DNA of 30,129 nt. Origin: Macrostomum lignano (taxonomy: Eukaryota). The notes under the pieces were generated by a model. It did no database searches and had not been told where the DNA came from. It was given only the letters and a program-made list of their open reading frames with translations. Position 1 is the stretch's first letter, and every line of letters starts with the position of its first letter. Below, piece by piece: positions 1 through 30,129 of the stretch. The DNA is taken from assembly GCA_002269645.1 (NCBI GenBank), contig NIVC01004958.1:1-30129 (forward strand). Reading direction: 5' to 3'. Position numbers and translations under genes: made by a program.

Positions 1-147
1 AATGTCGGCCGGCTGCGGCGGCCAGTGACGTTCATGCGGTTGACGGGGCAGCGGCTGCAACAAAAATTCAGCACTACAGTGCAGCTATTGCGGGCATAGT
101 GACCGGAAGTGAAGCACATGTAAAAAGACAGCCAAAATGAACGGACG

Positions 148-1783
148 CGAAAGGGAGGCCAAACAGAATGACTGGAAGTGAAAGAGAGGCCAGACAGAAT
201 CACAGGAAGTGAAAGGGAGGCCAGACAGAATGACCGGAAGTGAAAAGGAGACGATACAGAATGACCGGAAGTGAAAGGGAGGCCAGACAGAATGACCGGA
301 AGTGAAAAGGAGACCAGACAGAATGACCGGAAGTGAAAAGGAGACGATACAGAATGACCGGAAGTGAAAGGGAGGCCAGACAGAATGACAGAAGTGAAAG
401 GGAGGCCAGACAGAATGACCGGAAGTGAAAGGGAGACCAGACAGAATGACCGGAAGTGAAAAGGAGACGATACAGAATGACCGGAAGTGAAAGGAAGGCC
501 AGACGGAATGACTGGAAGTGAAAGGAGGCCAGACAGAATGACCGGAAGTGAAAGGGAGACCAGACAGAATGACCGGAAGTGAAAGGGAGGCCAGAAAGAA
601 TGACCAGAAGCGAAAGGGAAACAGAAATTATGACCAGAAGCGAAAGGGAGGCCAAACAGAATGACTGGAAGTGAAAGGGAGGCCAGACAAAATTACCGAA
701 GTGAAAGGGAGGCAGACAGACAGAATGACCAGAAGTGAAAGGGAGGCCAGACAGAATGACTGGAAGTGAAAGGGAGACCAGACAGAATTACCGGAAGTGA
801 AAGGGAGGCCAGACAGAATGACTGGAAGTGAAAGGGAGACCAGACAGAATTACCGGAAGTGAAAGGGAGGCCAGACAGAATGACTGGAAGTGAAAGGGAG
901 GCCAGACAGAATGACTGGAAGTGAAAGGGAGACCAGACAGAATTACCGGAAGTGAAAGGGAGGTCAGACAGAATGACTGGAAGTGAAAGGGAGGCCAGAC
1001 AGAATGACCGGAAGTGAAAAGGAGACGATACAGAATGACCGGAAGTGAAAGGGAGACCAGACAGAATGACCGGAAGTGAAAAGGAGACCAGACAGAATGA
1101 CCGGAAGTGAAAAGGAGACGATACAGAATGACCGGAAGTGAAAGGGAGGCCAGACAGAATGACAGAAGTGAAAGGGAGGCCAGACAGAATGACCGGAAGT
1201 GAAAGGGAGACCAGACAGAATGACCGGAAGTGAAAAGGAGACGATACAGAATGACCGGAAGTGAAAGGAAGGCCAGACGGAATGACTGGAAGTGAAAGGG
1301 AGGCCAGACAGAATGACCGGAAGTGAAAGGGAGACCAGACAGAATGACCGGAAGTGAAAGGGAGGCCAGAAAGAATGACCAGAAGCGAAAGGGAAACAGA
1401 AATTATGACCAGAAGCGAAAGGGAGGCCAAACAGAATGACTGGAAGTGAAAGGGAGGCCAGACAAAATTACCGAAGTGAAAGGAGGCCAGACAGAATGAC
1501 CAGAAGTGAAAGGGAGGCCAGACAGAATGACTGGAAGTGAAAGGGAGACCAGACAGAATTACCGGAAGTGAAAGGGAGGCCAGACAGAATGACTGGAAGT
1601 GAAAGGGAGACCAGACAGAATTACCGGAAGTGAAAGGGAGGCCAGACAGAATGACTGGAAGTGAAAGGGAGGCCAGACAGAATGACTGGAAGTGAAAGGG
1701 AGACCAGACAGAATTACCGGAAGTGAAAGGGAGGCCAGACAGAATGACTGGAAGTGAAAGGGAGACCAGACAGAATTACCGGA
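148..1783. repeat. 31-bp minisatellite (~53 units, consensus GAAGTGAAAGGGAGGCCAGACAGAATGACCG) with a ~775-bp higher-order duplication
   Basis: Units read directly. Rare variant units (GAAGCGAAAGGGAAACAG at 607 and 1382; AGACGG at ~504 and ~1278) recur about 775 bp apart. The array is cut mid-unit (CCGGA|) by LTR1. Confidence 0.97.
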
Positions 1784-2199
1784 TGATGTAACCACGCTCT
1801 GGTCGCGGGATAGGGCATGGGAACTTTTTCGAAAGTGCCTCCTATCCCGTGCACCCTCTGCACAGAGCTGTCGAGACTCGGCCAGGTCTCCGACCGGGCC
1901 TGGAGACTCCCGCTCTGCTGCACCCCTCCTGCTGCCTTGGTCCCGTCTCTCCTGCCGCCACACCTGCCTTTCCGGAGCCCCTACCCCTTTCTGTACCTCC
2001 CCCTCTACCCTATCTCTTCTGTTCCCGCCCTATTCTTCCTGTACTTTCTCTACCTCCTCCTTTTTTTGTCTCCCTCTGCACTCTTTTCCTGCGCTGTCCC
2101 CTCTTTCCCTGTGTCTACTTACAGTACTTTGTGTGCTCACCGTCTCCCCATCCCCTCTCAAACTCCCAAACGGTGACGCAAGTCGTGTGACCCCTTCTC

Positions 2200-2760
2200 C
2201 CCCTCGGTGACTCATCGATGACTCATCCCCCTCTCTTGCGCAACCTTTTCTCACGCTATTGTTCTCCTTCCCAAATTTCTCATGTGACACCCACCCCACC
2301 TCCGCTTCTATTGTTCTCGTTTTTGCTTCTTTTGTTCTCTCGACCCCCACCAATTATCACATTTTCTCCGATTTTCTCTTTCTTTTGTTCTCGTTTTCGC
2401 ACCTAATTATCACCTTTTCTCCAATGTTTACTTTTCCATTGTTCTCAGTTTTCCCCAATTATCCCCGATTTCCAATTCCTTTGTTCTCGACCCCAGCCCT
2501 ATTGTTCTCAATGTTTGCTTGCGCAACACTTTCGCGACCACCCGCTGCGCCAATTATCCCCCCACCCCACCTCCGGATTGCGCAATTTCCCGATTTCTCA
2601 TGTTGCTATGCCGGTCTCATGCTTCTCATCATGACTCATTCTGACGTCATTCTGCCGGCAGCCAATCAGAGAGAGGGAGCCATGGTAACGACCTTGAGGA
2701 GGCGGCTGTGAGGTCTATAAAAGGAAGCGATTTCGGCATGAGAATACTCAACTGAGTTTA
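2200..2760 (+). promoter_or_regulatory. LTR U3 enhancer/promoter (repeated in LTR2 and LTR3)
   Basis: TATAAAA 2716-2722 (11750-11756, 20807-20813), CCAAT 2662-2666, TGACGTCA 2642-2649, TGACTCA at 2208, 2219 and 2632, TTGCGCAA at 2236, 2519 and 2578. Function inferred from motif consensus only. Confidence 0.7.
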
Positions 2761-3050
2761 TCTCTGTTCCTCTCCTCGTCCTTCTTTGGACTTGCTGTCA
2801 GATTGAGTTCTGACCCATTCGTCTATAAGACGAATCCCTGCCGGTCCGCGGTCTGTTACCGCCAAGTTATCCTTAGCTCCCCAAGTGAGCTCGCCTATCG
2901 GCCAGCGGTCTGATACCGCCCAGCATCATCAGCATCGCCTGATCTACATCAGCGCCTCGTCGCTCCAGCGCATCGCCGCTTCACCGTCTGCCTGACTGCA
3001 GCCTACAGCCGCCCTCGGTCACTCCGCCTCTCTCTCTCTCTGTGCAGCTG

Positions 3051-3059
3051 CCGGTAAGT
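3051..3059 (+). promoter_or_regulatory. Candidate splice donor in the LTR (CCG|GTAAGT, GT at 3054)
   Basis: Consensus donor about 310 nt after the presumed TSS; candidate acceptors just upstream of gag (AG 6284-6285 or 6334-6335). Confidence 0.55.
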
Positions 3060-4003
3060 TCCTGCTACTAATTTGTGCTCTAATTGCCTTTGCTTATCCG
3101 GGGTTTGCCTATTTTCCATTGTCTGATTAGAGAGCTGAGCCAATTGTGATACCGTATCTTTTGCTGTATTTTACTCAATAGTGAAGCCGCCTAATTGCCT
3201 GCTTATTTGCCTAAGGGCCTAATTATTAACTATTAACTAACTTCATCATTATTCAATCTTTCACCATCATTTCACTCATGGCTTGCTAAGCCTTTCTCCC
3301 GGGGTGGCAAAGCATAAGGAAGTTTGGGTAAGCTAATGGCCTCTCCCCGTGCAAAGCCCGCCTGTGAGTGCGTGCTGCGGGGCCGCGTGTGCGTGCAGTA
3401 GAGGGATTAGCGAGTCTTGGCACAGAATGGCAGTAGGAAGGTTGCAACCCCATGCTAACGCGTCCCTTCGCCCTGAGCAATCTAAACTGTAGACAGTACA
3501 TGTTCGCCTCATACTACTCTTAGTAATCAAAGTCGCAAGTCAGCCTCGCTCACAGCCACAAAGGATCCCCTGCTGAGAAATCCTCCAGGATTGAGCCCAG
3601 AGTTCCCGATCATGCCCCAAGCAGAGTCCCTGTACTCGGCTGCATGCGTCTCCCCTGTTAGCCTAAATCCCCTGGTAACCAATCCAGGCGGGGCTCTAGC
3701 CTCGAGAGGTCTGGTAGAAAGATCCAGGTGCGCCAGGTCACATAGAGTGGTGGCAGCCACTCGGTCATACCATGACCGAGTGACCAACTATTGCACCTTG
3801 GCTACAGGTGGGGTCCATGTGGGTCCTTGGCCCTCTGGTCACGAAGCGCTACCAAAGCTACTAATCATGTGGGCGGGACAGTCTGGTGCTGGAGGTCCGT
3901 CAGGTCATTGCCCGGTCATAGGCAGCCTACGGTCATTGCCCCCTCTAGCCATGCGTTCGTCTCTCTACGGAGCGGACAGGCGACAAGGGCGGTTACATCA
4001 AAA

Positions 4004-4021
4004 TGGTGGCAGCGGTGGGAT
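4004..4021 (+). promoter_or_regulatory. Primer binding site, tRNA-Leu
   Basis: TGGTGGCAGCGGTGGGAT, 3 nt after the LTR, is the reverse complement of ATCCCACCGCTGCCACCA, the 3' 18 nt of metazoan tRNA-Leu(AAG/TAG) as recalled from human and Drosophila. Confidence 0.9.
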
Positions 4022-6350
4022 CTGGTGCAAACAGCGCTGAGTTTCGGACTGGTGGTTTAGATGTGACAAGCGCACCTGTGGCATCCCTCAGAATGGTGGC
4101 CGAAGCGCAAAGAGTGCCATGTCTAAATCTACCAATCGTAAAAATCGCCAATCGTCATTCTCTTCTCCCATGGCGTGAGGCAACAAAATCCAAAAATATT
4201 AATGTAACTTTTCAAATTTTTCGGGCTGCGAATTCGTTCAATTCATTCGAAATTTCCAAATTCATTCATTCGCCAAAAGCCCCTGATTCAATTTAAAATT
4301 AATTTAGCCGATCAGTTTCAGCGCTAGAAAGTGTGAAGTGGTAGACGAGCGGATTTGATTACAATCAGAATAGCTACCTGGTAACGGAGTGTGTGAAGAA
4401 CTGCGAAAGTGAATTTTCCGGACTCACTTTCTATTTCATGGTAATATGCTTTATTTCCCCTCCCTTTCTTTCTCTCGCCTAGCCTACAGCAGAACTGTGT
4501 GAGTGTTGAGGTGGACAGCCAGCCAGGTACGGAAGCCTCATCACGCAAGCACAGGGAAGCTGGAAGCGAAGCATTTCTTTCCTTTGTCCTACCTCTTTCT
4601 TTTACTCGGGGAGTGTAACAGTCGCTCTCCCTGATCGCTCAGTTAATCCTAGAAATGCGTAGAGACCGGAGCGTGTTTTGTTTGTCCATTAGAATGAACA
4701 GCTATCAAGGGCTATGGGGAACTCGCTATATATGCATAGTAAGGGAAGCAGTAGTCATGGCCTTGGAAACATTGGGGGATACCAAAGTCTCGCAGGAATG
4801 GGAATAGCGGTGTGATTGTATCTCTGTAGGGTATCAGTGTGACTCAAAAATCTCGGGCTAAAAAAAGTGTCACCTCCTATGGAATACCTGCGATCAGCCC
4901 GGACCTGAATTCTGCGGTAACCCCTGGTGCCTTCATGGCTGGGATTCGATCCCAACGTGTCTGCTGACTCTCCCCACTGTATTGCAGACCCGGTAGTAAC
5001 TGCTTTGGTTGCATTTGGGCTGGTGCAGTGGCTGGAAATAGTAGATCCCATAGTATCCTATTGATAGTGGAGTTCAGTGAGTATTGGAATGGTGTACTGG
5101 AAGTCTGGTGGCCCCCAGTGATCTCGTAATGTTTCCTGCTGCATTCTCCTCCTTTAGTAATTCCTCCCCCTGCTGTCAGTCTGATAGGGGAGGTGGGTGT
5201 GCCAATCAGCCCGACCCGGTAGAACGGCGCTCCTGCCCGACTTGTCAGCCTGGCCCAGGAAGGCGCTATTGCGCAACTCTTTTCCCCTCTGGCCACTGCA
5301 GCCCACTAAGCGCTTAGACGCAGGGTTGCATGCAGTCCCCTAATGTAAAGCCCCGGTACATAGAGTGCCACCCCAGTGCCCCGCAAGGTCAATAAGACGG
5401 GTTGACGTCTCTGGCAACTTGGAATAACCTAGATGGAGGTACCGCTGTCTCCTGGTAGAACCGGGCGTTCAAGTACAGTAAAGTGGAGAGGCTGACAACT
5501 GTAGGACTTTCTCCGCCATCAGATAAAGGTCCCAAGTATGCTATTTCGAGCTGCAGCAAAGGTGGAGTATCGGAGGGGCAAGCATTTCAGGAAGATACTC
5601 ACTTAGGTCTGTTTATCCTAGGAAAGCGGGCGAGAGTTTCAGGCTTGTAATCCGCCTAACCTGAAAACTTCGGGGACAGTTTAGTCTGGACTCCCGCTGC
5701 GCGCCTTCGCTCTGAACAGAAGGGGAGGTCTTGGTTTTTGTGGATTCTGCTAGACGTAGGGGAGCTGGATTCCCGCCTTTTGTGAAGCTGCGTGTACAAG
5801 ATTGGTAGTCCTGAGGTGGAAGCCCCACTGGACTCCGACGGTTTTCCGGCTGTGCAAGGGCAGTAAAGTGGGAGGACCTCCATGGGGATTGCTCCCGCCA
5901 CTTGGGTTTTTGGGTCCAGGCGCCAACGCTTCTTCGTAGTAGCTTTCTTAAGGAAATGGGGTCCGGCGCGCAACCCTAGGGGAGAATTTGTACAGGTGCC
6001 GTAAGTCCGTTTACGGTCGGCATTTGGGTTCCCTAGCATGGCCGCAAAATGAAGGTCAAGTCTCTCTGAATAGCCAATTTTTCCCTGTCAGGATGTGCCA
6101 TAGACAACTGGTAGTGGTAGCCGCAGTTTGAGTCAGTGTGCTTTGCCGAGTGAAGCCGTTAGGACTGCCTAAATGGAATTATGTGGAGCCACCCGTTTTT
6201 CAATTTGTTTTCTTCGACGCCGCAAGTGTGTGAGTTTTGTCTGTGTTTGTGTGTTTCGGATCAACTTTTCGGTCTTTACCTGTAGTTGCCCCGGTTTTCT
6301 TTTCTTTTCCTTCCCGGTGGTGGGTACTCCCCCAGCTATCCGGCATTCAC

Positions 6351-7796
6351 ATGTCACGGGCGCGTGGAGATAGGGTCGTAGAAGCTGTGTGCGCAGACGC
6401 CCCTGGTCAACCACCCTCGGCCGCTGACACCCCAGCAGTTGCCGCCCCCGCAGCCGCAATGGCCGCAGCCGCTGGTAACCAGGTCCCTCAGCCTCCAGAA
6501 GCAGTAGTAGTTGAGGAACCAGATGAAGGAGTAGCAGCTCCCGCTCCCAATCAGGGTGGCGCAGCAGCCGCCGCTGCTCCCCCGGACGCAGCCCAGAATC
6601 CTCCTCAGGCAGTCCCGCAGCTAGGAGACTTAGTTGCCGCTATAGCCAATGCGTTTAACCAGCTAAACATGGGCCAAGACGCCCAGAGGCCGAAAATCTA
6701 CGTAGAAAAGTTCTCTCCCGGCGAACACTGTTTTGTGCAATGGGTAGAGAGAATGATCTACAAGCTGGACGCGGAGAGAACTGTAGGAGATCAGGCTAGG
6801 AAGCAGGTGCTCATCTCGCACCTCCCAGGTGAATTTCAGAACTTAGCCTTAGGATTGGACGGGCAATTGCCCTTTGAGCAGTTCGTATCTAGATTAGGAG
6901 AGCAGTTGGGCGAGGCCAACACTGATCTGGCTAAGAGAAATAAGCTGAAGAATCTGAGCCAGAAACCCGGCCAATCACATAGTGCTTTTGCTGCTATGAT
7001 AAGATCTCAGATAACGGCCATGTTTCCTCAGATTCAGGGTGAGCAGAGAGAACAAGAAATCGTGTACACCTACTTGGAACACGCTAAGCTCCCCCGCCAG
7101 GTCAGACAAGATCTGTTGAGCCGTCGCTGGCAGACAATTGAGCAGGTGTTAGAACAGCAGCAAGCCCTGTTAGAAGCCGCAGACTTAGCCGGGAAATGGG
7201 ACAGTAGTGGCCCGCCCAGGTCTGAGTCCCGCACCGAAGTCCGTCTGCAACCTCAGCAGCCACCCAGGCCCCCTCGCAAGTGGGTCAGGATGGTGAACCA
7301 GGAAGCTGACGAGACGGAGGAGGACGGTGACGGCCTATCAGAGATGCAAGAGAGGTTGGGCGCGCTAGAGCAAACGCAAAAGGATCTGCGCAACCAGCTG
7401 GTGCAGCTCAATGAAACTATGAAGGCGACAGCAGAGTCTGTTGCCCAGCTGCCCCAGCAGATGAGGCCCCCTCGCCCCGCCACTCCCAACAGGAACTGGA
7501 GGCAGGGGCAGGGCGGCTCTAATAGCAGTAGGAACTGGCGCCAACCCCAGCCCCCGCCGCTTGCAATTCAGGAGGCGCCCACGCCGCCGGCGCCGGGTGT
7601 GCAGCAGCAGCAATTGCAGCTTCGTGCGCCACCTGATCGCCATAGGCAAGATTTAGAGGAGTGGGGCAGAGATATGTTAGACGAGGCTACCAGGGAGAGG
7701 CAGGAGAGGCTCGCCCAGCTGCGCGCGCAAGCTCTGATGCCTCCTCCTTCCACGCCTGAAGAGCCCCCGGGTTCGGGAAACCCGTGGGAGGGCTGA
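6351..7796 (+). CDS. gag: Ty3/gypsy-like Gag (capsid) protein, 481 aa
   Basis: Long ORF from ATG 6351: Ala/Pro-rich N-terminus, then a retrotransposon capsid-like segment (EKFSPGE..WVERM..RKQVLISHL..LSQKPGQSHSAFAAMIR..FP), a heptad-like segment and a Q/P-rich tail. No CCHC knuckle. Confidence 0.88.
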   Translation: MSRARGDRVVEAVCADAPGQPPSAADTPAVAAPAAAMAAAAGNQVPQPPEAVVVEEPDEGVAAPAPNQGGAAAAAAPPDAAQNPPQAVPQLGDLVAAIANAFNQLNMGQDAQRPKIYVEKFSPGEHCFVQWVERMIYKLDAERTVGDQARKQVLISHLPGEFQNLALGLDGQLPFEQFVSRLGEQLGEANTDLAKRNKLKNLSQKPGQSHSAFAAMIRSQITAMFPQIQGEQREQEIVYTYLEHAKLPRQVRQDLLSRRWQTIEQVLEQQQALLEAADLAGKWDSSGPPRSESRTEVRLQPQQPPRPPRKWVRMVNQEADETEEDGDGLSEMQERLGALEQTQKDLRNQLVQLNETMKATAESVAQLPQQMRPPRPATPNRNWRQGQGGSNSSRNWRQPQPPPLAIQEAPTPPAPGVQQQQLQLRAPPDRHRQDLEEWGRDMLDEATRERQERLAQLRAQALMPPPSTPEEPPGSGNPWEG

Positions 7797-7837
7797 ATGG
7801 CCCGGCCCGAACTCAGCCCCGTTCCCTCTCTAGGGCC
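7775..7837 (+). promoter_or_regulatory. -1 ribosomal frameshift signal: G GGA AAC plus downstream stem/pseudoknot candidate
   Basis: Heptamer 7775-7781 is X XXY YYZ in the gag frame, and the -1 frame is the protease ORF. After an 8-nt spacer, GGGCTGA 7790-7796 pairs with TCAGCCC 7813-7819. Same in copy 2 (16828-16834). Confidence 0.8.
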
Positions 7838-8299
7838 CAGCTTAACCTGCCACGTCCGCCCAGCAAGAAGTTTAGATTTGAGAAGGTACCCGATTTCTAT
7901 CAGCCAAGACCAGCTAGAGGACAACGCGGGAGAGATATTGTTGTAGAGTTGCCAATTGAGAATGTTCCCACCCGCCTCCTGGTAGATGGGGGCAGTGCGC
8001 TGTCTTTGCTAACAGTCAAAGACTTTACTAAAATTACCGGACAGAGTGTGGAGGCCCTGGAGCCCCCATGTGTGAAGGCCGTGTCCTACACGGGCAATGA
8101 ATTAGAGATGCTAGGCCAGGCCACCCTCACAGCAGTTATTGGGCTAGAAGAGGTGAGAATCCTCTTTCTGGTCGTTGGCAATTCAGCAGCAGTTTCCCTC
8201 CTGGGTAGTGCTTTTCTAGCCAGTACGCATGCTATCATAGACTATCGAACAGAAAAGGTTTACTTGCTAGGTGTGAGTCTCCCATTCGACCCCCGCTGA
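7775..8299 (+). CDS. Retroviral-type aspartic protease domain in the -1 frame (C-terminal part of a ~649-aa Gag-Pro fusion)
   Basis: IVVELPIENVPTRLLVDGGSALSLL ... AVSYTGNELEMLG ... LLGSAFL ... AIIDY matches the pepsin-like retrotransposon protease layout. Ends at a clean TGA with no RT downstream. Confidence 0.85.
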   Translation, partial: GKPVGGLNGPARTQPRSLSRAQLNLPRPPSKKFRFEKVPDFYQPRPARGQRGRDIVVELPIENVPTRLLVDGGSALSLLTVKDFTKITGQSVEALEPPCVKAVSYTGNELEMLGQATLTAVIGLEEVRILFLVVGNSAAVSLLGSAFLASTHAIIDYRTEKVYLLGVSLPFDPR

Positions 8300-8886
8300 G
8301 TAACAGATCGGTAGCTAGCCAGTGATTGCTTAATTCCCCCCCCCCGATTCGCGTGTCGAAATTTTGCTCGTGTTGCCCCGTTGGAGACCGCTTTTCGCGT
8401 ATTTACGTATGCCCTCTATTACTCGAATTTATGTTGTGACCTCGTGCTCGTTGGTGTTGTTTAAATATCTAAGATTTTAGCTCGAAAATTAGGCCCGTAC
8501 AGTATGCGTTAATTCCCTATCAGTAAATATTAACTTGGAAACTAGTAAAATTTCTATGGGTCTGCTCCACAGGAGGTCCTGCCCCGCTGTTTAAGATTTT
8601 CTGGGAACAATGGAAGTCTGGGACCGTAGGAAATTAGCACCTTTAGGTCTGATTTCGTGTGTTTGTTCACACTTTGTGAAAGTCCGATTTTGGGAAACTT
8701 TTAATTGGTTTCGATGAGGCAATAGGGGGGGCATTCAATGTAATTAAGTTTATCAGGCAAATGGGGCAGCAATTAGTTTAGAGTAGGCCAGTGGTTTAGT
8801 CAATGTAAAGTCAGGTAAGTAATTAAAGTCAAGTTATGGGGACAGATAGTTCAGAATTAGTAAGTAAGCATTAAGAACCACCAGCA

Positions 8887-9147
8887 TCAGCAGTTGGGAA
8901 GCCGCAGAAATAGCTCCAAGAGCAGTAGCCAGTGCATTGTGAGACCGGCTATTAGGGCCGTCGACAGCACGACCAAATGCCAGGAGCCGTCGGTCTCCAC
9001 CACAGGGGTTGGCAAGGGCTGTGGAGCGGCAGCCACGGGCGTCACCGCGGCGACCGGCGGCGGAGCGTGCGCTCGGGCTGACAACGGCGGTGGTACCGGA
9101 TGCCAACCGGCCCCGGACGCTGGTTCGCTGGCGGCCGGCGGTCGCAT
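8887..9147 (-). CDS. Candidate antisense microprotein (86 aa from ATG 9147), Pro/Ala-rich with a C-terminal hydrophobic segment; the exon begins at acceptor 9292
   Basis: GC-rich island between AT-rich flanks; acceptor CATTTTCAG| at 9293; context GGGCCATG; segment WHLVVLSTALIAGLTMHWLLLLELFL. Copy 2 differs by 1 nt near the ATG, so the start is uncertain. Confidence 0.45.
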   Translation of the reverse strand: MRPPAASEPASGAGWHPVPPPLSARAHAPPPVAAVTPVAAAPQPLPTPVVETDGSWHLVVLSTALIAGLTMHWLLLLELFLRLPNC

Positions 9148-9380
9148 GGCCCGGGAGCCGCGGCGCCTATGTCACCAGATGGCGCAGCCGGCCCAGAATC
9201 AGAGGGGGCGTCCGGCTCTGAATGGCTGTCTTCGGGCGCTTCGTAGTCGGACTCCTCTTCAAGGATGGGCTCGGCTACTAGCGGCCGGAATCCTGAAAAT
9301 GAGAATTTAAGGGATGAATAGAAGTAGGAACTAGCCGGGTATTAGGATGTAGATAGATGGGGATTTTAACTTTATGGCGT

Positions 9381-9750
9381 GTGGTAGTGGCCTTCTGGGG
9401 GTTTCTTCCTTTCTTCATTCCCTCTCCTTCCTTGAGCTCTAGGTGATCAAGTAGTGGTAGCCTTCTTCCCCGCCTTCTTTTAATGATACACCTCTAAGTG
9501 ATGGCAGTTTTTCGTCTTCCTCTCCTCTGGTAGAAGGGCAAATGGTGGCAGTTTCCCCGGCAATCCACTCTAATTGGTGACGGGTTCCCTCTTTCTCTTC
9601 CCTGTTAATGTACAATGGTGGCAGTTTTCCCTAGCAACCTCTCTCAAAATGGTGGCGATCCTCCTTTTCTTTTCTTTAGTAATGCGCCAAGGTGGTGGTA
9701 GGTTCCCCTTTCTCTTTTATAATAGTACATCAAACTGGTGGCAGTCAAAT
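9381..9750. repeat. Degenerate array of about nine 33-72-bp units, each a TGGTGGCAG-like core plus a pyrimidine tract
   Basis: Cores at about 9382, 9452, 9499, 9543, 9575, 9616, 9650, 9693 and 9736; the copy-2 equivalent is 18431-18805. Confidence 0.75.
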
Positions 9751-10099
9751 TAATGATTAATTCCTCTTTCAAACTCTTTCGGCTGTTAAGTTTTTGAGGG
9801 TTTCGGAGATGTGAATGAGGCCTGTGTGTGTTTTTCTGTGTGTGCCACTATTTTTAATTTCACTATTTTTCTAATAAAAACTTGTTTTTCTAATATGCCA
9901 CCTTTTACTAATAATATACGAGTCTTTGTTGTGCGTCAATCAAATTCATAAAAATAAGTCTGTGTTGGCCTCTCACTCTTAGTACCGTAAGAAAAGACAT
10001 ATTGTACTACTACAGTTGGCTCAGTTTAATATGAAAGGCATGGCAAGTGGGTGGATTTCGTTTAACGTATAGGCGAAAGGAAATCAGGTTGGTGATGGG

Positions 10100-10280
10100 A
10101 CTTACCGAGTAGTTGTATAGTTTGGAAAATCGCGCTGAGTGCCTTGGTTGGAAACTGCGACTCCGTGTAGGTTGCAGGCAGCCGGCTCCCGTTATCAGTG
10201 GCGCCTTTTATACAGTGGCCAGCGCACGGCGCGGCGCCTCCCAGCCTACAACCGATCGCCCCGAAGCCCTCTGACTGGCT
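10100..10280 (-). promoter_or_regulatory. Candidate antisense promoter and first exon: CCAAT-like box, TATAAAA, donor TCG|GTAAGT
   Basis: On the minus strand: AGCCAGTCAGAG (10280-10269, 11/12 identical to the LTR CCAAT context), TATAAAA 10212-10206, donor GT 10105-10104. Same order in copy 2 (TATA 19267-19261, GT 19160). Confidence 0.55.
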
Positions 10281-10800
10281 GAAGCGGGGTCCGAGCCTTC
10301 AAGGACGCTAGGCCTCCGTGCGGTTGAACTCCCGGCGAAATTAGCTTATTAATTTACTGCGCTGCATTAGTATTTTTCCCCTGTGTAATTGTCATTCTCC
10401 CCGAGGCTCTGCCCTTGGCTGTGTGCTAGCAACCCTTCCCCCCTTCTTTTTCCCCACTTCCCTCACCCTTCCCCGTTTCCTCTCTTTCCCAGCTGCGCTT
10501 CTATCCAATTATGATAATTTATTGTTGACAATTCGCTATTTTTCTCCCTACTATTGCGCTGTCTGTGTTTCCCCCCTCCCACTTTAGCCACAGCAACAGT
10601 TGAAATTTTTGAAATTCTGTATTGCACTCCAACCTATGTATCTCGTTTTGTGAATTTATTGCTATCCCCTCTATTTTATCGCCTTTTTCCATTCCCGCTC
10701 GCGGTTTGTTAATTCTGTGATTTCACGTTCGGTTGAGATCCCGCTCCCGTCTGTGTGGTTCCATGTTGGGCAGTGATGATGACGGAACCAGTTCCGTCAC

Positions 10801-10817
10801 AAAAGGCAGTGGGGGTG
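10801..10817 (+). promoter_or_regulatory. Polypurine tract
   Basis: AAAAGGCAGTGGGGGTG directly abuts LTR2. Confidence 0.8.
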
Positions 10818-13034
10818 TGATGTAACCACGCTCTGGTCGCGGGATAGGGCATGGGAACTTTTTCGAAAGTGCCTCCTATCCCGTGCACCCTCTGCACAGA
10901 GCTGTCGAGACTCGGCCAGGTCTCCGACCGGGCCTGGAGACTCCCGCTCTGCTGCACCCCTCCTGCTGCCTTGGTCCCGTCTCTCCTGCCGCCACACCTG
11001 CCTTTCCGGAGCCCCTACCCCTTTCTGTACCTCCCCCTCTACCCTATCTCTTCTGTTCCCGCCCTATTCTTCCTGTACTTTCTCTACCTCCTCCCTTTTT
11101 TTGTCTCCCTCTGCACTCTTTTCCTGCGCTGTCCCCTCTTTCCCTGTGTCTACTTACAGTACTTTGTGTGCTCACCGTCTCCCCATCCCCTCTCAAACTC
11201 CCAAACGGTGACGCAAGTCGTGTGACCCCTTCTCCCCCTCGGTGACTCATCGATGACTCATCCCCCTCTCTTGCGCAACCTTTTCTCACGCTATTGTTCT
11301 CCTTCCCAAATTTCTCATGTGACACCCACCCCACCTCCGCTTCTATTGTTCTCGTTTTTGCTTCTTTTGTTCTCTCGACCCCCACCAATTATCACATTTT
11401 CTCCGATTTTCTCTTTCTTTTGTTCTCGTTTTCGCACCTAATTATCACCTTTTCTCCAATGTTTACTTTTCCATTGTTCTCAGTTTTCCCCAATTATCCC
11501 CGATTTCCAATTCCTTTGTTCTCGACCCCAGCCCTATTGTTCTCAATGTTTGCTTGCGCAACACTTTCGCGACCACCCGCTGCGCCAATTATCCCCCACC
11601 CCACCTCCGGATTGCGCAATTTCCCGATTTCTCATGTTGCTATGCCGGTCTCATGCTTCTCATCATGACTCATTCTGACGTCATTCTGCCGGCAGCCAAT
11701 CAGAGAGAGGGAGCCATGGTAACGACCTTGAGGAGGCGGCTGTGAGGTCTATAAAAGGAAGCGATTTCGGCATGAGAATACTCAACTGAGTTTATCTCTG
11801 TTCCTCTCCTCGTCCTTCTTTGGACTTGCTGTCAGATTGAGTTCTGACCCATTCGTCTATAAGACGAATCCCTGCCGGTCCGCGGTCTGTTACCGCCAAG
11901 TTATCCTTAGCTCCCCAAGTGAGCTCGCCTATCGGCCAGCGGTCTGATACCGCCCAGCATCATCAGCATCGCCTGATCTACATCAGCGCCTCGTCGCTCC
12001 AGCGCATCGCCGCTTCACCGTCTGCCTGACTGCAGCCTACAGCCGCCCTCGGTCACTCCGCCTCTCTCTCTCTCTGTGCAGCTGCCGGTAAGTTCCTGCT
12101 ACTAATTTGTGCTCTAATTGCCTTTGCTTATCCGGGGTTTGCCTATTTTCCATTGTCTGATTAGAGAGCTGAGCCAATTGTGATACCGTATCTTTTGCTG
12201 TATTTTACTCAATAGTGAAGCCGCCTAATTGCCTGCTTATTTGCCTAAGGGCCTAATTATTAACTATTAACTAACTTCATCATTATTCAATCTTTCACCA
12301 TCATTTCACTCATGGCTTGCTAAGCCTTTCTCCCGGGGTGGCAAAGCATAAGGAAGTTTGGGTAAGCTAATGGCCTCTCCCCGTGCAAAGCCCGCCTGTG
12401 AGTGCGTGCTGCGGGGCCGCGTGTGCGTGCAGTAGAGGGATTAGCGAGTCTTGGCACAGAATGGCAGTAGGAAGGTTGCAACCCCATGCTAACGCGTCCC
12501 TTCGCCCTGAGCAATCTAAACTGTAGACAGTACATGTTCGCCTCATACTACTCTTAGTAATCAAAGTCGCAAGTCAGCCTCGCTCACAGCCACAAAGGAT
12601 CCCCTGCTGAGAAATCCTCCAGGATTGAGCCCAGAGTTCCCGATCATGCCCCAAGCAGAGTCCCTGTACTCGGCTGCATGCGTCTCCCCTGTTAGCCTAA
12701 ATCCCCTGGTAACCAATCCAGGCGGGGCTCTAGCCTCGAGAGGTCTGGTAGAAAGATCCAGGTGCGCCAGGTCACATAGAGTGGTGGCAGCCACTCGGTC
12801 ATACCATGACCGAGTGACCAACTATTGCACCTTGGCTACAGGTGGGGTCCATGTGGGTCCTTGGCCCTCTGGTCACGAAGCGCTACCAAAGCTACTAATC
12901 ATGTGGGCGGGACAGTCTGGTGCTGGAGGTCCGTCAGGTCATTGCCCGGTCATAGGCAGCCTACGGTCATTGCCCCCTCTAGCCATGCGTTCGTCTCTCT
13001 ACGGAGCGGACAGGCGACAAGGGCGGTTACATCA
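10818..13034 (+). repeat. LTR2 (2217 bp), shared central LTR
   Basis: Same termini as LTR1; differs from LTR1 only by two homopolymer indels by eye; preceded by a PPT and followed by a PBS. Confidence 0.96.
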
Positions 13035-13037
13035 AAA

Positions 13038-13055
13038 TGGTGGCAGCGGTGGGAT
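13038..13055 (+). promoter_or_regulatory. Primer binding site, tRNA-Leu (copy 2)
   Basis: Identical to 4004-4021. Confidence 0.9.
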
Positions 13056-15404
13056 CTGGTGCAAACAGCGCTGAGTTTCGGACTGGTGGTTTAGATGTGA
13101 CAAGCGCACCTGTGGCATCCCTCAGAATGGTGGCCGAAGCGCAAAGAGTGCCATGTCTAAATCTACCAATCGTAAAAATCGCCAATCGTCATTCTCTTCT
13201 CCCATGGCGTGAGGCAACAAAATCCAAAAATATTAATGTAACTTTTCAAATTTTTCGGGCTGCGAATTCGTTCAATTCATTCGAAATTTCCAAATTCATT
13301 CATTCGCCAAAAGCCCCTGATTCAATTTAAAATTAATTTAGCCGATCAGTTTCAGCGCTAGAAAGTGTGAAGTGGTAGACGAGCGGATTTGATTACAATC
13401 AGAATAGCTACCTGGTAACGGAGTGTGTGAAGAACTGCGAAAGTGAATTTTCCGGACTCACTTTCTATTTCATGGTAATATGCTTTATTTCCCCTCCCTT
13501 TCTTTCTCTCGCCTAGCCTACAGCAGAACTGTGTGAGTGTTGAGGTGGACAGCCAGCCAGGTACGGAAGCCTCATCACGCAAGCACAGGGAAGCTGGAAG
13601 CGAAGCATTTCTTTCCTTTGTCCTACCTCTTTCTTTTACTCGGGGAGTGTAACAGTCGCTCTCCCTGATCGCTCAGTTAATCCTAGAAATGCGTAGAGAC
13701 CGGAGCGTGTTTTGTTTGTCCATTAGAATGAACAGCTATCAAGGGCTATGGGGAACTCGCTATATATGCATAGTAAGGGAAGCAGTAGTCATGGCCTTGG
13801 AAACATTGGGGGATACCAAAGTCTCGCAGGAATGGGAATAGCGGTGTGATTGTATCTCTGTAGGGTATCAGTGTGACTCAAAAATCTCGGGCTAAAAAAA
13901 GTGTCACCTCCTATGGAATACCTGCGATCAGCCCGGACCTGAATTCTGCGGTAACCCCTGGTGCCTTCATGGCTGGGATTCGATCCCAACGTGTCTGCTG
14001 ACTCTCCCCACTGTATTGCAGACCCGGTAGTAACTGCTTTGGTTGCATTTGGGCTGGTGCAGTGGCTGGAAATAGTAGATCCCATAGTATCCTATTGATA
14101 GTGGAGTTCAGTGAGTATTGGAATGGTGTACTGGAAGTCTGGTGGCCCCCAGTGATCTCGTAATGTTTCCTGCTGCATTCTCCTCCTTTAGTAATTCCTC
14201 CCCCCTGCTGTCAGTCTGATAGGGGAGGTGGGGTGCCAATCAGCCCGACCCGGTAGAACGGCGCTCCTGCCCGACTTGTCAGCCTGGCCCAGGAAGGCGC
14301 TATTGCGCAACTCTTTTCCCCTCTGGCCACTGCAGCCCACTAAGCGCTTAGACGCAGGGTTGCATGCAGTCCCCTAATGTAAAGCCCCGGTACATAGAGT
14401 GCCACCCCAGTGCCCCGCAAGGTCAATAAGACGGGTTGACGTCTCTGGCAACTTGGAATAACCTAGATGGAGGTACCGCTGTCTCCTGGTAGAACCGGGC
14501 GTTCAAGTACAGTAAAGTGGAGAGGCTGACAACTGTAGGACTTTCTCCGCCATCAGATAAAGGTCCCAAGTATGCTATTTCGAGCTGCAGCAAAGGTGGA
14601 GTATCGGAGGGGCAAGCATTTCAGGAAGATACTCACTTAGGTCTGTTTATCCTAGGAAAGCGGGCGAGAGTTTCAGGCTTGTAATCCGCCTAACCTGAAA
14701 ACTTCGGGGACAGTTTAGTCTGGACTCCCGCTGCGCGCCTTCGCTCTGAACAGAAGGGGAGGTCTTGGTTTTTGTGGATTCTGCTAGACGTAGGGGAGCT
14801 GGATTCCCGCCTTTTGTGAAGCTGCGTGTACAAGATTGGTAGTCCTGAGGTGGAAGCCCCACTGGACTCCGACGGTTTTCCGGCTGTGCAAGGGCAGTAA
14901 AGTGGGAGGACCTCCATGGGGATTGCTCCCGCCACTTGGGTTTTTGGGTCCAGGCGCCAACGCTTCTTCGTAGTAGCTTTCTTAAGGAAATGGGGTCCGG
15001 CGCGCAACCCTAGGGGAGAATTTGTACAGGTGCCGTAAGTCCGTTTACGGTCGGCATTTGGGTTCCCTAGCATGGCCGCAAAATGAAGGTCAAGTCTCTC
15101 TGAATAGCCAATTTTTCCCTGTCAGGATGTGCCATAGACAACTGGTAGTGGTAGCCGCAGTTTGAGTCAGTGTGCTTTGCCGAGTGAAGCCGTTAGGACT
15201 GCCTAAATGGAATTATGTGGAGCCACCCGTTTTTCAATTTGTTTTCTTCGACGCCGCAAGTGTGTGAGTTTTGTCTGTGTTTGTGTGTGTGTGAGTGTGT
15301 TTGTGTGTTTCGGATCAACTTTTCGGTCTTTACCTGTAGTTGCCCCGGTTTTCTTTTCTTTTCCTTCCCGGTAGTGGGTACTCCCCCAGCTATCCGGCAT
15401 TCAC

Positions 15405-16849
15405 ATGTCACGGGCGCGTGGAGATAGGGTCGTAGAAGCTGTGTGCGCAGACGCCCCTGGTCAACCACCCTCGGCCGCTGACACCCCAGCAGTTGCCGCC
15501 CCCGCAGCCGCAATGGCCGCAGCCGCTGGTAACCAGGTCCCTCAGCCTCCAGAAGCAGTAGTAGTTGAGGAACCAGATGAAGGAGTAGCAGCTCCCGCTC
15601 CCAATCAGGGTGACGCAGCAGCCGCCGCTGCTCCCCCGGACGCAGCCCAGAATCCTCCTCAGGCAGTCCCGCAGCTAGGAGACTTAGTTGCCGCTATAGC
15701 CAATGCGTTTAACCAGCTAAACATGGGCCAAGACGCCCAGAGGCCGAAAATCTACGTAGAAAAGTTCTCTCCCGGCGAACACTGTTTTGTGCAATGGGTA
15801 GAGAGAATGATCTACAAGCTGGACGCGGAGAGAACTGTAGGAGATCAGGCTAGGAAGCAGGTGCTCATCTCGCACCTCCCAGGTGAATTTCAGAACTTAG
15901 CCTTAGGATTGGACGGGCAATTGCCCTTTGAGCAGTTCGTATCTAGATTAGGAGAGCAGTTGGGCGAGGCCAACACTGATCTGGCTAAGAGAAATAAGCT
16001 GAAGAATCTGAGCCAGAAACCCGGCCAATCACATAGTGCTTTTGCTGCTATGATAAGATCTCAGATAACGGCCATGTTTCCTCAGATTCAGGGTGAGCAG
16101 AGAGAACAAGAAATCGTGTACACCTACTTGGAACACGCTAAGCTCCCCCGCCAGGTCAGACAAGATCTGTTGAGCCGTCGCTGGCAGACAATTGAGCAGG
16201 TGTTAGAACAGCAGCAAGCCCTGTTAGAAGCCGCAGACTTAGCCGGGAAATGGGACAGTAGTGGCCCGCCCAGGTCTGAGTCCCGCACCGAAGTCCGTCT
16301 GCAACCTCAGCAGCCACCCAGGCCCCCTCGCAAGTGGGTCAGGATGGTGAACCAGGAAGCTGACGAGACGGAGGAGGACGGTGACGGCCTATCAGAGATG
16401 CAAGAGAGGTTGGGCGCGCTAGAGCAAACGCAAAAGGATCTGCGCAACCAGCTGGTGCAGCTCAATGAAACTATGAAGGCGACAGCAGAGTCTGTTGCCC
16501 AGCTGCCCCAGCAGATGAGGCCCCCTCGCCCCGCCACTCCCAACAGGAACTGGAGGCAGGGGCAGGGCGGCTCTAATAGCAGTAGGAACTGGCGCCAACC
16601 CAGCCCCCGCCGCTTGCAATTCAGGAGGCGCCCACGCCGCCGGCGCCGGGTGTGCAGCAGCAGCAATTGCAGCTTCGTGCGCCACCTGATCGCCATAGGC
16701 AAGATTTAGAGGAGTGGGGCAGAGATATGTTAGACGAGGCTACCAGGGAGAGGCAGGAGAGGCTCGCCCAGCTGCGCGCGCAAGCTCTGATGCCTCCTCC
16801 TTCCACGCCTGAAGAGCCCCCGGGTTCGGGAAACCCGTGGGAGGGCTGA
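15405..16849 (+). pseudogene. gag: gag copy 2, frame broken by a 1-bp deletion in a C run at ~16598-16600 (real or consensus error)
   Basis: Otherwise nearly identical to copy 1 (one G->D change). AACCCCAG becomes AACCCAG, giving ORFs 15405-16709 and 16652-16849. Confidence 0.8.
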
Positions 16850-17352
16850 ATGGCCCGGCCCGAACTCAGCCCCGTTCCCTCTCTAGGGCCCAGCTTAACC
16901 TGCCACGTCCGCCCAGCAAGAAGTTTAGATTTGAGAAGGTACCCGATTTCTATCAGCCAAGACCAGCTAGAGGACAACGCGGGAGAGATATTGTTGTAGA
17001 GTTGCCAATTGAGAATGTTCCCACCCGCCTCCTGGTAGATGGGGGCAGTGCGCTGTCTTTGCTAACAGTCAAAGACTTTACTAAAATTACCGGACAGAGT
17101 GTGGAGGCCCTGGAGCCCCCATGTGTGAAGGCCGTGTCCTACACGGGCAATGAATTAGAGATGCTAGGCCAGGCCACCCTCACAGCAGTTATTGGGCTAG
17201 AAGAGGTGAGAATCCTCTTTCTGGTCGTTGGCAATTCAGCAGCAGTTTCCCTCCTGGGTAGTGCTTTTCTAGCCAGTACGCATGCTATCATAGACTATCG
17301 AACAGAAAAGGTTTACTTGCTAGGTGTGAGTCTCCCATTCGACCCCCGCTGA
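16828..17352 (+). CDS. Aspartic protease domain, copy 2 (-1 frame)
   Basis: Translation identical to copy 1; slippery site at 16828-16834. Confidence 0.82.
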   Translation, partial: GKPVGGLNGPARTQPRSLSRAQLNLPRPPSKKFRFEKVPDFYQPRPARGQRGRDIVVELPIENVPTRLLVDGGSALSLLTVKDFTKITGQSVEALEPPCVKAVSYTGNELEMLGQATLTAVIGLEEVRILFLVVGNSAAVSLLGSAFLASTHAIIDYRTEKVYLLGVSLPFDPR

Positions 17353-17935
17353 GTAACAGATCGGTAGCTAGCCAGTGATTGCTTAATTCCCCCCCCCGAT
17401 TCGCGTGTCGAAATTTTGCTCGTGTTGCCCCGTTGGAGACCGCTTTTCGCGTATTTACGTATGCCCTCTATTACTCGAATTTATGTTGTGACCTCGTGCT
17501 CGTTGGTGTTGTTTAAATATCTAAGATTTTAGCTCGAAAATTAGGCCCGTACAGTATGCGTTAATTCCCTATCAGTAAATATTAACTTGGAAACTAGTAA
17601 AATTTCTATGGGTCTGCTCCACAGGAGGTCCTGCCCCGCTGTTTAAGATTTTCTGGGAACAATGGAAGTCTGGGACCGTAGGAAATTAGCACCTTTAGGT
17701 CTGATTTCGTGTGTTTGTTCACACTTTGTGAAAGTCCGATTTTGGGAAACTTTTAATTGGTTTCGATGAGGCAATAGGGGGCATTCAATGTAATTAAGTT
17801 TATCAGGCAAATGGGGCAGCAATTAGTTTAGAGTAGGCCAGTGGTTTAGTCAATGTAAAGTCAGGTAAGTAATTAAAGTCAAGTTATGGGGACAGATGTT
17901 CAGAATTAGTAAGTAAGCATTAAGAACCACCAGCA

Positions 17936-18342
17936 TCAGCAGTTGGGAAGCCGCAGAAATAGCTCCAAGAGCAGTAGCCAGTGCATTGTGAGACCGGCTA
18001 TTAGGGCCGTCGACAGCACGACCAAATGCCAGGAGCCGTCGGTCTCCACCACAGGGGTTGGCAAGGGCTGTGGAGCGGCAGCCACGGGCGTCACCGCGGC
18101 GACCGGCGGCGGAGCGTGCGCTCGGGCTGACAACGGCGGTGGTACCGGATGCCAACCGGCCCCGGACGCTGGTTCGCTGGCGGCCCGGCGGTCGCATGGC
18201 CCGGGAGCCGCGGCGCCTATGTCACCAGATGGCGCAGCCGGCCCAGAATCAGAGGGGGCGTCCGGCTCTGAATGGCTGTCTTCGGGCGCTTCGTAGTCGG
18301 ACTCCTCTTCAAGGATGGGCTCGGCTACTAGCGGCCGGAATC
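17936..18342 (-). CDS. Antisense exon, copy 2: continuous ~135-codon frame lacking ATG (FRPLVAEPILEEESDYEAPED...WHLVVLSTALIAGLTMHWLLLLELFLRLPNC)
   Basis: An extra C relative to copy 1 joins the acidic upstream frame to the hydrophobic-tail frame; acceptor AG at 18344-18343. Confidence 0.4.
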
Positions 18343-19855
18343 CTGAAAATGAGAATTTAAGGGATGAAATAGAAGTAGGGAACTAGCCGGGTATTAGGAT
18401 GTAGATAGATGGGGATTTTAACTTTATGGCGTGTGGTAGTGGCCTTCCTGGGGGTTTCTTCCTTTCTTCATTCCCTCTCCTTCCCTTGAGCTCTAGGTGA
18501 TCAAGTAGTGGTAGCCTTCTTCCCCGCCTTCTTTTAATGATACACCTCTAAGTGATGGCAGTTTTTCGTCTTCCTCTCCTCTGGTAGAAGGGCAAATGGT
18601 GGCAGTTTCCCCGGGCAATCCACTCTAATTGGTGACGGGTTCCCTCTTTCTCTTCCCTGTTAATGTACAATTGGTGGCAGTTTTCCCTAGCAACCTCTCT
18701 CAAAATGGTGGCTGATCCTCCTTTTCTTTTCTTTGGTAATGCGCCAAGGTGGTGGTAGGTTCCCCTTTCTCTTTTATAATAGTACATCAAACTGGTGGCA
18801 GTCAAATTAATGATTAATTCCTCTTTCAAACTCTTTCGGCTGTTAAGTTTTTGAGGGTTTCGGAGATGTGAATGAGGCCTGTGTGTGTTTCTGTGTGTGC
18901 CACTATTTTTAATTTCACTATTTTTCTAATAAAAACTTGTTTTTCTAATATGCCACCTTTTACTAATAATATACGAGTCTTTGTTGTGCGTCAATCAAAT
19001 TCATAAAAATAAGTCTGTGTTGGCCTCTCACTCTTAGTACCGTAAGAAAAGACATATTGTACTACTACAGTTGGCTCAGTTTAATATGAAAGGCATGGCA
19101 AGTGGGTGGATTTCGTTTAACGTATAGGCGAAAGGAAATCAGGTTGGTGATGGGACTTACCGAGTAGTTGTATAGTTTGGAAAATCGCGCTGAGTGCCTT
19201 GGTTGGAAACTGCGACTCCGTGTAGGTTGCAGGCAGCCGGCTCCCGTTATCAGTGGCGCCTTTTATACAGTGGCCAGCGCACGGCGCGGCGCCTCCCAGC
19301 CTACAACCGATCGCCCCGAAGCCCTCTGACTGGCTGAAGCGGGGTCCGAGCCTTCAAGGACGCTAGGCCTCCGTGCGGTTGAACTCCCGGCGAAATTAGC
19401 TTATTAATTTACTGCGCTGCATTAGTATTTTTCCCCTGTGTAATCGTCATTCTCCCCGAGGCTCTGCCCTTGGCTGTGTGCTAGCAACCCTTCCCCCCTT
19501 CTTTTTCCCCACTTCCCTCACCCTTCCCCGTTTCCTCTCTTTCCCAGCTGCGCTTCTATCCAATTATGATAATTTATTGTTGACAATTCGCTATTTTTCT
19601 CCCTACTATTGCGCTGTCTGTGTTTCCCCCCTCCCACTTTAGCCACAGCAACAGTTGAAATTTTTGAAATTCTGTATTGCACTCCAACCTATGTATCTCG
19701 TTTTGTGAATTTATTGCTATCCCCTCTATTTTATCGCCTTTTTCCATTCCCGCTCGCGGTTTGTTAATTCTGTGATTTCACGTTCGGTTGAGATCCCGCT
19801 CCCGTCTGTGTGGTTCCATGTTGGGCAGTGATGATGACGGAACCAGTTCCGTCAC

Positions 19856-19872
19856 AAAAGGCAGTGGGGGTG
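19856..19872 (+). promoter_or_regulatory. Polypurine tract (copy 2)
   Basis: Identical to 10801-10817; abuts LTR3. Confidence 0.8.
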
Positions 19873-22091
19873 TGATGTAACCACGCTCTGGTCGCGGGAT
19901 AGGGCATGGGAACTTTTTCGAAAGTGCCTCCTATCCCGTGCACCCTCTGCACAGAGCTGTCGAGACTCGGCCAGGTCTCCGACCGGGCCTGGAGACTCCC
20001 GCTCTGCTGCACCCCTCCTGCTGCCTTGGTCCCGTCTCTCCTGCCGCCACACCTGCCTTTCCGGAGCCCCTACCCCTTTCTGTACCTCCCCCTCTACCCT
20101 ATCTCTTCTGTTCCCGCCCTATTCTTCCTGTACTTTCTCTACCTCCTCCCTTTTTTTTGTCTCCCTCTGCACTCTTTTCCTGCGCTGTCCCCTCTTTCCC
20201 TGTGTCTACTTACAGTACTTTGTGTGCTCACCGTCTCCCCATCCCCTCTCAAACTCCCAAACGGTGACGCAAGTCGTGTGACCCCTTCTCCCCCTCGGTG
20301 ACTCATCGATGACTCATCCCCCTCTCTTGCGCAACCTTTTCTCACGCTATTGTTCTCCTTCCCAAATTTCTCATGTGACACCCACCCCACCTCCGCTTCT
20401 ATTGTTCTCGTTTTTGCTTCTTTTGTTCTCTCGACCCCCACCAATTATCACATTTTCTCCGATTTTCTCTTTCTTTTGTTCTCGTTTTCGCACCTAATTA
20501 TCACCTTTTCTCCAATGTTTACTTTTCCATTGTTCTCAGTTTTCCCCAATTATCCCCGATTTCCAATTCCTTTGTTCTCGACCCCAGCCCTATTGTTCTC
20601 AATGTTTGCTTGCGCAACACTTTCGCGACCACCCGCTGCGCCAATTATCCCCCCACCCCACCTCCGGATTGCGCAATTTCCCGATTTCTCATGTTGCTAT
20701 GCCGGTCTCATGCTTCTCATCATGACTCATTCTGACGTCATTCTGCCGGCAGCCAATCAGAGAGAGGGAGCCATGGTAACGACCTTGAGGAGGCGGCTGT
20801 GAGGTCTATAAAAGGAAGCGATTTCGGCATGAGAATACTCAACTGAGTTTATCTCTGTTCCTCTCCTCGTCCTTCTTTGGACTTGCTGTCAGATTGAGTT
20901 CTGACCCACTCGTCTATAAGACGAATCCCTGCCGGCCCGCGGTCTGTTACCGCCAAGTTATCCTTAGCTCCCCAAGTGAGCTCGCCTATCGGCCAGCGGT
21001 CTGATACCGCCCCGCATCATCAGCATCGCCTGATCTACATCAGCGCCTCGTCGCTCCAGCGCATCGCCGCTTCACCGTCTGCCTGACTGCAGCCTACAGC
21101 CGCCCTCGGTCACTCCGTCTCTCTCTCTCTCTCTGTGCAGCTGCCGGTAAGTTCCTGCTACTAATTTGTGCTCTAATTGCCTTTGCTTATCCGGGGTTTG
21201 CCTATTTTCCATTGTCTGATTAGAGAGCTGAGCCAATTGTGATACCGTATCTTTTGCTGTATTTTACTCAATAGTGAAGCCGCCTAATTGCCTGACTATT
21301 TGCCTAAGGGCCTAATTATTAACTATTAACTAACTTCATCATTATCAATCTTTCACCATCATTTCACTCATGGCTTGCTAAGCCTTTCTCCCGGGGTGGC
21401 AAAGCATAAGGAAGTTTGGGTAAGCTAATGGCCTCTCCCCGTGCAAAGCCCGCCTGTGAGGCGTGCTGCGGGGCCGCGTGTGCGTGCAGTAGAGGGATTA
21501 GCGAGTCTTGGCACAGCATGGCAGTAGGAAGGTTGCAACCCCATGCTAACGCGTCCCTTCGCCCTGAGCAATCTAAACTGTAGACAGTACATGTTCGCCT
21601 CATACTACTCTTAGTAATCAAAGTCGCAAGTCAGCCTCGCTCACAGCCACAAAGGATCCCCTGCTGAGAAATCCTCCAGGATTGAGCCCAGAGTTCCCGA
21701 TCATGCCCCAAGCAGAGTCCCTGTACTCGGCTGCATGCGTCTCCCCTGTTAGCCTAAATCCCCTGGTAACCAATCCAGGCGGGGCTCTAGCCTCGAGAGG
21801 TCTGGTAGAAAGATCCAGGTGCGCCAGGTCACATAGAGTGGTGGCAGCCACTCGGTCATACTATGACCGAGTGACCAACTATTGCACCTTGGCTACAGGT
21901 GGGGTCCATGTGGGTCCTTGGCCCTCTGGTCACGAAGCGCTACCAAAGCTACTAATCATGTGGGCGGGACAGTCTGGTGCTGGAGGTCCGTCAGGTCATT
22001 GCCCGGTCATAGGCAGCCTACGGTCATTGCCCCCTCTAGTCATGCGTTCGTCTCTCTACGGAGCGGACAGGCGACAAGGGCGGTTACATCA
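19873..22091 (+). repeat. LTR3 (2219 bp), terminal LTR
   Basis: Same termini; no PBS follows (flank CTATAAG); nine substitutions relative to LTR1/2, all 3' of 20908. Confidence 0.96.
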
Positions 22092-22644
22092 CTATAAGTT
22101 ATAATCACTACACTTGTATATAGGTATTGACTATCTAAATGCAATGCTAAAACCTAGTTAACATTACTAGATTGTCTAAACTACATTTATTGTACAAAAA
22201 AATATAAAATAAGTTTCTTGTTCCTATCTTGCAGTACATCTAATAATCTGATCCACTCTTTATATACTATTTCATTATATTATAAAAATAGTTAACTACT
22301 AAAATAACCTATAGGCTATAGATAAGCATGGCAGCCATAATCATTAGCAGGCAAAGGGCAGTTGCAAGGCCATGCAACCTAGACTATAGGCAGCATTACA
22401 GAGTTTTGTTGAGATGTGGTAGCTCAAGTTTATTCAAGTCCCTAGGTTACTAATTCCTTAGGATACTAAGTAGCCTTATTGATACCACAAGATATAAAGT
22501 CATATGTATCAATCTGCATGCCTGCTAAGTTTCATTTGCACAAAGCAAAGATTTAGTAAGATTGATAAGATTAAAGCTAGAGATATACAAAGATAGTTGC
22601 TTGCTAAAATCTGCCTTAGTGTTATCCTAATATTGTTTACCAAA

Positions 22645-22795
22645 CAGGGGCATAGGGAGGGGATAGGGGAGATGTATCCCCCACCAAAGAGCCTGACCAA
22701 AACTTTTTTGTTGCTATACATGCTACCATGTGATTCTGTCATAGCACTTTTACCTTGGTATATCCCCCCATAGGAAATTCCTAGCTACACCCCTG
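22645..22795. mobile_element. Old hAT-like MITE, 151 bp
   Basis: 8-bp TSD TTACCAAA (22637-22644 and 22796-22803); TIRs CAGGGGCATAG / CTACACCCCTG. Confidence 0.85.
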
Positions 22796-23029
22796 TTACC
22801 AAACTATAAATAAAGTCAATACCTAAGAAGCTAAGGAAAAAATCAAAGTCTGACCCTTTTAGAAATTTTATACTTTAATATACTACATTAATAAAAGTGT
22901 AAGAGGCTAAGTACTTTGTGCTTTTAAGGCTATTTATGTAGACTAATTAAAGGTAGCTCTATAGTATTTATGCATCTAAGTACTAATATTCTAATCATGC
23001 TTGGGGGCAACCTAGAAATTCACCTGGTT

Positions 23030-23135
23030 GTTTCTATTGGCAACACATACATGCAAGTCACTATTGGACAGAATAGTAATCACATGACTATTCTCAGCCA
23101 ATAGCAAATTACATGTGTGTGTTGCCAATAGAAAC
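23030..23135. repeat. Foldback palindrome (decayed MITE-like)
   Basis: GTTTCTATTGGCAACACATACATG (23030-23053) versus CATGTGTGTGTTGCCAATAGAAAC (23112-23135) is 23/24 inverted, with nested inner inverted motifs. No TSD identified. Confidence 0.75.
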
Positions 23136-24089
23136 GGCCAAGTGATTCCCAGTGTTGTGCATGTATGATTTTAAGTGTGCTAGTTTAAATATTTTTATTT
23201 GTTTAAGAAACAAATTTAAACAAACACAATAGCACTAGACTATTTTTGCTCAGTGCATATAAAAACTTGACTTTTAAGTGTTGGGTTTGTGTTTGTAGTT
23301 TTGCTTGGTAAGTTCATGCCACACTTGTCTCTTTCTTTCTCATTTACTTTGTGCATTCTTTCTATGCCTTTTGATATTCAGGTTTGTACTTGCACATTTG
23401 TGGATGCTTTTAGCCCTAAATATTATTGATTCAATATTTATATTGCACCTACCCTGCTATATGCTAATTATCAATAAAAAGGTTTGCCTATGGGCTATTG
23501 TTTCCTCACCTCTTTTTGCTTGCAATTATGACTTGACTTGTCAATTTGTGTGAGAAAATTGTAAGCATTTGCTACCATGACATCAGTGGTGACCAATGTG
23601 ATAAATTGCAGCATCAAAAATGACGGATACAAATTTTGCATCAACAATTAAAGGGGCTATCTAGTAATAAAATGGGATCATCAAGAGCTTTATGAAATAT
23701 CTATTTATGACTGCTTCTTGCCTCATCTTATAACATGTGAAATGGTAGAGTATTTCAAGCAAGGTAACCTTCAATTTTACATTCTCATTTGATAAAATTG
23801 CACAAAGGTGACTTGTTGCCATTGACACTTGTTGCTATTTCTAGATCTATGGCAGGAGCACTGCTTGGGTCTGCACTTAACTGAGAGCTTGGAAAAGTGT
23901 AGTCACCTAAATATACCCTTACTTTGTGATACTGACATATAATGATAATAAAAAGATTTTTTTTACTTTAAATTTTTAGCTCAAATGACTTTAACTTTAT
24001 TAATCAATTTTAATTGCTAAATTGGTTTATTTTAATTGTTTGTTTTATTTGTCATTGATTTTTAAACTTGTTGCTTACTTGCATTAAAC

Positions 24090-24205
24090 TTGCCAATAAC
24101 TTTTTGCCAAAGTGGATCAACTTTAATGAATCATTTGCCAAAATGTCTAGCTTTAGACAAAATGGTTGTTATAAGTCTTTTGCCAAAAATTCCTTTGCCA
24201 AATGG
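24090..24205. repeat. Cluster of TTTGCCAAA motifs, probably a CpG-decayed subterminal repeat of an old DNA transposon
   Basis: Motif at 24103, 24134, 24179 and 24194; element boundaries not resolved. Confidence 0.4.
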
Positions 24206-24877
24206 GTTGACTACTATTATAGGAATAAGTTAATAGAAATAGACAAGCCTTAAATTTTTATGACTAGGCCCTATTATATCACATCATTTTTGGTGGCTTT
24301 TGAAGGCCTCACATGCCAACCACCTTGGACGCCTGCTACCCTCTGTCACGACCGACAGAGATCTTCAATGAACAGATACAAGGCTTTATAATTTACTGTG
24401 GCTCACAGTTGGTCCCAATCAACAGCAGGGGCAGGAGGAGAAATAAAGAATCTTCTTTCCTGAGAATCAATGTATTTATAGCCCAGCCTTCAAACTGGCT
24501 AGGATAAGATCAAGTGGGTGGCACCATATCTGACCTTCCCATTCCTCTTTCTCTTTTTTATTGGCAAGTCATAGGACCCTTAAGCCTTAGGGCCTACTAA
24601 TGTCTAAAGACAAAGTCTCTAAATGTAATAATATTGATAATTATTTTAATATAAATCATGATTTGGCAACCTTTTAGTTTAGCATATTTAATTATTTTTT
24701 GAAAAATAATAACTTTTGTAATTATTGCAAATAAATATTTGAGCTTATGCAAATATAAGATGTGGTAGTATATATATTTTATGTCTATGTCTACTAGTTT
24801 GAGATGGTTATTGGCTATATCTATGACCAAAACCTATAATCACTCTGTTTTTTTAAGGGACTAGGATAGGAGAGATA

Positions 24878-25175
24878 CATACATGCGCAACCCCCAAAAT
24901 TTGGTCGGCCGTGCGACTTAGTTTTAACAAAAATGCGACGTAGTTTTTGGCCAAAAATGCGACTTACATGTAAAAAAACCCTAAAGCAAAATTAACGCAA
25001 CTTTGGGTAAACGGCAGAAGTAACTATAACTGTCTTATTGAGCCAAAATGCCTCGTCAGCTACTTAGTACTACTACTTGGGTTTTTATTCAGGTAGGCAT
25101 TTTTGCAACTTCCTTGGTTGGCCGCCAAATCGGTCGGCCGGATCGGCCGACTCGGCCGACTGTTGCGCATGTATG
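24878..25175. mobile_element. Young hAT-like MITE, 298 bp
   Basis: Perfect 14-bp TIR CATACATGCGCAAC / GTTGCGCATGTATG; 8-bp TSD GAGAGATA (24870-24877 and 25176-25183); CpG-rich TCGGCCG and TGCGAC subterminal motifs. Confidence 0.92.
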
Positions 25176-25737
25176 GAGAGATAGGCTACCCAACTATTTG
25201 ACAATTAACTACTAGCTGTATTTTATAGATCCCAACAATCTGAATGTCCATACTAATATAATTGAAGACAATTATAAGTACAATTCATTGAAGACTCTGG
25301 TTTTCTGACTTAGTCATTTAAGCAGGATTGCAAGTTGGAAATACCATGTTGAATAGAAAGGGCATTTTGCAAGTGCAGTTAAGCAGGGATTGCCAAACAA
25401 GCATTTTGCTCAGTAAAGAAAGGTGGATTGCCCAGTAGAAAGGGAGGATTCCCAAGAAAATAGATTCAGGCTGTTGCAGCTAAGCGTGATGCAATATTAG
25501 TCAGGAGAGACAGTATTAAAGCCAGAAACCCCTCAGTCCATGGTAACGCTGTGTTGGACTGATTAGTTGAGGAATTAGTAATAGCAGTAGTAGTCAGCAG
25601 TGTCTTGCCGCTCGGGCACTGAAGCTACCCAGGATAATTCATACCGACGATAGCCCATAACGTATATAATACATATAGGTTTAAAAGTTGACCTAGGATT
25701 CTTAGAAATAAATAAATAATAGATTTAGTACAATTAG

Positions 25738-26353
25738 GGGTACCAGTCGTTTCGGTGACAAATAGTCGTTTCGGTGACAAGTTGCTTTTGTGATAGACAC
25801 ACTTCATTTTTTATGAAAAATTAAAGATATAATAATTATTGGTGATAAGAGGCGCTTGATAACGTTAGCTTGGCTTGTAGTTATTTTGTTAAGACTTATG
25901 CTTCGTACATATTTAAAAATTTTCGTCGAAAGACTAATATATTTAGGAAAACAAATAAAACTAAATTATGTTGTTTTTTTCCTGTACAGATCGTTTTGAA
26001 TTGTCTCAGAGTTTTCAGAGACTTAAACCATAAACCTATATAGAGAATCCTCATGAAATGCCGACCACGAGAAAAGCAGAAATTGACGCTACACGTTTGG
26101 ATGAAAAAACAATTCAAAAGACCGCCACTCTTTAATTGTAAATAAACAAAATCAAATAAAGCTGAACTTAACCTTTTCAAATAATTATAAAGCTTTAGGT
26201 TCAATATCCTTTAAGATTTGCAAGCTAATTTTCTGTTTAAAAACAGAATGGCTATCACTTGAAAAGGGTATTTTTCTTGTCACCGAAATGACTTTTGCTT
26301 GTCACCGAAAGGACTGTCACCGAAACGTCTTGTCACCGAAATGACTGTAATCC
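25738..26353. mobile_element. Non-autonomous DNA transposon, 616 bp, GG..CC termini (Merlin- or MULE-like; superfamily uncertain)
   Basis: 8-bp TSD ACAATTAG (25730-25737 and 26354-26361); imperfect ~24-bp TIR; TTTCGGTGACA twice on the left and four inverted TGTCACCGAAA on the right. Confidence 0.88.
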
Positions 26354-27841
26354 ACAATTAGTAAAATCTTAATAGAGTTAAATACATCTCTATAATAACT
26401 TGGTGTTAATCGGTGGGATCCTTAAGTACGTCGGGATTGTTAGGCCTAGTACACTATTATTAGTATTCAGTATACTAACGTCTAGTAGTAAAATTATAAT
26501 TAGCCTGTTTGCAGTCAGTCACAATCGACTAGAAAAAATCCTTTGCGCCAACAGTAACCCAGCTGTGCTCTGCATCTGACGCCAAATTCCAAAAATTTCG
26601 GACGGTAAACAGTAACATTGTAACAACGTACTCACTCAACCTACTCGACGAGACGAGATGGATTTTTGTTCCAACTCTTAAGTTACTAACTAACTCTGAT
26701 CTGTGCATGCTCATAACACGAATTAAGATTACTTTTAAATTCAAGATAATGCAGTACTTATTTATAATAACAAATGAAGACACTAAAACCTTAATGATTT
26801 TATTTAAGAGCAAGCAAATCTTTCTGTTTCTGTTTTAACATAAGCAAACTTTACTTTCGAAACTGATACAACATCATGAACAATTGCAAGATTATCATCT
26901 ATACAGACAGAAGCCTGCCATTTTGAAATCACAAGTTTAATAATTAAAATAAATGGATTCTTTGCTAAAAGTACTTTACAAACTACTTCATCGAAAGCAT
27001 GTTAGCTCTTATTCTAATAATATATTTGCAAAATTACGAGCACCTTTCGAATTGTACATCGGTTGACTGCTAATCCACTGCTTCATCTTTATTAGATATG
27101 ACTTTAAAAGAAGCAGCTGAAAAAATGACCAAAATAAGCGTTCCTTGGCTGACAATTTTAGATTAGGGCCTAGATATCTGAATTGCTTTTCATTTAACCT
27201 GACATGTACACGTATGTGACAAGGACCACAGGAACACTTCGTTATATCGTCTAAGTCTAGTAGTCCTTGAGTAGAGAAGGTTCTTATTAGTGTGACTGCT
27301 GGGCTTCCACGCTACATACAAGCAACTGTGTGTAGAGCTTTCTTTGGTTGGTCAAGAATTTGGAGATTGGGTTTAAATTTTCCCACATAATTATTCCTTA
27401 ACCGATTGTTGATGTACATGTATTTATTGTATTGGTCTCATTTTACAGATAAGATTAGTCAGACAAAACAATAGAAAGAGCGATTTAATCGCTGCAAGTG
27501 TAGACACAGCGGCATCTGCAGCGACTCCAGGCTTTGATTAGTGTGTATTTAGCACTTTATAGTAGGTAAGCTGCGCATAAATATTTTTGCGTATTGGTAG
27601 TACATGATAATACCTGTAACATCCAATCAGTCTGGAGATTCGTTGACAGATCAAACAAACAATATTATTCAAAAGGATTCATAAATTGAGACTATACAAG
27701 CAGAAATATTAAGACACCAGTCTATTCATTTTGTTACTTGATTACTATGAGTGATTTATTTCGCCCAGCTAAATATCTTCAGAAAATTTACCGTAAAAGA
27801 CTGTGTCAAAATTTTGCACAATCAAAGTCCAAAGCAGTGTC

Positions 27842-28005
27842 AGCCAATCAAATTTCAGCATTCAATTCCAATCCAAATGTGCGCTTCAGATTTCTCTACC
27901 CCAGCCAACAGTCGTCTAGCCAATCAGATTTCAGCATTCAATTCCAGTCTAAATTTACGCTTCAGATTTCTCCACTCTACCCCAGCCGACAGTCGGCTAG
28001 CCAAT
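27842..28005. repeat. Two-and-a-bit copy tandem duplication (76 and 81 bp units)
   Basis: AGCCAAT-initiated units at 27842, 27918 and 27999. Confidence 0.85.
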
Positions 28006-28335
28006 AAAATCGCTGCATGCAGGGACTGAATAAATTATTTTTAAAAATTTAAATTGAAAAAATTAAGATTTTACGATGACGCAAACTAAAAGGTTAAATG
28101 CCGCGATGATAATGGAGTGGACTTGATGAGTAAGGAGATAACAAAACCTTAAAACCAGAAGCACACAGTCGTTGCGCGTTAGAATGAATGATGAGATCTG
28201 CTATAAAAAAGAAGCAGACCTTATAGGTTGTCAATACAAGGCAAACAAAAAAGAAGCGACTTGACGTGTTTTTGCTGGAAAACAACGAGTGTTATTTGCA
28301 GCGAATGCAGAAACCTCATCAGACCCGCGACGCCC

Positions 28336-28595
28336 TCAATTGCAGATGGACTTCTTCAAATGGCAGTCGGTGCAGACGACCCTGAACGGATTGACAGCAG
28401 GCGGCAGGTCTTGTGCTGGCACTCCGGATGGTTGCCGGGGTAAGTGTAGTTGGCTGTGGCGTGGGTCCGGCCGCAGCACATCACGCTGCAGAGAATTTCG
28501 CGCCGCCTCTCGCCGCTGCCGCTGCGGATGAGCTGGACGGCCTCGGACTGCCGTCTGGTAGGCACTCGCTGGTGAAGAGGTTGGCGCAGAAGGGG
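28336..28595 (-). pseudogene. Possible frameshifted Cys/His-rich coding remnant
   Basis: GC3-biased segments in three successive frames: PFCANLFTSEC / RQSEAVQLIRSGSGERRREILCSVMCCGRTHATANYTYPGNHPECQHKTCRLL / VVCTDCHLKKSICN. Family not recognised. Confidence 0.3.
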
Positions 28596-28640
28596 TTTTA
28601 ATTAGTGTGCGATCGGCGGTGATATGGTCAGCAAAGCCGT

Positions 28641-28883
28641 GAAGTGTCAGAAATTCTATCTAAGTGTCGGGAATTCTATGAAAGTGTCGGAAAGGCTATG
28701 GACGAGTCAGGAAGGTTATAGAAGTGTCAGAAAGGTTGCGGTAGTGTCAGGAAGGTTGTGAAAGTGTCAGGAAGGTTATAGAAGTGTCAGAAAAGTTATA
28801 GAAGTGTCAGGAAGGCATGGAGTAGAAAATTCAGGAAGGCATGCAGTAGTAGTGTCAGGAAGGATATAAAGTGTCAGGTAAGC
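28641..28883. repeat. ~20-bp minisatellite (about 12 units, GAAGTGTCAGGAAGGTTATA-like)
   Basis: Units fall in a 20-bp register from 28641 to 28820, then degenerate. Confidence 0.9.
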
Positions 28884-29650
28884 AATACGAGGAGCGAGAA
28901 GTGTAAAGGCGAGGCAGAGACAAACCCACACTAGACTATGCAACAGCAGCTTCAAGGAGGAAGTCAGTAAAATCTTCGGCAAGGCAGGCGAATGCTACTG
29001 AGTATGCTGGTTGGCACTTAGTTAAACATCAGCAGTCGGAGGGCTCCCAGAGGCGGCGGGAACTTATTAAAAACAAGACTGAATTCGGCGGTATTTTATC
29101 GGCAAGCCTCCCGCCGCAGCTGCGCAGAGATTTGCCAGGCTGATCCCGCAGATTTTGCCCCGGGGCAGCATTGAGAATCTGCGGCCTGCCGCTGGCCTGT
29201 TTACGACTCGGGCTGGTTTTAGTGCTCCGGCAAGTCGTAAATGCTGGCGCCCCCCCCCCTGGCTGCAGGTGCCGCCCTGCAAACCTGTCGGTAAGCGCAG
29301 ATTTGTTCTGACAGCTCATAAAAACTCTGCCGAAATTCTATTTCTAAGTCGCGAAATTTCCGCAAGTTAAAGAGGATCTTGTTTGATGTTGTTTGGGAGC
29401 TGGGGATACCCTCAGGCAGCCAGATCCCACCAAGTCAAATATGAAAAAGTAGCGACGAACGAACGGCGCCCTGAAACATTCATCCCTGCCGTGGACCTGC
29501 CTTCTACGCAGAAATGAATTCTGCCAGCTGCCACGCGCTTTTCGTTTCAATCTGACAGGCAGAAATGCGTTCATTATACTGAGTTCGGCTGGCTTCGCCT
29601 CTTGCACCATTGCCTGCTGACTAACCTGCAGTGCTAGCTGTGATGCCTTA

Positions 29651-30129
29651 CCTGACACCTTCGTAGTGTCTTTCTGACACCCTCTCAGTATCTTCTCTGA
29701 CATCCTCTCAGTGTCTTCTCTGACACCTCTCAGTGTCTTCTCTGACACCCTCTCAGTGTCTTCTCTGACATCCTCTCAGTGTCTTCTCTGACATCCTCTC
29801 AGTGTCTTCTCTGACACCCTCTCAGTGTCTTCTCTGACATCCTCTCAGTGTCTTCTCTGACACCCTCTCAGTATCTTCTCTGACATCCTCTCAGTGTCTT
29901 CTCTGACACCCTCTCAGTGTCTTCTCTGACACCCTCTCAATGTCTTCTCTGACACCCTCTCAGTGCCTTCTCTGACACCCTCTCGGTGTCTTCTCTGACA
30001 CCCTCTCAGTGTCTTCTCTGACACCCTCTCAGTATCTTCTCTGACACCCTCTCAGTATCTTCTCTGACACCCTCTCAGTGTCTTCCCTGACACCCTCTCG
30101 GTGTCTTCTCTGACACCCTCTCAGTGCCT
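29651..30129. repeat. 23-bp minisatellite (about 21 units, CTGACACCCTCTCAGTGTCTTCT), running off the window
   Basis: Units read directly. Confidence 0.96.

What the first reader, a model, noticed from the sequence alone, without database searches (positions are those of the whole stretch)
8887..10280. Self-contained antisense spliced gene for a membrane-anchored microprotein in place of pol/env
In minus-strand order: CCAAT-like box, TATAAAA (10212), an ~75-nt first exon, donor GTAAGT (10105), an 813-nt intron with CTAAT branch (~9343) and TTTTCAG acceptor (9293), then a GC-rich exon. That exon encodes a Pro/Ala-rich peptide ending in a ~26-residue hydrophobic stretch, and a possible ATTAAA lies at ~8705-8700. 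Copy 1 gives an 86-aa ATG ORF. Copy 2 gives a longer ATG-less acidic-plus-hydrophobic frame that stays in phase with an open exon 1. A retroelement with its own antisense single-pass protein might use it for particle egress or cell-to-cell transfer, host modulation, or toxin/antidote-like maintenance. These roles are speculative.
Basis: partly seen in the sequence, partly recalled or inferred. Interest (0 to 1): 0.75.

Follow-up and report, generated by a model that had tools for sequence, protein, structure and literature searches.

The report
Split retrotransposon's antisense membrane-protein gene
A young flatworm retrotransposon that lacks its own copying enzymes carries a backwards-facing, spliced gene under protein-level selection, which likely makes a 215-residue protein predicted to be anchored in membranes by its tail and may help move the element's particles inside cells; the two copies in this window have lost the exon that likely supplies its start.

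Summary
The window holds two tandem copies of a Gag+protease, pol-less LTR element of Macrostomum lignano (species named by UniRef hits). The hydrophobic-tailed 134-codon frame is under purifying selection (dN/dS 0.20 and 0.33 against two diverged subfamilies; 0.56, not significant, against a third). Its acceptor is used in 1 of 4 probable RNA runs. The 86-aa ATG ORF is a 1-nt deletion form (3 of 30 copies), probably an assembly error. Twenty of 30 copies carry a ~1.9-kb segment that the window lacks (one only in part). It holds the donor actually seen spliced, an ATG-bearing middle exon, and an overlapping 449-aa sense gene. A partner element with the same LTRs encodes RT, RNase H and integrase but no detectable protease. 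A sister family repeats the whole layout, with a non-membrane antisense protein. The protein fails the FAST/sORF2 fusogen criteria; a membrane-tether or trafficking role is inferred, not shown.

The parts
1784..4000 (+). LTR 1 (2217 nt, 10-bp terminal inverted repeat)
   Evidence: LTR1 vs LTR2 0 substitutions and 2 gaps
4004..4021 (+). primer binding site (tRNA-Leu assignment recalled, not tested)
6234..7796 (+). gag frame (520 codons stop to stop; ATG near 6345)
   Evidence: no Pfam Gag hit; 27-28% identity to Gag regions of pol-bearing elements
7760..8299 (+). aspartic protease frame, -1 overlap with gag, DGG active-site variant
   Evidence: Pfam PF13975 E=0.021, below cut-off; 40% identity to the sister protease with DSG
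8700..8705 (-). candidate poly(A) hexamer of the antisense gene
   Evidence: kept in 4 of 4 lineages; use not shown, an X12 contig runs ~250 nt past it
8887..9292 (-). last coding exon, copy 1: acidic cluster, Pro/Ala linker, C-terminal hydrophobic stretch; broken by a 1-nt deletion near 9136
9293..9345 (-). branch site and splice acceptor
   Evidence: acceptor used in X12 contig 20, GT..AG joint
9828..9904 (.). junction where ~1.9 kb (middle exon, its donor, 449-aa sense gene and its promoter) is missing relative to the majority form
10100..10212 (-). TATA box, probable non-coding exon 1 and donor
   Evidence: donor ranks 1 of 157 GT sites; analogous donor in the sister family; no ATG; frame has a stop in C513; splicing seen in 0 of 4 runs
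10801..10817 (+). polypurine tract
10818..13034 (+). LTR 2, shared by both tandem units
17936..18342 (-). last coding exon, copy 2, intact 134-codon frame
19155..19267 (-). TATA, exon 1 and donor, copy 2
19873..22091 (+). LTR 3; the array has no target-site duplication, unlike single copies (4 bp)

Best explanation
The stretch is the selected, spliced last exon plus the likely promoter and leader exon of an antisense accessory gene in a Gag+protease LTR element, which in complete copies likely makes a 215-residue protein predicted to be tail-anchored and would tether or route the element's particles on cell membranes. Shown: the element type, the majority form with the extra 1.9 kb, the middle-to-last exon junction in one probable RNA run, selection on the frame, and a partner with the same LTRs that has RT/RNase H/integrase and no detectable protease. 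Inferred: the TATA at 10212 starts the RNA and exon 1 splices to the middle exon, whose first ATG starts translation. Inferred: about 185 disordered residues (Arg-rich start, acidic Ser/Tyr cluster, Pro/Ala linker) face the cytosol while residues ~186-211 span a membrane. Inferred, weakest (about 0.3 on its own): the acidic cluster recruits host trafficking adaptors, as herpesvirus Us9 does, and the basic end binds RNA or capsid. The two window copies lack the middle exon and probably make no such protein; they would replicate on proteins supplied by other copies.
For: Selection: dN/dS 0.20 vs C100 and 0.33 vs C616 (both P<1e-5), no indels in the frame, other same-strand frames 1.05-1.94. Invariant residues over four lineages: acidic block 11 of 14, tail 33 of 39, spacer 11 of 29; a far-diverged family keeps the tail motif. 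UniRef models of 207-224 aa use the same junction, and A0A1I8G6W2 is the 215-aa form. Splice ranks in L048 2200-6300: middle-exon acceptor 1 of 274 AG, donors 1 and 2 of 157 GT, ATG 4 nt after the acceptor and in phase. ATG, acceptor, open frame and donor are kept in C100 and C201. The sister family (45% Gag identity, no blastn match to L048) has the same top two donors, an ATG-bearing phase-1 middle exon 46 nt inside its sense ORF (49 nt here) and a selected last exon (dN/dS 0.17-0.18, P~1e-18). Hydrophobicity KD19 2.02 at residues 187-205, no N-terminal hydrophobic segment. Partner.
Against: The junction was seen in only 1 of 4 runs, all contigs, with RNA status a guess and strand unknown. 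Exon 1 splicing was seen in 0 of 4. C513 gives dN/dS 0.56, P=0.14. The middle exon shares wobble positions with the 449-aa sense ORF, so its conservation is partly automatic; the dual-coding test gave P=0.011 for C100 but P=0.31 for C201. The opposite-strand frame sharing wobble positions with the last exon also shows low dN/dS (0.29-0.52), though it has stops. The UniRef models are automatic annotations, possibly from the same data. Splice scores came from my own rough matrix. The tail is only moderately hydrophobic and holds His, Thr and Glu; no topology predictor was run. The sister family's antisense protein has no hydrophobic tail, so membrane anchoring is not essential to this gene slot. 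No protein, location or partner has been observed.
Confidence: 0.6

Rival explanations
1. Same gene and protein, but it goes to mitochondria (Arg-rich presequence-like start, moderately hydrophobic tail) and dampens host silencing, for example piRNA processing at the mitochondrial surface.
For: First 20 residues have 7 Arg, no acidic residue and hydrophobic moment 1.06; the tail has KD19 2.0 and a short, slightly basic end. That such tails favour mitochondria and that piRNA processing sits there is recalled knowledge.
Against: The N-terminal sequence is largely dictated by the overlapping sense ORF. No targeting predictor was run. The sister family's middle exon has no such Arg-rich start.
Confidence: 0.17
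2. The middle exon gets its 5' end by spliced-leader trans-splicing or from an LTR-initiated transcript; the reader's TATA and exon 1 are not used.
For: 0 of 4 runs show the exon-1 joint; the X12 contig runs unspliced from the LTR to the second donor. 30% of genes in this species are SL trans-spliced (PMC8629364, passages).
Against: The exon-1 donor is the best-scoring donor in both families. The TATA is intact in C100 and the partner. The X12 contig can be a merge of the sense 449-aa mRNA and the antisense RNA. The SL's terminal AUG would be out of frame at both acceptors. No SL-like loose end among the 9 of 24 shown.
Confidence: 0.1
3. The reader's two-exon form is functional in the short copies: exon 1 splices straight to the last exon and translation starts at a non-AUG codon, or at the 86-aa ATG.
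For: Exon 1 is open and in phase 1. At least 9 of 30 sampled copies lack the middle exon and single short copies have target-site duplications.
Against: No ATG; exon-1 changes are 4 synonymous and 4 non-synonymous vs C100, with an in-frame stop in C513. The 86-aa form is in 3 of 30 copies, on a site that is substitution-polymorphic in others, and its ATG is lost in C100. Junction not seen.
Confidence: 0.07
4. The protein is an Env substitute that fuses cells (FAST/sORF2-like) and passes particles between cells.
For: Small, single hydrophobic segment, in the env position; such proteins exist in insect LTR elements (bioRxiv 10.1101/2025.03.14.642691, passages).
Against: No MGxxxS/T start, no ~30-residue ectodomain before the membrane segment, no polybasic tail after it (1 Arg), length 215 vs 63-107 aa.
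Confidence: 0.04
5. Only the antisense RNA matters (transcriptional interference or double-stranded RNA); the frame is incidental.
For: The partner keeps TATA, exon 1 and donor without the coding exons. Antisense and sense units overlap.
Against: Codon-level selection in two of three comparisons and in the sister family; conservation falls right after the stop.
Confidence: 0.02

Closest known systems
Antisense additional ORFs of plant Ty3/gypsy elements (maize Grande gene23, rice RIRE2, Retand TRP28 ORFs)
   Same: Conserved antisense ORF between the coding region and the 3' LTR, with its own upstream promoter in Grande (PMC7264820 and PMC11963269, passages).
   Different: Those proteins are nuclear or predicted DNA-binding. 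The word 'intron' does not occur in either paper's main text. Here: an animal host, a spliced gene with a middle exon overlapping a second accessory gene on the other strand, a membrane tail, and no sequence match.
Split or semi-autonomous LTR families: maize Cinful/Zeon; wheat Sabrina_SA (Gag-Pro) with Wilma; Quinta with Cereba
   Same: Coding capacity divided between copies that share LTR signals (PMC8547701, passages); a Gag+protease-only element (PMC9744471, passages); a Gag-supplying partner (PMC11302176, passages).
   Different: All are plants. Wilma and Cereba are described as fully autonomous, and in Cinful/Zeon the split is Gag vs polyprotein. Here the split falls between protease and RT, the RT partner keeps a Gag-like region but no detectable protease, and the pattern recurs in a sister family.
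Drosophila MDG1-group sORF2 and reovirus FAST proteins
   Same: Small single-pass protein encoded by an Env-less LTR element.
   Different: sORF2 is on the multi-copy element transcript, has a ~30-aa ectodomain, often a myristoylation motif, and a polybasic tail; none is present here.
Bdelloid rotifer LTR ORF3s (transmembrane and GDSL esterase types); ZfL2-1 ORF1p esterase
   Same: Accessory ORFs of 210-230 aa with TM segments, and GDSL/SGNH-type ORFs, in invertebrate LTR elements (PMC5408684, passages). The 449-aa sense ORF's C-terminal domain weakly matches SGNH folds, including 4c1b (Z 5.6).
   Different: Those are described as third ORFs after pol, not as antisense nested genes. The 449-aa ORF has HDG where SGNH enzymes have GDS, and all Z values are under 8.
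Alphaherpesvirus Us9
   Same: Tail-anchored protein with an acidic cluster bearing Ser and Tyr that engages transport machinery (PMC3602541, passages).
   Different: No sequence match; analogy of layout only. One Tyr rather than two. The UniRef label 'US8A' is a source name with no Pfam support.
HTLV-1 HBZ (recalled) and C. elegans Cer1 CERV
   Same: Spliced accessory genes of retroelements; HBZ is antisense. CERV comes from a spliced mRNA (PMC10309623, abstract only).
   Different: Both are nuclear regulators without a membrane anchor; HBZ starts inside the 3' LTR, whereas the TATA here lies ~600 nt inside the element.

Membership tests
Ty3/gypsy LTR retrotransposon (non-autonomous half) | Paired LTRs, PBS, PPT, target-site duplication | tested here: met
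   4-bp duplications at single copies such as C100, C181, C2291, C4728; none at the window array or at C650, C2146
Ty3/gypsy LTR retrotransposon (non-autonomous half) | RT-RNase H-integrase order | tested here: met
   met in the LTR-sharing partner; the window element has no pol
Split (mutually dependent) LTR family | Complementary coding capacity with shared LTR, PBS and PPT | tested here: met
   LTR 99% shared; no protease motif; protease HMM at most 1 bit in 8 of 8 partner copies vs 9.7 bits in a control
Split (mutually dependent) LTR family | No fully autonomous copy with the same LTR | tested here: inconclusive
   none among the copies fetched; searches give lower bounds and LTR-bearing loci were not all inspected
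Split (mutually dependent) LTR family | Trans-complementation shown | not testable with these tools
   needs bench work
Antisense additional ORF (aORF-3R type) | Conserved antisense ORF upstream of the 3' LTR in most copies | tested here: met
Antisense additional ORF (aORF-3R type) | Transcribed antisense from its own promoter | tested here: inconclusive
   GT..AG joint on the antisense strand in 1 of 4 runs; start site not seen
Antisense additional ORF (aORF-3R type) | TRP28/PF04195 or other known domain | tested here: not met
   no Pfam hit
FAST/sORF2 fusogen | N-terminal MGxxxS/T motif (present in most) | tested here: not met
FAST/sORF2 fusogen | ~30-aa ectodomain before the membrane segment; 3 or more K/R within 15 aa after it | tested here: not met
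   segment at residues ~186-211, one Arg after it
Tail-anchored membrane protein | Single hydrophobic segment at the C-terminus and no signal peptide | tested here: met
   only windows starting at 186-194 exceed KD19 1.5; hydropathy only
Tail-anchored membrane protein | Membrane insertion with cytosolic N-terminus | not testable with these tools
   needs topology prediction or bench work
SGNH/GDSL hydrolase (449-aa sense ORF) | SGNH fold | tested here: inconclusive
   model pLDDT 61, pTM 0.63; many SGNH rows at Z 4.9-6.9, rmsd 2.8-4.6, none at Z 8 or more; Foldseek none at E<=0.001
SGNH/GDSL hydrolase (449-aa sense ORF) | Catalytic GDS serine motif | tested here: not met
   conserved motif is H-D-G in 5 of 6 rows and H-H-G in the sixth; its match to SGNH block I is my inference

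The most novel reading that the evidence does not exclude
A clade of flatworm Ty3/gypsy elements has become two-segment, virus-like genomes: one segment carries RT, RNase H and integrase, the other carries Gag, protease and a compact two-strand accessory cassette (a three-exon antisense gene interlocked with a sense gene of degenerate SGNH-like fold). In this family the antisense product is a tail-anchored adaptor that docks particles on membranes and gives Env-independent, non-FAST transport, possibly into stem or germ cells.
Probability: 0.2. Interest if true: 0.85.

Novelty: new variant of a known kind. Interest (0 to 1): 0.62.

Why it matters
Accessory genes of LTR elements are mostly of unknown function, and in the papers I read antisense ones and split families come mostly from plants. 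Here an animal element combines three things: a selected, spliced antisense gene with a membrane tail, a dual-strand overlap with a second novel gene, and dependence on a partner that lacks protease. The layout recurs in a sister family with 45% Gag identity. RT-based surveys would miss the Gag+protease half or class the partner as defective. The host has transgenesis and RNAi (recalled), so location and knockdown tests are feasible.

Tried and rejected
No RNA holder on record was listed; RNA status of laid runs is a guess. SL-AUG as the missing start at 9292: gives a 5-codon frame, rejected. Antisense protein: no Pfam hit, no Atlas hit, only 7 same-species hits in the 5.8-billion set. 449-aa ORF: no Pfam, Atlas, PHROGs, PDB sequence or word-index hits; the full HMMER scan gave 2 remote Logan proteins. 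First fold (4 sequences) unusable, pLDDT 40. Foldseek on the second model found nothing at E<=0.001. Rfam: 0 hits in L048. No heat-shock element in the LTR. The search for related loci could not run on alignment A4. Families sharing only the post-protease segment had no antisense hydrophobic-tail ORF, except C2918 and C2635 (17 loci screened). dN/dS against C2635 and C2918 was dropped because their 5' halves do not align. Earlier scan findings: none. Literature search for an SH2-type reading of the acidic tyrosine motif gave nothing useful, so that idea is left out.

Full report
What the window is. Positions 1784-22091 are LTR-internal-LTR-internal-LTR, with 2.2-kb LTRs, a PBS, a PPT, a gag frame and an overlapping protease frame, and no pol. 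The genome holds at least 40 copies of the exon region at 98-100% identity (40 scored of 59 candidates). Single copies mostly have 4-bp target-site duplications; the window array has none. The two internal units differ by 4 substitutions and 37 gap columns, a pattern typical of long-read error (my inference). UniRef hits at 100% identity name the host as Macrostomum lignano.

The observation. All quoted motifs are at the stated places except a true CCAAT box. An open 134-codon frame with a KD19>=2.0 stretch arose in 0 of 2000 shuffles. The 86-aa ORF does not hold up. Of 30 loci, 21 have no indel in the exon, 3 (including window copy 1) share a 1-nt deletion, 5 share another and 1 has a third. 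Both recurrent deletions fall on or next to sites where other copies differ by a substitution, which suggests consensus artefacts. No contig in the four laid runs showed either deletion, though contigs drop rare variants.

The frame is under selection. Against natural diverged copies dN/dS is 0.20 (C100) and 0.33 (C616), both P<1e-5, and 0.56 (C513, P=0.14). The other two same-strand frames give 1.05-1.94. There are no indels in the frame, and identity drops after the stop. The acidic block (11 of 14 invariant) and the tail (33 of 39) are the conserved parts; the spacer is not (11 of 29). A far-diverged family (C2918, C2635) keeps the tail motif.

The missing start. Twenty of 30 loci carry ~1.9 kb at window 9828-9904 (one only in part); 9 lack it and 1 is cut by a contig end. 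The outgroup C100 has it, and the window junction reads as a deletion from a C100-like lineage. I laid four runs on a majority copy (L048). These are contigs of runs only guessed to be RNA. ATG, acceptor and donor persist in C100 and C201. UniRef models start at that ATG and use that junction, but they are automatic. The simplest reading is three exons: non-coding exon 1 (no ATG; 4 synonymous and 4 non-synonymous changes; a stop in C513), an ATG-bearing middle exon, and the last exon. The first junction is inferred, not seen.

The overlap. The extra segment also encodes a 449-aa sense ORF with its own TATA, dN/dS 0.09-0.10. The middle exon lies on its opposite strand with shared wobble positions, so part of its conservation is automatic; a direct dual-coding test gave P=0.011 (C100) and P=0.31 (C201). 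The ORF has two remote Logan relatives and no family hit. A moderate model (pLDDT 61) weakly matches SGNH folds in its C-terminal domain (Z up to 6.9, none at 8), without the GDS motif. This is a lead only.

The partner. Nine copies share the LTR (99%), the leader, the first ~70 gag codons and the 3' 830 nt including exon 1, but encode one 1553-aa frame with RT, RNase H and integrase. It has no D[ST]G or DGG motif. A small protease HMM scored at most 1 bit in 8 of 8 partner copies from both families, against 9.7 bits in an autonomous control, so the test is only modestly sensitive. I did not exclude a fully autonomous copy with this LTR.

The sister family. Elements with 45% Gag identity and no blastn match to L048 repeat the layout: Gag+protease, a sense ORF 21-25% identical to the 449-aa one, the same two top donors, an 89-nt ATG-bearing phase-1 middle exon, and a selected antisense last exon (dN/dS 0.17-0.18). 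Its last-exon acceptor ranks only third after the second donor. Their LTR-sharing pol partners also lack a protease motif. Their antisense protein has no hydrophobic tail. So the gene slot is old, and the membrane anchor is particular to this family.

How it likely works. The 215-aa product has an Arg-rich start, an acidic Ser/Tyr cluster, a Pro/Ala linker and one hydrophobic segment ending about 4 residues from the C-terminus: a tail-anchor layout. It fails the FAST/sORF2 criteria. The nearest layout analogy is herpesvirus Us9, whose acidic cluster engages a kinesin (PMC3602541). I therefore favour a membrane tether or trafficking adaptor for the element's particles (about 0.3 by itself), with mitochondrial anti-silencing next. 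The window copies probably make none of it.

Literature seen. Passages: PMC7264820, PMC11963269, PMC8547701, PMC9744471, PMC11302176, PMC5408684, PMC3602541, PMC8629364, bioRxiv 10.1101/2025.03.14.642691, PMC5730564 (not used for any claim). bioRxiv 10.1101/2024.12.18.629116: first third plus a term search, in which 'antisense', 'ORF' and 'non-autonomous' occur 0 times; its supplements, which list 455 lineages, were not seen and may include the partner. Abstract only: PMC10309623. HBZ and tail-anchor targeting rules are recalled. Searches listed no paper describing this gene or this split system; the library lacks most subscription journals.

Verdict. Observation partly confirmed, interpretation partly supported. 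New variant of known kinds, interest 0.62.

Noticed in passing
window ~8225-8675: Non-coding segment just after the protease stop, shared at 72-80% with several otherwise different repeat families; only 3 of 64 predicted pairs show a two-sided change. A possible cis element or an inserted repeat.
   Followed up: partly
L036:77-1426 (-); absent from the window at 9828-9904: 449-aa sense accessory ORF under strong purifying selection, with weak SGNH-like fold matches and relatives in the sister family and two Logan clusters.
   Followed up: partly
L083:4872-9530 (-): LTR-sharing partner, 1553-aa frame with a Gag-like region, RT, RNase H and integrase but no detectable protease; keeps the antisense TATA, exon 1 and donor.
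   Followed up: partly
L156:6276-6884 (+); L160; L162: Sister two-part family; its antisense protein has Arg-Gly repeats and no membrane tail. Its pol partners keep a ~40-codon remnant of the sense accessory ORF.
   Followed up: partly
L008, L012, L026, L028, L069: Several independent deletions remove all or part of the 449-aa gene, so loss of this segment recurs.
   Followed up: partly
window 129-1783, 28641-28863, 29652-30126: The array sits against a 31-bp satellite (53 copies); 20-bp and 23-bp tandem repeats lie at the other end. Other copies are also inserted in simple repeats.
   Followed up: no
window 23020-23145: 48-nt inverted repeat, 83% complementary, 30-nt spacer.
   Followed up: no
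window 4001-6344: Unusually long (~2.3 kb) leader between PBS and gag, 99% shared with the partner; no ORF with a Pfam hit among the two tested.
   Followed up: no
L048 1-2200 (LTR): LTR depth far exceeds internal depth in all four runs; X12 has no cover over gag-protease; one run has a joint from L048's end back to its start, which may reflect tandem copies or circles.
   Followed up: no
L081:8218-9930 (+): An unrelated autonomous element (C1104) has a 571-codon extra ORF between pol and its 3' LTR that begins with a DnaJ-like motif (label recalled, not tested).
   Followed up: no
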